From: a virus
Taxonomy: Duplodnaviria > Caudoviricetes
IMG/VR virus record: IMGVR_UViG_3300007363_000026
Coordinates: 1 to 54,512 of that record
DNA length: 54,512 nucleotides
Direction: 5' to 3' (one strand)
Shown: positions 1-54,512 of the stretch, piece by piece
Layout: every line of letters starts with the position of its first letter
Position numbering within the stretch: the stretch's first letter is position 1
Notes under the pieces: generated by a model
Database searches by the model: none
Seen by the model: only the letters and a program-made list of their open reading frames with translations
Told to the model about the DNA's origin: nothing
Position numbers and translations under genes: made by a program

Positions 1-109
1 GCAGATAGCGCCGCGTCTCGCAACGGCGCATCGCCCAACCGGAGCGCGGAAACCAGATGCGTTGCCGAATGCGACGGCCTCTCACCTTGGCCGTGTGGCT
101 TATGAACAT
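1..109 (-). CDS. Arg-rich small protein that continues across the window end (109..1 joined to 54512..54484)
   Basis: AGGAG RBS (116-120) precedes ATG at 109. The frame stays open across the joined ends and stops in an ATGA overlap with the next gene. Confidence 0.5.
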   Translation of the reverse strand, partial: MFISHTAKVRGRRIRQRIWFPRSGWAMRRCETRRYL

Positions 110-125
110 TCCAGGCTCCTGCCCT

Positions 126-308
126 TCACTCGGGTTTCTGCAAAACTTGCTGTGCGATACATTTCACAAAGTTCAGTGTGTGGTGTTCTGGGTCATCGGC
201 TCGAATGCATTGTTCAGCAATGTTGCGCAGCGCCGCCTCAAGCTCTGCGATGCGACGCACGGCGCTCTCAGGGATTTCGCCATCCGTCCCGTACCACCTC
301 ATGCGCAT
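126..308 (-). CDS. hypothetical phage protein
   Basis: 60-aa ORF with upstream GGAG, in a tandem minus-strand run. Confidence 0.55.
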   Translation of the reverse strand: MRMRWYGTDGEIPESAVRRIAELEAALRNIAEQCIRADDPEHHTLNFVKCIAQQVLQKPE

Positions 309-324
309 GGCATTCGCTCCTTTT

Positions 325-573
325 TCAAACTAAGTTTTCAAGCTCTCGCGCCAGCGCATGAAGCTGCTGAGGAAGTTCGTCGTCGCCCACCATGTCGGCG
401 GCGTAGCGAAGGCGTCGAGAGATATCAAGGACGCGGCGCTCACGCTGGATCAACAAGCGGGCCACGCGCTCGATCAGGTGATTGCGCCCGCGCCCGACCA
501 TCCCGCGGCCGTCCGTGTCATAGATGGCCCGACGCGCCAGCGTCATGGCCTCATCCCAACTTGTTTCCTGCAC
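325..573 (-). CDS. hypothetical phage protein
   Basis: 82-aa helical ORF with AAGGAGG RBS upstream. Confidence 0.65.
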   Translation of the reverse strand: MQETSWDEAMTLARRAIYDTDGRGMVGRGRNHLIERVARLLIQRERRVLDISRRLRYAADMVGDDELPQQLHALARELENLV

Positions 574-592
574 TGGTCGCCTCCTTTGTCTC

Positions 593-823
593 TCAAAATT
601 CTACTGGCTTGTCATTGTCGAGATCGCCAACGCGCATAAGGACGTACATGCCGGGAGGCCTCCTAATCGCGCCGATAATCTTTTCCTCATGGATCGCAAC
701 GATGTGCCTGCCGTCGGCGGCAGCGGTGCGGATTATCTGATCCTTGCGATCCTCGGTTTCCATGGCGACAATCTCTAAAAGTTCAGTGAATAGTTTCACA
801 TGGGCCACCGCCGCCTCCTTCAT
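593..823 (-). CDS. hypothetical phage protein
   Basis: ATG at 823 overlaps the upstream stop (ATGA); MKEAAVAHVK... Confidence 0.6.
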   Translation of the reverse strand: MKEAAVAHVKLFTELLEIVAMETEDRKDQIIRTAAADGRHIVAIHEEKIIGAIRRPPGMYVLMRVGDLDNDKPVEF

Positions 824-1395
824 CTCGTCTTCTGCCGGGGGCCAAGCTTCGCGTGCGCCCGCCAGCGGTTCATTCGCGGATTGATAGCCTTGAACGCGGC
901 CTCGCACTCCACCCAGCCCGGATACTTCTTCACGTTGGACCAGATGCCCTCGAACCGTTCCCACTCTACATCCGTGAGCACGACAGCGCGGCTCTTGTTC
1001 GTCTTGGCCATCGCCTGACCGCGCACGTGCTTGGCAAGCTGGGTCCGCACCACTTCCAGCATGGCCTTGCGAAGCCCAGGCGTATCGGCTGTTAGGCCGG
1101 TATCCAAGTCCCTCACGGCGGCGCTGCAACCTCTAGGGAGCTTTGCCAGTTTAGCCGTGAACGCATCATAGTCGCGGAGCATATCAGAAGCCCGCTTGCG
1201 CGGCTCCGCCAGCAGGAACGCATACGCCAAAACGACGGTGGATTTCTCGCGCACCATCCTAAGCAGATACTCACGCGGGTGCTCGCCAAGGTCTACGATG
1301 CGCTTCACGCGCTCCGCTTCAAGGCGTGCACGCTGTTCAGATGCGGAGAGCCACCTATGGTGGCGCACGACGCCGATGTAGTCTTGGTCAACCAT
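820..1395 (-). CDS. degenerate resolvase/serine-recombinase-like protein
   Basis: N-terminus YIGVVR...SASEQRARLEAERVKRIVD...STVVL resembles the resolvase fold (IGYARVS...Q...L), but the catalytic RVS is absent. Confidence 0.5.
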   Translation of the reverse strand: MVDQDYIGVVRHHRWLSASEQRARLEAERVKRIVDLGEHPREYLLRMVREKSTVVLAYAFLLAEPRKRASDMLRDYDAFTAKLAKLPRGCSAAVRDLDTGLTADTPGLRKAMLEVVRTQLAKHVRGQAMAKTNKSRAVVLTDVEWERFEGIWSNVKKYPGWVECEAAFKAINPRMNRWRAHAKLGPRQKTR

Positions 1396-1398
1396 TTG

Positions 1399-1446
1399 TG
1401 CAAATCTACTTTACTGGTTGCAAATCGTCAACCGCTTTGGTAGAGT
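1399..1446. promoter_or_regulatory. overlapping divergent sigma70-type promoters with TGCAAATC direct repeats
   Basis: Plus: TTGCAA(1418)-17-TAGAGT(1441). Minus: TTGACG(1431)-17-TAGATT(1408), placed for a leaderless start at ATG 1395. TGCAAATC at 1399 and 1419. Confidence 0.6.
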
Positions 1447-1455
1447 GCACGCAGG

Positions 1456-1695
1456 ATGAAGTCAACAATCAATGAGACAGAGGCCTCTGACATGTGCCAA
1501 TGCAGTCAGTGCAACACGACACCAGAGCAAGAGGCGCACTTCTACCTCAGTGCAGCCATCGAAAATTTGACCGAAAATCAGACACAGCTTGATGCGGACG
1601 GGGTGCGAGTTGGCGTGTCGCGTGAGGCATTGGAGATAGTTCTTCGGCACCTCACGATGCCGGATCTTTCGGCCAACGATCCAACTCCGTTCTGA
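1456..1695 (+). CDS. hypothetical protein
   Basis: First ORF of a plus-strand four-gene cassette; QLDADG.VGVSR motif. Confidence 0.6.
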   Translation: MKSTINETEASDMCQCSQCNTTPEQEAHFYLSAAIENLTENQTQLDADGVRVGVSREALEIVLRHLTMPDLSANDPTPF

Positions 1696-1717
1696 AGTGA
1701 AGGAAAGGGCCACGGCC

Positions 1718-1918
1718 ATGAAGCGCAGCATCAACTTTCGCGGACGCGCAGGAAAGCATCTGACGCTAGTAAACTTCGCCGCGCTTTGTGAGCGCTACGG
1801 GGTAGACCCGGCAAAGGCGTTGCAAAAGCCCGATGACGCGACGCCGTATCTTGAGGCTATGGAGAAGCCGAAAGGCGAAAGCCTGGAAGCTTTCACGGAC
1901 CGCATGATGAAAGAGTGA
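1718..1918 (+). CDS. hypothetical protein
   Basis: ATG downstream of AAGGAAAGGG; tandem arrangement. Confidence 0.55.
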   Translation: MKRSINFRGRAGKHLTLVNFAALCERYGVDPAKALQKPDDATPYLEAMEKPKGESLEAFTDRMMKE

Positions 1919-1934
1919 GACAAGGGCCGCGGCC

Positions 1935-2171
1935 ATGGAATGGAAGCCCCATAAGTACGGGACCGGCGCCGACCTCGACCTGGGCATCGGCAGTCTGATG
2001 GTGGAGTACGAGTCCACGCTGCGGCTGGAGCCGGGAGCGCCACGCTACAACGTGTTTGTGTTTGGCAAGCGCCTGAAAACGCGCAGCGAGAGTTTTGAAG
2101 AAGGCAAGGAGCGGGCCGTCACTGTCGCCAGGAAGTGGCTAGCCGAAGCTCAGGACAAGCTTTCAACCTGA
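1935..2171 (+). CDS. hypothetical protein
   Basis: 78-aa ORF in the cassette. Confidence 0.6.
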   Translation: MEWKPHKYGTGADLDLGIGSLMVEYESTLRLEPGAPRYNVFVFGKRLKTRSESFEEGKERAVTVARKWLAEAQDKLST

Positions 2172-2193
2172 TAGCAAGAAAAGGGCCTCTGCC

Positions 2194-2424
2194 GTGAGCA
2201 ACCCAACAGTGGAGGATTTGCAGATGCTGTTTCGCAACCCGGACAACATGACCGACGACGAAAAGCGCGCGCAACTTCGGAAGTGCTATGGCGGCTCTTT
2301 GGTGCCACCGCCGGGCCACTACGGCAGCAAGTCAAGTGAGTTGCTGGTGGTGGTAGGCATCATTGTTTTCATTATCGCACCGCAGATTGCGCTGGCCATT
2401 GTACGGCTGCTTTTCGGCGCGTAA
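2194..2424 (+). CDS. small membrane protein
   Basis: C-terminal hydrophobic helix LLVVVGIIVFIIAPQIALAIV. Confidence 0.55.
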   Translation: MSNPTVEDLQMLFRNPDNMTDDEKRAQLRKCYGGSLVPPPGHYGSKSSELLVVVGIIVFIIAPQIALAIVRLLFGA

Positions 2425-2627
2425 TCAATCACCGAGAGAAGGGCCTGTCCATATCGGTATATACAAGCGTAAAGATATAGTTCAAGGAATCCAAACCACC
2501 TGACGCACCTATTGGTGCAGTCACCCCGGTGTTTAGTGGAACCAATCGAAAAAGATCAAAAACGACGCCAGCATCACCCAGAAGGCATCCCGTAGCGTTT
2601 TAGGCAACGTTCGCCATGCCCCGACGA

Positions 2628-3116
2628 TCACGGCGACCCCAAGAACGCTCGCCAATACGGAAGTCCCCACTTGTACGCGGCTACGGCTGCTGCGGTTATC
2701 GGCGCCCAGTTGGCAGCCAGCTTCGGCGCAAAGTCGAGAAACTTTTCTCCGAGTTTCACCCAGGTGGGCTGCTGCGGCTTCAAGCTCGCGTTGTAGGTTG
2801 CCTGATTGGCTTCCACCCGCCCCAAAGCCTGTCCCTGGTCCGAGATCATACGCTGCAGCAGCCCCATAGCGTACTCGAGAAGGCTCTCTATACGGGTCAG
2901 TTTCTGGGCCGCCGCTTCGAACCCAAGCTGGCGCTGCGAGATTTGGTTGATCCCCATCTGAGCGTCGATCAGAGACTTGTGAATAGCTTGGTAATTCGTT
3001 CGGTCGGAATTGATGATCACGTTCTGATTGCCCTCGACCCGGCTGATCGACTGGTCGATGCGCCCCAAGGCCTGAGCGATAGCGCTCAGTCTCTCTAGTA
3101 TAATCGTCCTGGGCAT
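2628..3116 (-). CDS. coiled-coil protein with C-terminal membrane anchor (holin-like, lysis cassette)
   Basis: Heptad-rich body with hydrophobic C-terminus; last gene of the late operon, after the spanins. Confidence 0.5.
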   Translation of the reverse strand: MPRTIILERLSAIAQALGRIDQSISRVEGNQNVIINSDRTNYQAIHKSLIDAQMGINQISQRQLGFEAAAQKLTRIESLLEYAMGLLQRMISDQGQALGRVEANQATYNASLKPQQPTWVKLGEKFLDFAPKLAANWAPITAAAVAAYKWGLPYWRAFLGSP

Positions 3117-3208
3117 CTGTCATCGCGGCTCTGGTTAGATGTTGGGTCTCCATGGGCTACGCGAGGACTGCTGCACGAACGTCTTGATTGGTTATTGGTT
3201 GCTTCCGG

Positions 3209-3466
3209 TTAGGAAGTTTTCGGCGGCTGCTTCGGCTCTGGGCAGTCGTCAGAATAGACGGTCTTCTTCCCGCTCTTAAGGGTTGCCAGCACAGAGTTGT
3301 GGGCAATCACCTGTTGGCGGGTTTCTTTCGTGTCCTGACATGACCAGCCAATCGACTTGAACGGCTTAAGGTTTGTCGCTGGGATCTCTCTTGGCTGGGT
3401 CTCGCACCCCGCGCTTGCCAGAGACAACATCAGAGCGCACATCGTCAGACTTTTGGGCGTCTTCAT
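3209..3466 (-). CDS. o-spanin-like lipoprotein (Rz1-like)
   Basis: Lipoprotein signal MKTPKSLTMCALMLSLASAGC; overlaps the upstream gene in another frame. Confidence 0.6.
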   Translation of the reverse strand: MKTPKSLTMCALMLSLASAGCETQPREIPATNLKPFKSIGWSCQDTKETRQQVIAHNSVLATLKSGKKTVYSDDCPEPKQPPKTS

Positions 3467-3620
3467 TGGCTTTCTTCTCAATCTTTTCATTCTGCATGCG
3501 GGCGCCTACCGAGCGCTCATGCTTTTGCCAGACCTTGAAGCCACCAAGAGCGACCACCGACACTCCGAGTAGCTGGAGCACGCGGGAACCAAGAAAGATG
3601 CGGGCAAGCGCAAGCATCAT
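3366..3620 (-). CDS. i-spanin-like protein (Rz-like)
   Basis: N-terminal TM helix plus charged coiled segment, directly after the endolysin. Confidence 0.6.
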   Translation of the reverse strand: MMLALARIFLGSRVLQLLGVSVVALGGFKVWQKHERSVGARMQNEKIEKKANEDAQKSDDVRSDVVSGKRGVRDPAKRDPSDKP

Positions 3621-4405
3621 TGCACTGCCTCCTTTGGAAGATAGCGGCCTTCCTCATAGTCTTGTCGCGTGAAGTATTTGAACGCTGCGAAGGCCAGAGC
3701 CGCGAGCACGCAGAAGGCAATAGCCATCTCGATCCCGTATTCCTTGATGAAAGCGGCGGCCTGCTGCGCGTAGCCAAGGCTGTCGGCAATGGTTAGTCCG
3801 GCCAAGCTCAGACCTGTTGTTGCCGTAAGAGCCTGCCCAGCGTTGGCTGTGGCCACCTTTCTGGATCCCTCCGGGACATCTGCCGGCGGCGCCACGAGCT
3901 GCGGCATATCCGGCCCCTTTGACGGCTCGTCTGGCGTAAGAAACATGGCCGTCTCGCCTGCGCGGCGTCTAACCAGCCCAGGCAACACCACAAGCTGCTG
4001 CGTCCTTGGGTTTCGAGCCTTGTTGTAGAGCGCAAAAGACCGGGACGCTCCAGCCGGATCGCCTGCATTCAGCTTCTTGACAATGCTGGAGGCGCCAAGG
4101 GCGTAAACCCCACAATTGTAGGAGAACGAAACCAGTGCATCGAACTGGTTTTGCGTCATGTCGACCGTTACCACTCGGTTGACTGCGGCCTCGTGCTTCG
4201 CAAGTTCAAGCTTGAAGCGGTCAAGGGCCTGCTGGCGCGTCCATACCTCACCCTCTCGGATGCCTTCAGTGCATCCGTAGCCGATTGTGAGCACCCCTGC
4301 GGGGCAGTAGTACGTCGTGCAATCACCGTTCGGGAGTTCCCGGTGGTAGCCCTCGAATGAGGCAATGAACTCAACGCCTTTTTGGGAGATCTTCATTTCA
4401 GTCAC
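3617..4405 (-). CDS. endolysin, GH24 lysozyme with C-terminal hydrophobic helices
   Basis: FEG...CPAGVLTIGYG, QNQFDALVSFSYNCG and GLVRRRAGE motifs; hydrophobic C-terminus. Confidence 0.9.
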   Translation of the reverse strand: MTEMKISQKGVEFIASFEGYHRELPNGDCTTYYCPAGVLTIGYGCTEGIREGEVWTRQQALDRFKLELAKHEAAVNRVVTVDMTQNQFDALVSFSYNCGVYALGASSIVKKLNAGDPAGASRSFALYNKARNPRTQQLVVLPGLVRRRAGETAMFLTPDEPSKGPDMPQLVAPPADVPEGSRKVATANAGQALTATTGLSLAGLTIADSLGYAQQAAAFIKEYGIEMAIAFCVLAALAFAAFKYFTRQDYEEGRYLPKEAVQ

Positions 4406-4485
4406 CCCTTAAGATGGGCAACGCACACAAACAGGAACACTCCAACAACAAGCCATCCGGCGATATCTTCGATGAAGGCAAGCAT
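4402..4485 (-). CDS. 27-aa hydrophobic peptide
   Basis: MLAFIEDIAGWLVVGVFLFVCVAHLKG; overlaps both neighbours (TGATG and GTGA). Confidence 0.5.
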   Translation of the reverse strand: MLAFIEDIAGWLVVGVFLFVCVAHLKG

Positions 4486-6110
4486 CAGTAGAGCGTCGCG
4501 ATTGGTCCCACACCCGTCGTGAACGTCGTCGGCGGCGTGATGGTGGTAAATGTGCCGTAGGTTTCGCCGGTCTTCTTGCTGGCGCGGAAGCGGCCAAACG
4601 TGTGCGAATTGAAGCGGTACCCTGTGTTATTGCACTGGAGTAACACGTAGTACGTGGCTGGACCGTAGAGCGTCGTCGAGGCTGACAGAGCCAGATCCTG
4701 ATAGGCGTCAGTGCCAGAGGCTGCCGTTGATGCCGTCTGCACCAGAACAGCGCCTGAACTTGTCGCAATGGCCGCCTTGATGTTTCCAGCCACTGCCGAG
4801 CCGTTGAAGATGGAAATCCCCGTACACGTGCAGTTCGCGGCAACAAACACCTCTGCAATGTAGGTTTCCGTAACGGACGGGGTGGTGTCGGTGCCGTCCG
4901 TCGAAACCTGCGCAGGAATGCCGCCGGTATGGAAGGCAGTCGCCTGCGCGACATATCCGGTTCCAAGTGCATAGGTCGCTGTCGGAAGCGCAAGAATGAT
5001 CCATTTTACAGTGATGTTCTTCGGGCGTGTTTCCGACGTGCTGTCGTTCGCCGCCGTATTGGCAACCGTGACGCTGATGCCGGTGGTGTTGGAGGCCGTG
5101 GCCTTGGTGGCTGCACTGCCAATCGTTGTGTCATTATCGCCGGTTATGTTGAACCCGGTCGGGGTCGCGCCGCCTCCATTACCAGCAAGACGAGCGTCAG
5201 AAGTCATGTTGTGCGTGTGGCCGGGGTCGGTCACAGACGCCGTGTGGTTGTGGCGCAGGAAAGCAGACGCCTGCTTTGTACCAACTGAAGCGCCCGTGGT
5301 GCCGTCGCCGCGATCGGTTCGAGAACTTGCCTCCGTACCGGATGCGTCAAAGCCGCGAAGGAAGTAATCCTTGTAATTTGGCAGGTTGAACGTTGTTGAG
5401 CCGTCACCCGTGCCGTAATTGGTGCCGATAACGGCAAACAGCGCTGAATAGGTGGTGCGCGAAACCGCCGTCCCATCGCACTCGAGCCAGCCGCTTGGAA
5501 CCGTCGTCATGGGCCAAGCCATAACCACGCCCACGGACATGGCCACGGGGTTGGCCGCGCTCGACTGCAGGATAAACTGCGTCCCGTCGTAAACGACAGA
5601 ACACATGATGTTGGCGATGATCTCGCCAGACGTCAGAGCCTGACCGGCCGCCGTATAAACGTTTTTGGTGCCGTTGCCGTCCACGTTAATGGTGACGGTG
5701 CTCGAGCTGGTGGCGGTTGGTATGAACGTGAACCGCTGGCCAGCAACGTATGAAGTCAGGCTATAGCCCGTCGTCAGCGTGATGGCATTTGCCGTGCCGC
5801 CGACCGTAGGTGCCCAAATGCCCTTCTGAGACACCACATCATCAAGGCGCGCGTAATTGAGAGGACCAGCCGCGGCTCCGACGTTGGAGTGATAAAACCC
5901 GCCCATCGGAAGGTGAGCCGTGGCCGTGTTGCCGCCATCTTTCTTGAGGCAAGAATTGACGCCGTCCGCAATGTCCTGATCGTGGACATCATGGTCGGAA
6001 GCCACGATATCCCGACCTGCGGCATCAGCAAGCTGCCATGTGGTCGACCCAGTGCGCGTGCCATCCGTCCGAGAGAACGTCTGACTGCCGGTTGATCCGC
6101 TCCAAGACAT
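4485..6110 (-). CDS. tail fiber protein with tail-collar domain
   Basis: GVVMAWP...PSGWLECDG.AVSRTTYSALFAVIGT.YG.GDGSTTFNLP collar motif; ETRPKN motif; Thr/Gly-rich. Confidence 0.85.
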   Translation of the reverse strand: MSWSGSTGSQTFSRTDGTRTGSTTWQLADAAGRDIVASDHDVHDQDIADGVNSCLKKDGGNTATAHLPMGGFYHSNVGAAAGPLNYARLDDVVSQKGIWAPTVGGTANAITLTTGYSLTSYVAGQRFTFIPTATSSSTVTINVDGNGTKNVYTAAGQALTSGEIIANIMCSVVYDGTQFILQSSAANPVAMSVGVVMAWPMTTVPSGWLECDGTAVSRTTYSALFAVIGTNYGTGDGSTTFNLPNYKDYFLRGFDASGTEASSRTDRGDGTTGASVGTKQASAFLRHNHTASVTDPGHTHNMTSDARLAGNGGGATPTGFNITGDNDTTIGSAATKATASNTTGISVTVANTAANDSTSETRPKNITVKWIILALPTATYALGTGYVAQATAFHTGGIPAQVSTDGTDTTPSVTETYIAEVFVAANCTCTGISIFNGSAVAGNIKAAIATSSGAVLVQTASTAASGTDAYQDLALSASTTLYGPATYYVLLQCNNTGYRFNSHTFGRFRASKKTGETYGTFTTITPPTTFTTGVGPIATLY

Positions 6111-6131
6111 TCCTTGTTTTCCTTTGAGATC

Positions 6132-6800
6132 CTATGCCCAAGACGCGGCAACGATGCTGCGCACGCCGGATGAACCCGCTCCACTAATGCTGCGGCCGGT
6201 CTGTGCTGCCAGGTTTTGATTGCTGCCCGTTGCCCACCCAAGGCCAGAAAGAGCCGCGTTGCGATCCGTTGACAGGCCGCTCAGAGTGATGGCCTCAGTA
6301 ATATTGCTGCCCGTCGTTGCAATGGCGACGCCGCTGTCCGGCACATTCAAGCTACACGAAACAGATGTCACGGCATTGCCGCTGCCAGTTGCTGTGTGAT
6401 ACGGCGTCGAGCTTGAAAGACCAGAGACATTGTAACCGTTGACGCATAAGCCGCGAGACGCCGATGAGCCGAAACCAATGACAACGCTTTGGTTGCCCCC
6501 AGGCGACACAATCGAGGCGATGGCCGATGCCAGCGCGAGAGATGAGCCGTTATTGCCATACGTCTGAACGTTGATTGTCGCTGCCACGCCGTTGACGGTT
6601 ACGCTTGAGACGGACAAGGACGAGGCGGCTTGGTTGGCGATGACGCACAGCACCAACAGACTGCCGGCAGATCCCGTGTTGAAGTTACTGAACGTGTAAT
6701 TGCTGGCGTTTGCGGCGAACGGCGTCGCCTCGTAAACGTAGATGCTAGAACCAGCAGCCCCGCCAGATCCAAACCCCACAAGATGCGTTGCGAGAAACAT
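6132..6800 (-). CDS. virion structural / tail-associated protein
   Basis: Ser/Gly/Thr-rich beta-type composition, next to the tail fiber. Confidence 0.6.
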   Translation of the reverse strand: MFLATHLVGFGSGGAAGSSIYVYEATPFAANASNYTFSNFNTGSAGSLLVLCVIANQAASSLSVSSVTVNGVAATINVQTYGNNGSSLALASAIASIVSPGGNQSVVIGFGSSASRGLCVNGYNVSGLSSSTPYHTATGSGNAVTSVSCSLNVPDSGVAIATTGSNITEAITLSGLSTDRNAALSGLGWATGSNQNLAAQTGRSISGAGSSGVRSIVAASWA

Positions 6801-7594
6801 CAGGTGTCTGTGTTGGCGTCGGTGGTCAGGAACAGCGTAATGCCGTGCAGGCGCGCATCAATGGCCATGGTGTCGGAGCCATCAGAAGGAACTCGCTTCA
6901 CCTGATACACAACCCAATCCTGTGCGGCTGGCGTGCCGGCGATGGTGATGGCCGAGCTTTCGGCCGTGATGTAAATCGTGTTTGTGGTGCCGCCCGTGTC
7001 AGCAACCTGCTGCGCCGTGCCAAAGGCCGCATCCCCAGCGTCACCGTCAGAGATCGCAACGGCCTCGAGCGCCCAGACCACACCGAAATTCGTCGTCGTC
7101 GCTGCGTGGCTCCATGTCGCTTGGAACGTCACGGTGCTCTCGTTCCATGACTTCGGCATGCGAATGGAGAACTGCGCGAATTCCTGCGTCGTGGTGTCGA
7201 AGTCCAAGGACTTCAGCATCACCTTATTGCTGGATGTCTCGACCGTGCCCGTTGAAGGCCCGTTGGTGGTCCTTGAGACCATGGCTGTGGCCGGTATCCA
7301 GACCGTATGCTTGCCAGCCCCGTTGACCGCTACGCCATTCTCTGTGATTGCACCCGTGGTTGCCAGTGTCCCGACCCCGGACATATTGCCGGAATCGTCG
7401 ACAGTGATTGCGCTGGCTTGCGCTCCCTTGGCTACCCCGTCCGACCGAAGAACCCGGTTGTCATTGGTGAACGCCGCAGACGCAGAAACTGCGTTGTAGG
7501 CCCCTGCTGTCCGCAGTGCCTCGATTTCAGTTCCAACGTCGGAGAAGTTGTCCCCGTTGTTGGATGGGTGATGGATGATCTTGTTGGACTTCAT
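6800..7594 (-). CDS. virion structural / tail-associated protein
   Basis: Thr/Ala-rich with LDFD...EFAQF...MPKSW motif; coupled to both neighbours. Confidence 0.6.
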   Translation of the reverse strand: MKSNKIIHHPSNNGDNFSDVGTEIEALRTAGAYNAVSASAAFTNDNRVLRSDGVAKGAQASAITVDDSGNMSGVGTLATTGAITENGVAVNGAGKHTVWIPATAMVSRTTNGPSTGTVETSSNKVMLKSLDFDTTTQEFAQFSIRMPKSWNESTVTFQATWSHAATTTNFGVVWALEAVAISDGDAGDAAFGTAQQVADTGGTTNTIYITAESSAITIAGTPAAQDWVVYQVKRVPSDGSDTMAIDARLHGITLFLTTDANTDT

Positions 7595-9732
7595 TTCTTG
7601 TTTTGGCCGATCATCAGGCCAGTCTGTCCCGGTATGGCGGTGGCAGTAGCCTCATTGGCAGCGGCCAAGAATTTGCCAAGCGTAGCGATCCTATCGCTGC
7701 CCCACGTCTGTTCAATGCGGGCCAGAATGGCGTCGCGCTGCGCCCTGTCGGCAGTGAACAGACGGCGCGCTAGTTCCTTCGCAACCTCGTCCTTGAAACC
7801 AAACATCTTGTTTAGGCCCGTGCTTACGATCTCCATGCCTATCGAGAGCAGCGTCGGTGACGAGCGATAGCGGTCGAACATTTCTCCAATTGTCTGGCGG
7901 CCAAGGCGAGCATCGTCCGCCAAGCGTTCGGCTGTCATGGAGTTCCCGAACACCTTGTTCTTGGTGTTGCTCATAAGCTTTTCGAGCGACACAAGCTCGC
8001 CAAGCCTTTCCGGCCGGTCAGTAAAGACGGCCGTTGACTTTTCGGAGCGAGGAATTGCCGCCTCAAGGATCTGCTGCATGCGCGGCGTCTCAAAAATGCG
8101 CGTCACGTCCGCTGATCTGGCGGTGTTGCCCTTGTTGCCCATGTAGGCATCATGCAATCCAAGACGAAAAAGCTTCTGCTGGCCCTCAGTGAGTTCAGCA
8201 ATTTGATCCGCGGCTACATTCGAGTCTTCGCGCCACGCCTTCCGCCCCAAATCAAGCGCGTCCTTCATGTCCATTTCAGATGAAAAATAATTGCGCGCCT
8301 CTTTGTACTTGGCCCCGACGCCGTTTGTCTTGATGTTGTCAACGGCATTAAGCAGCGTGTTCTTCAGGTCCGTTAGGATCTTTTCTGCGTACTTGTCTGG
8401 CTGTGTTGGGTTGCGCGTCTTTGAGATGAGGCTATCCAAGGCCTTTTTTGCCTGATCAAATCCGTGCAGGTCAGACACCAGCCTCCCGTCGCCAGTCGTG
8501 AACAAACGAAGCGCACGCTTGATGATCGCGGCTTCTGTCGTTTGCATGTTTGCAGTGGCCTGCAGCGTCTGCGTAATGATTGGCCCAATGGTCTGCCCAA
8601 CGTCGACGCCCTGTGCGAGCTTCCTGGCTTCACCATAAAGTTCATTGCTGCGCTCTTTGAGCTTGGCCAGCATGGCCTTTTCAGTCTGATATGCCGTGTC
8701 CCCGAACTTGTGGTGGTCCTTGTCAAAGATTGTGAATGCGCGCTTCAGATACTCCCCGACGCGCTCATACATGCCGGCAGCTTCTTGGTCGGGCTGACGC
8801 GCGGCCAGCGGGTTGCGATGCGCAATGCCGGCGCTAGACGCTATCGCAGCCGCGTCTCCTTTTGGCGTGACGCCAGTCTGCCGCGCACCGAGAACCGCTT
8901 CACCAACTTTTGCGGCCTCTGGGTTTCCACGGACAACGCCACCCGCCAGCTTCTGCATGCCAGAAGAAGCGTCGGCAAGCGTTAGCGGGACATCGACGTA
9001 GCTGTTGGAATCAAGACGTGAGACGCGATCCGCCTCATTGAAGAACGAACGAAGTTTTTTTGGATCGTCGCCGCTCGAGCGCAGCCATGACTTCAGCACA
9101 GAGTCGGCAGCAGCCTCGTCGGGGTTTTGCCGCGAAAGCTTTGCGCCTGCTCTGGCTAGCGTTGGCGCCGCAGCGTCAATCGTCTTTGTAAGAGCATTGC
9201 CAGCAACAGTGCCGACCCCAGACAGAGCGCCGCCAAGAAGGCCGCCAACAACAGCGCCGTGTTTTGCACCACCAAGCGTGTCCTCATCTGCGGCACCCGC
9301 TCCAGCCAAGGCGCCAACTCCGGAACCAATCTTGGCTCCCTGCCACATCGTCTTGCCAACGGTGGCCGCAGGCTTCATGACGCCGGCAACAAGCCCTAGA
9401 CCTGGCGTTAGAAAGCCGCCGCCAAGTTCTGCCGCAAGTGCCGCTTTTGGGTTCTCCGCCTTGAACGCCGCGATCTTGGCGCGCTCGTCATCGCGGGCCT
9501 TTTCATACTCTTCGCCCGCGAACACTTGGCGAAGGCGACCCATGATCTCATCGCCCCAACCAAGCAGCGCACCCTGTCCGAACAAGGTGCGAGCTAGGCC
9601 AGCCTCATAAGTCTGTGGAGGCGCTCCAGATCCTCTCGCCGCGACTTCCTCGTCTGTCAGAAACTTCTGAGCAGATGGCGCAGCAGTGCCAAGGGTCGCC
9701 ACTTCAGCGTCGGTTAGGAACTTTTCAGCCAT
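7591..9732 (-). CDS. internal virion (DNA ejection) protein
   Basis: 713-aa Ala/Gly-rich helical protein with GQGALLGWGDEI motif; third of three ejection-type genes. Confidence 0.65.
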   Translation of the reverse strand: MAEKFLTDAEVATLGTAAPSAQKFLTDEEVAARGSGAPPQTYEAGLARTLFGQGALLGWGDEIMGRLRQVFAGEEYEKARDDERAKIAAFKAENPKAALAAELGGGFLTPGLGLVAGVMKPAATVGKTMWQGAKIGSGVGALAGAGAADEDTLGGAKHGAVVGGLLGGALSGVGTVAGNALTKTIDAAAPTLARAGAKLSRQNPDEAAADSVLKSWLRSSGDDPKKLRSFFNEADRVSRLDSNSYVDVPLTLADASSGMQKLAGGVVRGNPEAAKVGEAVLGARQTGVTPKGDAAAIASSAGIAHRNPLAARQPDQEAAGMYERVGEYLKRAFTIFDKDHHKFGDTAYQTEKAMLAKLKERSNELYGEARKLAQGVDVGQTIGPIITQTLQATANMQTTEAAIIKRALRLFTTGDGRLVSDLHGFDQAKKALDSLISKTRNPTQPDKYAEKILTDLKNTLLNAVDNIKTNGVGAKYKEARNYFSSEMDMKDALDLGRKAWREDSNVAADQIAELTEGQQKLFRLGLHDAYMGNKGNTARSADVTRIFETPRMQQILEAAIPRSEKSTAVFTDRPERLGELVSLEKLMSNTKNKVFGNSMTAERLADDARLGRQTIGEMFDRYRSSPTLLSIGMEIVSTGLNKMFGFKDEVAKELARRLFTADRAQRDAILARIEQTWGSDRIATLGKFLAAANEATATAIPGQTGLMIGQNKK

Positions 9733-9734
9733 CG

Positions 9735-11837
9735 TTAGCGGCCCATCGCCTTGTCCAGCGCTGCATTGAGAGCGTTGCGCTGTGCGTCATTCAGTTGCCA
9801 ACGCAGAGCATCGTATTTCTGGACGAGTGCCAGAGGCTGCATGGACTGCATGTCTGTATTGAATTCAGATTGCACCTTCGCTGCATCAGCTTGAGCCTTT
9901 GCAGAAGCGCCAGCCGCCGCCGTGTTGTTTTCTTCGCGCTTTCTAGCGGCCCGCTGTGTCGGCGTCTCTTGCGGGCGTGGCGCTGGTGCTGGTGCCGTTT
10001 GCGGAGATCCCTCCTGAACCCATTGATTGGGACCGACCTTGCGCAATCCGTTCAAAACGGTCCCGACTGGCGCCTTGGCAACGTCATCGACGGTTGGGGC
10101 TGCTGGTGCCGCTGTCTGCTGCGGTGCTGCCTCTGGGGCCTTTACCGTTGCCTCGCGCTGTCCTGCGAGCGCCTTCATTTCCTTTTCGGACCAAAGCGGG
10201 TTCTTTTCCGCCCAGTCCTGCATAGCGATATCAAAACGGTGATCGAGGCGACCGCCATTGTTCTGAGCATAGCGCAAGGCCATTTTTGCGATATCTGCCT
10301 CGCGCTGCATCATGCGCTTGCGCATCTGCACGAGGAATAGGTTGGCCTCTGGACTGTTGGACGTGTTGGCGGTCATGGCGTAAAGAAACTCGCGGTCCTT
10401 GTCCGACATAGCGCCCGGCATACCGCCAGCCGTGCCACGCATTTGCAGCGTCATTTCATTGCTGATCGCTTCCATGACCTGCGTCGGAGGTAGGCCCTCC
10501 GTCTTGATGCCGATGGCCTCCATGGCCCTATCAAACTGCTTGCGGACTCCCGCTCCCATGCCCTGAATGGTCGCTGGGTTTTGGATTAGCTTTTCGAGGA
10601 TGTTGTAGCTACTCATCGCGCTGGTTAGTTTTGGCAGGCTTTCGCGATAGCCCTTGTAAGCTCCGGCAAAGTCCTTGCCCGCCTCCTTGTCGTAGGCATC
10701 CTCAAAGGACTTATCATCTTGCAGAAGCGCAGCCGCTTCCTTCGGGATGAGCCCCGCCGCGACCATGACGCCCAAGGTGTACTTGTCGATGGACGGAGGT
10801 TTTTGCGGCGCACCAGATGGCACTGCCGGGGATGCTGATGGCGCTGGAAGCGTCTGCGGCTGGCCTACAGACACGCCAGGAACACCAGACGGCACACCCT
10901 GCATCGGCGCTGGAGGCATGCTTCCGGGTGCCTGCGCTGGCGCCCCTGCAACAGGCGCACCAGGGGTTAGTGGCCGCCCAAGCATGCGGCTTACCATGCC
11001 CCACTTTTCTTCCTGTTCAGCGCGCTTCAAGCCAAGCTGCTCGAGCATCTGAGCGCCGCGCATTTGCAGGGCTGGCACTGGCGACTGAATGAGCTTTCTT
11101 GCCTGATCCTTCATATCCGGCGATGTCATGGCATCCCGGATCGACTGGCTCTGTAGGTCTTGATTGGCACGTACGGCATTATCGGCGCCGCCCTGATATA
11201 TGCCACCAAACAAGCCACCCAGCCCCTGCGCCAGAGCACCCCAACCGCTGGTCGCCTGTGGCGTGTTTCGAAACTGCTGCGCTAGCCCATACTGAGACTT
11301 GATAATCTCGTCAGGCGTCCATTGACTAGTAAGGGGATCTGTTGCCATTGGTGTCGTGCCTGTTGTCAGAGCGCTTGAAAGTGTGGGCTGCGATGGTGGT
11401 GGAGCGGCAGGCTGCGAAGTGGGCGCTTTGTACCCAAGATTAAAGAACCTATGCGTGCCGAGATCGACGCCACTCCCATTGTCCCAGGATGGCGGCTGTC
11501 GCCCTAAAGCCGCCTGCGCCTTGGGCGAATAGAAGTGCGTTGCACCGTTGGTTGGGTCTGGATCGACGCCATACAAAACAGGCCAGATTGTCGTCGCGAT
11601 GCGCTGATAGTCTTCAGAGTTCGGGTCCAGCCCCTCAAGCGTCGTTCGCTTGCTTGACCAAGGCTCGAACTGGTTAGGCGCAAGAACCGTATCGGTGAGA
11701 GACTTGCCGCTAGATTTGGCCCGGTTCGCGATGACGGCAGCAACCGCACGCTGCCCTTCTGGCGCTTCACCCCTTGCTTCGCCCCATACGGTGCGGACGG
11801 CTTTGTCAAAATCATCAGGAGACCAAGAGGGAGCCAT
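9735..11837 (-). CDS. internal virion protein with N-terminal SleB/Hydrolase_2 cell-wall hydrolase
   Basis: TVWGEARGE...VAAVIANR...QFEPW...DPTNGATHFY...GTHRFF at the N-terminus of a 700-aa protein. Confidence 0.8.
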   Translation of the reverse strand: MAPSWSPDDFDKAVRTVWGEARGEAPEGQRAVAAVIANRAKSSGKSLTDTVLAPNQFEPWSSKRTTLEGLDPNSEDYQRIATTIWPVLYGVDPDPTNGATHFYSPKAQAALGRQPPSWDNGSGVDLGTHRFFNLGYKAPTSQPAAPPPSQPTLSSALTTGTTPMATDPLTSQWTPDEIIKSQYGLAQQFRNTPQATSGWGALAQGLGGLFGGIYQGGADNAVRANQDLQSQSIRDAMTSPDMKDQARKLIQSPVPALQMRGAQMLEQLGLKRAEQEEKWGMVSRMLGRPLTPGAPVAGAPAQAPGSMPPAPMQGVPSGVPGVSVGQPQTLPAPSASPAVPSGAPQKPPSIDKYTLGVMVAAGLIPKEAAALLQDDKSFEDAYDKEAGKDFAGAYKGYRESLPKLTSAMSSYNILEKLIQNPATIQGMGAGVRKQFDRAMEAIGIKTEGLPPTQVMEAISNEMTLQMRGTAGGMPGAMSDKDREFLYAMTANTSNSPEANLFLVQMRKRMMQREADIAKMALRYAQNNGGRLDHRFDIAMQDWAEKNPLWSEKEMKALAGQREATVKAPEAAPQQTAAPAAPTVDDVAKAPVGTVLNGLRKVGPNQWVQEGSPQTAPAPAPRPQETPTQRAARKREENNTAAAGASAKAQADAAKVQSEFNTDMQSMQPLALVQKYDALRWQLNDAQRNALNAALDKAMGR

Positions 11838-12697
11838 TAGCTGCTCGACGTGCCGCTATTGTTGAATAGCCCCTTGATGCCGCCATACGCTTTGCCTGCG
11901 AGCGTATTGCCAAAGCTGTAATTTGCTGGCATCTGGCCAAAGAGGCCGCCAAGCCCAACGCTCGCCAGATTGCCGATCCCACTCCACATATTCTTGTAGT
12001 TGTCGGCGGCGATGCGGTCAGCGTTGGCCTGCGCGCCAGCAAAATCCCCCGGCTGATAGCCAGGCGTCGAGATGTCAGCATTCTGTGGCGCAAGGCTGTT
12101 GAGACCAGACAGCAACCCAAGCCCCTGCCCTGCGATGCTATAGGGCGCCGCCTGCTGCTGGATTTGGTTGGACTGCAACTGTGCCTGCATGCCGGGAACG
12201 GCATTCCATGCCTGCGCCGCAGCGTTCTGGTCTGCAATGGCGAATTGCCGGTTGAGGTTGCCGGCTTCGTTCTGCTCGATCTCGGAACCCAGCGGAATAC
12301 CGCGCTCCGCAAGTGTCGTCTTCAGTGCGTTCTGCTGTTGCTGCCGCATGGGCGATGTCAGGGCGCCATAAGCCGCCATGTTGCCCTGCGCGATCGCAGG
12401 TGCCGTCATCGTGTCCCAGTTAAAATTCCCGGTGCCAAGGTTGTTGACGGTCTGGCCAAATGTTCCAGCAACTCCCGTGGCGTTCAGGCTTGGATCAAGG
12501 GACTGCGTCTGTCCGGTTGGCAACCCATTGGCGTCGACTTGCGTGGTCGAGGCTCCGAACGGGCCGGAGCGATTGGCGCCCTGCGCCTTCATCCCCAAGG
12601 AGCCAACTGCGGCGTCCTTGTTGTATCCGGTTTGCGTGTCAGCGACCTTCTTCGGATCTGCCGCCTGCGGTTTGTCAAACATTCCCATCAGTGCCAC
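11837..12697 (-). CDS. internal virion (ejection/pilot) protein
   Basis: Gln/Asn/Gly-rich; position typical of the first podoviral ejection protein. Confidence 0.6.
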   Translation of the reverse strand: MALMGMFDKPQAADPKKVADTQTGYNKDAAVGSLGMKAQGANRSGPFGASTTQVDANGLPTGQTQSLDPSLNATGVAGTFGQTVNNLGTGNFNWDTMTAPAIAQGNMAAYGALTSPMRQQQQNALKTTLAERGIPLGSEIEQNEAGNLNRQFAIADQNAAAQAWNAVPGMQAQLQSNQIQQQAAPYSIAGQGLGLLSGLNSLAPQNADISTPGYQPGDFAGAQANADRIAADNYKNMWSGIGNLASVGLGGLFGQMPANYSFGNTLAGKAYGGIKGLFNNSGTSSS

Positions 12698-13173
12698 CTG
12701 CAGTCTTGAGCCAGTAGGCCGTACATGATCATATCCGTCTTGCCTTCAGCCGCGGATTTGCGGCGAACGCCTTCAAGGATGAACCCAAGCTTCTCGACAA
12801 GAGTTCTCGACTTCTTGTTGCGTCTTGGGATGAACGCCGTCACGCGAGACAAACCGGCTATACAAAAGCAAAAGTGGAAGAACTCTCGACACGTTCTTTT
12901 GCTCAGCCATCCCGGCGTCCCGACAACGCTGATCTCAGCATCGCAGCCGCGAAAGTTGGCGACAAAGATCGCCCCAACCAGCTTATCGTTCCGCACCACC
13001 CCGAACGCCTCATAGGGCGACTGGCCAACAAAAGAGATGCCATGCGCTCCAGACTTCAGGGACGCCCACTCGAGCAATGCCGATCTCTGCTCTGGCGTTC
13101 TTGCTGGATGGAGAGACTTGAATTCCAAGCGCTGCGGAGCCGATGCCGCAGCATCGCCAACGAATTGCTGCAT
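12688..13173 (-). CDS. GNAT (RimJ/RimL-like) acetyltransferase-fold protein
   Basis: RVTAFI...NKKSR.LVEKLGF.LEG..R motif, after the tail nozzle gene. Confidence 0.75.
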   Translation of the reverse strand: MQQFVGDAAASAPQRLEFKSLHPARTPEQRSALLEWASLKSGAHGISFVGQSPYEAFGVVRNDKLVGAIFVANFRGCDAEISVVGTPGWLSKRTCREFFHFCFCIAGLSRVTAFIPRRNKKSRTLVEKLGFILEGVRRKSAAEGKTDMIMYGLLAQDCRWH

Positions 13174-14727
13174 CTATCGAATTCCACCCGGCTTAAACAG
13201 GAGATCCGTCGCGAACCAACGCAAGTCCTCGCTATTGCATGTGGCGCGCATGCGCACGGACACAGCGCGCCCCTCACCTCTGATCGTGTACCAAAGCGCC
13301 CGATAGTCGCTTTCCGTGCCCCAAGCGCTGCCCCAAGCCGAGCCCCAAGGCGTTGTCGAGGGGTCGTTGATCAGATCGACGCCATTGCCGACCAGCGTCC
13401 GCAACACGAAGTCGGTATCAACCCCAATGACGCCTGTTGCCGTGCCGGAGGCTTGGATTTTCGGCCGCATGCCCGTGAACAGGTTGTTCGACTGGCTCTG
13501 CTGCGGATAGATGAAGGCCGTGTTCGCAACCGCTGTGATGTTCGTTCCGGCATCCGTTGCGCCAGAGGCCGAATAAACGATGCCGCCCGTCTGCGCCCCG
13601 AAATAGAGAGTCCCGTTGAAGGAGCAGAAGCGGGAGGCATTCCATCCTGTGTGCGTACACCAGTTGCCGTTACGGCTATTCAGAACCCACTGCTTCGAGA
13701 GCACGCCCGTCGTCTGCGGCACGTTCACGTAAACGACGCCGTCATGCAGGCACCCGTGCCAGCCCGCATTGCCACTATCCAGAACCGCGTCGTCGGCGAT
13801 GCCAGGGGCCACCTTGCCCCAAGGGTCGATCCTTGCCAGATCCATTGCTACGCCGCCCACGGCAGCGGAAACCGGCAGCAAGCCTAACGTGGTTATCACC
13901 ACCAGCTCGCCACCCACGTTGAACAGGCATTGGCGCCCGATCGGAGGGGCCGCGGTCTTGTATTTGCCGATCAGGGAGAAAGTAGAACCAGGGTCGCCCT
14001 GATAGATAATGATCTCACCCGTCGACATGACGAATACGGTCATGTCATCGGCGCCGTCGCCGGCATCTCGAGACCATGACCCAGCCGCCATGCAGTAGCC
14101 ACCACTGGCCACCTGATCCAGTTGGAATTTAGTTAGGTTGGAGGCTGCCGTGATCTGCCCCACAGCCCCATACCAGACGTGAGCCTTGTCCTTTTCACAG
14201 AACCAGAGACGATTACGAATAAGGGCAATGTTGATCAGGTTCGTATTGGTAAGGCCAGATCCTGCCCACGCAATCGCACCCACCGTCGAGCCATCATAAA
14301 CTTGCGGCGTATCGGTCCCATTCACGAAAAACAGGCGATCCGAATACAGCGCCGTCTGCCAGCGATCGTCAGCGAAGCCCGTCGCTTTCTGCGTTGCGGC
14401 GCCTGCCGACGTGCAGTCGTAAATCTTGCCATTGGCGCCCGCCAGAAGCTTGCTAGCTGAATACCCCACATAGGCCGCTAGCGTCTTAACCTCACCGGAG
14501 CCCATGCCCGTTCCGTGCGAGGTCTTACCCTTGCGCAGCGTCACATCGCCAGAACCCGGAAAGAAGTTTTCCAGAATACGCGCTTCATTCGGCTGCAAGG
14601 CCGTGATGTCTGACCGCAGATTGATGCCGCCATACGGCGCAGGCAGCGACAGGGACTTGCCCTGCTCGAACTGCGTCGGGCGCATCTTAAACTGCGGCAT
14701 TCTTTTGTTGCGGATAAGCAAAGCCAT
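13174..14727 (-). CDS. tail nozzle / head-closure protein (P22 gp10-like)
   Basis: 517-aa beta-rich protein with PAPYGGIN...A..LENFFP...LRKG N-terminus. Confidence 0.75.
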   Translation of the reverse strand: MALLIRNKRMPQFKMRPTQFEQGKSLSLPAPYGGINLRSDITALQPNEARILENFFPGSGDVTLRKGKTSHGTGMGSGEVKTLAAYVGYSASKLLAGANGKIYDCTSAGAATQKATGFADDRWQTALYSDRLFFVNGTDTPQVYDGSTVGAIAWAGSGLTNTNLINIALIRNRLWFCEKDKAHVWYGAVGQITAASNLTKFQLDQVASGGYCMAAGSWSRDAGDGADDMTVFVMSTGEIIIYQGDPGSTFSLIGKYKTAAPPIGRQCLFNVGGELVVITTLGLLPVSAAVGGVAMDLARIDPWGKVAPGIADDAVLDSGNAGWHGCLHDGVVYVNVPQTTGVLSKQWVLNSRNGNWCTHTGWNASRFCSFNGTLYFGAQTGGIVYSASGATDAGTNITAVANTAFIYPQQSQSNNLFTGMRPKIQASGTATGVIGVDTDFVLRTLVGNGVDLINDPSTTPWGSAWGSAWGTESDYRALWYTIRGEGRAVSVRMRATCNSEDLRWFATDLLFKPGGIR

Positions 14728-14783
14728 TTGGCTGATTTTGCCTTGCGATGTGATATACTTACTGGCTTGCGCGGAGATTTGAT

Positions 14784-15281
14784 ATGACGGACAGAGTTAC
14801 ACACGAACAAGTGCGGACTTGGCTTTCTCTCGACTATGAAACCGGCCTATTCACGAGGCTTATTACGAAGGGCGCACGGTTCAAGGCCGGCACCATTGCA
14901 ACCCCTCTGAACAAAGGCGACGGTTATTACCGTATCTGCTTGAACTGGCGGCAGTACAATTATGCCCACGTCGTCTGGTTCTACATCCATGGCCAGTGGC
15001 CAAAAGAGATTGACCACATCAACGGCGACCGCTCAGATAACCGGCCTTGCAACCTGCGTCTCGCCACAAGAAGCCAAAACATGGCCGCTCGAAAGGAGTA
15101 CCGGAAGCCAAAGAGCGGCTATCGCGGCGTGACCAAGACCCAATGGAACAAATTTCAGGCATCCATTAGCGTCAACGGAAGGAAGCGCCATATTGGCGTA
15201 TACGACACCGCCGAAGAGGCTCATGAGGCATGGAAGGCCGCGGCTCTTGTGCTGCGCGGCGAGTTCGCAGAGACTTACTGA
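14784..15281 (+). CDS. HNH-AP2 homing endonuclease (free-standing, antisense)
   Basis: LDYETGLF...IDHINGDRSDNRPCNLRLAT.SQN, followed by an AP2-like SGYRGV...IGVYDTAEEA; extended -10 TGaTATACT at 14751-14759. Confidence 0.9.
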   Translation: MTDRVTHEQVRTWLSLDYETGLFTRLITKGARFKAGTIATPLNKGDGYYRICLNWRQYNYAHVVWFYIHGQWPKEIDHINGDRSDNRPCNLRLATRSQNMAARKEYRKPKSGYRGVTKTQWNKFQASISVNGRKRHIGVYDTAEEAHEAWKAAALVLRGEFAETY

Positions 15282-15988
15282 CCGTAGCCCGTCTCCGGGA
15301 GCGAACCTCCCGGGATGATGTGCCTGCGGTTCGAGTTAAGGTCGATCACGCCCTTGCCTGCGTTGTCGGCAAGAACCTCCTGCTTGATGGACTCATATTC
15401 CTTATATTCCGGCTCGTATGGCATGCCCTTGGCTTGCAAGAACCGCCACTTGAGACCCAACGTCAGAAGGTCTGCATCAATCCGTACCGTGTCGTTATCC
15501 GACGCGAACGTGTTGGTGTTCACGCTGTCGGATTGCCGGGTGATCCAGTTCTTGCTGTAGTAGTCGAAAGCGATCGTGTCCGTGCTTGATGGCGTCGGAT
15601 AGATCATGAACTGATTGCCGCGAATGGCGAACCAGCGCCTGCGAGTGGCATTGACCACGAACCCGGAATTCAGCCACTGCCAGATGATGGATGGCGTCGG
15701 CCCCGACATCCTCCAGCGGTTGGTGCGGTCCCACTGGCTCATGTTCGCGAATGCGATGAAGTCCGTTGGAAGACTGTACGTTGACGTACCGTTGGACGTT
15801 GTGAACGTGTATTCGCTGATGAGTTCGTTCCACCTGAACTCCCGAGCCAGCGTTCTCCCCTCTCTTGTGACCAAGGACACGCATTGCCTTGCGGTCAGGT
15901 TGCCGTTTCCGTAGAAGGAAGACGGCAATTCAAACCCGCTCATTTCACTGAGCGCGTCCGTGCAGATGGTCAGGAGACTGGTTGCCAT
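15275..15988 (-). CDS. head-tail adaptor / tail tubular protein A-like
   Basis: YSLPTDF...IYPTP...LGLKWRF.AKG motifs; precedes the nozzle gene. Confidence 0.7.
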   Translation of the reverse strand: MATSLLTICTDALSEMSGFELPSSFYGNGNLTARQCVSLVTREGRTLAREFRWNELISEYTFTTSNGTSTYSLPTDFIAFANMSQWDRTNRWRMSGPTPSIIWQWLNSGFVVNATRRRWFAIRGNQFMIYPTPSSTDTIAFDYYSKNWITRQSDSVNTNTFASDNDTVRIDADLLTLGLKWRFLQAKGMPYEPEYKEYESIKQEVLADNAGKGVIDLNSNRRHIIPGGSLPETGYGQ

Positions 15989-16201
15989 ATGGTTGACGCG
16001 CTCGCTAGTGGCCTATGGTGGCTCTATGGCTTTGTGGCCATAGGCGTCGGGCTGTGGTTTTGGTTTGATGTTGCCAAGGCAACGCGCGACGGCATCAAGA
16101 AAGACCCTAAGGGCACTTCTCTTATAATACTCAGGCAGGTGGGCTTGTTTGCAGCGATCGTGTTGGTGCTTTGGGTTGTGACCAAAGGCGGGAAAGGTTA
16201 G
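15989..16201 (+). CDS. small two-TM membrane protein (antisense moron)
   Basis: AGGAG at 15972 and ATG at 15989; two hydrophobic helices. Confidence 0.6.
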   Translation: MVDALASGLWWLYGFVAIGVGLWFWFDVAKATRDGIKKDPKGTSLIILRQVGLFAAIVLVLWVVTKGGKG

Positions 16202-17757
16202 GGAGACGCGCCGTTCTTGAGTTTCTGCAATTCATCGTACAAAGCGCGCTCTTCTAGTGTTAGTTTACGGGAACCGCGGACGCGACCATGCCCTTTGTTC
16301 CAGTAAAGGACGCCGTTTTTGTCGGGAGTGATCTTGTCTAGGAGGCTTGGAGATGCAGCAGCAGGGTTCGGTGGATTGGCAGGCGCTGCGGGCGCTGGCG
16401 CAGGATTTGCCGGAGGCGCCGGAGGATTTTGAGCGGCTGTCGGAGGCGCAGCAGTGGGCGTGGGCGCGGGCTCACCTTTCCCCACAAGTCTTCGCAGCAG
16501 TTGAGATAGCATACCAGGCTGAGCTTCGGGCGGCATCGGCTGAGCAGAGAATGCGCCAGGATGCGCATTCTTTAGGTCGACCCCAGCGTCGAGAGCCTTT
16601 TTGTAGTTCGTCGCTAGTTCTTCGGCCTTCGCGTATGGGTTTGGCTCTGCAATCGCTTTTCCCAAATCTTTATCGGCGGGTCGTGGGAGCTTAGACCCAA
16701 GGCCGTAAGCCGTGAGCGCGGTCGCCAATGCGCTGCCGCCTTCAACGCCAAGCCGCATCGGGTCGTGAATGAGTGCGTTGGCGTCCTTGAATGCCTTGCT
16801 CTCTGGATCTTTGTGCAGATCGTTCAGCAGTTCATAACCGCGCATTTCGACAGGTAGGCCAGCGCTGAACACCTTGCCGATCTGCGTTCCCACGCCTGGA
16901 TTTTGGCTGTTCTGAACAGCCTTCTGCGCCAGCGCCATCATGGCCGGATCACCAGCCCTCTGCGCAGCCATGTATCTGTCAATGGCATGCTGGGCGATAT
17001 TGTTACTGCGCTTGGTCAGAAGTCCCGAAATGGTCGTTCCTGCGGCAAATGCTGCGGGCATGGCCATGTCTTGGTAATCACCCCACAGACGTTCCCGCGT
17101 CGGCATTCCAGCCCGCTCTTTAGCCAGCGCCGCCTTGCCTTCGGCTGAGCTTTCCCATTCCTTGCGGAGCCTCGCCTTCTCGCGATCACCATCGCGGCGC
17201 TGCTCGTCCCTGATCATGCCACGAAGGTCGGCAAGCTGCGCGTCAATCGTGTCTATGTCTTTCTGAAAAGCCTTAGACTTTGGTCCCTCTCCCGCCGTCG
17301 CTCCTTTCTTCCCGTTGAGTTGCGCATCTAACCCGGCCTGCGCTTTGGATCGTGCATCTAGCAGCATTTTCTGCTGCTCAATCAGCCGATCCAGCGGCTT
17401 GAGTTCCTGCGAGTTGGTATCCGACGCCCCAGCCATGGATAGGCCCAGACCGCCCAAAAGAGCGGCGCCCAGAGGCGAATTGGCTGCGGACTTAGCTAGG
17501 TCGCCTCCGTAGCGAAGGCCGCTGGTGATGGCTCCAGCAGGCCCTGCCGTCATGCCGGCCGTGGCGCCCAGACCTTCAATGGCTGCAGGGATGTTGACGG
17601 GATACGGCTGAACGTCCCGATACCACTTGGGCATGTTGTCTGGTTCGTTCGGTCCCGGCATAGGACGCTCGCCCGGACCACGCCAAGGAGCCTTGGGTGG
17701 CCCACCTTCGAGCGCCATGCGCTTGAGAATATCCGCCGTGGTCAGTTCGTCAGCCAT
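16198..17757 (-). CDS. hypothetical protein, possibly virion-associated
   Basis: 519 aa with coiled coil, hydrophobic stretches, Pro/Ala linker and a short basic C-terminal domain. Confidence 0.7.
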   Translation of the reverse strand: MADELTTADILKRMALEGGPPKAPWRGPGERPMPGPNEPDNMPKWYRDVQPYPVNIPAAIEGLGATAGMTAGPAGAITSGLRYGGDLAKSAANSPLGAALLGGLGLSMAGASDTNSQELKPLDRLIEQQKMLLDARSKAQAGLDAQLNGKKGATAGEGPKSKAFQKDIDTIDAQLADLRGMIRDEQRRDGDREKARLRKEWESSAEGKAALAKERAGMPTRERLWGDYQDMAMPAAFAAGTTISGLLTKRSNNIAQHAIDRYMAAQRAGDPAMMALAQKAVQNSQNPGVGTQIGKVFSAGLPVEMRGYELLNDLHKDPESKAFKDANALIHDPMRLGVEGGSALATALTAYGLGSKLPRPADKDLGKAIAEPNPYAKAEELATNYKKALDAGVDLKNAHPGAFSAQPMPPEAQPGMLSQLLRRLVGKGEPAPTPTAAPPTAAQNPPAPPANPAPAPAAPANPPNPAAASPSLLDKITPDKNGVLYWNKGHGRVRGSRKLTLEERALYDELQKLKNGASP

Positions 17758-17766
17758 TGAAGCCGC

Positions 17767-18171
17767 CTATTTCAAGTTCTTCAGCTTGTAGAGGGTGGAG
17801 TCGATAAGCTGCGCGATTTCGTCGATGATGTTCTGAAGCTGGCTTTCCGTGACCAGCCCCTTGCGCATGGACTTGACGGTATCGCTGAGAGACTGAAGCT
17901 CCGTCACCGGCTCTTTGCTTGGGACCGTGTAGCCAGACGGGTAACTGTCGATGACGCCGTGGATGCCCTGATAGGCTTCCACGAAGCTGTCAACGAGATC
18001 CCCGATCCCATCATAGAACGAGCCAAGCGCCATGTGCTGGGCGTAGCTCTTGGTCTGGAGGTGCATCAGATGCGCGCTTGTGCGCGAGTGCATCAGCACC
18101 ATGACAAACTTTGCCACGTCGGAACTTTCCGACCCGCGCGTCTGCGTTAGCATCAATGCAAGATTTGACAT
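17767..18171 (-). CDS. ferritin/Dps-like four-helix protein (DUF5856-like)
   Basis: H..HLQT.SYAQH.ALG.FYD.I.DLVD.FVE.YQG...LQNIIDEI..LI.STLYKL. Confidence 0.75.
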   Translation of the reverse strand: MSNLALMLTQTRGSESSDVAKFVMVLMHSRTSAHLMHLQTKSYAQHMALGSFYDGIGDLVDSFVEAYQGIHGVIDSYPSGYTVPSKEPVTELQSLSDTVKSMRKGLVTESQLQNIIDEIAQLIDSTLYKLKNLK

Positions 18172-18648
18172 TTAGTGCGCCTTCTTTGCGCCGGTTGCCA
18201 GGAATTCCTTGGCTTTCTTGCGCCAAAGCTTTGAACCCGTACCAAGCTGCTGCGTCTGAGCGTCCGTCATCTCGGCAAGCTGCTCGACAGACGAGAAGCC
18301 GATTGTCTTGAGCCATGTGATCTTGGCTCGAGGAATAAAGTCGATCTCGTCAATGGAGGTGCCAACCTGACGAACCGGCTCGACGTGCAGGGCCTCGCCC
18401 TTCGACTTCATGTAGTATTCCCAGGCACCGGGGAAACGCCTGCAGATTTCCTCGCGGTTGAATTCCTTGAGCTGCTGATGGGAAACGTCCTGCGATCCTG
18501 CCACGCGCGCTTCCATTACCGGCACAAGGAAGGTCACTTCCCGTCCCTCTTCCTTGCTCATCTTGGGGTGCACCTTGGGCACCTCGATAACGCGACCAAC
18601 AACCTGCTGGCTGTCAGTTGCGGGGAACCACTTGTCGTGCATCATCAT
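18172..18648 (-). CDS. conserved phage protein with HhH-like C-terminus
   Basis: RFPGAWE.Y and LK.IGF.SVEQLAE.TD motifs. Confidence 0.65.
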   Translation of the reverse strand: MMMHDKWFPATDSQQVVGRVIEVPKVHPKMSKEEGREVTFLVPVMEARVAGSQDVSHQQLKEFNREEICRRFPGAWEYYMKSKGEALHVEPVRQVGTSIDEIDFIPRAKITWLKTIGFSSVEQLAEMTDAQTQQLGTGSKLWRKKAKEFLATGAKKAH

Positions 18649-18670
18649 GCTTTACCTCGTTTGGTTGTTG

Positions 18671-19243
18671 TCACTTCCAGAGGTCCGGCACCCAGCCGGA
18701 CGTGATTTGGTGCATCTTTGGGATACCGTGGAAGTTGAGCGCCATCGCACCTTCAGGCGGCCCATTTACGCAGTTGTCCAGCTTGAACGAAGGGAACCAG
18801 CCTTTTGGAAACGTCGGAGCGTCCGGCATGCATTCGGTGATCCAATCCTGATCACCACGAAGCCGCGTCATGACGTTCGGCGTAAAACTTTCCCAGACGT
18901 GACACTCATTGCCGATCAGTTTCATGATGCCGGAGCCAAGGCACCCAGAAGGATCACGCAGGATGCCGAAACCTTCCCAGTCTGCCAGCCTCTGCAAGTC
19001 GCCCACGATGAGCGTATCGAGGTCGAAGTAGGTCAGAGGAATACCAAGTTGAAACAGCCAAAGCTTTGACCACCAGCCCGGAAGAGGAACGCCAATCGGT
19101 TCACACGCAACACCGTCAACCCGCGCATCAGTAAAGCAGACAAAGTCGTGAGGGACGTGAAGGTGTCTGGCAACGCCGTTCTTGAGCCGCTGCACATATC
19201 TGTCGTCGTACTTCTTCCCGACCTTGACGCAGGCGACTAGCAC
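18671..19243 (-). CDS. GT-A fold glycosyltransferase
   Basis: CVKVG.KY...YV..L...FVCFTD...GWW.KL.LF...YFDLD (DxD)...GDQDWI...FHG.PK. Confidence 0.8.
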   Translation of the reverse strand: MLVACVKVGKKYDDRYVQRLKNGVARHLHVPHDFVCFTDARVDGVACEPIGVPLPGWWSKLWLFQLGIPLTYFDLDTLIVGDLQRLADWEGFGILRDPSGCLGSGIMKLIGNECHVWESFTPNVMTRLRGDQDWITECMPDAPTFPKGWFPSFKLDNCVNGPPEGAMALNFHGIPKMHQITSGWVPDLWK

Positions 19244-19470
19244 GAAGGCTCGACGTAACAGCTATTGAGAAGCGCAACCCACTTCGGAAGCTGATAATAG
19301 GCACTGATGTCTGCCGGATGCGTCGGTGGATTAGGAATGTGAGAGAGCGCCTGCTTGATCAACGCAGCGAGAGACATTGCCTCGTCCCCGCGAATGAAAA
19401 TCCCTGGCCAATCACCTTCGTGTTGAAGAATGCCGGTGTCTATTCTGCCCTTCAGCAACGGACACCCCAC
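19237..19470 (-). CDS. hypothetical phage protein
   Basis: DWPGIFIRGD motif; overlaps both neighbours; start uncertain. Confidence 0.55.
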   Translation of the reverse strand: MGCPLLKGRIDTGILQHEGDWPGIFIRGDEAMSLAALIKQALSHIPNPPTHPADISAYYQLPKWVALLNSCYVEPSC

Positions 19471-20030
19471 ATCATCAAAGCCGGATCGCTTTCAACTGTT
19501 CCAAAGACGCGATCGACCACCTTGCGCACACCGGGAAACTTCGGGTTGTCGTAGTCATGGCCGCAGATCAGACCGCCAGCCTTTACCTTTGGAAGCCAAG
19601 CGTCCAAGTCTGCCGTCAAACCCGCCTCTGAGTGATCTGCGTCGAGGAAAACGAAGTCCAGTGATCTGTCAGCGATGTCCTTGGCCGCATCAACAGAGCG
19701 CTTTCTGATGATCGTGCGCCGTTCATTAGCGAAAGCCGTGCTGATCTCAGCAACATGCGCGAACTTATCTTGCGTCTCTTGCAGCAACTGCGCGTGCCAG
19801 TCGTCTTTACCTTGGTAGGCAACCCCGTCGCCTTCCCAGCTATCGACCATGAATAGCGTCAGCTTTGGATGCCCCAGAAGCGCCTTCGATACGCGTCCGG
19901 TAAACACCCCAACCTCTGCCCCGACAATCGGCCCATATGGCATGCGCTCGAGAATGAACGCCGCTCTGAGCAATGCATCAGCATGGCCACGCATCGCTCC
20001 GGCCGTAACCTGCATGCTCACGTTCAGCAA
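19452..20030 (-). CDS. class I SAM-dependent methyltransferase (Methyltransf_24-like)
   Basis: GAEVGVFTG...VDSW...LDFVFLDADH...W.PKVKAGGLICGHDY. Confidence 0.85.
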   Translation of the reverse strand: MLNVSMQVTAGAMRGHADALLRAAFILERMPYGPIVGAEVGVFTGRVSKALLGHPKLTLFMVDSWEGDGVAYQGKDDWHAQLLQETQDKFAHVAEISTAFANERRTIIRKRSVDAAKDIADRSLDFVFLDADHSEAGLTADLDAWLPKVKAGGLICGHDYDNPKFPGVRKVVDRVFGTVESDPALMMWGVRC

Positions 20031-20034
20031 AGGA

Positions 20035-20907
20035 TCACCAGCATTGGAAAGCCTCTGCAGGCGACATCGTGTCCTTGTGTTCCTGCCAATGTCGATAACA
20101 GGCTTGCATCAGCCCATCACCGTGCATCTCGATCTCTATGGGATCGTACTTCCCGCTTTGGAAGTCCGTCAGCACGTTGGCAAAGCTCGTCACATGCTGC
20201 AGGAAGTTCAAGCTGGTGCGATAGCCGTTGACCTCGATCGAACTGCCGTCCGCCCACTGTCCCCAGCGCCGATCCCAATAGGCATGTGTCTCGGTGCCTT
20301 TGAAGGACGCATCCGACCCGAACAGATGAAACTTTCTGAACCCCAGCACGTATCCGATATGCAGCAAGCGCAGCGCGATTGACGTGCCGCCGCCGATCAT
20401 CATCTTGCCGGGGAAGTGCTCGCCCAGGATGTTGAACCCCGTTGCGTCGAAGGTAATTTCGCCATTCTTTGCGCCGATGTTGTCCGGTGTTGGGTGGAAC
20501 AGGCGCACATCGCAGCCCTCACCCAAAAGCTTGTCGAACAAGGACGGGTGGCAGTTCGAGGCCACGATATAGATGACGCGCTTGTCAGCAACCACAATAT
20601 CCGTCATGTGCGCATTAGCATCCATGACGCCGCACCAATGCGGAACGATGTCTCGGTCAAGCAGCCACTTCAGGCTTCCGTTCGCAGCGGCCACATAGCC
20701 AACCAGATCTGGATAGGTCTCAGAAAGCGAAGGCCCACCGGCCGCGATGGACAGCGGATGCTCATGAACCTTGCAGAACCCAATTTCCCGCAGTCCTCGC
20801 TTCAATGCGGACTGCATGTTTGACAGCATTTCTTCCGTCGAGATCGGTGGACGAAGTTCCACCTTCAGCGACTGGCCGTTGAAATGAACTGTGTCAGTCT
20901 GGATCAT
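20035..20907 (-). CDS. Maf/DUF115 (MptE-like) family protein, candidate glycosyltransferase
   Basis: IAAGGPSL...AANG...ASNCHP...IGGG.SI.LR...LGFRKFHLFGSD...HAY; ATGA-coupled start. Confidence 0.75.
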   Translation of the reverse strand: MIQTDTVHFNGQSLKVELRPPISTEEMLSNMQSALKRGLREIGFCKVHEHPLSIAAGGPSLSETYPDLVGYVAAANGSLKWLLDRDIVPHWCGVMDANAHMTDIVVADKRVIYIVASNCHPSLFDKLLGEGCDVRLFHPTPDNIGAKNGEITFDATGFNILGEHFPGKMMIGGGTSIALRLLHIGYVLGFRKFHLFGSDASFKGTETHAYWDRRWGQWADGSSIEVNGYRTSLNFLQHVTSFANVLTDFQSGKYDPIEIEMHGDGLMQACYRHWQEHKDTMSPAEAFQCW

Positions 20908-21131
20908 TTCTCCCAAGAGAACCCTTCTTTCGGAGCTACGTCGCTGAGATCCACAAGCTTGCCGCATGAGCCGCAACGGATGTCGTCACCATCAATTGGC
21001 GTGGACCCATCTGGCATAACTACATTCTTGGCCAAGGCCGTCTCCCCGGTTTCAATCGGCCCGTTATACGTGAACGCCACGCCTTGACAGGGCTCGTCTC
21101 CGCGGGAATGAAAAAGCACGATCGTCTCCAT
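20904..21131 (-). CDS. small Zn-ribbon protein
   Basis: AGGAGG RBS; H...C and CGSC motifs. Confidence 0.6.
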   Translation of the reverse strand: METIVLFHSRGDEPCQGVAFTYNGPIETGETALAKNVVMPDGSTPIDGDDIRCGSCGKLVDLSDVAPKEGFSWEK

Positions 21132-21170
21132 GAGAACCTCCTAAAGCGGTTCCACATACTAGCACACAGA

Positions 21171-21194
21171 GGCGAGGCGCTTCGGCGCCTCGCC
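21171..21194 (-). terminator. stable hairpin after the capsid/decoration genes
   Basis: GGCGAGGCGC-4nt-GCGCCTCGCC, a perfect 10-bp stem; weak U-tract. Confidence 0.55.
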
Positions 21195-21202
21195 AATGAG
21201 CG

Positions 21203-21721
21203 TTAGCCAGCGATCGACACGCGCTGTCCCGCGAACGGACGGGAAAGCTCGAACTCAGCGTGCAGATCGCCAACCACGGCGCTCGAGGCGCCAACAGCAC
21301 CGGAAATCCAGTCACCAGCCACGGAAGCGTCGTCGACACTGCCAGCAGTGTTCGTCAGATAGACGTATCCATTGTCGGCGAACGACGTGAGGCAGTTGCC
21401 GATAGCCTTGCCATTGATCTGGACCCATCCGTAGTAGCTCGCTGTGAGTGCCGCCATTGCTACGCCGACAGGGTAGTTTCCGTTTTGAACCGCACGAACA
21501 AGCGTGAAGTTGTCGGCGGGAATGCCAACCCAATCCTTGGCTGCGCAAGAGGCGACGCCCTTGACGTACTGGAACTCACCAACGCCGTAAGCGGTGGTGC
21601 CGATGTCCTTTGCCTGGACGATAACGCCAAGCGTATGCAGTGCGGTCGTCGACCGATCCGTGATGGGCTGAGCCCCAAGACGCGGATCAATGTGACGCCA
21701 GGTGCCGACAGTAAGTGCCAT
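21203..21721 (-). CDS. capsid decoration/cement protein
   Basis: Follows the capsid gene with an AAAGGAG RBS; GEFQYVKG...VGVAMAA...YGWVQI.G. Confidence 0.7.
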   Translation of the reverse strand: MALTVGTWRHIDPRLGAQPITDRSTTALHTLGVIVQAKDIGTTAYGVGEFQYVKGVASCAAKDWVGIPADNFTLVRAVQNGNYPVGVAMAALTASYYGWVQINGKAIGNCLTSFADNGYVYLTNTAGSVDDASVAGDWISGAVGASSAVVGDLHAEFELSRPFAGQRVSIAG

Positions 21722-21748
21722 GATAGTTGTCTCCTTTCTCTCGGCTGA

Positions 21749-23849
21749 TTACGCGACGATGACGCCGTGACGAGCCGCATTGCTGATGGTCAGGTTGCCC
21801 ATCCAATACAGCGGCGTAACAGTCGCATCCTGGTTGACGGCGACCTTGTCTTTCAACACCACGAAGTTCCGCGATTTCGCTGGACGGAAATGCAGATACT
21901 TCGAATTAATCATATACATACGATTGGTGTTGCAGTTCGGGTCATAGAAGACCGTCGCGCCCTTGTACTTGTAGCCACGGAAACCACCGACTGCCTTTTC
22001 GTTGGCATCCATGAAGCGCTGCTGGGCTTGCAGGCTTTCCTCGAAGTAGGTGAAATAGTTTTCACCGGCTACCACGAGGTCAACGTGTTCCGTTCCGCGT
22101 TCTGCACGGAGATAGATCACGTTCATTGCATGCTGGATCGTCGTCGACGATGCCGTCACGCTGTTGTCGCTGAAGTCGTAATACTGGTTGCGCCACCAAG
22201 TATTGCTGCTGCGATCGATGCCGCCAACCGTGCCAGAGGTCGGAAGATCGGCAAGAAGGTGCTGCAGACCACCGATCGCCTTACCGCCCTGCTCCGTGTT
22301 GGAGTAGAACAGAGAAGCCGAAATGTTGTTCTGCAGAGTGGCCTCTGCGACCTCGATGCGGGCTTTGATGAGGTTGTGCATGGCCTCCGCACCGGAGTTC
22401 TGCACTTCCTCAAGGCCACTCATCGTGACGTTGCAGTTGGCCTGCTTCCAATCGAAGTTTGCCGTCGTCAGAACGTCGGAAGCTTCGACACTGAGGTATT
22501 CATCGATGTGTTATCGCTAGCCTGTTTATGACTAGCTTCTGCATGTCGCCATGCAGTCCAGACTATATCATCGCTTTCGCGTCGGGCATTCGTGGGCGGG
22601 TTATTCTTTCGTCACCGCCTAGTCGTTACACCTTCCACAACCCTGAAAATCCAGAGGATTTCTACGTTTGTGGCTTGGCTCGGTATTGGCTCAGAAACCC
22701 CTCATTTGGTATAGTGAGCGTTCCACCGAATTAACCCGATTTGCTGTTGTTACTCAGGATCGCCATGGCCAAGAGAAAGCTCAAAGGTCAGTACTTCGTA
22801 TGTCAGTACTGCTCTGAAACCTTCTATCGAAGACCATCCCATGTGCGCCGCGGGATCACGAAGACCTGCGGCAAGCGCCAATGCATTAGCGCATCGGCCA
22901 TGGGGGAGAAGAACCCGTTTTGGGGAAAGAACCATTCATCCGAAGTCAAGGAGCACATCAAGAAGATGCGTCGTTCTCGTCCGCCTCGCCCGCCTGGAGC
23001 CGCCAAGTATGGCCCGCTCAAGGGCACTTACGTTGCCAGCAAGGAAGCCAGAGAAAAGATCTCAGCGGCTGTCAAAGCTGACTGGGCAAACAACAGAGAC
23101 AAGAGACTTGCGGCTGTCGCCAAGGGCACGGAAGTTAAGCTCTCAAAGTTCTTCAACAAAGAGCCGCGCCATCGTGTCCGCTTCACTCCAATGCAACATA
23201 AGGAGTGGGGCGAAAAATCTTGCAAGTGGTGTGATGCCACCGAAGACTTGGTTCTTGACCACATCTTCCCGGTAATGGCTGGCGGCACGAACCGAAGGGC
23301 GAATGCCCAAACGCTGTGCCGCAAGTGTAACCTTTGGAAGATGCGCTTTATAGATCGTCCTCTCGTGTTAGCGATGCTGGATAACAAAGGGGCTGATCAC
23401 AACCCGGAGTACCAAGAGCAAGCTGTTACTTTCGCGGACTCCACCGCTACTGACCATCAACCGGATGGCGGGGAAACCTCTTCGGGTCTCCCTCTCTGGC
23501 TTCACAAGAAAGCGTCATAACCAGAGAGCAGACTGTCGCATCCCTTTCGGGTCACCTCGCTCAGTCGTTCACGGCGGGCTGGGTGGCCCTTCCGCCTTGT
23601 CACCCTCGCCAGGGCTTCCAAGTCAATCAGAGGTGATTTATCCACGTCCTAAAGATTTAACGTGCCATTTTCTGCGTACTTGAGGTTCTCCAACAGCTTC
23701 ACGCCACCCGTCGCCGGATCGGTGTTGCCGTTGTTCTTGAGGTAAAGCAGAAGAACGTTGTTCGTGAGAACGTTGTCCGCCAGCTTTGACCGGTAGTTGT
23801 CGATGGTCGTAGTCAGGATTTCGGAATAACTGGTGTTCGGCGCGGCCAT
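21749..23849 (-). CDS. major capsid protein, spliced: join(23849..23659, 23418..23402, 22503..21749), 320 aa
   Basis: Joining the exons gives 963 nt in frame, reading ...KYAENGT-F-SWYSG-Y-EYLSVEASDVLTTANFDWKQ...; located after the scaffold gene. Confidence 0.85.
22504..23401 (-). ncRNA. group I intron 2 (898 nt) with HNH gene in the P2 loop
   Basis: P1 GGGU/GCCC; long P2; P3 UCGGG/CCCGA; P4 UUCGGU/ACCGAG; GUAACGACUA and GAUAUAGUC (P7); extra hairpin between P7 and P3; P9 CUGCAUG-GCGA-CAUGCAG; terminal G at 22504. Confidence 0.9.
22686..22715 (+). promoter_or_regulatory. candidate antisense promoter for the intron HNH gene
   Basis: TTGGCT-18-TATAGT with extended -10 TG, inside the P5 region of intron 2, about 50 nt before ATG 22765. 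Confidence 0.5.
22765..23520 (+). CDS. intron-associated NUMOD3 + HNH homing endonuclease, antisense to the capsid gene
   Basis: AGGA RBS; CQYC/TCGKRQC Zn finger; NUMOD3 GEKNPFWGKNHS.E.K..I; HNH CKWC...LDHIFP...GG.N...N.QTLCRKCN. Confidence 0.85.
   Translation: MAKRKLKGQYFVCQYCSETFYRRPSHVRRGITKTCGKRQCISASAMGEKNPFWGKNHSSEVKEHIKKMRRSRPPRPPGAAKYGPLKGTYVASKEAREKISAAVKADWANNRDKRLAAVAKGTEVKLSKFFNKEPRHRVRFTPMQHKEWGEKSCKWCDATEDLVLDHIFPVMAGGTNRRANAQTLCRKCNLWKMRFIDRPLVLAMLDNKGADHNPEYQEQAVTFADSTATDHQPDGGETSSGLPLWLHKKAS
23402..23418 (-). other. 17-nt micro-exon of the capsid gene (C TCT TGG TAC TCC GGG T)
   Basis: Lies between the terminal G of intron 1 and the U.G of intron 2 P1; restores the frame and encodes SWYSG. 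Confidence 0.8.
23419..23658 (-). ncRNA. group I intron 1 (240 nt, no own ORF)
   Basis: P1 CACGUU/GACGUG with U.G at the splice site; P3 UCACCUC/GAGGUGA; P4 CUUG/CAAG; P7 GACUG/CAGUC; P8 CCC-GAAA-GGG; several P9 hairpins; terminal G at 23419. Confidence 0.85.
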
Positions 23850-23879
23850 AGCCGTGTTGCCTTTCTCTTAAGGCCCGAA

Positions 23880-25016
23880 TTATCCGTGCTGCGCCATTGC
23901 GTCGCGAATGATGTCGTCGAGGGATTTGGGTTTTGCTGATTGCGTTGCCACGGACGTTGCGGGCTTCACAGCCGTAACCCGTTTTGCGCGATCTGCTTCA
24001 CGAGCTTTTTCCGCCTTTGCGACTGCCATTTTTCTCTCGATCTCGAGTTGAGACGAGCGAAGTTCAGGATGCGCCCACATGGCGGCTTCGTAGGCCGCTG
24101 CGAGTTTGTCCTGGCCTTCTGGCATCTGAGCGATTTCGGGGTAAGAGTTCATGATCTCACCCATCTGTCGCTGCAGCTTGTCGAAGTGCGGGAATTTGAG
24201 CTGGCCGTTGTCGTCCTGTTGGGCACGAAAGGTCTGGATCTGGTTAACCAGAGCCCTTTCCTGCTGTGCCTGTGCGGACTGGCGAGCCCAAAGCTCAGCC
24301 TTTTCCCTTTCAGATAGCTTCGCCTCGAATTGCGCAAGACGTTCTTCGAGCAGCTTCACCTTGGGATCGGACAGAAGGGCTTCGAGGCTTTGCTCGGGGT
24401 TTTCCTGCGTGTCCGGCTGATTTGCGCGGAAGCCAAGATCTTCGGGCTTGATGCCGAGTTGCTGAAACGCCCATTTTGCATAGCCGACTTTGTCACGAGC
24501 GGCGAATTGCTGGATCTGGTGAAGGTACTGCAAGTATTGCAGTTCATTCAGTCCAGTCGCAGCCATTTGCTGGCGTGTGGTGTCGTCTATGATGGAACGA
24601 ACAGCGTCGGCCATTTTGGCCTTATCGCTTAGCTCCTGAGATCTGCGCGTGAAGCCACCCTCAAGATCCTTAGCCAATCGTTTGATGATTGACTGAGCAT
24701 CTGGAGGGAGCGCACTGAACGCCTTTTTGTCGGCTTCTGGCCAGTGTTGGGGTGGGTCGAAAGTCTGAGGTTTGTCCTCTGGCTTTTGGCCTTCCTCTAC
24801 TGCGTCGCCGGCTTTGGCATCTTCACTGCTGCGCTGATCTTCGGCCGTTTGCTGAACGCCTGGTTCAAGGAGCGCCTCGACATCGTCGTCTTGCTTCTGA
24901 ACCTCATTACCACCTGTCGTTGCCGCAACCGCCGCGCTAATCGCATCCGACAAGCCCATTCCGCTGCCCGTATTGCCAGATGACTGGCCACTGCCGGCTT
25001 GGGAACTTACGTCCAT
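23880..25016 (-). CDS. capsid scaffolding protein
   Basis: Acidic N-terminus, PPQHW motif, Gln-rich coiled coil, C-terminal SLDDII; directly before the capsid gene. Confidence 0.75.
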   Translation of the reverse strand: MDVSSQAGSGQSSGNTGSGMGLSDAISAAVAATTGGNEVQKQDDDVEALLEPGVQQTAEDQRSSEDAKAGDAVEEGQKPEDKPQTFDPPQHWPEADKKAFSALPPDAQSIIKRLAKDLEGGFTRRSQELSDKAKMADAVRSIIDDTTRQQMAATGLNELQYLQYLHQIQQFAARDKVGYAKWAFQQLGIKPEDLGFRANQPDTQENPEQSLEALLSDPKVKLLEERLAQFEAKLSEREKAELWARQSAQAQQERALVNQIQTFRAQQDDNGQLKFPHFDKLQRQMGEIMNSYPEIAQMPEGQDKLAAAYEAAMWAHPELRSSQLEIERKMAVAKAEKAREADRAKRVTAVKPATSVATQSAKPKSLDDIIRDAMAQHG

Positions 25017-25315
25017 CTGAATGATGCTCCTCTACCCTTTTCACGGATACGCTCTACGCGTCTTTGCTCACCTCCGATGATTTCGCCTTTGCGGAAATCG
25101 CCCGCTTGGCGCACCCCGAAACGCTGCTCGTGCGCTCGGAGTTGACTGCGGGAGGTGATGAATTCGCCGTTGATGGGAGACTGAAAGCCCCCGTTGTATG
25201 CACGGTCGATGTCGGGAAGAATGTTGTGGGCGCGACGCGCTCTTGGGACGTAGTTGTCGTCCCTTACCTCTACGCGCGCACCTGTGACGTGGTCGTAAAA
25301 GATGCGTGTGCGCAT
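25007..25315 (-). CDS. conserved head-module protein
   Basis: PDI..Y..F.SPI.GE.ITSRS.LR.H motif, upstream of the scaffold gene. Confidence 0.65.
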   Translation of the reverse strand: MRTRIFYDHVTGARVEVRDDNYVPRARRAHNILPDIDRAYNGGFQSPINGEFITSRSQLRAHEQRFGVRQAGDFRKGEIIGGEQRRVERIREKGRGASFRWT

Positions 25316-25317
25316 CC

Positions 25318-25734
25318 TTATCCTCCGAATGGATATTCGAGATCAGCAAACATGGGGCTCACGGTTGCCGTCGAAACAGGCGCATTGCGGTAGAGCATGT
25401 TCCTTGCCGTCTGGTCGTAGATGATAAGAGCGTGAGCCTGTAGGTCTGCCGCCAGCGCTGGGAGATAGACGGTGAGGGTAAATCCCGGCTCTGTTACCGC
25501 GGGAGACACCAGCACCGGATTGTCTGGGTCTGTGCGATCCCATACAGCGGGTGAGGTCGTGATGGTCTGATTGGCGACGACGAATGATTGATCCCACGTA
25601 GGCGTCTCGCCGTTGTGGTGGACGATGGACAATGGTTGCCCGCGCCAGCCGGTGAATTCCATGCCTTCAAGAGCCGTGAAGGCATCTGCCTCTGAGGCGA
25701 AGTGGAGAAGGTGGGCTATGATGGTGTCACTCAC
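25318..25734 (-). CDS. fiber-associated small protein
   Basis: LHFASEADA motif; directly follows the fiber gene. Confidence 0.6.
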   Translation of the reverse strand: MSDTIIAHLLHFASEADAFTALEGMEFTGWRGQPLSIVHHNGETPTWDQSFVVANQTITTSPAVWDRTDPDNPVLVSPAVTEPGFTLTVYLPALAADLQAHALIIYDQTARNMLYRNAPVSTATVSPMFADLEYPFGG

Positions 25735-25741
25735 GGATGCC

Positions 25742-28204
25742 TCACGTCACTAGCGTTTGCAGATTGGTGTCTCCAACCTTTGTGGGCAGGAAGGTGACCC
25801 GCGGGATGTAGCCGCACATATAGGAAGACGAACCCGCGTCACCGCCGAGATAGATATTCGTCAATCCGCTGAAGCCGTTCGCATCCGACACAAGCGTTCC
25901 GCCTGTCGAGGTCAGCGAGCGGGCCGAAGACGAATAGGCGTTGGCCGCCTTAAATGAAGTTGTCGCTGGGTTTGCGAGGCTGTGGTTGATGTTCACAGAG
26001 GCGTTGTATGTTGCAATCCTCTGCGATGTCGTGAAGTTCACGAATGATCTAAAGCCGTTTGCAGCGATTATGCGTGGCGTTGCCGACAGCCAAGCTGCGT
26101 CTATGGTCGCGGATTGCGCCTGAACATAGAACGTGCCCGTCGCAGCGTTGTTAATCGCAGTCGGACTGGTGATGCTGATATTATCCGCATTCCTCGTCAC
26201 AGACCCTGTTGTGGTCGGGATGTAACTCGTGGCGAAGGCTCCGAGTTCAAGTTGAGCGCCCCAAATGTAATATCCTGACGCCCCATCGCCCTGATACGAT
26301 GACGTATTGTCTGCGCTGGCGTGTTCGATCTCAAAGTAACCGCTATACGCGCCTCCAGGCGTGCGCGTAACGGAGCACCTGTACCAACCATTAGCCAGCG
26401 CTGTGATGGTAGCCGTATTGCCGGCAGCACTGGTCCCGACAGAACCAGAACCTGAGAGATTGAAGAACGTCTTCTTGTTGCCATCAGTGCTGTTGAAGGC
26501 ATTGATGACAAACCACGTGCGGCCATTCGGCTTGACGTAGATTGACCACGTGTATGCAGCCGCCGAAAGGGTGATCGCTGACGTACTGTAGAACTGACGG
26601 AAGTTGTTCGTGTTATCTTCTATGAGCGTGTCTGCGGTCAGCGTTCCGTCTGGAGCTGTAGCCGTATTGGGAGATACAGAGCACCGTGTGGTCGACCATG
26701 CCCCGTTGTCGAATTCTTGCGAACGCAGTGCGAGGTTGGCCCGGCTCTCTTCCACCAGCAGCCCGTTATCCCCGTACCTCAGGGTATTGGCGCCGAACGA
26801 GATCAGGCTTCCTGTCGACGTCGTGTAGTACGTCGTTGCTGGGGCTGCTCTTGTGCAGGTCAGGAGAGAGGCGATAGAGACAGACGATCTTGTCGACTGC
26901 CCAAGATAGGAACGGGTGTAGGCGGTATTCGCCGTGAAATCTATATCAAGGGTGGAGTCGGTGAGGACGTAAGAGGTGAGGGTCTGGAGGTTGGCGTTGG
27001 AGACGCGGGAATTCCAAACCGCAAAGCGGCGATAGTAACCACTTTGATATAAGCCCAGAGAAGGAAAACTGCCGATATTGGCGCTGACACCACTTGTGCT
27101 TGCAAGTGTAGCCACGTTGTCAGTTGTTGCTGTACTACCATTCAAGACAGATGCGACATCGTTAGTGTCAAACGCAACAGCGTACTTGAAGGCTGAGCCC
27201 ACATTGACTGTCGATCTATCTAGCGTTGCCTGTGTAGCTCCACCTGTTTGCGGTGTCGCGCGGACTACGCCACCGCTGCTATCGCTAACATCCATTGGGC
27301 GCTCTGTAGCGCCGACATTGGCAATTGCAAAATACCGGCTCCCGCTTCCAGGCAAAGTCGCAGGATTGGCTTCAAGAAAATAGGTATTTGCTGCGGCACC
27401 TAGCCAAGATACGGTGTTGAAGCTCACCGCATCCGCACTTCTCGCCTGTGACCCACTTGTCGTAGGGATGTAAGACGTGGCGAAGGAACCGGCTTCAAGC
27501 TGGGCGCCCCAGACCAGAATGCTTCCTGAGTTGCCCGCGACGTTATTTCTGATCGCTATGTTACCAGTCACCGTTGCAGTCGCGGTGTGTGTTACGGTGA
27601 TGCGTTGCCACGTCGTTGTCAGAGATACGTCGGCGCTACCGTCAATTCCGCCACTGGAAACAGAAATGCGACATGACGTTGTTCCGGTCTTTGCGCGAAC
27701 ATAAACGCTTCCCGTGTATGTAGTTCCGCTGGTTACGGAAATGCTTTGATAAACCGCTCCGGCCGCGCCAATCGCACCGCCGTCCGTCCCAAGAGCAACT
27801 TCATAGGCCGTCGCCGTTCCATCTGGCGCAAGTGATGCAGATGCGCCTGTTTTTGAACAGCCTGCACCAAACACAGCCCACGCTGCATTGCTAAAATCTT
27901 GACTACGAAGGCAAAGGTTCGTCCTGCTTTCCTCCACCAACAAGCCATTGTTCCCATTCCTAAGCGTATTAGTTGCAAATCCCGTCAGCGTCCCATCTGC
28001 ATTGGTGTAGTACGTTGTTGCTGGCGCTGCGCGGGTACAAGCGAGAAGGGAAGCGATGGTTGTGGTTGAGGAATTGTAGGCAAGGTCATTGACGAAATCT
28101 ATGTCGAGGGACGCAGGAACGGCCCCAGCAGTGAGCACCCACGCAGGAGTGCCACCGGCCAATGCCGCAAAATTCAACCCACGAAGGCGCGGATCAAACA
28201 GCAT
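25742..28204 (-). CDS. head fiber/spike-like protein made of two tandem ~400-aa lectin-like units
   Basis: Duplicated LDIDF...CTRAAPATTYYT...NGLLVEESR.NL.LRSQ...APDGT.TA...WGAQLE.G.FATSYIPTT; located in the head module. Confidence 0.75.
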   Translation of the reverse strand: MLFDPRLRGLNFAALAGGTPAWVLTAGAVPASLDIDFVNDLAYNSSTTTIASLLACTRAAPATTYYTNADGTLTGFATNTLRNGNNGLLVEESRTNLCLRSQDFSNAAWAVFGAGCSKTGASASLAPDGTATAYEVALGTDGGAIGAAGAVYQSISVTSGTTYTGSVYVRAKTGTTSCRISVSSGGIDGSADVSLTTTWQRITVTHTATATVTGNIAIRNNVAGNSGSILVWGAQLEAGSFATSYIPTTSGSQARSADAVSFNTVSWLGAAANTYFLEANPATLPGSGSRYFAIANVGATERPMDVSDSSGGVVRATPQTGGATQATLDRSTVNVGSAFKYAVAFDTNDVASVLNGSTATTDNVATLASTSGVSANIGSFPSLGLYQSGYYRRFAVWNSRVSNANLQTLTSYVLTDSTLDIDFTANTAYTRSYLGQSTRSSVSIASLLTCTRAAPATTYYTTSTGSLISFGANTLRYGDNGLLVEESRANLALRSQEFDNGAWSTTRCSVSPNTATAPDGTLTADTLIEDNTNNFRQFYSTSAITLSAAAYTWSIYVKPNGRTWFVINAFNSTDGNKKTFFNLSGSGSVGTSAAGNTATITALANGWYRCSVTRTPGGAYSGYFEIEHASADNTSSYQGDGASGYYIWGAQLELGAFATSYIPTTTGSVTRNADNISITSPTAINNAATGTFYVQAQSATIDAAWLSATPRIIAANGFRSFVNFTTSQRIATYNASVNINHSLANPATTSFKAANAYSSSARSLTSTGGTLVSDANGFSGLTNIYLGGDAGSSSYMCGYIPRVTFLPTKVGDTNLQTLVT

Positions 28205-28533
28205 TAGGCAAACGTTCCGAAAGCAATGGCCGTAACGTTGGCGCCGGTTGTCACCTTCCACGCCCCCGATAGGCTTCGAGCCCCGATCGGCACATAGAAC
28301 GGGATCAGGCTAGAGAGTGCTGTGGTGCCGCCGCCAGCAAAGATGCTGATGCTGCTTCCGCTGCCGTCCTTGATTGAGACAGCGCCCGCTGCAGTGGTGC
28401 CGGGAACGATCAGGATGCCGGCAAGATAGTCGCCTGCTGCACCTGTTGCCCCCATGACCTGATCGCTTTGCGAGGCTGCAATGGTCTCATAGGCGACATC
28501 GCCAAAATAAGCTGTGACCGGATTTACGGGCAT
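28204..28533 (-). CDS. small structural protein (fiber base/connector candidate)
   Basis: Gly/Ala/Thr-rich; between portal and fiber; TAATG coupling. Confidence 0.6.
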   Translation of the reverse strand: MPVNPVTAYFGDVAYETIAASQSDQVMGATGAAGDYLAGILIVPGTTAAGAVSIKDGSGSSISIFAGGGTTALSSLIPFYVPIGARSLSGAWKVTTGANVTAIAFGTFA

Positions 28534-28535
28534 GA

Positions 28536-30785
28536 TCAGAAGGCTCCCAATCGCTTGGCGCGTTTTGCCTCTAACTCTTCAAGAGCAGAAGCGGCTTCGA
28601 TTTCGTTGCTGTGGGCGGCGAGACGCGCGTTGGCGTCGTCCATCGCCCGTTCCATTTCCGCCTTCTCAACCTCACGGCCAAAGGCGTGGGCATCGCGGCG
28701 CAATTGCAAGCCGGCCTGCATCTTGGCCAGTTCCTGCTTGTGCTGGCTTTCGGCTTTCTTGGCTTGGAGGTCGACAACCTTTGCCGCGAAGTCGAGCTGG
28801 GCGCCGTGCTGTTTTGTCTGAGCCTCAAGCTGCTTGACTTGGGCTTCAAGCTTGGCGCCTTGGATCGTGGCTTGGGTTTTGGCCTTGATCTCTTCGGCCT
28901 TGGCCTCTGCGACGGGATCACCTTGCTGCTGCGGAGGTGGAAGCTTCTCAAGCGCCGTAAAGGCTTCGTCAAAAGCTTCCTCGAGCGGACGCCCAGCCCT
29001 GAACGCTTTCACGGAAAACATGACTGTTTCTTTGATTAGGGGCCGCATGGCAGGGAACTGCATGGCGACAGGAAGCATCTTCTCCATCTGAGCCATGATG
29101 GTGCTCATGAACTCGATGCGGTCCTGCTTTTCCTGCTGTTCGTCGACTTGGGCCGTCTGGTCCGTCTCTACGTCCACCTTATAGGCGCGGCGTGCGTCTG
29201 AGCGAAGGATACTAGACACCTCTTCCCATGTTGGGGCGTTGGCAACGTCCTGCAACTTCTTGATGGCTTCCGGGTCGATTTGTGGCGGCTGGCCAGACTG
29301 CTGGGCCATCTGCGCCTGCTGCTGCATGGCGGCAAGCTGCTGCTTGGCTTGGGCCTGCTCTGCCGCCAGCGGCATGTCGAGGCCGACCATCTCTTGAAGT
29401 TGTTCGCGGGTGAAGTGCTCTGCGATGATCTCAGTCTTGATGCGCAGGAGCGAGCGAATGAAACGCTGCACCATCTTCTGCCGCGCCTTGAGGCGCATAG
29501 AGCCGAAGTTGGCCTTGATCTGCTGGGCGGTTGCCGTCTCTGAGGCATTTGACGAGCCACGCAGCACGTCCGAGATGCCCGTCACCTCGTAGATTGATTG
29601 CACGAGGAAGGTGGCGCGCTTGTAAAGACCTTCAATGGCTGTGACGAGCGGGGCCAGGTCTTCGGTCTGGAAAACGGCCTTTAGGCCGCCCTTCTCCATC
29701 AGCCCGGCCAAACCCTTGTAAGGAACGAATTGATTGTCACCGGCCAAGGCGAGCTGAGATAGCTGGTTATCCGCGCCTTCGAGCGATGAATCATAGACGC
29801 CGCGGCGCTTCAGGGCTTCGACAAGGAAGCAAAGGCGCGTGGCGATGATGTCAAGCTCTGCCGCCTGGTCCTGATACAGCGTGAACTCAGGGATTGGCAC
29901 CAGCGTCGAGGTGGTCTTGACGCCATACAGAGCCTCGGGGCACGGAAAAAAGCCCTGAAGCTTGTAGGGGTCTTCTTCTTTCTTCAGGACGAGTTCATAG
30001 CCTTCGGCCACCCAGACGCGCTGCTTCTTGGTCTTGTCCCAGATTTCCCATACCTTGGAGCGCTTGAAGGTGTCATCCTCGTCGCGGGAATTGTCCTTGG
30101 TGGTGTCGACAAGCTGCGCGGTTAGAGGCACGCGGTCGGCGTGTTCCTCGAAATACTTCCGCAGTTCGTCGCGGCTATAGTAGTGGCAACGCGCCTTCCA
30201 CCAGATGTCCGTTTCTTTGCGGCCGGAACTGGTGCGGTAATCTTCCCAATAGACATGCTCATCGCGCACGCTCTGGGCGATAATCTCTTCCTCTCCGGTC
30301 TCTGGGTCTGTCCGCACGTCGGCGTCATAGACTACCCAGCATTGCCCACGACCTGGCAACACCATGTCCTCGACGGCGGCAGCGATCTGGCCTTCGCAGT
30401 CGTAGCTGTCGTTGATGTAACTGCCAGCGCGCTCCATGACCAGAGCGGCCTGCTTCGTCACCTTCTCGTCTTGGCCGCGCTTAGGGAAGCGGCGGCGAAC
30501 GTCCGGGCTTCCGATCCCCTGGAACAGAGCGGACTTGAGAAGGTCTGTATTGCTCCAGAGGATGTTGGTGCGGCGCTCTTCGCGGGCTGCGTTGTCGAAT
30601 TCACGCTCATCCCGATATCGCTTGACGACAGAGCGAGCCCGCTTGATCCAATGTTCATCCCTCTTGCCTGCAGCCTCAAGCTCCTGCAGCCAGAACTTGG
30701 CATGCTCTGGCTGGCTGTCGGCTGCGGCGCGCGTTTCCCGCTGCTCGACGATCGGCCGTCCATCGGTAAGGACTGTCTCGGTCAT
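28536..30785 (-). CDS. portal protein (podoviral type with long C-terminal coiled coil)
   Basis: 749 aa after TerL; NILWSN...PDVRRR, YEVTGISD.LRG, ETATAQQIK motifs. Confidence 0.85.
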   Translation of the reverse strand: MTETVLTDGRPIVEQRETRAAADSQPEHAKFWLQELEAAGKRDEHWIKRARSVVKRYRDEREFDNAAREERRTNILWSNTDLLKSALFQGIGSPDVRRRFPKRGQDEKVTKQAALVMERAGSYINDSYDCEGQIAAAVEDMVLPGRGQCWVVYDADVRTDPETGEEEIIAQSVRDEHVYWEDYRTSSGRKETDIWWKARCHYYSRDELRKYFEEHADRVPLTAQLVDTTKDNSRDEDDTFKRSKVWEIWDKTKKQRVWVAEGYELVLKKEEDPYKLQGFFPCPEALYGVKTTSTLVPIPEFTLYQDQAAELDIIATRLCFLVEALKRRGVYDSSLEGADNQLSQLALAGDNQFVPYKGLAGLMEKGGLKAVFQTEDLAPLVTAIEGLYKRATFLVQSIYEVTGISDVLRGSSNASETATAQQIKANFGSMRLKARQKMVQRFIRSLLRIKTEIIAEHFTREQLQEMVGLDMPLAAEQAQAKQQLAAMQQQAQMAQQSGQPPQIDPEAIKKLQDVANAPTWEEVSSILRSDARRAYKVDVETDQTAQVDEQQEKQDRIEFMSTIMAQMEKMLPVAMQFPAMRPLIKETVMFSVKAFRAGRPLEEAFDEAFTALEKLPPPQQQGDPVAEAKAEEIKAKTQATIQGAKLEAQVKQLEAQTKQHGAQLDFAAKVVDLQAKKAESQHKQELAKMQAGLQLRRDAHAFGREVEKAEMERAMDDANARLAAHSNEIEAASALEELEAKRAKRLGAF

Positions 30786-31067
30786 CTATTGCACCGTTGC
30801 CTTTGTTGCGTTTTTCAACGCCAAGGCTTCTAGTTCGGGGTTGGCTGCGCCAGCCATGCTGCGCGGGATGGCGTGTTGGATAAGCGACGCAACGTTGCAA
30901 ATCGCATCAACATCGGCCAATGGAGAGCTAGCGGACGTGTCGACCACGCTCACCGCGCCGTCTGCGTCCATCAACACAAGCACCGCACCGCGCAACCCAT
31001 GCCTCTCTGCGAGCGCTGTCATTAGGCGCAGCGCGTCGTTGGAGAGGCTGGAGTTGCTAGACTTCAT
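30786..31067 (-). CDS. hypothetical protein
   Basis: TGATG-coupled ORF before the portal gene. Confidence 0.5.
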   Translation of the reverse strand: MKSSNSSLSNDALRLMTALAERHGLRGAVLVLMDADGAVSVVDTSASSPLADVDAICNVASLIQHAIPRSMAGAANPELEALALKNATKATVQ

Positions 31068-31315
31068 CAGGCGCCAACAAACGGGCACGCGTCAGTCACG
31101 GTGACAGTGCCGGCGCTGTTTGAAACGACACGCGTGCGCCAGGTGCGGCCGACATTGGTGCCGGCCTGCGTGACGGTGACTTGCACGTTCTTGCCCTTTA
31201 CGAGCGCGGGGGCGCCCGTCGTGGCCGTGAAGCTGGTGATGGATGCCGACGAGGCAGCACACGAACCAGTGCCCAGCAAAATGCCGTGCTTGTAGATGGA
31301 GCAGGAAGAGGCCAT
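31067..31315 (-). CDS. small beta-rich hypothetical protein
   Basis: GGAG RBS; Thr/Ser-rich. Confidence 0.6.
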   Translation of the reverse strand: MASSCSIYKHGILLGTGSCAASSASITSFTATTGAPALVKGKNVQVTVTQAGTNVGRTWRTRVVSNSAGTVTVTDACPFVGA

Positions 31316-31329
31316 AGCAGAGTTCTCCG

Positions 31330-31620
31330 TTAGTACGGGGCGGCTTGATCACCGCCCATGACCTTGGCTTTTGCAGCGTCAATAGCTGCGTCGAGGTGCC
31401 CGCGCTGGGGCGCCGCCTCACCCATTTCGCCACCTGGCAGCATGCCTGCGTCCTCGAGCACGTCGATCGCCATAGACAGTTGCGGCAACATGTCGGGAGG
31501 GATCTTCATCGACTGAATAACCTGCATTGCCTCTTCGGGAGACATGACAGGTGCGCCGCCTTCTTCTGCATCTTCGGGCGGCATTTCCATCTGCGGGCGT
31601 TCGCTGGGGTCGGGCATCAC
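31330..31620 (-). CDS. acidic Met/Pro-rich hypothetical protein
   Basis: Immediately after terL. Confidence 0.6.
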   Translation of the reverse strand: MMPDPSERPQMEMPPEDAEEGGAPVMSPEEAMQVIQSMKIPPDMLPQLSMAIDVLEDAGMLPGGEMGEAAPQRGHLDAAIDAAKAKVMGGDQAAPY

Positions 31621-33036
31621 TTAGATCCTCTTGGTTTTGCCGCCGGCGGCATGCCGGTCGTGATACGCGACCATCTCGTTAAGGGTGGGAAGTCGAACGT
31701 TAATTGGCTTAGGCTTAGGCGGCTCCTTCGGTGGGGAGATGCCGCAGTTAATGGCGAATTCACCAAACGCATCTGCGCCGTGGGAATTTTCGTCGTGTAG
31801 CGCGTCCGTGTAGGTCTGGAGCGCGTCATTCCATTTCCTGCGATAACGCCTGAGACGCTTGAGACCCAATTCAACCCGCGGCGTCTTGTTGAACTTCATG
31901 ATGGGCAGGAGCCGCCGAACCGCTTCGATGCGGTCCTCATTCTTGGCCGGCACGCCCTTGCGGATGTTCTGGACGCCAAGACGGATAAGGCTTTCAACGC
32001 GGGAGCGTCCGCCAGCGGCTAGCTCCTTCACTCTCACGTCATGCGGCAGGAAGTGGTGGCTGTATCTGAATGGAGGATCGCGCCCAAGGATCTCGAGCGA
32101 GCGCTTTAACGTCCATCCATCGAATTTGAAGTCTTCTGGTGGTGCCTTGAACAGTTCAGGCATACAGATGGCAACGATGTCGTCAAAGCCGCTGCCAGAT
32201 ACCTCGTAGTAGTCGACCGCCGTTGCCGAGACGCCGTCCGTCTGAAAGAACCAGATGGCGGTATAGTCGTGCATGCCCAAATCCCATGAGGTGATCACTG
32301 GGAATGCTGGGCGATAGGGGAAGTCTCCGATGCGTCCTTGCTTCTCTGCGTCTGCCAACCATTTGGCGTAAAACGCGCCTTCAGAGACAAGCTGATAGCC
32401 GCCACCCCAGACGTGTTCGGCCATCTCTGGGTCGACGATGTAGTCCCGATCCTTTTCAGCCTTCAGGACTTCGGGGAACCATGGGTTGTCGTGCCAGTTG
32501 ACTTCAACGACGATGGCGTCGTCTGGCGGAACCGCGCTGCGAAGTAGCTTGTCCACGGCGTCGGTGTCGTGGCGCGGGTTCCAGCTAAACCAAAGCTCCG
32601 AGTTGTCCTTGCGGATGGTGGGGCGAAGCATCCGAAGCGATACATCGGATAGGCTCTGCGCCTCTTCCACCCAGGCGATGTCATAGCCCTCAAGGCTTTT
32701 GATCGTCTCGGCGTTATAGGACTGCATGCCTCGGAAAATGATCAGGCTGCCGTTTTTGCCCCTGATTTCGCTTTCCAAGACCTCGAAGAATTGGCCCAGG
32801 CCGAGCTTCTGTATCTTGTCGACCAGAAGCTGCTTGACGCTCTCTTTTAGGCTGTTCTGGACTTCGCGGATACAGGCGACGCGTGTTGTCTGCCTGTAGC
32901 AGCGCAGGATGATCTGCTCGCCAAAGAAGTGGCTTTTTCCTGAACCGCGGCCACCATACGCGCCTTTGTATCGTGCGGGCTGCAGAAGAGGAGCGAAGGC
33001 GCGCGGGAATTCAACTCTTAGCCTTTGGGTCGACAA
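31621..33036 (-). CDS. terL: terminase large subunit (PBSX-like)
   Basis: Walker A GGRGSGKS, Walker B AWVEEA, nuclease WDLG..D and HGADAF. Confidence 0.95.
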   Translation of the reverse strand: MSTQRLRVEFPRAFAPLLQPARYKGAYGGRGSGKSHFFGEQIILRCYRQTTRVACIREVQNSLKESVKQLLVDKIQKLGLGQFFEVLESEIRGKNGSLIIFRGMQSYNAETIKSLEGYDIAWVEEAQSLSDVSLRMLRPTIRKDNSELWFSWNPRHDTDAVDKLLRSAVPPDDAIVVEVNWHDNPWFPEVLKAEKDRDYIVDPEMAEHVWGGGYQLVSEGAFYAKWLADAEKQGRIGDFPYRPAFPVITSWDLGMHDYTAIWFFQTDGVSATAVDYYEVSGSGFDDIVAICMPELFKAPPEDFKFDGWTLKRSLEILGRDPPFRYSHHFLPHDVRVKELAAGGRSRVESLIRLGVQNIRKGVPAKNEDRIEAVRRLLPIMKFNKTPRVELGLKRLRRYRRKWNDALQTYTDALHDENSHGADAFGEFAINCGISPPKEPPKPKPINVRLPTLNEMVAYHDRHAAGGKTKRI

Positions 33037-33427
33037 TTACCATCTCGATGGTTTGGTGGACCTGAAGCGGGTTGTTGGGATCGCCGGCCACTTCCTTGCG
33101 GTCAACCACAAGGCCAAGCAGCTTTCCGGTCCCCATAATCGCAGATACTGCAGCCGGTAGCGCCTTGGTCTCGATAGCCAGCGCCCTGACCTCTTCTAGC
33201 TGCCGCACGAGGTCGTCAACGGTAAGTCTATGACGCTTAAGGTGTTCTTCCTGTATTTCTTTGACCCTTACCGCCACCTTACCGTTTGTCAGTAACTCCG
33301 ACGCCTTCACGTGAATGACGGCGTCCTTCATTTTCTGGGCATCATAAGCCCGCCGATAAGCCTCGCTGGCGTTGCCAGTTTCCACGTAGGCTAAACAGAA
33401 CGCCTCCTGCTTTGGAGTAAGGGACAT
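33011..33427 (-). CDS. terS: terminase small subunit
   Basis: LTPKQEAFC..Y..TGNASEAYRRAY...ASELL.N.KV. Confidence 0.9.
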   Translation of the reverse strand: MSLTPKQEAFCLAYVETGNASEAYRRAYDAQKMKDAVIHVKASELLTNGKVAVRVKEIQEEHLKRHRLTVDDLVRQLEEVRALAIETKALPAAVSAIMGTGKLLGLVVDRKEVAGDPNNPLQVHQTIEMVIVDPKAKS

Positions 33428-33437
33428 CAGCGACGGC

Positions 33438-33959
33438 TCACAGATACAGCCAATCCCGAAACACCTTGCGCTCAATGGCGCCTTGGCATCCTGCGAAGAA
33501 CGCCAGAAGCTTTTGAGCTTCCCGCTTGGTTGTCGCGGGCTGCGCCGCCATGTACTTTTCTGCAGGCGACGCTCTCTTGCCTACGCGCTGATCTCTTTCA
33601 GCAATTTGCCTGATGCGAGTGCCCGACAGATTCATACATTTACCGATCTCGGCATAGGTCAAGCCTTGTTCGCGCAAGCGGGCGACTCTCCGCATTTGCC
33701 CCCAATAATACTGCTCCCTAGCAACGTCGGCAGGCAAACGGTCGTCTAGTGGCCAGCTTCCAGCCTTTTGCTTGGTGCTCTTGATAACCCTTTTATGCTT
33801 TGGGGCTGCGGCCGGGACGCTGCGATGGACAACTATTCTTCGCATCGAGAGGCGCTGCCGCTCTCTGCGCTCCATCTCTTGCACTTCCCACGCAAGGATT
33901 TCTTCCTCCGTCAAAGGAGGTGCATCCACCCAGGCGAACGTAACGGGGCTTTTACTCAT
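33438..33959 (-). CDS. protein with sigma70 region 4-like HTH
   Basis: LREQGLTYAEIGKCMNLSGTRIRQI. Confidence 0.7.
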   Translation of the reverse strand: MSKSPVTFAWVDAPPLTEEEILAWEVQEMERRERQRLSMRRIVVHRSVPAAAPKHKRVIKSTKQKAGSWPLDDRLPADVAREQYYWGQMRRVARLREQGLTYAEIGKCMNLSGTRIRQIAERDQRVGKRASPAEKYMAAQPATTKREAQKLLAFFAGCQGAIERKVFRDWLYL

Positions 33960-34159
33960 TCGATCATCTGCCCGTGTTTCCGCATCGCGTGTTTCACGTG
34001 ATCGGAAAGCTTTGATGACTTCTTGAGGTTGCCTGCGGCTTGATCGGCTTCGTTGAAATCCTTGGCGACAGCCATGGGAATGCCTGCCTTCTTGGCCACT
34101 TTTGGGTCGTGAGAGGCGGCGGCCATTAGCCTAGCTTGAGCTTTGGACTTGGAAGGCAT
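33956..34159 (-). CDS. small basic conserved phage protein
   Basis: MPSKSKAQARLMAAA.H.P..AKK.GIP..VAK.F..AD. Confidence 0.7.
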   Translation of the reverse strand: MPSKSKAQARLMAAASHDPKVAKKAGIPMAVAKDFNEADQAAGNLKKSSKLSDHVKHAMRKHGQMIE

Positions 34160-34482
34160 TAGCTGAACTGCTTAATCTCGATTTCGTCCGCACTTATGCC
34201 GGTGCGGCCTGTTTCCAAGTAGATCAGGACGGCCTCGGCCACGTCGAACACGTCGCATATTCCCATAGACGACGCGGATTGGTTGGGCCGCATGGGCCGC
34301 GCACCAGCGTTTAGGATATCTATGGCAAACCTCAAGGCATAAGCGCGATCGTCTTTGCTTGGTACGGAAGCAGTCATGTCGTCCCCAAGGGCCGCGACAA
34401 GAACGTGCGCAATCTCTCTGTCTGACGCCTTTGGATGCGTCTTTCGGGTGGTCGCTATGATTTCCTCGAGGCTAATCCTCAC
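34159..34482 (-). CDS. hypothetical protein
   Basis: ORF coupled to both neighbours. Confidence 0.55.
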   Translation of the reverse strand: MRISLEEIIATTRKTHPKASDREIAHVLVAALGDDMTASVPSKDDRAYALRFAIDILNAGARPMRPNQSASSMGICDVFDVAEAVLIYLETGRTGISADEIEIKQFS

Positions 34483-34709
34483 GCCGCATCCTTCTCCGCT
34501 TCAGCGTATTGGCCAATCAAGACCTTGATCTGCTCTGCGATCTCGTCGGAGAGGGCTTTCATGATCTCAGGGTTTACCTGGCCAGGAAGGTTTGAGGCAT
34601 AGGCTGAGAGACGGCGGGACGCGACCTCGATGACGGCCATGGTGCGCATGATGTTTACGATCTTGGTGTCCTCGGTCACGTGAAACATTCCTTGTTTTTC
34701 GTGAAACAT
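34479..34709 (-). CDS. hypothetical protein
   Basis: AAGGA RBS; coupled ORF. Confidence 0.55.
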   Translation of the reverse strand: MFHEKQGMFHVTEDTKIVNIMRTMAVIEVASRRLSAYASNLPGQVNPEIMKALSDEIAEQIKVLIGQYAEAEKDAA

Positions 34710-35111
34710 TCAGTCCTTGCGGCATAGGATCAGGGGCCGTTTACCTATCCGGCAGAACCTTGTGATGAGCGTCCAGCCTTCCGGGGGCTCTGTCCCGTAG
34801 AAGTATTGGCGGAAGCCCTTGGGGATACGCCAATAGAAAACGCCGTCGAAATTCCGCTCCATCGCCCTTGATTATCCACAATCTGGGTACATCTTATGGA
34901 TGTTCGGTCGCGTAGGTGTTGCGTAGCGCGTATATCACGCCCAGGTACTAGCTCCCCCGGCTGGACCTGGGCGTCACTCTTTCAGGAATAAGAAGGGCTG
35001 GGGTTAACCAGCCAGTTGGCGCCTAGGGAGGAGGTGGCGCTAAAAGTGGGCGGGGTTTTTGGGAGGCAGGGGCTGCTGCACCCAATGGACGCGGATATAC
35101 CCCGTGAAACC

Positions 35112-35393
35112 CTAATCCATTGGGGTTCGAAGCGAACTGGTGTATTGTGTGGGGTTGCTTTGGTGCATCCACTCCCTTACCTGCTCATAAGTTACATCCG
35201 CTCGAAATGGCGTTGGATGGTCAACCATAAAAATGGTCGTCATTTGGAATTCGCCAACCGGGTCCCTGTAGCAACGAGAGATGTATCGCGTATCGATAGT
35301 GATGGGTTCAAAATCTAGGTCTTCTTTGCGGCGCGGGTTGTGGTTGAAATAATCTGCACCAACCTGCACAAAACGACGTATCTCAACGATCAT
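35112..35393 (-). CDS. hypothetical protein
   Basis: MIVEIRRF...; first ORF after the putative late promoter. Confidence 0.5.
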   Translation of the reverse strand: MIVEIRRFVQVGADYFNHNPRRKEDLDFEPITIDTRYISRCYRDPVGEFQMTTIFMVDHPTPFRADVTYEQVREWMHQSNPTQYTSSLRTPMD

Positions 35394-35580
35394 GGGGTTG
35401 CTTTGGGGGCAATTGGGGATTTGGTGCCGCGGCTTCGAAGCGCGGCTTTTCAAAGGAGTCGGCATATCGCTTATCGGCTGGCCGCCCTTTGACTCGAAGC
35501 AACATATGCACTGATGGTCGTTTAACTCAATCTCGCCACATACGCAACAAAATTTCGTCTCTACGCACTAAAATTCTGAA

Positions 35581-36117
35581 TTAGGCCGCTTGGACGGAAG
35601 AATGTTGCACAGACACCAGTCGCATGCTTCCGAGAAAGTCCATCCAAGCGCGCACCTCGTCCTTCTTGACCTCCGCGATGGTCGTGCGCTGGCCGTAAAT
35701 GACAACGCTTTGTCCGACCCTGAAGCCCGTCAGGTCAACCTCTTCCGCTTTCTCTCGAGATAGCGTCTGCAAAAAATCAATTTGATCGGCTCGCATAACC
35801 TCCGGTCTATTACCGAAGCCAAGCACGCCGATAACAGGCGAACCCTTTCCCAAAGCCTCTGAGGCCTCGTTTATGGCCTGCCGCTCAGCCCAGAAATCCA
35901 TGAATGCAGCACTCTTGGCCCCGTGGAATGCACCAAACACATAACCAGGCATTAGGGGGAATTTGGTCCAGCGCTTCAGGGAAGGCCTATTTCTTCGCTC
36001 TACAGCCCGTTCTTCGAATGGGAGGATAGCCTGCCTATCCCTTTGGTGGAGGGCGTGCAGGACGCGAAATTCGGCCTGTGGCGCGACCTTGATGGCGAAC
36101 CAGCTTATTCCAGTCAT
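35581..36117 (-). CDS. NusG-family antiterminator (late regulator)
   Basis: WFAIKVAPQAEF...PLMPGYVF NGN motif and KOW-like FRVGQSVVI; sits in the position of lambda Q. Confidence 0.85.
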   Translation of the reverse strand: MTGISWFAIKVAPQAEFRVLHALHQRDRQAILPFEERAVERRNRPSLKRWTKFPLMPGYVFGAFHGAKSAAFMDFWAERQAINEASEALGKGSPVIGVLGFGNRPEVMRADQIDFLQTLSREKAEEVDLTGFRVGQSVVIYGQRTTIAEVKKDEVRAWMDFLGSMRLVSVQHSSVQAA

Positions 36118-36329
36118 TGCGTCTGCCCCTTTTTCGCGACGCGCACGCGCTTGCGGCCATGCTCTCGAAGCTTTTTTTCCAGCTTTTTCGTTATGGGTAT
36201 TTCGTTAAAAAGGTGCTGCACCCTTGCCCAGTCACGCTCGGCATTCGCCAGAACCTCTTTCTCGTCGATGCTAAGCATGGCCGCCTTTGGGTAGTAGCGG
36301 CTCCCCTTGGGTGCTAGCTTGCGCTTCAT
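36114..36329 (-). CDS. basic hypothetical protein
   Basis: AGGAGG RBS; ATGA coupling to the NusG-like gene. Confidence 0.6.
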   Translation of the reverse strand: MKRKLAPKGSRYYPKAAMLSIDEKEVLANAERDWARVQHLFNEIPITKKLEKKLREHGRKRVRVAKKGQTQ

Positions 36330-36465
36330 GGTGTTTTCCTCCTGACGCGTACTTTCTTGGACGATGCCTGCTTGAGGCGAATGTTGATCGGCAATCGAGC
36401 TTCGTTGCGGACGAGCTTGCCGTCCTTCAGCCTAAAGTCCTTGAGTTGTATGCGGCGGCCGGTCA

Positions 36466-36816
36466 TTAGTGGCTCGCTTTGCCAAGGACTTCCTTTTCGT
36501 ACGCATGCAGAACAGACGCCACGGTTTCAGGGAATGCCATCATGTCGCCGACGCGATCCATCAGCGTCGCCCTGAATTCATCTGCGCTCCCATGCTTGCA
36601 ATCATCCATGATCAGCGTGCAGGCCAGCGACAAAAGCGAAACAATCTTACGTTCGTTCGTTACCGCCTTCGCGCCTCGAACAAGGCCAACGAGGTGCATG
36701 TGGAAGCCAACGAAATCGTATATCTCTTCTGGAACGTCGTCCTCTGCGTCTGTCATTTTGGCCACCACATGCCCAGCATAGTCCCAACCACCATGACGAT
36801 CAGTACGGGAAGCCAT
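36466..36816 (-). CDS. hypothetical protein
   Basis: AAGGA RBS; 116 aa. Confidence 0.6.
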   Translation of the reverse strand: MASRTDRHGGWDYAGHVVAKMTDAEDDVPEEIYDFVGFHMHLVGLVRGAKAVTNERKIVSLLSLACTLIMDDCKHGSADEFRATLMDRVGDMMAFPETVASVLHAYEKEVLGKASH

Positions 36817-36924
36817 TCCTTGGCGAAGCGTTTCATTTCCTTGACCCGCATTTGACGCAAAGCACGTAAGGCGTCGTGATCCTGCTATCAGCAGAAACGG
36901 TGATCCAGACGTGACGGCAGGCGC

Positions 36925-37179
36925 TCATAGCTTCGACCTGAATTCGTTGGCTTCGCGCTTCGTCTGGCGCTGGATGCGTTTGATCTCTCGAGCGACGGCT
37001 GCCTTTTGATCATCGAGCCATGTCGCATAATCGTCGTCTATCGTCGGCAGCGGCGCGTCTGTCGTGTGGATCGGACGGGCTGACCGGTGGAGTGATTGGA
37101 ATTTTGCCAGCGCTTCCTCGTAGGCGGACTGGCGGACCCTCAAGAGGTCGATTGCTGTTTCTGCGATGAGTTCCATCAT
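36925..37179 (-). CDS. hypothetical protein
   Basis: AGGAG RBS. Confidence 0.6.
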   Translation of the reverse strand: MMELIAETAIDLLRVRQSAYEEALAKFQSLHRSARPIHTTDAPLPTIDDDYATWLDDQKAAVAREIKRIQRQTKREANEFRSKL

Positions 37180-37199
37180 GATCGCTCCTGCGGCCAGAC

Positions 37200-37409
37200 C
37201 TACTTTCCGTCACGCTCGTAAAGTGCTTGCCTTAAATACACGGCTAAATCCAATGCCTCCTCGTATGCATCACGCAACGCATCCCTGCCATTGTGAGGCT
37301 GAAGACGGGTTCCATAAATTATCTCTCCTTGGATGTCGCGCTTCGACATATCCGACAGGACAAGACCCCACACCGCAGGCAAGTCGTTATTTTTTGGTTT
37401 TGGCTGCAC
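37200..37409 (-). CDS. small all-alpha (MazG-like) conserved phage protein
   Basis: R...G...YGT.LQ..NGRDAL.DAYEEALDL.VYL motif. Confidence 0.55.
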   Translation of the reverse strand: MQPKPKNNDLPAVWGLVLSDMSKRDIQGEIIYGTRLQPHNGRDALRDAYEEALDLAVYLRQALYERDGK

Positions 37410-37462
37410 TGTTTCTTTCTCCTGTGGCGCGGTGGTACGCAGAACAGTCCGCGCGATAGGGG

Positions 37463-38089
37463 TTATTTGCCGCCGAAGTTCAGATTGAGCCTGACCATGC
37501 CGCTAATCTGGTCAGCCTTGATGTTGGCAAGGCCTGCGACAAGCTCGGTCTCATTGAACTTGGTGTAGCGGGTCTCGAGCGCCAGAGACATCATCGTGCC
37601 CTTGATGGGCATCTCGACGCCGCCGCCGTAGGTCCAGCCGCGCAGTGCGTTGGGAACGCCCGTAAGCGGGAGCGAGTAATTCATGTCCGACTGCGTGTAG
37701 CCAAGAAGCACGTAGGGCATCACGCCACCCATGTCGTAGCCAGCGCGGCCACCGAAGGCCCAGCCATCTCCGAGGCCGGCCGAGAAGGAGCCGAACGGGA
37801 GCGACACCTGAAAGGACGTATCGCGCCACGTGTATTCGCCCCAGGCGCCAATAACGATCGGCGAGCCAGTAAGGCGAAAGTCACAACCAGCATGCACGCC
37901 GAAGTCCGGCTGGCGTGAACGGGCGCCCAGACCGTCCAGCGAGGCCGGAAGCGAGGGCGCGGAGATGGTCGCACTCGCAATCGCTAAACCGGTTTGGGCG
38001 CCCACATGACACGGTGGCATTTGAGCGGAAGCCGAACCCATTGACACCAACAGAATAATAACACCAAGCGTATAGTTTTTCCACGACAT
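37463..38089 (-). CDS. outer-membrane beta-barrel protein (Omp25/RopB-like)
   Basis: Signal peptide; GGRAGY...PY..LG...GWTYGGGVE...LE.RY..F...RLNLNF near the C-terminus. Confidence 0.8.
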   Translation of the reverse strand: MSWKNYTLGVIILLVSMGSASAQMPPCHVGAQTGLAIASATISAPSLPASLDGLGARSRQPDFGVHAGCDFRLTGSPIVIGAWGEYTWRDTSFQVSLPFGSFSAGLGDGWAFGGRAGYDMGGVMPYVLLGYTQSDMNYSLPLTGVPNALRGWTYGGGVEMPIKGTMMSLALETRYTKFNETELVAGLANIKADQISGMVRLNLNFGGK

Positions 38090-38282
38090 TTTCCATCTCC
38101 GTTGAGGTTTTTTACGCGATCACGCGGTTTGATTTAACGCTTCCTACCTTTACGCTTTTGCGGGCGGCGTGAATGCTTCTCAATCCATTTAGATGCTGCA
38201 TCACGCTTTTGGTTTTCTTGCTCGTCAAGCACGCTAAGGCTGCGCTTTCTGCGCTTGGCGTCCATATGCCATTTGAGGGCAC

Positions 38283-38576
38283 TCATGCCGCCTCCGTTTG
38301 CTTGATCACCAGATCATCACAATCGTCTAGTTCGTCACTTGAGACGATTGGAATTCCAGTTTTTGCACAACGGCGCGCTTTATTGCCTTCTGGCTTGATT
38401 AGGTCGACGCCAAATGACGCAAACGTTTCCCATGCGTCAGCCTTCGCGGCTTCCAGCGCTTCAAGCTCAGCGCTCGTTCCGCCGAATTCCACCGCATCCC
38501 AGAATTGATTGAGCGATGCCGTGTAAAGCTCGTATGCCTTAGCGGCCATTTCGCGTTGGTCGATTGATGGGGTCAT
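38283..38576 (-). CDS. hypothetical protein
   Basis: ATGA-coupled; ends in EAA. Confidence 0.6.
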   Translation of the reverse strand: MTPSIDQREMAAKAYELYTASLNQFWDAVEFGGTSAELEALEAAKADAWETFASFGVDLIKPEGNKARRCAKTGIPIVSSDELDDCDDLVIKQTEAA

Positions 38577-39190
38577 TCTTGGCTCTCGTGAAAGGTTGCC
38601 AAAAGTTCGTAAAGCCGGAAGATCTCTGCGTCTGACAACTGAGACCTGTCCTTGAGCGCATTTAGCTCGCTACGAAGGGCAATCCTTTGCCTCTCGCGAT
38701 CCGCCGCGCCTGCATCCCACTTGTCCCAATACTCCTTGTTCCGTACGCTCTGCTCGCGCTCGCACTTTGGACACAGCGGCAAGCTTTTAAGTTCGAACAA
38801 TTGCGTGCGAGATGTCACCGGCACCCGCTCTGCGCATCCGTTCGTACGGCATGCATGGGAGATGGTCGGATGAGCGCCGATAATGTCGCGCAGCCGCTTT
38901 CCGAAGCGGGCAAAGCGCACAAGATCCTGTGGCCACCCCTTCGGCGCCTGCGCAGCCTCGTCCCACTCTAAAAAAAGAGCAGCACAAAGCGCGTTGACGT
39001 TTACTTCTGGAACTTCCCAGTACAGAAGTCTGATCGCACGAAGGCGATCAGACCGGTCAGAGATTTTGCAAAGACCAATGGCGACCTCCTGCATGTCGTC
39101 GGTGATCTCCGCAATACGCCTAGAAAGCGCCGCGCGTTCGTCGATGAGATTGGCAATTTTCTGGATTGCAATGCTCGCTTCGCTACTCAT
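38573..39190 (-). CDS. Zn-finger hypothetical protein
   Basis: ATGA-coupled start at 39190; CRTNGC...CPKC. Confidence 0.6.
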   Translation of the reverse strand: MSSEASIAIQKIANLIDERAALSRRIAEITDDMQEVAIGLCKISDRSDRLRAIRLLYWEVPEVNVNALCAALFLEWDEAAQAPKGWPQDLVRFARFGKRLRDIIGAHPTISHACRTNGCAERVPVTSRTQLFELKSLPLCPKCEREQSVRNKEYWDKWDAGAADRERQRIALRSELNALKDRSQLSDAEIFRLYELLATFHESQE

Positions 39191-39801
39191 CGCACCACTC
39201 CATGCAGAACCATGTCGGCCAATTCCTCGCCACGGCGAACCATCTTCCCACCAAGGTCTGCCAAGGCAGCGGCTTGCGGCCATCCTCCACGAAGCGCCTT
39301 TTCGTAGGCGGCTTGAAACGCATCAGCATCCGCCTTGATGTCTCGCGCCTCGTACTCGTTTGGAGCGCGGCCCTTGGCGCGACAGAAGTCGTGCAGACCA
39401 CGAATCCAGCCCTCTTTCGCGGCGGCTCGCCCCTGCTGGGTTTTGATCAGGTTGTCCGCCAGATCCTTGCGCTCGTCTGACCAAAACGTGGTTTTTCTTT
39501 CGATGGGCTTTCCGTCCAGCGAAAGCTGTTCCTTCTGACGCTCCGCATCGAGCCAATACTTGGCCTCCTTGCAAGCAGCCAGGCACTCGGCAATCGTAGG
39601 CATCCACTGCTCACCTTGCCGCTTTCCGCGCGTCAGGATGATTTCGCGGCACGCTTTGGCCAGAACCTCGTCGGCATAGCCGCCAAGTTCCCGAACCATG
39701 AGCGTTGACCAGTTCTTTTCGCGCTCTTCGTCCCAATCGCGGCGAAAGCTGAAGTTGACGGTCAGGTCGTCGATGAACTTCAAGACCCCCTTCGTGCTCA
39801 T
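39187..39801 (-). CDS. replication-module protein (helicase loader-like position)
   Basis: Directly after the initiator; W.PTIAEC motif. Confidence 0.55.
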   Translation of the reverse strand: MSTKGVLKFIDDLTVNFSFRRDWDEEREKNWSTLMVRELGGYADEVLAKACREIILTRGKRQGEQWMPTIAECLAACKEAKYWLDAERQKEQLSLDGKPIERKTTFWSDERKDLADNLIKTQQGRAAAKEGWIRGLHDFCRAKGRAPNEYEARDIKADADAFQAAYEKALRGGWPQAAALADLGGKMVRRGEELADMVLHGVVR

Positions 39802-40799
39802 GACCGCCCCCGCTGACGATCGAACGCCTCAGCCGCTTCTTCCGCGTGCTTTCGGATGCGCTCGCGCTTTGCTGCAACGTCATTCGCCGCACCTCTTGGC
39901 ACTTGCGACTTGCCGCTGTTTTTGATGCGCCTAGCTGTCTCGATCAGATACTTGTATGGCGAAGCAATAAATTGCCCGCCCATGTTGGCCAGCGTGACGG
40001 AGTAAGCCTCCATCATGGCGTCGGTGCCGAACGTCTTCACGTTCGTCGTTAGCATGCGGCGAGCGTCTATCGTCTCGACGAAGGCATGCTTCGAAATGAA
40101 CGCGACAAGGTCGTTTGCTGTCCCGTTCAAAACATCCAAATAACCACCACCACCGTCGCGCGCAGCGTCAGTCTCCTGTGGTAGTAGTATATTATCTAGC
40201 TTCTGGTATATGGTTTCTGGTTTCTGGTTAGTGATAGAGCTGTGGCACGGCTCTGCTTTTTCACCGTTGATTTCATTGGTTTTTTTAGCGTCTACTGGGT
40301 GGGTAACACCCCCAGTAACCCCCCAGTGATCTGGGGGGGTAGTCTGGGGGGTGAGGTGGGGGGTAACTGGGGGGGTAGTCTGGGGGGTAGCCTCTTGCGA
40401 GGCCTTCGCCTTAGCCTCCCTGATTTGCTCTTCCGTGCGCCGCCGACGTTCGTCCTCACGCTTCTTCGCGGCGGCAGCTCTGGCGGCTGTCTCTTGGCGC
40501 CAACGGTCGAATTCCTCAATGACGCGCTCGTTAATGAGCCGACCTTGCGCGCGGATGATCTTCCCCTTGGCGATGAGTGAATTCATCACCTTTTCCAGCT
40601 TCAAGGGATGTACGCGGAGAAGCATGGCACAGCGCTTGTAGTCGTCTGGAAGCGTTGACGCTGTGTCGTACATGTACATGCAGATGCGGATATAGAGCCC
40701 CTCTTCCTCGAGGTTCAGGGACAGGCATCCGGTGCGCCAGTCAGACGGGAAAAAGCGGGCAAACGTCATGCCCTGCGGAGAGATTTCGTAGGGGTTCAT
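39798..40799 (-). CDS. replication initiator, DUF1376/YdaU family
   Basis: F..FFPSDW..G...L.LEE.G.Y..I...Y N-terminus; internal iterons; NQKPET linker. Confidence 0.8.
   Translation of the reverse strand: MNPYEISPQGMTFARFFPSDWRTGCLSLNLEEEGLYIRICMYMYDTASTLPDDYKRCAMLLRVHPLKLEKVMNSLIAKGKIIRAQGRLINERVIEEFDRWRQETAARAAAAKKREDERRRRTEEQIREAKAKASQEATPQTTPPVTPHLTPQTTPPDHWGVTGGVTHPVDAKKTNEINGEKAEPCHSSITNQKPETIYQKLDNILLPQETDAARDGGGGYLDVLNGTANDLVAFISKHAFVETIDARRMLTTNVKTFGTDAMMEAYSVTLANMGGQFIASPYKYLIETARRIKNSGKSQVPRGAANDVAAKRERIRKHAEEAAEAFDRQRGRS
40295..40392. repeat. iteron array, probable replication origin
   Basis: About five direct 12-bp repeats related to TGGGGGGTAGTC plus inverted GTAAC(A/C)CCCC copies inside the initiator gene, next to an AT-rich stretch (~40180-40290). 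Confidence 0.7.
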
Positions 40800-40993
40800 G
40801 ATGCGACCTCCATGTCGGGGTCGCGCGTAAAGATCGCCAGCAGAACGCGCTGCTCGCGATTGGGGCGCTTGGCGCGCTGGGCGCGCATAATCGAGCGGAC
40901 AAGCTCACCCGTTTCTTTCAAGGTGAGTTTCTTCGCAGTGGCCTTCCAAGCGTGAAGGTCGATATTGACGACGGCTTCTGCATCAGGCGACAT
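40796..40993 (-). CDS. hypothetical protein
   Basis: AGGAG RBS; ATGA coupling. Confidence 0.6.
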   Translation of the reverse strand: MSPDAEAVVNIDLHAWKATAKKLTLKETGELVRSIMRAQRAKRPNREQRVLLAIFTRDPDMEVAS

Positions 40994-41017
40994 GTGTATC
41001 TCCTGTGCAAAAAACAG

Positions 41018-41135
41018 TTGAAACTGCCTCTGAGTTGTAGTAGACAGACATTGGATGCACTTTCGTTATTCAGCCCCGTGGCACGGGCTTACGGTTTCTG
41101 GAAACCCCGGCTGTGGCGGCCGGGGTTTTTGCTTT
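41018..41135 (+). ncRNA. candidate ~80-nt antisense sRNA unit (promoter plus intrinsic terminator)
   Basis: TTGAAA-17-TAGACA, two hairpins, terminator AAACCCCGGC...GCCGGGGTTTTT. Confidence 0.5.
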
Positions 41136-42151
41136 TACGCACTCACAGCTTTCGGTCCCGGGCGCAGAATTACGCGATCACGCCCATCCTTGCGGGTCCG
41201 GCAAATCCCTTCCGTTTCCCACCTGTCCAAGTAGCGAAGGACCGATGGGAGAGACCAATTCCAGCGATCGACGAGGATGCTGGCTTTATCGACGGTGGGC
41301 GCTTCACCAAGCATTCGGACCAGATCTTTGCGGGCCTCTGCTGGTTCGTATCGCCTTGACTGTGAAACTTTCCCGCCGGGTAAAACCTGCAGATTTGCTG
41401 GGTTTTTGGGGTTGTTTGTGAAAGTTTCACCGTCTCCGTCCGGTGGGCGGTCGATGCTGTTGGCTTTTGAGGGCGATTTTATCGGCCAAAGGGCGAACAT
41501 CAGGCTTGGGCCTAGTAGCTTCCCAAGCACGAGAAGCCCCACCACCCAGACCGAATTTGCGATCTGCGCGTTCTCAATTTCGACGCCCAGCAGCTTCTTC
41601 ATCACCTCAGAGCGCATGTCTCCGACGACAGCATCGACGGGTGCGGCTTTGACTTCGACGGGCTTGGTAACAAGCTCAATGACCTTGTCCTCTACCCTTT
41701 CCCGCTCTTTCGCCGTCCTGATCTGTGTTCCGGTGAGCCAGCTAAGGGTGCGGGTCCGCATCTCCTTGGCTTCGTCGTTGGCCCGGTCGGTGGCGTCCTT
41801 CATGCTTTTGTTCTTGGCCTCGACCTGGCGAACCTTGCCGATGGTTTCGCCAGCGAAGAAACCGACACCATTCAGAGCGCTGTAGCCCATGTAAGCGCCG
41901 GTTGCGGCAAACAGGATCGCGGCCATGGTGTAGCGACGGGCGCGGTAAAGGGCGCCAGAGCCGCACACCAGCAGGAAGCCAATGGCTGAAACAATCGCCA
42001 TAGTGACGGGCTGGAAAGTCTTGCCGGCCTGCGTCAGCGCGGTTGCTTCACCGTAATGAATGTCAATCAGGGCCATGACGACATAAGCCGCCACGCCTGA
42101 AAGGCCGAAGCCAAGGCAAATAATGCGAGGGACTTGAGGTGTTTGCCGCAT
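41135..42151 (-). CDS. multi-pass membrane protein with C-terminal HTH-like domain
   Basis: About four hydrophobic helices, a coiled coil, and RWNWS..SV.RYL.RWE.EG. Confidence 0.65.
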   Translation of the reverse strand: MRQTPQVPRIICLGFGLSGVAAYVVMALIDIHYGEATALTQAGKTFQPVTMAIVSAIGFLLVCGSGALYRARRYTMAAILFAATGAYMGYSALNGVGFFAGETIGKVRQVEAKNKSMKDATDRANDEAKEMRTRTLSWLTGTQIRTAKERERVEDKVIELVTKPVEVKAAPVDAVVGDMRSEVMKKLLGVEIENAQIANSVWVVGLLVLGKLLGPSLMFALWPIKSPSKANSIDRPPDGDGETFTNNPKNPANLQVLPGGKVSQSRRYEPAEARKDLVRMLGEAPTVDKASILVDRWNWSLPSVLRYLDRWETEGICRTRKDGRDRVILRPGPKAVSA

Positions 42152-42393
42152 CAGTTCTTCGTGTTCTTTGCGGACTGTTCCATAGCTTCCTGAATGTCGG
42201 CGCGGACACTGAGGATGCGCGGAAGGTGTTCGATGAAGTCTTTGAGGAAGTTCATGTCGGGCGGTTGCCCTGTCAGAACCGCGTCTGCAATGAGGGGCAT
42301 CTCAAGCGAGATTTGGATGCCTGGATAACCGACATCGATCATCGCTAGAGCGATTTCCTGCCTGGTTTCTTGCTCCAGGGTTTTCTTCTTCAT
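42151..42393 (-). CDS. hypothetical protein
   Basis: GGGAGG RBS; coupled ORF. Confidence 0.55.
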   Translation of the reverse strand: MKKKTLEQETRQEIALAMIDVGYPGIQISLEMPLIADAVLTGQPPDMNFLKDFIEHLPRILSVRADIQEAMEQSAKNTKN

Positions 42394-42578
42394 GACGATG
42401 AAGCCTCCCGGCACGACGCCGCGATGATTTGAAGGGTGAGTGAGCTTTCGCGATCGTGCGCCCAAACCTCGCCGCCTGATTTAAGCGCGTTGACGATGGC
42501 CTCGCACTTTTCCCGGGGCATCTGGACCTCTTGAACCGCGCCACCGAAAAAGAGGACTGTTGCGATAACGAGGGTCAT
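42390..42578 (-). CDS. small hypothetical protein
   Basis: GGAGG RBS; ATGA coupling. Confidence 0.55.
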   Translation of the reverse strand: MTLVIATVLFFGGAVQEVQMPREKCEAIVNALKSGGEVWAHDRESSLTLQIIAASCREASSS

Positions 42579-43030
42579 GCGGATACCTCCTCAAGTTGCC
42601 GCTCGACAAATGCCGCGGCTCTTGGGGGCGGGTTCGTGTAGCAAGCCTGGAGATGGGCGAGGCAGTAGGACGAGCCTGGGATCGCATCGCCGCCACAGAA
42701 GGCGTAGGGAGGCGCATCGCCGTGCGGATACCTGCACTTACGGTCGAATGGCTCAAGGTCGTGCAGATCGCAGCGACTAGCCCTCGGGGCGATTGTCTCT
42801 GGAAGGTGCCGAGGCGGCTTGATGGCGCTCAGGATGTAGTTGCCGAATAGCGCCTCGGTCTTGCGCTTGCGAACCTCTGCTGGCCTAAGGCGAAGGCCTA
42901 GACGGTGGACTTTGCCGATAACGCTGTTGCGGCTGGTGCCAAGCCTGGCGCCGATCTGGGATGCGCTCAAGCCCTCTTCAAGCCACATGCGGCTCAGGGC
43001 TTCGATTCGGTCGTCTGTCCAGAGAAACAT
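42575..43030 (-). CDS. gcrA: GcrA-like cell-cycle regulator
   Basis: WTDDRIEAL...W..G.SASQI...LG.SRNSVIGKVHRLGL and CRYP.GD...FCG...SYC..H. Confidence 0.9.
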   Translation of the reverse strand: MFLWTDDRIEALSRMWLEEGLSASQIGARLGTSRNSVIGKVHRLGLRLRPAEVRKRKTEALFGNYILSAIKPPRHLPETIAPRASRCDLHDLEPFDRKCRYPHGDAPPYAFCGGDAIPGSSYCLAHLQACYTNPPPRAAAFVERQLEEVSA

Positions 43031-43111
43031 AGGCGTGGCCTCAAGATGGGTGGAGACGCACGCAACTACTGGGTAGCCTCACTCAAGCCGGGGCTGACGT
43101 TACCGCGTTGA

Positions 43112-43324
43112 CTACGCAACTTTTTCTTCGCCAATTGGCAGCAAGAAGCTGTCGGCCGATACTCTGCCGTTCGTAGCCCTGATGATCCTCTGGAGTTGGT
43201 CCCGCTTCGGGAAACTCTCGCCGTTACGCCAGCGGTAAACCGACATGCGAGACACTCCCACGATTGCGGCAAAAGCCTCAACCGACACATTGTTCTCGCG
43301 AAGGTAGGCATCCAGTGATAGCAT
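43112..43324 (-). CDS. cro: Cro-like HTH repressor
   Basis: L.AYL.......AFA..VGVS..SV.RW..G...P.......I..AT.G.V....F; divergent from cI. Confidence 0.85.
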   Translation of the reverse strand: MLSLDAYLRENNVSVEAFAAIVGVSRMSVYRWRNGESFPKRDQLQRIIRATNGRVSADSFLLPIGEEKVA

Positions 43325-43331
43325 GCGGCGA

Positions 43332-43360
43332 GAGATACCACGAGACGTTACAACCGTCAA
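43332..43360 (-). promoter_or_regulatory. PR-like promoter with operator
   Basis: TTGACG-17-TATCTC with extended TG; the spacer carries TTGTAACGTCTCGTGGTA, shared with the PL-like promoter. Confidence 0.65.
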
Positions 43361-43454
43361 CGTGTGGAATGCCGGCAAGTGTGAGTAGACAATGGGTCCC
43401 ATCGGTGGCGTAATAACAGGTGCGTTTCTTGGTCTACCGGCATACCAAGCGGGC

Positions 43455-43955
43455 ATGATCAAGAATCGTATAGAGGAGCTGCGAAAGCTTCGCGGCTGGT
43501 CGCAGCAGGAGTTAGCCGACAAGGTCGGCATCTCGAAGATGGCCATCTCACGTTACGAGAATGGCGAAACCATCACGCTTGAGCGCATGCAACAATTGGC
43601 CGAAGCCTTCGAATGTAGCGTCGCCGACATCCTGAATTTTGCTGCGATTTCAAACCTCAAGGATGAGGTAGAACCAGCAAATGTCGGGCCCTTGGCTGTT
43701 GCATTAGCAAGGAAGAACCTGCGCGCCTATGTGGTGCGCGAAAGCGCCGTTCCGAGAGCTGGCATTAAAGACGGCGATACCATCACGGTAGACGAGAGCC
43801 GGGAAGCGCTCGCGGACATCCCCAACGCCGCCATAGTCGTGGCTGACGTAACCGCGAAAAACCAAGAAAAAACAAGGATTATACGTCAGTTCCTTAAGCC
43901 AGGAAATGCTGGTCACAAACCGGGCAGGAAACAACATCGTGCTTTCGTTGCTTGA
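43455..43955 (+). CDS. cI: CI-like repressor (XRE HTH + S24-like domain); C-terminus apparently frameshifted, intact form would end at 44004
   Basis: NRIEELRK.RGWSQQELADKVG.S...ISRYENG; I.DGD.I.VD; the +1 frame from 43906 gives MLVTN...VSLVGVVILE. Confidence 0.85.
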   Translation: MIKNRIEELRKLRGWSQQELADKVGISKMAISRYENGETITLERMQQLAEAFECSVADILNFAAISNLKDEVEPANVGPLAVALARKNLRAYVVRESAVPRAGIKDGDTITVDESREALADIPNAAIVVADVTAKNQEKTRIIRQFLKPGNAGHKPGRKQHRAFVA

Positions 43956-43962
43956 TGACGCA

Positions 43963-44709
43963 TCAGTCGACGTAAGCTTGGTGGGTGTCGTCATACTGGA
44001 ATGAACGCGCCCGGGCGATATGGATGTCCCTTCGACGGGCCGCTTGCTCAATGGCGGAGGAAAAACCAGCCTCGAGACCTGTGACGCGCCCCTGCCTAAT
44101 CATATCATTGACGATGTAAGCCAAAGGCGGCGCACCATGTCCGTCGCGCTGGATCAGGTCCACATAGATGCGCCCGTATTCGCGCCCCACCATGTCGTCC
44201 TCTTTCCAATCGTAGGACGGCTCAACAGACCAAAAAGCAGCCTGTGCCGAGCCATTTTTGCCATTCTTCTTGGTCTCAACAAACGGCAGTCCAGACTTTA
44301 AGGACGCGGGGCTTTCGCTGGAAAGCGCGGTTTTTGGCGACCTTGGCGCAACGGCAAAAGCCGCAACGATAGCAGCGGCGTATGCCGTGAGGTCTGCGGT
44401 GCCAGGCACGCTAAATGCCAATACCGGCGGCGTAATGAAGAAGTTGTAGAACAAAGCCGACAGAACGGCGGACAGCACGCCAGCCCTCACGCAAAAGCGC
44501 GAACTGATAATGGCGGTCGCCGCTACATATGGCGAGAAGTACCCAGTCTCGACTAGGTGCGCCCATGCGAGCCCGCTGTTGCTCGCCGTTATGATCGCAC
44601 AGGCCAGAACTGGCACATAGACAATTGACCACCCAGAGGTCGGCTCATAGCCGAAACGAACCGCGAACATTCCACGCATCGACGGACTCCGAGGCAATGT
44701 CTTGGCCAT
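43963..44709 (-). CDS. membrane protein with DUF4118 (KdpD TM)-like domain
   Basis: AGVLSAVLSALFYNFFITPP..AF.V....D motif within four hydrophobic helices. Confidence 0.65.
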   Translation of the reverse strand: MAKTLPRSPSMRGMFAVRFGYEPTSGWSIVYVPVLACAIITASNSGLAWAHLVETGYFSPYVAATAIISSRFCVRAGVLSAVLSALFYNFFITPPVLAFSVPGTADLTAYAAAIVAAFAVAPRSPKTALSSESPASLKSGLPFVETKKNGKNGSAQAAFWSVEPSYDWKEDDMVGREYGRIYVDLIQRDGHGAPPLAYIVNDMIRQGRVTGLEAGFSSAIEQAARRRDIHIARARSFQYDDTHQAYVD

Positions 44710-44830
44710 TAACTGCCTGCATTGTGTCTCCCCCCCCCAGTCAAGGCAACGCCTATTTGCAGTGAAGACAAAGGTTATTGTTGCGGGTGTGCAACAAAAC
44801 GGAAATTCACGCGCTACGTTATTTTCCCTC

Positions 44831-44859
44831 TTGCCTTTTGTAACGCCTCACGGTACAAC
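44831..44859 (+). promoter_or_regulatory. PL-like promoter with operator
   Basis: TTGCCT-17-TACAAC; contains TTGTAACGCCTCACGGTA (15/18 identical to the PR site). Confidence 0.6.
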
Positions 44860-44983
44860 TCTCCCTGTCACCGCGGCGATGGTTACTCTCAAACCCAACC
44901 ACGCCATGCACGAGGCCTGACGGTCTACCCCTCCTCCCTCGGAGGGCCCGTCGATCGCCGCGGTGACCTCCAGGGAGGCCACC

Positions 44984-45253
44984 ATGTCAACCATCACCAG
45001 CGTCGTTGCAGAGGAACACCTGACCGGCCACGTCAGGGCTTGGCTTGAGTACTTTGAGTGGGACGAGTGGGACATCACCCGCGTCGATCTCAACTTGGGC
45101 ACCATGTCCAAGCCGCGCTGGATTGAGGTTCGAGATCCTGAACTTCGCGACGCGCTGATCGACGATCTCTCCAACGACAAGCGCTTCCAGGCCGACGCTG
45201 ACCGCGCTCACGCGGACGCCTTCGATTTTATCCCGGAGGCATCCCATGGCTGA
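44984..45253 (+). CDS. acidic hypothetical early protein
   Basis: GGGAGG RBS. Confidence 0.65.
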   Translation: MSTITSVVAEEHLTGHVRAWLEYFEWDEWDITRVDLNLGTMSKPRWIEVRDPELRDALIDDLSNDKRFQADADRAHADAFDFIPEASHG

Positions 45254-45344
45254 GCTTGCAACAGGCATCTGGATCGGTGGCGCCATTGGCGTCCCTCTCG
45301 GGATACTCCTCGCCTCCCTACTCCACGCTGCAGGCGACCGATGA
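45246..45344 (+). CDS. single-TM micro-protein
   Basis: GGAGG RBS; MAELATGIWIGGAIGVPLGILLASLLHAAGDR. Confidence 0.55.
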   Translation: MAELATGIWIGGAIGVPLGILLASLLHAAGDR

Positions 45345-45469
45345 TCGACATCCTCTCCCTGCTGATCGGCGCCGCAGCCGGATCAATCACCACCATTGCA
45401 GGCATCGCCCTCTGGGGCCGCCGCGCAGTCAAACAATACGAAGCCGACCGGAGTGACCCAAATGTTTGA
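45341..45469 (+). CDS. single-TM micro-protein
   Basis: ATGA coupling; MIDILSLLIGAAAGSITTIAGIALW... Confidence 0.55.
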   Translation: MIDILSLLIGAAAGSITTIAGIALWGRRAVKQYEADRSDPNV

Positions 45470-45605
45470 GATCGCAATCTGGATGCTTGGCGCGATCGCC
45501 GGCTTTGCAGTCGGACGCCTTGTTAGCGACCGCCAGTATCAGGCGATCATTTCCGACATCATCCGCCAGTCGGACGGGCTGATCTTCGCACCACGGAGGA
45601 ACTGA
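45462..45605 (+). CDS. single-TM micro-protein
   Basis: GGAG RBS; MFEIAIWMLGAIAGFAVGRL... Confidence 0.55.
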   Translation: MFEIAIWMLGAIAGFAVGRLVSDRQYQAIISDIIRQSDGLIFAPRRN

Positions 45606-45606
45606 C

Positions 45607-45840
45607 ATGGACAAGTCTTTCATCGTCACTTTTTCCATCACTGGCGAGGTTCGCGTGATGGCTGAGAATTCAGACGCCGCTTATCAGCACGTCATGGAAA
45701 TGACGCAGCGGGAGCTGGCGGACCTGGGTGAGTTGGAAGTGTTTGCACCAGAGACGGACGAAGATCGTGAACGTGCGTGGGAACTTTTCCGGGAACGTAT
45801 CGCACGAGGACGCAAGGATGACGACGCAATTCCTTACTGA
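45607..45840 (+). CDS. hypothetical protein
   Basis: GGAGG RBS. Confidence 0.65.
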   Translation: MDKSFIVTFSITGEVRVMAENSDAAYQHVMEMTQRELADLGELEVFAPETDEDRERAWELFRERIARGRKDDDAIPY

Positions 45841-46078
45841 CGAGGACCGAGAGATTATCAGGAAGCTGAGCGATGACGTTAACCGCCAGCAGGAAGCCTT
45901 TGCCGCGCAGATGGAGCGCTCCAAGCAAGCGTTCACTGTTCAGTACTCTGCGGCCGATGGCGCACCAGCATTCGCCGAGACGGTCTACGCAGCAAACGCA
46001 GAAGAAGCGCAACGCGTCGGTGAAAATCTCGCATACGTTCAGCATATCAAGACACGTTTCGTAAAGGTGTGGTCATGA
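45818..46078 (+). CDS. hypothetical protein
   Basis: MTTQFLTDED...; GAGG/AAGG upstream. Confidence 0.55.
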   Translation: MTTQFLTDEDREIIRKLSDDVNRQQEAFAAQMERSKQAFTVQYSAADGAPAFAETVYAANAEEAQRVGENLAYVQHIKTRFVKVWS

Positions 46079-46497
46079 GCGAACAAACATTCGGAAACGC
46101 CGCCCTGCAACACTGGGACGAGCTTGAAGCAGCGGCAGAGGCGCGTCGCGAAGAACGCGAACGCCTTGAGCATCCCGTTCGCATCGCCTTAGCGCGCATG
46201 ATCCATGACGTGATGTACGTTGGCGCGTTTGACATGGAGCATGAGTGTGAGGCGCACGACGGCGCGGACGCGATAATCGCTGCGTTTCCCGCCATCCTTG
46301 ACATGAAGCACGTGCCCATGCCGCCAGTCATGTCGGCCTGGGAACGTCTAGCCGTTTGCAATCACCCCATTCGCGTCAAACTCGCCCAAGTGATCCATGA
46401 CGGCATGTATGTCCGGTCATTTGATCCCGAGCGCGACGTTGAAGCGTGGGATTGCGCGGATGTGGTGCTTTCGGAATTCCCGGAGCTACTGAAATGA
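46075..46497 (+). CDS. hypothetical protein with an internal tandem duplication
   Basis: Two HP.R..LA..IHD.MYV..FD.E...EA.D.AD......FP.LL units. Confidence 0.65.
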   Translation: MSEQTFGNAALQHWDELEAAAEARREERERLEHPVRIALARMIHDVMYVGAFDMEHECEAHDGADAIIAAFPAILDMKHVPMPPVMSAWERLAVCNHPIRVKLAQVIHDGMYVRSFDPERDVEAWDCADVVLSEFPELLK

Positions 46498-46736
46498 GCA
46501 ACGTCATCGACATGCGGCGCCAGACCAAGCTTCGGTTGGTCGAAGAGTGCAATCGCTGGACGCAAAGCCAGCGCGAGGACATAGCCCGCAAGGACGAAGA
46601 ACACGAGACGCAGCAGTTGATTGATTGCCTCACGGACGATCTGCGTCTTGCATGCATCAAGTTACGCAGTCTCGCCGGAAAACATCTCGGGGCCCAGCGC
46701 GCTCGCGCTGTCTATCAGGATGTATTCGGCGGTTAG
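46494..46736 (+). CDS. hypothetical protein
   Basis: ATGA-coupled; MSNVIDMRR... Confidence 0.6.
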   Translation: MSNVIDMRRQTKLRLVEECNRWTQSQREDIARKDEEHETQQLIDCLTDDLRLACIKLRSLAGKHLGAQRARAVYQDVFGG

Positions 46737-47033
46737 CCGCAGCGCGGGGAGCGGCTGGCGGGTGGCTCTGAGGGCATTAGAGCCACCCGCCCACAGACAG
46801 AACTCGCTGCCGGTACTTCTGACAGGGTTTCCGGCTGAAGAGGGGATATCCAGGCACCTCCCTGGCTGGGCGACCCCAACTCAACGAAAGGTGCGCGTGG
46901 ATGCAGATAGCAATGGAAATGACACAGATAGACCCACGCCCAGCGAGCTTTTGGCTCGCGATGACCACCATGCTGAGCCTGAGCGCTGTTGCGCTGGCGA
47001 TGCTCGTATTCGTTCTCGCTTAGGAGAGTAACA

Positions 47034-47783
47034 ATGGCTGCTGCTGCAAAGAAAACGGAACTTGATCCTTTTTACCATGGCCACCCAACAACCACAGTCG
47101 ACATGCGCGAACCAATAGACCCGCTGTATAAAATGCTGGGACAGTTTGGCACCAGCACGAACTTCAACAGCGAAGCGTTCCGCGAGATCGTTGGCCTGAT
47201 CCGCGAGCAGAAGTCGGAGGTGGCGCGGGGTGAGTTCCGCCGCGACTTCGCCGCCTATCAAAAAGATGCGCCCGCAGTGGAACGCAAGGGCACTGGCCAC
47301 AACGCCAAGAAATACGCACGGCTGGAGGATGTGATCTCGACGCAGCGGGAGGCGCTGTCGCAGCACGGCTTCTCACTCAATCACACCATCAAGCAAGACG
47401 ATGGCAAGATCCGCATTGTTGCCGTCCTTGGGCACCGCGGCGGGCATGTCGAGACGACAGAAATTGTTCTGCCGATAGATATGAGCGGCAACAAGAACCC
47501 AGTACAGGCGCATGCCAGCACAGTCAGTTATGGGCGTCGCTATACGGCCCTGGCCCTTCTTGGCATTGCGCCTGAGGACGAGGATGACGATGGGCAGGCG
47601 GCTGGCGCTGGCGCCGTAATCAGCGATGAGCAAAAGGCAACCATTGAAGCTGCGATCAAATTCACAGCCAGCGACGTGAAGCGCTTTTGCAAGCACTTCA
47701 AAATCACCGAAGTCGGGAAGCTGCCCGCTGACAAATACGACGCCGCCGTCGAGATGCTGAAGGCAAAGGCAGAAAAACAATGA
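47034..47783 (+). CDS. erf: ERF-family ssDNA-annealing protein
   Basis: KYARLEDV...LS.HGFS...LGH.GGH...QA..S..SYGRRY...ALLGI...EDDDG; AGGAG RBS. Confidence 0.9.
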   Translation: MAAAAKKTELDPFYHGHPTTTVDMREPIDPLYKMLGQFGTSTNFNSEAFREIVGLIREQKSEVARGEFRRDFAAYQKDAPAVERKGTGHNAKKYARLEDVISTQREALSQHGFSLNHTIKQDDGKIRIVAVLGHRGGHVETTEIVLPIDMSGNKNPVQAHASTVSYGRRYTALALLGIAPEDEDDDGQAAGAGAVISDEQKATIEAAIKFTASDVKRFCKHFKITEVGKLPADKYDAAVEMLKAKAEKQ

Positions 47784-48415
47784 CAGAACCTATCCAAGGC
47801 TCTGCGGAATGGCTGGCTGCTCGAGCCCCATCGCTTGGAGCAAGCGAGGTTCCAGACGCAATCGCGCGGACCAAGACGGGGTGGGGCGCAACCCGTGCCA
47901 ACGTCATGGCAGCAAAGATCATCGGCCGCCTGACCGGCAACGCACCAGACACATTCACTAATGCAGCCATGCAGTGGGGCACGCAGACGGAGCCCGATGC
48001 CCGCGCCGCATATGAGTTCATGCACGACGTGGACGTTGAACTTGTCGGCCTTGTAAAGCACCCAACGATTTCCGGCACGCACGCCAGTCCAGACGGCCTA
48101 ATCGGCAGAGATGGGCTGGTCGAGATCAAATGCCCAAACAGCGCAACTCATATTGAAACGCTTCTGGGCGAAGAAATATCCGGCCGCTACGTCACACAGA
48201 TGCAGTGGCAAATGGCATGCACCGGGCGCAAATGGTGTGACTTCGTTTCATTTGATCCAAGATTGCCAGCCTCCATGCAGCTCTTTGTGAAGCGCATTGA
48301 GCGGGACCAGAAGCGCATCGAAGAACTCGAAACGCTGGTGCGCGAGTTCCTTGCCGAATTGGACGGGAAGGTGCGCGCACTGCGAGAGAAATACGAATTG
48401 AAGGAAGCAGCATGA
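47780..48415 (+). CDS. YqaJ/lambda-type exonuclease
   Basis: QGS.EWL..R...ASE...AMQWG...EP.AR...ASPDGL....GLVEIKCP...QMQWQM. Confidence 0.9.
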   Translation: MTEPIQGSAEWLAARAPSLGASEVPDAIARTKTGWGATRANVMAAKIIGRLTGNAPDTFTNAAMQWGTQTEPDARAAYEFMHDVDVELVGLVKHPTISGTHASPDGLIGRDGLVEIKCPNSATHIETLLGEEISGRYVTQMQWQMACTGRKWCDFVSFDPRLPASMQLFVKRIERDQKRIEELETLVREFLAELDGKVRALREKYELKEAA

Positions 48416-48624
48416 AACTTCGCATGTCCATCGCCCGCATCCTAGACCGCATCGCATGGCGGCTGATGGCACTGGCCAACAGGATCAGGTTTCGGACTGT
48501 GCGGGATTTCCTGAAATGAACGCCCTCGCCATCGCTATGGCAGAGCACGGCCTTGGCATCGAGGATCTTATGTATGCGTGCGGTCTAACAAGAGAGGAAG
48601 CGAAGCGAATTGTCTGGCGCGCAC

Positions 48625-48837
48625 ATGGAATTCCTCACCGTGAAGCAACTGGCGAAACGGTGGGGCTACTCAAGGCAGGGGATAGAGAAGCTGATCCTGC
48701 GGGGTGTTCTGAAGGTGGACCGGATGCGGTTCCCGATGAAAATCGAACTGGCGGAAATTCAGAGGCTGGAAGCGGAGCACGGGTGTCCACATGAACAACG
48801 GATCAAGCCGGTCGGCGCCCGCTTCGCGCGAGCGTGA
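48625..48837 (+). CDS. Xis/AlpA-like HTH protein
   Basis: FLTVKQLAKRWGYS...I..LI..G.L. Confidence 0.65.
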   Translation: MEFLTVKQLAKRWGYSRQGIEKLILRGVLKVDRMRFPMKIELAEIQRLEAEHGCPHEQRIKPVGARFARA

Positions 48838-48838
48838 A

Positions 48839-49186
48839 ATGAGCGACCGTCGCAATGCTCGCATCATTGGCGATGACGATGTCGACAAGGCTCTTCAGTT
48901 CTTGGCTGACAACGCCAAGGAGATCGGTGAGGCCAAAGCCGAGATGGTCTACGCCTCCCACATGGTCAAAGTGACCAAGGCTTTGTGCATGAGGAATTAC
49001 AACGACAAGCCCGTGAGTGTGCAGGAGCGTGAGGCATACGTGACTGCGGAATATCTTGCGGCACTGAAGCGGGATGCTCGAGCCGCTGGCGAATACGAAC
49101 GCCTAAGAGCGCTTCGTGAGGCCGCTGCCATGCGTATCGAGGCATGGAGGACTGAAAGCTCCAATTACAGGAGCATGAAGATATGA
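48839..49186 (+). CDS. conserved helical phage protein
   Basis: EREAY....Y...EAA...IEAWRT..SN.R motif. Confidence 0.6.
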   Translation: MSDRRNARIIGDDDVDKALQFLADNAKEIGEAKAEMVYASHMVKVTKALCMRNYNDKPVSVQEREAYVTAEYLAALKRDARAAGEYERLRALREAAAMRIEAWRTESSNYRSMKI

Positions 49187-49617
49187 CCAAGCGCGCCCAC
49201 ATCAACATGACCACGAAGCTTGCCGCCGTTTTGCTGGAGATGAAGGTGGCAGACGAAAATGGCAACCTTGTCCCGTGGATCGATCGCGAGACGGCAAAGC
49301 AGATGACGCCAGACCAAATCTGCAGCCTCGTGCATTTCGATCATCATCCGATTCCCAAGGCGCTAGGCGGCTCTGACCACCCCACAAACCTCGTCCCGCG
49401 GCCAATCATGGAACATCGCGAAAAGACCGCGAAACATGATGTCCCGGTGATTGCCAAGACGAACCGCATCAGCGCTCAGCATGCAGAATTCCAGCAACGT
49501 CTGTTGGCTAAGGCCGGCATTGCCGAGCAACCAAAAGAAAAAAAGAAAGCAATCATCCCTGGCTCAAAACGATCACCCTGGCGGAAGAAAATCGACGGCT
49601 CCGTGGTGAGGCGATGA
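49183..49617 (+). CDS. HNH-like nuclease
   Basis: FDHHPIP.ALGGSD...NL......H..KT..D...IAK. Confidence 0.7.
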   Translation: MTKRAHINMTTKLAAVLLEMKVADENGNLVPWIDRETAKQMTPDQICSLVHFDHHPIPKALGGSDHPTNLVPRPIMEHREKTAKHDVPVIAKTNRISAQHAEFQQRLLAKAGIAEQPKEKKKAIIPGSKRSPWRKKIDGSVVRR

Positions 49618-49773
49618 GCAAGCCCGATCACGCCATGCGCTCCCTACTAACGATAGCCGCGGAGCTATGGCCTGAAGGTGAAATTGAAATCAAGGTGCGG
49701 AATTTAGCAACGAACGAAACGACATTTTGGACTTGGGACCGGAAGGGGAAGAAGCCAATAAGGCGGGGATCAA

Positions 49774-50046
49774 ATGACTGAGCTAGCCGACGAAATCCTT
49801 AGAATGCTGGACGCGGGCCACAAGCCAGAAGAGATCGCGGAGGTTCTGGATTGCAGCGCTTCTCACGTGTGGCGCGTCTCTAGGGCAAACCGCGGTCCAA
49901 GGCGGATAAAGGAACGTAATCTTCTCGCGGCGAAAGCTGCATCATACGCATTTCACATTGCGAGGACAAAGCACAAGCTTTTACTCCTAGAGATGGAGTT
50001 GCTGAGGATTGAAGAGCAGCGGAGTCGTTCTCATGCGCCTCGGTGA
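49774..50046 (+). CDS. HTH protein
   Basis: G.KPEEIAEVLDCS.SHV.RV. Confidence 0.6.
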   Translation: MTELADEILRMLDAGHKPEEIAEVLDCSASHVWRVSRANRGPRRIKERNLLAAKAASYAFHIARTKHKLLLLEMELLRIEEQRSRSHAPR

Positions 50047-50223
50047 TCGCCGGCAATGGCTTCCCTATCTCACGCATGCGGAGCGTGAGGAACTCAACAA
50101 AACAATGATCGACGCAGACGCATGCAGGTCGCTCTATGAGCAACACAAGATGGAGGTTGAAAAACTTCTGTCCATAGGTAAGCGGCGCGCTATGGCGGTG
50201 AGCAAGGTGAAGGAGGAAGCAGA

Positions 50224-50568
50224 ATGAAGTCGGGACACGATAGGCTTGCTGAGGCATACGTTATGATGGCGGAAAAGGCTTGCTACCGCCCTCAAGCCCC
50301 GAGCGACGGATTTGGGAACATTAGACTGACCGAGAATGAACTTTCCGACGTTAACCGCCTTATGCGAGAGGCGAACGATTACGCGTCGAAGTTCGTAAAC
50401 GAAGAGGATGAAGGTTTTGACCTGGGCGTTACGGACTACACAACAAGCCGCGCCGTGGTGTTTGCCGTTGAGGCGTGTCGCTCCCTGTGCGCAGTGCAAA
50501 ATAAGCTAGCCATTCATCTTTTAAAGATGGCCATCGAAGAGATTGAAAAGGCTGGAGCAACGAAATGA
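50224..50568 (+). CDS. hypothetical protein
   Basis: AAGGAGG RBS; ATGA coupling. Confidence 0.6.
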   Translation: MKSGHDRLAEAYVMMAEKACYRPQAPSDGFGNIRLTENELSDVNRLMREANDYASKFVNEEDEGFDLGVTDYTTSRAVVFAVEACRSLCAVQNKLAIHLLKMAIEEIEKAGATK

Positions 50569-50723
50569 GACCCAAAGCCGGTGAAACCACCAAGGCGGAG
50601 AAGATCAACCTTCTGGCTGGTCTTGGTGTCCTGAGCGACGAAGCCATCGCCCGCATCCTGAAGTGTCATCCGGCCTACGTGAGAGCGGCGACGCAGAGAA
50701 AGAAGAAAAAGAGAACCAAATGA
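50565..50723 (+). CDS. small HTH-like basic protein
   Basis: MRPKAGETTKAEKI...SDEAIARILKCHPAYVR; coupled on both sides. Confidence 0.5.
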   Translation: MRPKAGETTKAEKINLLAGLGVLSDEAIARILKCHPAYVRAATQRKKKKRTK

Positions 50724-50910
50724 CAGTCACCCCGACCCACGCCGGCAGCTTGCTTCCATATGAAAATTTCTACCGGAGAGTTTCCGCTTTCATGGACAGG
50801 AAAACTTTCAGGGTCGCTCTGAAGGCTTCCGGCTGCTGCTACGTGATCAGGGATCGCGTCTACCTAGACGAAGAAATGTTCGAGCGTTTCCAGGCGAAGA
50901 TGAGGGACCA

Positions 50911-51129
50911 ATGACCATTCGCCCATGCAAGCGCTGCAATGCGCCTGTCCTAAAAGGCGCTGGCATCGTCACAAACATTGGAATTTTTCACGAGGCCTGC
51001 TGGGACGCCGCGGCGGCGAATGAGATGAAAAACGCCTCATACGTCAATATTCAGCTTGAGCGCGTCATCAGCATTCCAAGAGGCACAAAGTTCAGGGACG
51101 GCGTGCCTATACAGGATGGTGAGGAATGA
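50911..51129 (+). CDS. small Zn-binding protein
   Basis: CKRC...FHEAC. Confidence 0.55.
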   Translation: MTIRPCKRCNAPVLKGAGIVTNIGIFHEACWDAAAANEMKNASYVNIQLERVISIPRGTKFRDGVPIQDGEE

Positions 51130-51169
51130 TGTTTTCGCGTTTTCAAGAAAAGATCAGGAGGGAACGGGC

Positions 51170-51469
51170 GTGACCGAGAGAACCAACAAATGCATCACTT
51201 GTGCCCATTGGGATCGCCTACACCCAGAGCGCCAGCCGCATTCAAACAACGACGAAGACGCAACAGCCATCATCGTCGGCGAGTGTAAGCGCTACGCACC
51301 GACACCATCGCCAGAGTTATTCATATTTGTTGCCAAGTGCGGGCATATGTACGCAGCAGACGAGGAATTGGACATTTACACAGACCCGCCGCTTGGCGAC
51401 CTCTGCTCCGTTTGGCCGCTCACGGATCGCACTGATTGGTGTGGGGATTTCTCGGCAAGGGAGGGATGA
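51170..51469 (+). CDS. Cys-rich phage protein
   Basis: AGGAGG RBS then GTG; CITC.HW...GEC.R.AP...WP.T...DWCGDF. Confidence 0.6.
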   Translation: MTERTNKCITCAHWDRLHPERQPHSNNDEDATAIIVGECKRYAPTPSPELFIFVAKCGHMYAADEELDIYTDPPLGDLCSVWPLTDRTDWCGDFSAREG

Positions 51470-51473
51470 GGGG

Positions 51474-51980
51474 ATGGTTAGGCTCTTGACCCGTGCGGAA
51501 GCGGCCTCAGAGTTGCGCGTGTCTACCCGTTCTTTACGCAGACTAAGCATCCCGGTTGTCAGGATTGGCCGCAAGCCTCTTTATGATTTGAAGGATCTAG
51601 TTGCTTACCAGAAAAAACAAACGAGATGGGAATTCGTGCTTGGCCGAGTCTCGCCAACGGCGCGCATGTTTTTGGAGGCGATTGGATGGCGCGATGACGT
51701 GCCGGATGCCTGTTGCGTGTACTTTATTCAGTGCGACGCCTACGTGAAGATTGGGCACTCGGTGCGACCGGAGGCGCGCATGGATGTGATTAGCACAAGC
51801 AGCCCACACGACCCGGTGTTGCTGGGGCATATTCGTGGTGGGTTGCACACAGAGGCAGCGCTGCACAAGGCAGCGGCGTATTGGCGGCATCGCAGGGAGT
51901 GGTTTCACCTAGAGGAAGACCTCCTGACAGCAATCAAAGATTTGTGTGCGTCCGAACTCGAGTTGGAGGCGCGCAAATGA
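51474..51980 (+). CDS. HTH fused to a GIY-YIG (T5orf172/MUG113-like) domain
   Basis: LLTRAEAA.EL.VS.RSL HTH, then VYFIQ....VKIG.S..PE.R...E..LH.......R.EWF. Confidence 0.75.
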   Translation: MVRLLTRAEAASELRVSTRSLRRLSIPVVRIGRKPLYDLKDLVAYQKKQTRWEFVLGRVSPTARMFLEAIGWRDDVPDACCVYFIQCDAYVKIGHSVRPEARMDVISTSSPHDPVLLGHIRGGLHTEAALHKAAAYWRHRREWFHLEEDLLTAIKDLCASELELEARK

Positions 51981-52336
51981 CCACCGAGAAGGTGATGTTC
52001 ACCGCATCCGAGCTTGCGAAGCGCTGGGGATTCAGCAAGGACACGATCCGACGAATGGTCCGCAGCGGCGAAATCAGGGCCTGCGGATTCAAGCACATTC
52101 GAGTTCCAAGAGAAGAGGTAGAACGGTGGGAAGAACTTGGCGACCGTACAATGTGGGTCCGTACCATCTCGGATCACTCCACAACCAAGAGGTCGGGCAA
52201 TATGAGGCCGTTGTCCGGTATCGCGGAAAAGACGGAAAGCCCAAGAGACAGAGACTTGGAGCGTTCACTGAGGCTGAGGGTCGAAGAGCGCTTGACGAGT
52301 GGGTTGCTCTCCGCGGCGTTGTCCAAAAAGCTTTAG
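51977..52336 (+). CDS. xis: excisionase-like HTH protein overlapping int
   Basis: FTASELAKRWGFS..TIRRMV..GEI......IRVP.EEVERWE; GGAGG RBS. Confidence 0.75.
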   Translation: MTTEKVMFTASELAKRWGFSKDTIRRMVRSGEIRACGFKHIRVPREEVERWEELGDRTMWVRTISDHSTTKRSGNMRPLSGIAEKTESPRDRDLERSLRLRVEERLTSGLLSAALSKKL

Positions 52337-53301
52337 AGAGCCCTTTCGTAGAGGACATCTGGCAGCTTTACATTGCCGACCGTGCCAAGGACGGCAAGAA
52401 GATGCGCCCGTTTCACGAAAGCTGGAACGCGCTGCAGTCGCGCTTCGCAAAGATGCGCGTGTCCGAGATCACCGACGACGTGTGTCGCGACTACGCCAGG
52501 CAGCGCCTGGACCGTGGTCGCATTATACGCACCAAGGACGGCAGCGAGCGCCGCGTAGACATCTCGATCGGCACGGTATGGACGGAACTTTTGAGGCTTC
52601 GGTCCTGCATTAACTGGGCGGCTGAACGCCAGCACATCAAATACAAGAAGCACGTCTGGGTGCCGACCAAGCCAAAGTCGCGGCAGGACATCCTCACGCC
52701 AGAGCAATTCAGGGCACTCATAGACGCCTGCACAGAGGATCACACGCGCCTGTTTTGCATGATCGCCATTACGACGGCGGCGCGATCTGGGGCCATCCTT
52801 GAACTGACCTGGGATCGCGTGAACTTTAAGGACAAGGAACTGGATTTCCGCGCCCCCACGATCAACATCAACCCGATATCCAAGGCGGCGCAGAAAACGC
52901 GCGTCGTTGGCTATATGACGGCGGAAGTCGAGGTTGAGTTGATCGAGGCGCACCGCAAGCGCGGGCACGATACGAGCCATGTCATCTCGTACAACTTTGC
53001 GCCCGTGGCCTGCATTCGGAAGTCGTTCATGGCGGCTGCAAAGCGTGCCGGCCTACCGCCGTCCATAACGCCCCATATTCTTCGCCACACGGCCCTAACG
53101 TGGCTCGACCAAGCTGGGATACCCGTCGAGCGGATTTCGCGGTTGGCTGGCCATTCCAGGTCTTCCATAACGGAGATGGTCTACATCAAGACGCAGATGG
53201 CTCAGGTCAGAGGTGCATCCGAAACACTGGGCCGGATTGTTGCAGGAGCATCCGTGAGAAACAGGTTGCAGATTGAAGATTTGCCACCTGAGGATGCGTG
53301 A
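52126..53301 (+). CDS. int: tyrosine integrase
   Basis: Catalytic R (TAARSG), K, HILRH, LAGH, Y (MVY); probable GTG start at 52126 after GAGG. Confidence 0.9.
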   Translation: MGRTWRPYNVGPYHLGSLHNQEVGQYEAVVRYRGKDGKPKRQRLGAFTEAEGRRALDEWVALRGVVQKALESPFVEDIWQLYIADRAKDGKKMRPFHESWNALQSRFAKMRVSEITDDVCRDYARQRLDRGRIIRTKDGSERRVDISIGTVWTELLRLRSCINWAAERQHIKYKKHVWVPTKPKSRQDILTPEQFRALIDACTEDHTRLFCMIAITTAARSGAILELTWDRVNFKDKELDFRAPTININPISKAAQKTRVVGYMTAEVEVELIEAHRKRGHDTSHVISYNFAPVACIRKSFMAAAKRAGLPPSITPHILRHTALTWLDQAGIPVERISRLAGHSRSSITEMVYIKTQMAQVRGASETLGRIVAGASVRNRLQIEDLPPEDA

Positions 53302-53354
53302 TTGAACAGCGTTGTATTTTGAACAACACGAGCGCTGATTGTACCCCAGATGCG

Positions 53355-53447
53355 TAAGTGATTGATTTAATTGGTGGGCGGTGAGAGGGTCGAACTCCCG
53401 ACATCCTCGGTGTAAACGGACGATGCTCACCAAGAGTCAATGGGTTA
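53355..53447. other. attP: 46-bp core (53372-53417) resembling the 3' half of tRNA-Val(TAC), flanked by two IHF-type sites
   Basis: Minus strand GTTTACACCGAGGATGTCGGGAGTTCGACCCTCTCACCGCCCACCA; WATCAANNNNTTR matches at 53355-53367 (minus, exact) and 53435-53447 (plus, one mismatch); directly after int. Confidence 0.85.
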
Positions 53448-53566
53448 CGCGCTGAAACGCACGTAAACGAATGAAGAACACGAGAATACGCGAGAAACGG
53501 TGTACGCGGGACATCCTCGTAGAAGTGACGCGTTATTGTAGCCTATGCAATTCTACCGGAGGCAAG

Positions 53567-53773
53567 ATGAGCACAGACCACAACAAGCCCATCCATGACA
53601 TATTCCCAACGGTCGCCAGACAGATCGAGACCGAGCTTAAGTCAGGAAAGGCCGTCATGTCCTGCTGGACGAAGCGGGATGGGAAGTGGGTTCGCGTCGT
53701 GCAGAAGGGAAAGATTGTGGGCGGCAAATTTGAGCCGTCTGGGCCGCCAGAGGTGATTGAGCGGAAAAATTAG
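53567..53773 (+). CDS. hypothetical protein
   Basis: GGAGG RBS; MSTDHNKP... Confidence 0.55.
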   Translation: MSTDHNKPIHDIFPTVARQIETELKSGKAVMSCWTKRDGKWVRVVQKGKIVGGKFEPSGPPEVIERKN

Positions 53774-53964
53774 CGCTCAAATCACGCGCGGCGCTCTACT
53801 TCGGCCCAAGCGCCTTGCACGCAATGTCCTCTATGGCCTGCATCCTCTTGACCATAACGTTTACATCGTTGTGAGACGTGCATTCTCGGATGATGCGGAC
53901 AAGAGCGCTCTCTAGCTGCCTAATCCGGCGAGTGTCCTTAGACTTGTTGGGCACAATTGCCTCC

Positions 53965-54216
53965 TCAGTCTTGGTGTTCAGTCTGCAAATCTTCGACGCA
54001 CAGCATCACGGGCGGCTGCCCGCCGACGACGCGAAGCACGACCTTGGCGCCGGCATTGAGGGCAGCCAGCTCACCCGGCGTCGGCTCCCAAGCACTCTCC
54101 CACACGTTGTCCGTGACACGCACGGCGAGGTGGCAGCAGTTGCCATCTTCTTCCGGCTTCCAGCCTTTGGGCGCCCCAAGGAAATGCGTAGCGCCAGATA
54201 TGCGTGCAGGGATCAT
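53965..54216 (-). CDS. conserved small phage protein
   Basis: MIPARI.GAT..LGAPKGW.....G.C..L.VR...SAWEPTP.EL..LN.G...PPV. Confidence 0.65.
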   Translation of the reverse strand: MIPARISGATHFLGAPKGWKPEEDGNCCHLAVRVTDNVWESAWEPTPGELAALNAGAKVVLRVVGGQPPVMLCVEDLQTEHQD

Positions 54217-54512
54217 CGGGCCACCATCTGCTTCTGAAGTGCCTTCACCCAAGCCATGTGCGAGCGAACCCCGTACCGCCTCAAGAACGGACGAACAGCG
54301 CGCACGTCCGGGTGGCGCGTCTTATATAGCGCCCATCGCGGGAACATGGCCGGACGACTGCGGCGCATGGTTCGTCTCAAGAGCAATTCCGCCTCCTCTA
54401 CTTCGTCGCCCATATCGCAAAAGCGATGCTCAGACCCAGCAGTAGACCGAGCGCCCATCCGACGCGGAACGCAAACGTGTCACTCATGATCGTCGCATCC
54501 GCACACGCCGAC

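Follow-up and report, generated by a model that had tools for sequence, protein, structure and literature searches.

An antisense HNH endonuclease gene that runs from one predicted group I intron into another across a 17-nt capsid exon

A 54,512-nt stretch of viral DNA (the window) holds a major capsid gene that appears to be interrupted twice within 17 nt. On its opposite strand, an endonuclease gene begins in one of the interruptions, reads through the 17-nt exon and ends in the other. A sequence-only reading of this locus had suggested that both introns may travel with the endonuclease as a single unit, with ORF-less intron 1 carried along by co-conversion (collaborative homing). Does the bridging frame in fact tie the introns together, or is it an accident of where the gene lies?

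Capsid exons and the two introns

The capsid gene is Mx8-like, lies on the minus strand and is split into three exons, as judged from the ORF list and from tblastn with the major capsid proteins (MCPs) of Mx8 and a Bradyrhizobium phage (Table 1). The best named match of its product is the major head protein of Myxococcus phage Mx8, at 43.5% identity. Conceptual splicing of 23849-23659, 23418-23402 and 22503-21749 yields 320 codons with no internal stop, and the product agrees with the uninterrupted homologue P0003 at 296 of 320 residues with 0 gaps. The 1156 nt that separate the outer exons encode the peptide SWYSG once; of 20000 shuffles, 8 contain it. The insertion points fall at codons 64 and 70, within the codons for ...GTFSWYSGYE..., and both inserts have a U at the exon end, a G at the intron end and guide pairing. 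The same phage sequence was found again in several samples, with identical junction-spanning contigs in other samples, and a ~95% variant of the twin layout, overrunning ORF included, is present in sequencing runs of another study.

Table 1. Positions of the exons, introns and antisense gene in the window
Feature	Position	Strand	Basis or remark
Capsid (MCP) exon 1	23659-23849	-	ends ...ACGTT; ORF list, tblastn, conceptual splice
Intron 1, 240-nt ORF-less group I intron	23419-23658	-	homologues at same site, covariation
Intron 1 P1	23664-23659 / 23648-23643	-	
Intron 1 P3	23636-23630 / 23558-23552	-	
Intron 1 P7	23566-23562 / 23535-23531	-	
Intron 1 P8	23551-23542	-	
Intron 1 P9	23528-23521 / 23499-23492	-	
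17-nt micro-exon, codes (F)SWYSG(Y)	23402-23418	-	P0003 match, conceptual splice, shuffle control
Intron 2, 898-nt group I intron	22504-23401	-	RF00028 match; P2 duplex
Intron 2 P1	exon GGGU 23405-23402 / guide 23393-23390	-	exon-guide pairing
Intron 2 P2	23388-23371 / 22763-22747	-	long-range duplex
Intron 2 core P3-P9	~22745-22539	-	RF00028
Capsid exon 3 with stop codon	21749-22503	-	ORF list, Mx8 match, tblastn, conceptual splice
Sigma-70-like promoter candidate TTGGCT-18-TATAGT	22686-22715	+	antisense to intron 2 ribozyme core, 50 nt before ATG
AGGA ribosome-binding site candidate	22756-22759	+	5 nt before ATG, inside antisense of P2 3' strand
NUMOD3-HNH endonuclease ORF, 251 aa + stop	22765-23520	+	Pfam; 103 relatives; third-position bias
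C-terminal overrun, residues 211-251	23395-23520	+	opposite intron 2 P1, the micro-exon and part of intron 1 (102 nt)

Intron 2 matches the group I covariance model RF00028 with 56.9 bits against a gathering cut-off of 50 (22794-22539, model positions 1-253), an alignment that is poor in its P1/P2 portion, the true P1 and P2 lying 600 nt upstream. The P2 strands pair over ~650 nt with an energy of -21.6 kcal/mol (z -4.85; none of 300 shuffles does as well), which places the ORF in the P2 loop. Among relatives, the duplex is matched by 0 of 300 shuffles in L060 and by 1-5 of 300 in L063, L064, L066, L067 and L070; it is weak in L061 (61 of 300) and L068 (16 of 300). The U at the exon end forms a wobble pair with a guide G and the intron ends in ...ATCG, as expected at group I splice sites. 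The P1 pair GGGU/GCCC covaries to CGGU/GCCG in the L058 family. By its Rfam match, U.G splice site and terminal G, intron 2 is classed as a group I intron.

Intron 1 is recognised by other means. Rfam gave no match to it in 22300-23900, even at E<=10 and including RF00028, and none at gathering in L015, L016, L018, L051 and L053. The minimum-free-energy fold of the intron by itself is not significant (z -1.52). An RNAalifold consensus of four homologues, however, carries compensatory changes in 19 of 53 predicted pairs, and six of the seven P3 pairs covary. P7 (GACUG/CAGUC) is present and invariant among the sequences that cover it, and hence carries no covariation information. The exon/guide pairs are CACGUU/GACGUG in the window and L018, CACAUU/GGUGUG in L015 and UACCCU/GGGGUA in L051, so the guide changes along with the exon in the latter two. 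The terminal G is found in all four. Covariation and same-site homologues thus identify intron 1, too, as a group I intron. Its family is common among viral contigs but missed by the Rfam group I model, and capsid genes split in this way would therefore be mis-annotated as fragments.

Between the two introns, the 17 nt do have the three roles that the sequence-only reading assigned to them, at the level of sequence. They encode (F)SWYSG(Y) of the capsid protein; the final four bases, GGGU, form P1 with the intron 2 guide GCCC; and the antisense strand encodes residues NPEYQE of the HNH ORF. The locus is a natural example of stacking, with 17 bases acting as capsid codons, P1 substrate and endonuclease codons.

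The antisense endonuclease and its overrun

The endonuclease ORF extends on the + strand from ATG 22765 to TAA 23518-23520, with an alternative start at TTG 22741; position 22747, where the feature had been thought to begin, is no ORF boundary. The rest of the layout proposed earlier stands: the ORF lies opposite the capsid strand, starts in the P2 loop of intron 2, and crosses P1 and the micro-exon. Its stop codon falls in the P9 loop of intron 1, directly after the 5' strand of that helix (23528-23521). Pfam assigns HNH_5 (E 3.2e-10), HNH (E 1.7e-7) and NUMOD3 (E 2.4e-7) to the protein. For HNH (PF01844 / PF14279) the cut-offs of 27.5 and 21.4 bits are exceeded, at 40.2 and 31.7 bits, and NUMOD3 (PF07460) scores 31 bits against 20.4; in relatives NUMOD3 is about at this cut-off (L058, 20.9 bits) or below it (L060, 19.6 bits). 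NUMOD3, a DNA-binding motif, occupies residues 49-72 and HNH residues 161-208. C153, C156, C185, C188, D165, H166, N180 and N189 are invariant across 57 sequences, the cysteines being the four Zn ligands in two CxxC pairs; the beta-beta-alpha-metal residues of HNH enzymes are thus present. The nearest solved structure in PDB searches is 4H9D, the Gme HNH nicking endonuclease, and I-HmuI was absent from the sequence and fold matches.

Substitutions in the ORF have a coding pattern. Relative to the ~95% variant, 26 of the 35 listed ORF differences are at third codon positions (p 8.6e-7), and in the HNH core the window and L060 differ at codon positions 1/2/3 by 63/47/122, a pattern that marks the core as under purifying selection. 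From its intronic place, this selection and its patchy distribution, the protein is probably a homing enzyme that nicks.

A promoter and a ribosome-binding site of its own probably serve the gene; they lie opposite the ribozyme core and the 3' strand of P2. The promoter candidate is the sole promoter-like site in 22300-23900, and one recurs at the homologous place in L060 and L058; all three intron-2 members thus have a single site, 42-53 nt before the ATG, although no match, taken singly, exceeds chance (1 site where 0.6-0.8 would be expected). In L051 there is no promoter-like site. The likely promoter, the ribosome-binding site and the C-terminus of the endonuclease would all lie on the reverse of ribozyme helices.

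How unusual is the overrun? In 86 of 103 relatives the protein ends at most 33 residues past the last CxxC motif, inside its own intron, while 15 of the 103 have at least 40 residues there. L058-type proteins have no overrun and stop 40 residues earlier, in the P1 loop. In the sub-lineage of the window this loop is only 8 nt long and has no in-frame stop, and therefore the ORF leaves intron 2 at its 5' end. What is read beyond differs from case to case. Eight of the 103 proteins, and L060, run into intron-1-like antisense sequence; the tail of P0123, whose HNH is 75% identical, runs into the antisense of exon 1; the HNH of L245 extends ~90 nt into exon 1; and the stop codon of the L051 HNH overlaps the 5' splice site. 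The overrun has a predicted pLDDT of 48-63 (48-51 over residues 221-251), compared with at least 83 over most of residues 1-210. Between the window and L060 its differences at codon positions 1/2/3 are 13/15/14, and synonymous and non-synonymous changes number 5/18 in the overrun and 68/69 in the core. These two contrasts with the core have Fisher p values of 0.029 and 0.014, from one pair and 37 aligned tail codons. Conserved overrun residues fall on conserved RNA motifs of intron 1. The extension of about 40 residues is most likely a by-product that is unstructured and tolerated, rather than a domain with a function of its own. In the portions of the literature covered by our search, we found no description of an antisense homing endonuclease gene (HEG) running out of its own intron.

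Distribution of the two introns among relatives

In L015, L018 and L051 an intron of the first type occupies the same site by itself. Introns of the second type, with their HNH gene, are found alone in L056-L059, L063-L070 and L322, the last being the only L058-like locus among the genome contigs searched. Because the P0123 tail reads exon 1 antisense, a close relative with intron 2 and without intron 1 appears to exist, as judged from this protein tail only. The intron 2 cores of the window and L060 share 84% identity but their intron 1 parts only 64%, a value no higher than against single-intron loci; the contrast sets a peripheral region (P8-P9.2, 116 columns) against a ribozyme core. Scans for core motifs returned at least 119 loci each, and a related HNH was present in 2 of 119 such loci among the matches listed in one scan. 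Two relatives of intron 1, L051 and L245, have an antisense HNH of their own. Both families are spread patchily, in several arrangements, over capsid genes of 30-95% identity.

The movement of both introns and the endonuclease as one unit is therefore not borne out and is in part contradicted. Each intron family is found alone, P0123 appears to come from a locus that lacks intron 1, and the intron 1 parts of the window and L060 show no special closeness; among relatives, intron 1 is distributed independently of intron 2, an outcome that the sequence-only reading had itself named as refuting its proposal. The introns are thus separable elements at a hot spot. The capsid motif GTFSWYSGY carries at least five arrangements: no intron; only the intron-1 type, either bare or carrying an antisense HNH; two kinds of twin; the intron-2 type with HNH at codon 67; and the same at codon 70. 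With so many arrangements at one hot spot, the family is well suited to work on how introns and endonucleases come together, compete and are carried along by one another.

Two contig joints, 22486/23588 and 23495/23608, hint at an allele without intron 2; their short sides are 30 and 25, with undetermined letters between. The junction pattern of micro-exon end and intron 2 start had 0 matches in viral contigs, a search from which the window's own record may have been excluded.

Proposed explanation, alternatives and known systems

We regard it as probable that two independent group I introns of different families lie 17 nt apart at the capsid hot spot, that intron 2 carries an antisense HNH gene in its P2 loop, that the overrun is a by-product and that the introns are separable. 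Both introns would remove themselves from the late capsid transcript by self-splicing, so that the 320-aa protein is made. During a mixed infection, the HNH protein would nick an intron-less capsid allele near the site, and recombinational repair would then copy intron 2. Intron 1 would usually be copied too, because it is only 17 bp away; such co-conversion is mechanistically plausible, even likely, when the recipient lacks both. Past intron 2, the ORF would end at the first stop that chances to follow, here in the P9 loop of intron 1.

The HNH gene might instead be kept for a purpose other than homing, such as cutting the capsid gene of co-infecting competitors, with the introns inherited only vertically. 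Purifying selection on the ORF fits this as well, and the available text on phage PhiPA3 describes interference with a rival phage by an intron endonuclease (PMC11620839). However, the patchy spread of both families over such divergent capsid genes argues for horizontal transfer, and competition and homing are compatible with each other. We consider this reading unlikely.

An integrated composite element, in which selection acts on the bridging ORF, the endonuclease or its regulation makes use of the tail encoded by the micro-exon and intron 1, and introns and HEG are kept and moved as a unit, also has points in its favour. The overrunning twin layout recurs in L060 (HNH 64% identical), in the ~95% variant and in the eight relatives noted above, across HNH identities of 53-100%, and identical contigs cross the junction in other samples. 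The known long tails, moreover, all reach the conserved motif of intron 1 in one frame. The shared frame and the persistence of the layout could reflect selection for a bridging ORF, but the frame sharing is partly an ascertainment effect, because long tails are visible only in stop-free frames. The overrun is missing from 86 of 103 relatives, is predicted to be disordered and has no coding-type substitution pattern; P0123 has antisense exon 1 sequence in its place, and intron 1 of the window is at least as distant from that of L060 as from single-intron loci. We find such an element improbable.

We also doubt that the two introns and the antisense HNH gene make up a single co-adapted mobile element, whose + strand mRNA would tie endonuclease expression to when, or how efficiently, the capsid transcript is spliced. 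Since the ORF bridges both introns, precise loss of either would rewrite the C-terminus of the enzyme. Over the intron 1 3' end, the micro-exon and intron 2 P1-P2, the predicted + strand mRNA has full complementarity to unspliced capsid pre-mRNA, but it is complementary to only 17 nt of the spliced capsid mRNA. That nothing is spliced, the capsid gene having been broken by a free-standing HNH gene with a coincidental 17-nt match, could draw on the failure of Rfam to recognise intron 1 but is scarcely credible given the exact, gapless in-frame reconstitution, the rarity of SWYSG in shuffles, the exon-end U, intron-end G and guide pairing at both inserts, the Rfam match of intron 2, the covariation in intron 1 and the recurrence of the sequence across samples.

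The locus can be set beside several known systems. I-HmuI and I-HmuII of Bacillus phages SPO1 and SP82 are intron-encoded HNH enzymes with NUMOD-type DNA-binding modules that nick one strand and home with co-conversion; they are sense-oriented, lie within one intron and have the HNH domain N-terminal. The enzyme of the window has the reverse order, with HNH C-terminal, and falls outside the I-HmuI type. Mini-exons between group I introns are found in fungal mitochondrial genes, where sense ORFs are usual and in-frame fusion to the upstream exon is frequent. The window resembles these in having a very short exon between two group I introns, but they are organellar.

Sense orientation inside a single intron, the premise of the sequence-only reading, is right for I-TevI and I-HmuI but fails as a general rule. 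An antisense endonuclease gene in a phage capsid intron is already known from mycobacteriophage LittleE, in which the ORF is on the bottom strand and the intron was shown to splice (Pope et al. 2013, PMC3706429). As in the window, the host is a phage major capsid gene, the intron is group I-type and the endonuclease gene lies opposite the host gene. LittleE, however, has a single intron, and the available text describes neither overrun nor micro-exon; it likens the ORF to LAGLIDADG, while the figure legend calls it HNH (PMC3706429). Nuclear rDNA L2066 group I introns carry antisense His-Cys box HEGs, likewise on the strand opposite the ribozyme, but as far as the available text goes they differ in being eukaryotic, in their rRNA host gene and nuclease family, and in expression via spliceosomal introns (PMC9548176).

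Collaborative or trans homing is described, in the portion of the source available, for F-CphI with the cyanophage S-PM2 psbA intron and for mobE with the T4 nrdB intron; there, as possibly here, an ORF-less intron can be mobilised through repair and co-conversion by an endonuclease that is not its own (PMC2988022). The strict form, a free-standing HEG with an ORF-less intron, does not describe the window, where the putative helper gene sits inside the P2 loop of the neighbouring intron and where intron 1 has relatives, L051 and L245, equipped with an antisense HNH.

The three-exon capsid gene and its two introns

A viral contig of 54.5 kb, estimated to be 85% complete, encodes the major capsid protein on its minus strand (21749-23849). 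Among named proteins the best match is the Mx8 major head protein (Myxococcus phage; 43.5% identical across the final 224 residues). With the 3' part as protein query, 1068 of 1510 candidates proved to be relatives at E<=0.001. P0003, an uninterrupted 320-aa homologue of 94% identity, reads ...ENGTFSWYSGYEYLSVEASDVL... across the region broken in the window. The three exons, joined by script, give 320 codons with no internal stop, and the conceptual product matches P0003 without gaps at 296 of 320 positions. Between the outer exons (1156 nt) the peptide SWYSG is found a single time; shuffling that stretch 20,000 times produced it in 8 cases. U closes both 5' exons and G closes both inserts. 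Mini-exons flanked by group I introns have a precedent in fungal mitochondria.

Features of the capsid locus and the antisense endonuclease gene
Feature	Position	Strand	Basis or remark
Capsid exon 1	23849-23659	-	conceptual splice
Intron 1, 240 nt, group I	23658-23419	-	covariation, homologues at same site
Capsid micro-exon, 17 nt	23418-23402	-	conceptual splice
Intron 2, 898 nt, group I	23401-22504	-	RF00028
Capsid exon 3	22503-21749	-	conceptual splice
NUMOD3-HNH ORF	22765-23520	+	HNH_5 (E 3.2e-10), HNH, NUMOD3 profile matches
Sigma-70-like site, promoter candidate	22686-22715	+	only such site in 22300-23900

Intron 2 gives the sole Rfam match in the window (RF00028 at 22794-22539, 56.9 bits against a cut-off of 50), with the P1/P2 portion aligned poorly. 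In P1, the GCCC at 23393-23390 serves as guide for the exon end GGGU. P2 forms over a long range between 23388-23371 and 22763-22747 (-21.6 kcal/mol, z -4.85, none of 300 shuffles as good). Among related loci from viral or genome contigs (L-numbers), the pairing recurs with other sequences in L060 (0 of 300 shuffles), L070 (1) and L063, L064, L066 and L067 (2-5), and is weak in L061 (61) and L068 (16); these eight loci make up the comparison. On the capsid strand, the P1 hairpin of intron 2 with the U-rich run after it was called terminator-like in both twin loci (window 23390-23405; L060 879-894). This site is probably just P1, though capsid transcription might pause or terminate there.

Intron 1 has no Rfam match even at E<=10, and its fold energy alone is unremarkable (z -1.52). 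Homologues of 75-79% nucleotide identity interrupt the capsid genes of L015, L018 and L051 at the same point, past the second base of codon 64; none of these three matches RF00028 at gathering. The consensus fold of five sequences has 53 pairs, 19 with compensatory changes, including six of the seven P3 pairs, and exon and guide covary within the family (CACGUU/GACGUG, CACAUU/GGUGUG, UACCCU/GGGGUA). The same-site homologues, the covariation and the exon-tracking guide argue that intron 1 is a genuine group I intron from a family that escapes Rfam's model. That family of compact phage introns is widespread; by blastn, its relatives make up about 70 of 119 viral loci (L203-L321) among the core-motif matches listed. 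One of the loci, L221, has two intron-1-type cores (2323-2494, 4597-4767) in a capsid gene of at least three pieces, about 32% identical to P0003.

Capsid genes are interrupted in 5 of 52 loci from viral contigs (L015, L016, L018, L051, L053), three of them at codon 64. In L053 (about 3312-4001 and 4564-5292) and L016 (about 4804-5476) the breaks fall near residues 85 and 269. In the residue-85 insert lies a sense-oriented ORF whose start is LAGLIDADG-like; the inserts at residue 269 hold an opposite-strand ORF and are similar to the intron 2 core at their 3' ends.

The antisense HNH gene

The HNH ORF has AGGA 5 nt upstream of its ATG, and a search at E<=0.001 gives 103 relatives. Both CxxC pairs and D165, H166, N180 and N189 are invariant in the 57 relatives that were aligned. 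Of the solved structures, the closest is 4H9D, the Gme HNH nicking endonuclease, which is Mn-dependent (phmmer E 1.3e-4, Foldseek E 0.018). I-HmuI, in which the domain order is reversed relative to our ORF, was absent from the matches of both searches. The gene is under purifying selection. A variant of the whole region, about 95% identical and with the twin layout kept, was found in contigs of two runs from another study; between 22805 and 23247, 26 of the 35 differences listed (45 more lie outside the listing) fall at third codon positions in the plus frame (p 8.6e-7). Against L060 (64% identical protein), the HNH core differs at 63/47/122 sites of codon positions 1/2/3. A more distant relative, 33% identical, lies backwards upstream of an intron-2-type core in L200 (355-786 minus, 1178 plus), a layout as in the window.

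The promoter candidate, antisense to the ribozyme core, ends 50 nt upstream of the ATG. L060 and L058 each have a single such site at the equivalent position, 42 and 53 nt upstream of the respective start codons, and L051 has none. Each match alone is at chance level (0.6-0.8 expected); the evidence for a promoter is the shared position. A terminator-like hairpin lies at 23838-23859 on the plus strand, about 320 nt past the HNH stop, where it faces the capsid start codon; with 2 found and 1.7 expected, sites of this kind are no more frequent here than by chance.

The ORF start adjoins the 3' strand of P2. From there it passes in turn the P2 loop, the 5' strand of P2, intron 2's guide and P1 loop, the micro-exon (read as N-P-E-Y-Q-E) and 102 nt of intron 1, and ends with a TAA immediately past the 5' strand of intron 1's P9. 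The sequence-only reading had described this path correctly in every detail tested (P2, P1, micro-exon, P9); the twin introns and bridging ORF are real, and their anatomy was read correctly. Its premise that phage intron endonuclease genes are sense-oriented holds only in part. Endonuclease genes antisense to their group I intron have precedents in the LittleE capsid intron (PMC3706429) and in nuclear L2066 introns (PMC9548176). In the accessible parts of the literature searched, we found no intron-encoded endonuclease whose ORF runs out of the intron in antisense, none that bridges two introns, and no likely promoter embedded antisense in a ribozyme core.

The overrun tail

HNH relatives of 46-49% identity (L056-L059, L065, L322) end in ...MLASKAAS, 40 residues earlier. 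Their P1 loop is 26 nt long with a stop codon inside; that of the window is 8 nt with no in-frame stop. Following the start of the last CxxC motif, 86 of 103 relatives have at most 33 residues and 15 have at least 40. In an AlphaFold model from the 57-sequence alignment, pLDDT is at least 83 in most ten-residue blocks up to about residue 210 (range 61-97), then 63 at residues 211-220 and 48-51 at 221-251. Relative to L060, the tail (residues 211-251) has 13/15/14 differences at codon positions 1/2/3 and 5 synonymous to 18 non-synonymous codon changes, against 68 to 69 in the core (tail versus core, Fisher p 0.029 and 0.014). The conserved residues that long tails have in common (V-T, G-G-x-T-S-S) correspond, in antisense, to conserved intron 1 RNA motifs. 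The tail may nevertheless be kept by selection: long tails all reach the intron 1 motif in one frame, and twins occur with HNH proteins 53-100% identical. However, the shared frame is partly ascertainment, because only an open frame shows as a long tail. Most evidence indicates that the tail is without meaning, and the bridging ORF most likely arose by accident, through lack of a stop codon, and is tolerated.

Overrunning is a recurrent habit of these backwards HNH genes. L060 and 8 of the 103 HNH proteins read into intron-1-like sequence. In P0123, a 75% identical HNH protein with 7 members, the tail continues ...NPEYQEKVPFSA, the antisense of exon 1 (the window's plus strand from 23660 reads NVPFSA); as judged from this protein tail, the locus would have intron 2 without intron 1. 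The intron-1-family member L051 has its own antisense HNH, whose stop codon overlaps the 5' splice site. In L245, an antisense HNH ORF (6774-7490 plus; HNH domain E 6.3e-11) in an intron-1-type intron extends about 90 nt beyond the intron's 5' splice site, into an overlap with the opposite-strand capsid exon 1.

Separable introns at one hot spot

It had been proposed that the two introns and the endonuclease move as one unit. This proposal is partly contradicted, as each intron type also occurs alone and the identities of introns 1 and 2 are discordant. Intron-2-type introns with an antisense HNH stand alone in L056-L059, L063-L070 and L322; the best U/G junctions in L058, L065 and L069 lie at codon 67, 9 nt upstream of the window's codon 70 site. 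The ribozyme core of intron 2 is 84% identical to that of L060 (185/220) and 61-68% to other relatives, whereas the compared parts of intron 1 are 64% identical to L060 (74/116) and 67-73% to single-intron loci. The solo introns and these differing identities argue that introns 1 and 2 are separable, and that they were combined more than once or one was replaced. They are separable neighbours at a hot spot. In one run, a contig beside the twin variant encodes WYSGYEY past 22486, which hints at an allele without intron 2. Phage homing is well known to involve co-conversion (PMC2988022). Such co-conversion would presumably take along a second intron at a distance of 17 bp if the recipient has neither of the two.

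Another twin is found in L061 and L062: an intron-2-type core upstream, an apparent micro-exon (about 28 nt), and after it a second intron, also of the intron-2 type, whose HNH ends within its own intron. Just upstream of the first core, L061 has a 157-aa GIY-YIG ORF on the capsid-sense strand (1241-1714 minus; PF01541, 24 bits against a cut-off of 22.6). This twin may carry two different endonuclease genes in opposite orientations.

Follow-up and report, generated by a model that had tools for sequence, protein, structure and literature searches.

How does a tailed phage obtain a full-length major capsid protein from a gene that is interrupted twice, the second time after only 17 nt of coding sequence? 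The question is raised by a locus on the minus strand of the window, by which we mean the entire 54,512-nt stretch of DNA that was analysed (IMG/VR record IMGVR_UViG_3300007363_000026). The source record is an uncultured freshwater contig of an Mx8-type phage and is rated 85% complete. An initial sequence-only reading had proposed that two tandem group I introns flank a 17-nt micro-exon in this gene, and the coordinates, frames and spliced product that it gave were reproduced both by joining the segments and by gapless alignment of the result. On the minus strand, the join of 23849..23659, 23418..23402 and 22503..21749 (191 + 17 + 755 nt) gives 963 nt in a single open frame of 320 aa. Exon 1 (23659..23849, minus strand, 191 nt), which was delimited using the ORF list, the gap-free alignment with intron-less capsid proteins and a DNA match to the relative L006, codes for residues 1–63 and supplies two bases of a Phe codon, its last base being U; when left unspliced, it reaches a TAG three codons beyond 23659. 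The micro-exon (23402..23418, minus strand) completes this Phe codon, encodes S-W-Y-S-G and ends with the base that opens the following Tyr codon, and exon 3 (21749..22503, minus strand, 755 nt) carries the remainder including the stop codon.

By similarity over its full length, the predicted spliced product is an Mx8-type major capsid protein (phrog_9953). Exon 3 covers positions 73-328 of the 329-position phrog_9953 'major head protein' profile (E 1e-66), and a tblastn search with it matches annotated capsid genes. The spliced product aligns without a gap at either junction to four annotated intron-less capsid proteins, namely those of Bradyrhizobium phage ppBjS10J-1, Mx9, Mx8 and BUCT555; identity to those of Mx8, Mx9 and the Bradyrhizobium phage amounts to 42-43%, and the 320 aa of the spliced product compare with 319-322 aa in these annotated proteins. 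The WYSG motif conserved in the capsid homologues is encoded here by the 17-nt piece, and no other part of the 1155-nt gap codes for W[YF][SA]G in any sense frame. Moreover, in an intron-less relative (L006; 84% identical) equivalent DNA runs through both junctions, with 15 of the 17 micro-exon bases being identical.

The micro-exon proposed from the sequence is thus borne out by a segment common to intron-less homologues and by a DNA match across its junctions. We accordingly give practically no credence to the view that all 1155 nt between exons 1 and 3 form one composite insertion, be it a twintron, an intein or a translational bypass, in which the 17-nt piece would not be an exon. The adjacency of the introns and the antisense ORF spanning both of them might invite this view, but removal of the whole gap, joining exon 1 straight to exon 3, leaves 946 nt that are out of frame and meet an immediate stop, the WYSG segment, for which only the 17-nt piece codes here, is present in all the homologues, and each intron occurs separately in relatives. 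A single 1155-nt intron was rejected on frame, an intein for its in-frame stops, and a twintron, i.e., an intron inside an intron, for the coding 17-nt exon that lies between the two introns.

Judged from its sequence, the second of the two intervening segments (intron 2; 22504..23401, minus strand, 898 nt, terminal G at 22504) is a group I intron. The full Rfam RF00028 model (1-253) aligns to 22794..22539 with 56.9 bits (threshold 50; E 7e-12). The P1 hairpin at 23405..23390 (exon GGGU, followed in the intron by UG-loop-CAGCCC) includes the pair U23402.G, its exon strand being the final four bases of the micro-exon, with only four exon pairs in all. The ribozyme core, from about 22739 to 22539, comprises P3-P9 and a P7.1 hairpin, and an in-frame TGA lies two codons inside the intron. 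Comparison with the homologous element of L210 reveals nine double compensatory changes, spread over P3, P5, P6, P8 and P9, and no broken pair in these helices except for two gapped distal P6 columns; further compensatory changes, read by eye, are seen in comparison with L223. The same Rfam model gives 65.5 bits for the L223 homologue and 46.7-49.7 bits (threshold 50) for those of L210-L213. The pairings with the exons co-vary as well: P1 is GGGU/GCCC in the window, CGGU/GCCG in L210 and GUGGGU/GCCCAC in L223, and P10 is UGA/UCA in the window and UAG/CUA in L210. Along 45-70 nt of its J8/7-P7-P9 region, intron 2 is 80-90% identical to introns recorded for T4-like and phiKZ-like phages.

Intron 1 (23419..23658, minus strand, terminal G at 23419) is a compact 240-nt element without an ORF. 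Its guide GACGUG (23648..23643) pairs with the exon sequence CACGUU, which gives a U.G pair at the splice site; the strands of P3 are 23636..23630 and 23558..23552, and those of P7 are 23566..23562 and 23535..23531. It has neither P2 nor P7.1, its P10 amounts to two pairs at best, and an in-frame TAG lies three codons inside. Across 43 sequences, covariation supports the fold P3-[P4-P5-P6]-P7-P3'-P8-P7'-P9 with a P3/P7 pseudoknot. As first described, both intervening sequences have a U.G-containing P1 and a terminal G, and the two cores differ in architecture by a hairpin (P7.1) that is present in intron 2 and missing from intron 1. Both sequences also follow a U. No core helix is disrupted, and the conserved joining segments J6/7 and J8/7 are preserved as well.

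The check suggested with the sequence-only reading, a search with group I covariance models, came out positive for intron 2 (the above RF00028 match of 56.9 bits) and negative for intron 1, which has no match to RF00028 even at E<=10, let alone at the curated threshold. Its homologues are likewise missed by this model, with only L113 scoring (23.4 bits). In view of this null result, the test was replaced by family covariation and an independent model. In the family, 96.2% of cells are paired (38 pairs, 43 sequences), as against 40-51% with slid partners; 32 of the 38 pairs have changed on both sides, none of 500 shuffles reaches the observed values, and one P7 pair varies between G-C, A-U and U-A. 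The homologues that L007 and L011 carry at this site show compensatory changes, and P1 co-varies from CACGUU/GACGUG in the window to CACAUU/GGUGUG in L007 and, at a shifted site, CAACGGU/GCCGUUG in L223. A model built from 40 other members of the family (R1), with the window's intron 1 left out, recovers the latter with 146.2 bits (E about 9e-39) and also weakly matches Rfam-supported group I cores, namely those of L210 (23.8 bits) and of L223 intron 2 (20.9 bits). Architecture and covariation, rather than a curated model or catalysis, thus support the prediction that intron 1 is a group I intron, and with this the claim of two different group I introns holds, by RF00028 for one and by covariation and R1 for the other.

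Two thirds of intron 2 is occupied by a gene that had escaped the sequence-only reading, as had the distribution of the introns among relatives. This ORF (22765..23520, plus strand, 251 aa, ATG at 22765) is antisense to the capsid gene, has an AGGA 5 nt upstream of its ATG, and lies between P1 and P3 of intron 2, which are consequently ~640 nt apart. Pfam identifies in it HNH_5 (3e-10), HNH (1.7e-7) and NUMOD3 (2.4e-7), all above thresholds, and PHROG HNH families match too. From about residue 213 the frame crosses the micro-exon and enters the 3' portion of intron 1. In L210-L213 a 46%-identical homologue is found antisense in the same position; that of L210 has a stop just inside the intron, which the window's ORF lacks, running on for ~38 more codons, and the missing stop could mean decay. 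This read-through tail apart, an HNH motif and a DNA-binding module are encoded within the intron, which identifies the predicted product as an intron-encoded HNH homing endonuclease of the HNH-NUMOD3 type. A promoter scan upstream returned one sigma-70-like site ~50 nt from the ATG, with 0.6 expected by chance; the site is thus at chance level and was not counted as evidence.

The relatives separate the two introns. Intron 1 occurs alone in L007, L011 and L218, and an intron-2-like element occurs alone in L210-L213, at a site different from that of the window's intron 2; this distribution supports the earlier suggestion that the two likely represent separate invasions. In L223 both families occur in tandem, as introns of 228 and 242 nt separated by a 22-nt micro-exon; the joined frame is open and the endonuclease gene is missing, such that the intron 2 ribozyme family is found both with and without its antisense endonuclease. 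Altogether, the window and its relatives display five insertion sites inside 31 nt of the capsid gene, a cluster that only this comparison brought out. The arrangement also recurs in independent material: Logan contigs of other runs carry the window's locus, one run without differences over the pieces listed, and a variant from another study, ~5% diverged, covers the micro-exon, intron 2 with its endonuclease ORF, and intron 1 except for a few bases. As independent contigs hold the same DNA, an assembly artefact is unlikely. Relative to this ~95%-identical variant, 19 of the 24 differences listed for 22805..23148 affect the third base of a codon in the endonuclease frame.

These comparisons also bear on whether the locus might be a pseudogene of a defective or decaying phage, with its insertions being dead remnants of mobile elements that are never removed. 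Such decay would be compatible with the lost stop of the endonuclease ORF, with the 85% completeness rating and with the lack of any RNA-type run or spliced contig for the locus. We nevertheless regard it as highly improbable, given that the three exons are intact, in frame and retain conserved residues, compensatory changes maintain pairing in both ribozyme cores, the diverged variant keeps the architecture while differing mainly at synonymous positions of the endonuclease frame, and in L223 the frame stays open across an equivalent pair of introns. As for RNA, the sequencing runs listed as containing this locus include none recorded as RNA, and no predicted splice junction was seen in the Logan contigs. 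Four runs labelled RNA-Seq were judged "probably DNA" from their read layout, and their contigs represent the unspliced locus. Three contig joints were seen (22486>23588, 23495>23608 and 23632>23668), none of which is a predicted splice junction; with their short sides and 90% likeness, they probably derive from relatives. This survey of contigs and runs says nothing about expression in either direction.

We posit that the capsid precursor RNA very probably carries two unrelated group I introns, each of which, we infer, would remove itself to leave the mRNA for the 320-aa capsid protein, with intron 2 being mobile via its HNH enzyme. The gene would be transcribed as a precursor containing both introns, each folding independently; the guide GACGUG of intron 1 would pair with the end of exon 1 and the guide GCCC of intron 2 with the four bases that close the micro-exon, and each intron would leave by two guanosine-initiated transesterifications to yield the 963-nt mRNA. 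The stop codons just inside each intron would halt ribosomes on unspliced RNA. The endonuclease, presumably expressed from its own signals, would presumably cleave capsid alleles that lack introns, close to where WYSGY is encoded, and intron 1, being only 17 nt away from intron 2, would be co-converted with it during repair. Sequence comparison establishes the exon structure, the two RNA folds and the presence of the endonuclease gene, from which catalysis, expression of the enzyme and homing are inferred.

It is unlikely, in our estimate, that one or both introns have ceased to be autocatalytic, so as to require a phage or host protein or to splice only in vivo, with splicing limiting the capsid supply. 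There is precedence in the Bastillevirinae, where four of eight spliced introns did so only in infected cells (PMC11878797), and in the window intron 2 has a short P1 that is parted from P3 by ~640 nt of antisense coding sequence; against this, the core helices, J6/7 and J8/7 appear intact, and the L223 version lacking the endonuclease points to the same core working with P1 next to P3. For the proposed pair of self-removing introns, the sequence-only reading had envisaged exon skipping as a limit on capsid synthesis. Skipping looks disfavoured, since the guides are predicted to recognise unrelated exon ends (CACGUU vs GGGU) and the skipped product would run into an immediate stop.

That reading had also taken the classic phage group I introns to belong to genes of nucleotide metabolism or replication. 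The T4-type IA2 introns of td, nrdB and nrdD share with intron 2 the P7.1 hairpin, and the likeness of its J8/7-P7-P9 region is to introns in T4-like and phiKZ-like records. In T4 introns, however, the ORFs are encoded in sense and sit in the P6 or P9 loops, whereas intron 2 resides in a capsid gene and carries its endonuclease antisense, between P1 and P3. The premise itself is outdated, as capsid introns have been published (PMC3706429, PMC7886860). The major capsid gene of mycobacteriophage LittleE contains an intron, most likely of group I, with splicing demonstrated by RT-PCR and N-terminal sequencing, and the same report cites one in the capsid gene of lactococcal phage Tuc2009 (Pope et al. 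2013, PMC3706429). Like both introns of the window, that of LittleE follows a U and ends in G, and like intron 2 it has an endonuclease ORF on the bottom (antisense) strand; unlike them, it is the only intron described there, its ORF is LAGLIDADG-like, there is no micro-exon, and its splicing is demonstrated where ours is predicted (PMC3706429).

Several group I introns in one phage gene are likewise known from Staphylococcus phage Twort, where one gene has three, with exon skipping (Landthaler & Shub 1999, via PMC3073962), and the question of skipping arises for both systems. The Twort introns are mutually similar according to that account (PMC3073962), whereas those of the window show no sequence relationship and use distinct guides, which makes cross-reaction less likely than in Twort. 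Group I introns are also reported in capsid genes of crAss-like phages, including one capsid gene in five fragments (PMC7886860), and in Jug jumbo phages, whose genomes contain on average 18.5 small, compact introns (~206 nt) and for which metatranscriptome reads backed splicing in 37 of 76 predicted introns examined (PMC12880540). These are other lineages from other habitats, and what the two reports relate of their introns includes no micro-exon, antisense endonuclease or insertion hot spot (PMC7886860, PMC12880540). Antisense homing-endonuclease genes are known in group I introns of nuclear rDNA, such as that for I-DirII of Didymium (PMC3073962) and those of the L2066 introns (PMC9548176). 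As in intron 2, the endonuclease lies opposite the ribozyme strand and needs its own promoter, but those cases come from eukaryotes and involve Pol II promoters, spliceosomal introns and enzymes of the His-Cys box type, as opposed to a phage HNH enzyme (PMC3073962, PMC9548176). A limited literature search on group I introns with micro-exons or in tandem listed, within the work that deals with group I introns, only mitochondrial or other non-phage studies, which does not prove their absence from phages.

With capsid-gene introns and multi-intron phage genes already in the literature, the novelty of the locus is moderate: its parts are of known kinds, and the new aspect is the repeated invasion by introns of one short capsid-gene stretch in related phages. 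Tentatively, we offer as a possible though doubtful reading that the 31-nt stretch encoding the conserved AENGTFSWYSGY segment might be a landing pad over which mobile introns compete, at least three lineages of them occupying five different positions. A new insertion would split the site of a rival endonuclease, leaving introns side by side with exons of 17-22 nt, and intron 1 would ride the co-conversion tract of intron 2; tandem introns might then be weapons and shields between co-infecting phages rather than neutral parasites, and the intron-1 family might be a major, under-counted presence in phage structural genes. The five sites in 31 nt make competition between introns and endonucleases at a conserved capsid motif directly testable. 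Likewise, two ribozymes that must dock on a 17-nt exon (22 nt in L223) provide a natural test of the minimal exon context for group I splicing.

Standard annotation would fragment this capsid gene and miss the 17-nt exon, and because Rfam's group I model misses the widespread intron-1 family, predicted phage proteomes of metagenomic origin probably suffer from truncation more often than is realised. The raw matches of our pattern scan for this family may be largely due to chance, and only loci confirmed by nhmmer (E<=1e-5) were kept, which left 84 of the 118 pattern-matched viral contigs. Beyond the gene discussed here, the family is present in other capsid genes, in portal genes and in the cultured Roseobacter phage CRP-118, where it sits in a split ribonucleotide-reductase gene.

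Nearly all structural genes of this uncultured virus (54,512 bases, completeness rating 85%) lie on the minus strand, where the capsid gene falls into two open frames: a 5′ part starting at 23849 and meeting a TAG three codons beyond 23659, and a second ORF ending at 21749. Exon 3 (22503..21749), within the second frame, aligns with positions 73–328 of 329 in the profile of the 'major head protein' PHROG family (E 1e-66). Further matches are to capsid genes annotated in Myxococcus phages Mx8 and Mx9, Bradyrhizobium phage ppBjS10J-1 and Stenotrophomonas phage BUCT555. Judged from sequence comparison, the tandem-intron organization of this gene is real and well supported, and it is assembled from known kinds of parts, namely exon 1 (23849..23659), intron 1 (23658..23419), a micro-exon (23418..23402), intron 2 (23401..22504) and exon 3.

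The sequence-only reading had proposed the 17-nt micro-exon and a joined frame of 963 nt, and alignment to homologues shows the micro-exon to be genuine. The segments 23849..23659, 23418..23402 and 22503..21749 add up to 963 nt and encode a predicted spliced product of 320 aa, as against 319–322 aa in four intron-less capsid homologues, with which it aligns free of gaps over both junctions. The micro-exon supplies the conserved WYSG segment, for which no other coding sequence was found in the intervening gap, and the DNA of an 84%-identical relative without introns (L006) is the same over both junctions. Direct joining of exon 1 to exon 3 produces 946 nt with an immediate stop. Among 86 related locus rows recovered by tblastn over two viral-contig scans, 79 are uninterrupted at this site, 3 end at contig edges and 4 (from 3 contigs) are interrupted.

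Both introns had been read as group I, and a covariance-model search upholds this directly for one of them: the Rfam group I model RF00028 matches intron 2 with 56.9 bits (threshold 50) over 22794..22539, and returns no match for intron 1 even at E ≤ 10. The P1 hairpin of intron 2, also found by a mechanical scan, joins GGGU, the exon's final four bases, to a GCCC located twelve bases further downstream and places a U·G at the splice site; the UCA just before the guide can pair with exon 3 bases 2–4 as a candidate P10. P1 and P10 change together with the exon in the homologue of contig L210 (CGGU/GCCG and UAG/CUA), and that of contig L223 likewise has an exon-matched P1 (GUGGGU/GCCCAC). Compared with L210, helices P3, P5, P6, P8 and P9 together show nine double compensatory changes, to which L223 adds further ones in the core. 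The previously noted hairpin between P7 and P3′ is present, and the P7–P9 region resembles introns in T4-like and phiKZ-like phages.

Antisense to two thirds of intron 2 runs a plus-strand ORF (22765..23520), absent from the earlier reading, whose NUMOD3 and HNH domains score above Pfam thresholds. It has a Shine-Dalgarno-like AGGA ahead of its ATG and is the sole evident plus-strand gene within the structural module. Contigs from a different study hold a copy of the locus diverged by about 5%; of the 24 differences listed within 22805..23148 (counts from 40 of the 107 rows), 19 are at third codon positions of the HNH frame, an excess that argues for purifying selection. Four near-identical contigs (L210–L213) encode a 46%-identical homologue in the same place and orientation beside a group I core, and this element likewise sits in a capsid gene of the window's family. 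The L210 ORF ends with a stop 19 nt within the intron; that of the window lacks this stop, has none inside intron 2, and continues for about 38 codons, antisense to the micro-exon and then to 102 nt of intron 1 (23401–23520, plus strand), a tail that may be functional, tolerated or a mark of decay. Because this ribozyme occurs at the same site in L223 with no ORF (242 nt, 65.5 bits with RF00028), the endonuclease gene is, by this comparison, an insertion between P1 and P3 of intron 2. The HNH enzyme may drive homing, and intron 1 may be co-converted along with intron 2. An intron-1 homologue at the window's site (L218:1-545) has in its P1 loop an antisense Zn-finger/HNH-like ORF (phrog_1271, E 7e-9), truncated where the contig ends; antisense endonuclease genes are thus found with both intron families.

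Relatives of intron 1 were sought by motif scan and confirmed by nhmmer in 84 of 118 viral contigs (E ≤ 1e-5), with at least two copies in 14 of the 118 pattern loci. The insertion point is identical in the L007 and L011 homologues, whose P1 loops are larger and whose P1, P3, P5, P8 and P9 show compensatory changes. The fold, comprising P3, P4, P5, P6, P7, P8, P9 and P9a and including the group I-like crossing of P3 and P7, was tested on 43 aligned members: 96.2% of cells pair and 32 of 38 pairs show double-sided changes, values reached by 0 of 500 shuffles, and sliding the partners lowers pairing to 40–51%. R1, a covariance model derived from 40 members with the window and all capsid-family copies left out, scores 146.2 bits in the window at 23644..23464. 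Given the same-site homologues, the covariation and the R1 score, we therefore file intron 1 as a predicted group I intron of a compact family undetected by RF00028, which gave one weak match only across 10 loci holding family members. It is preceded by U, has a terminal G, and lacks P2, P7.1 and an ORF. R1 weakly detects Rfam-supported group I cores in L210 (23.8 bits) and in intron 2 of L223 (20.9 bits), the latter itself exceeding the Rfam threshold, which links the family with the intron-2 kind; window intron 2 scores 15.3 bits.

With position 0 set at the intron 1 site of the window, insertions in this capsid family lie at −14 (L229, a distant intron-1-family member with 42.8 bits to R1), −5 (L223 and probably L224, intron-1-like, the guide re-matched to the new exon in a 7-bp P1), 0 (intron 1 of the window, L007 and L011, and, at the 3′ junction, L218, whose contig lacks the 5′ exon), +8 (L210–L213, intron-2-like with antisense HNH) and +17 (intron 2 of the window and L223). 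L226 shows the same tblastn and nhmmer profile as the site-0 carriers, and 5 of 24 metagenome loci examined are interrupted at this hot spot. The L223 capsid gene (372-970 of a 2851-nt contig), 69% identical to the window's, has the same two families in tandem: an intron-1-like intron (478-705), a micro-exon (706-727) and an intron-2 homologue without the endonuclease gene (728-969). With insertions at −5 and +17, the tandem arrangement is therefore repeated with a 22-nt micro-exon. The joined pieces form a single open frame, and a third intron further upstream, ending at about 371, bears a sense-strand ORF. The L210 interruption (2188-3092) precedes the window's intron 2 site by 9 nt, falling within the sequence that forms the window's micro-exon, and the product predicted after splicing likewise has 320 aa. 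The intron at −14 in L229 (2195-2455) is about 260 nt long; L174 (603-1478) has 876 inserted nt, which contain a LAGLIDADG-like ORF, about 70 nt downstream. The boundaries of both are set by reading frame alone, and neither matches Rfam at E ≤ 1. One contig of run X12 joins 22486, 17 nt into exon 3, to 23588 (intron 1 P4–P6), skipping 1101 nt; its shorter side has 90% likeness over 30 letters. We reject it as a splice product, and it is probably a relative with the intron-1-type insertion only.

The guides recognise unrelated exon ends, so the predicted pairings would let both introns fold and splice independently of one another. The first bases of the micro-exon enter a weak P10 of intron 1 and its last four the P1 of intron 2, without overlap. 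The earlier concern over exon skipping fares less well: the mis-pairing required does not appear favoured, and skipping would yield a 64-residue truncated product. In unspliced or half-spliced RNA, stops occur at most three codons past each 5′ splice site, as is usual in phage introns.

Mycobacteriophage LittleE offers a parallel, with a capsid-gene intron, a bottom-strand endonuclease ORF and demonstrated splicing; the same paper cites a capsid-gene intron of Tuc2009 (PMC3706429). Group I introns are described as typical of core genes, the capsid gene included, in crAss-like Delta-group phages, and one Zeta-group capsid gene is split in five fragments (PMC7886860). Genomes of Jug phages contain 18.5 small introns on average, supported by metatranscriptome data (PMC12880540), and a three-intron gene of Twort showing exon skipping and antisense endonuclease genes in nuclear rDNA introns are likewise on record (PMC3073962). 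Our literature search of article texts found no published phage micro-exon between group I introns. What is new here is the 17-nt (and 22-nt) exon separating two different ribozymes, the antisense HNH gene placed between P1 and P3, the five-site insertion hot spot, and the size of the intron-1 family undetected by Rfam's model.

Beyond this capsid family, two intron-1-family introns lie about 37 nt apart in a major head protein gene of a different family (phrog_1357; L038:1046-1480), and upstream of a portal gene (phrog_156; L068:3900-4700) lie two or three intron cores at a spacing of about 265 nt. Another member (nhmmer E 1e-23, 93.8 bits with R1) occurs in Roseobacter phage CRP-118 (OR420741.1), within the 400-nt gap (L216:2473-2872) between two CDS each annotated 'ribonucleotide reductase', with no intron annotated. 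This phage is available in culture, as is its host, which makes splicing testable in that system.
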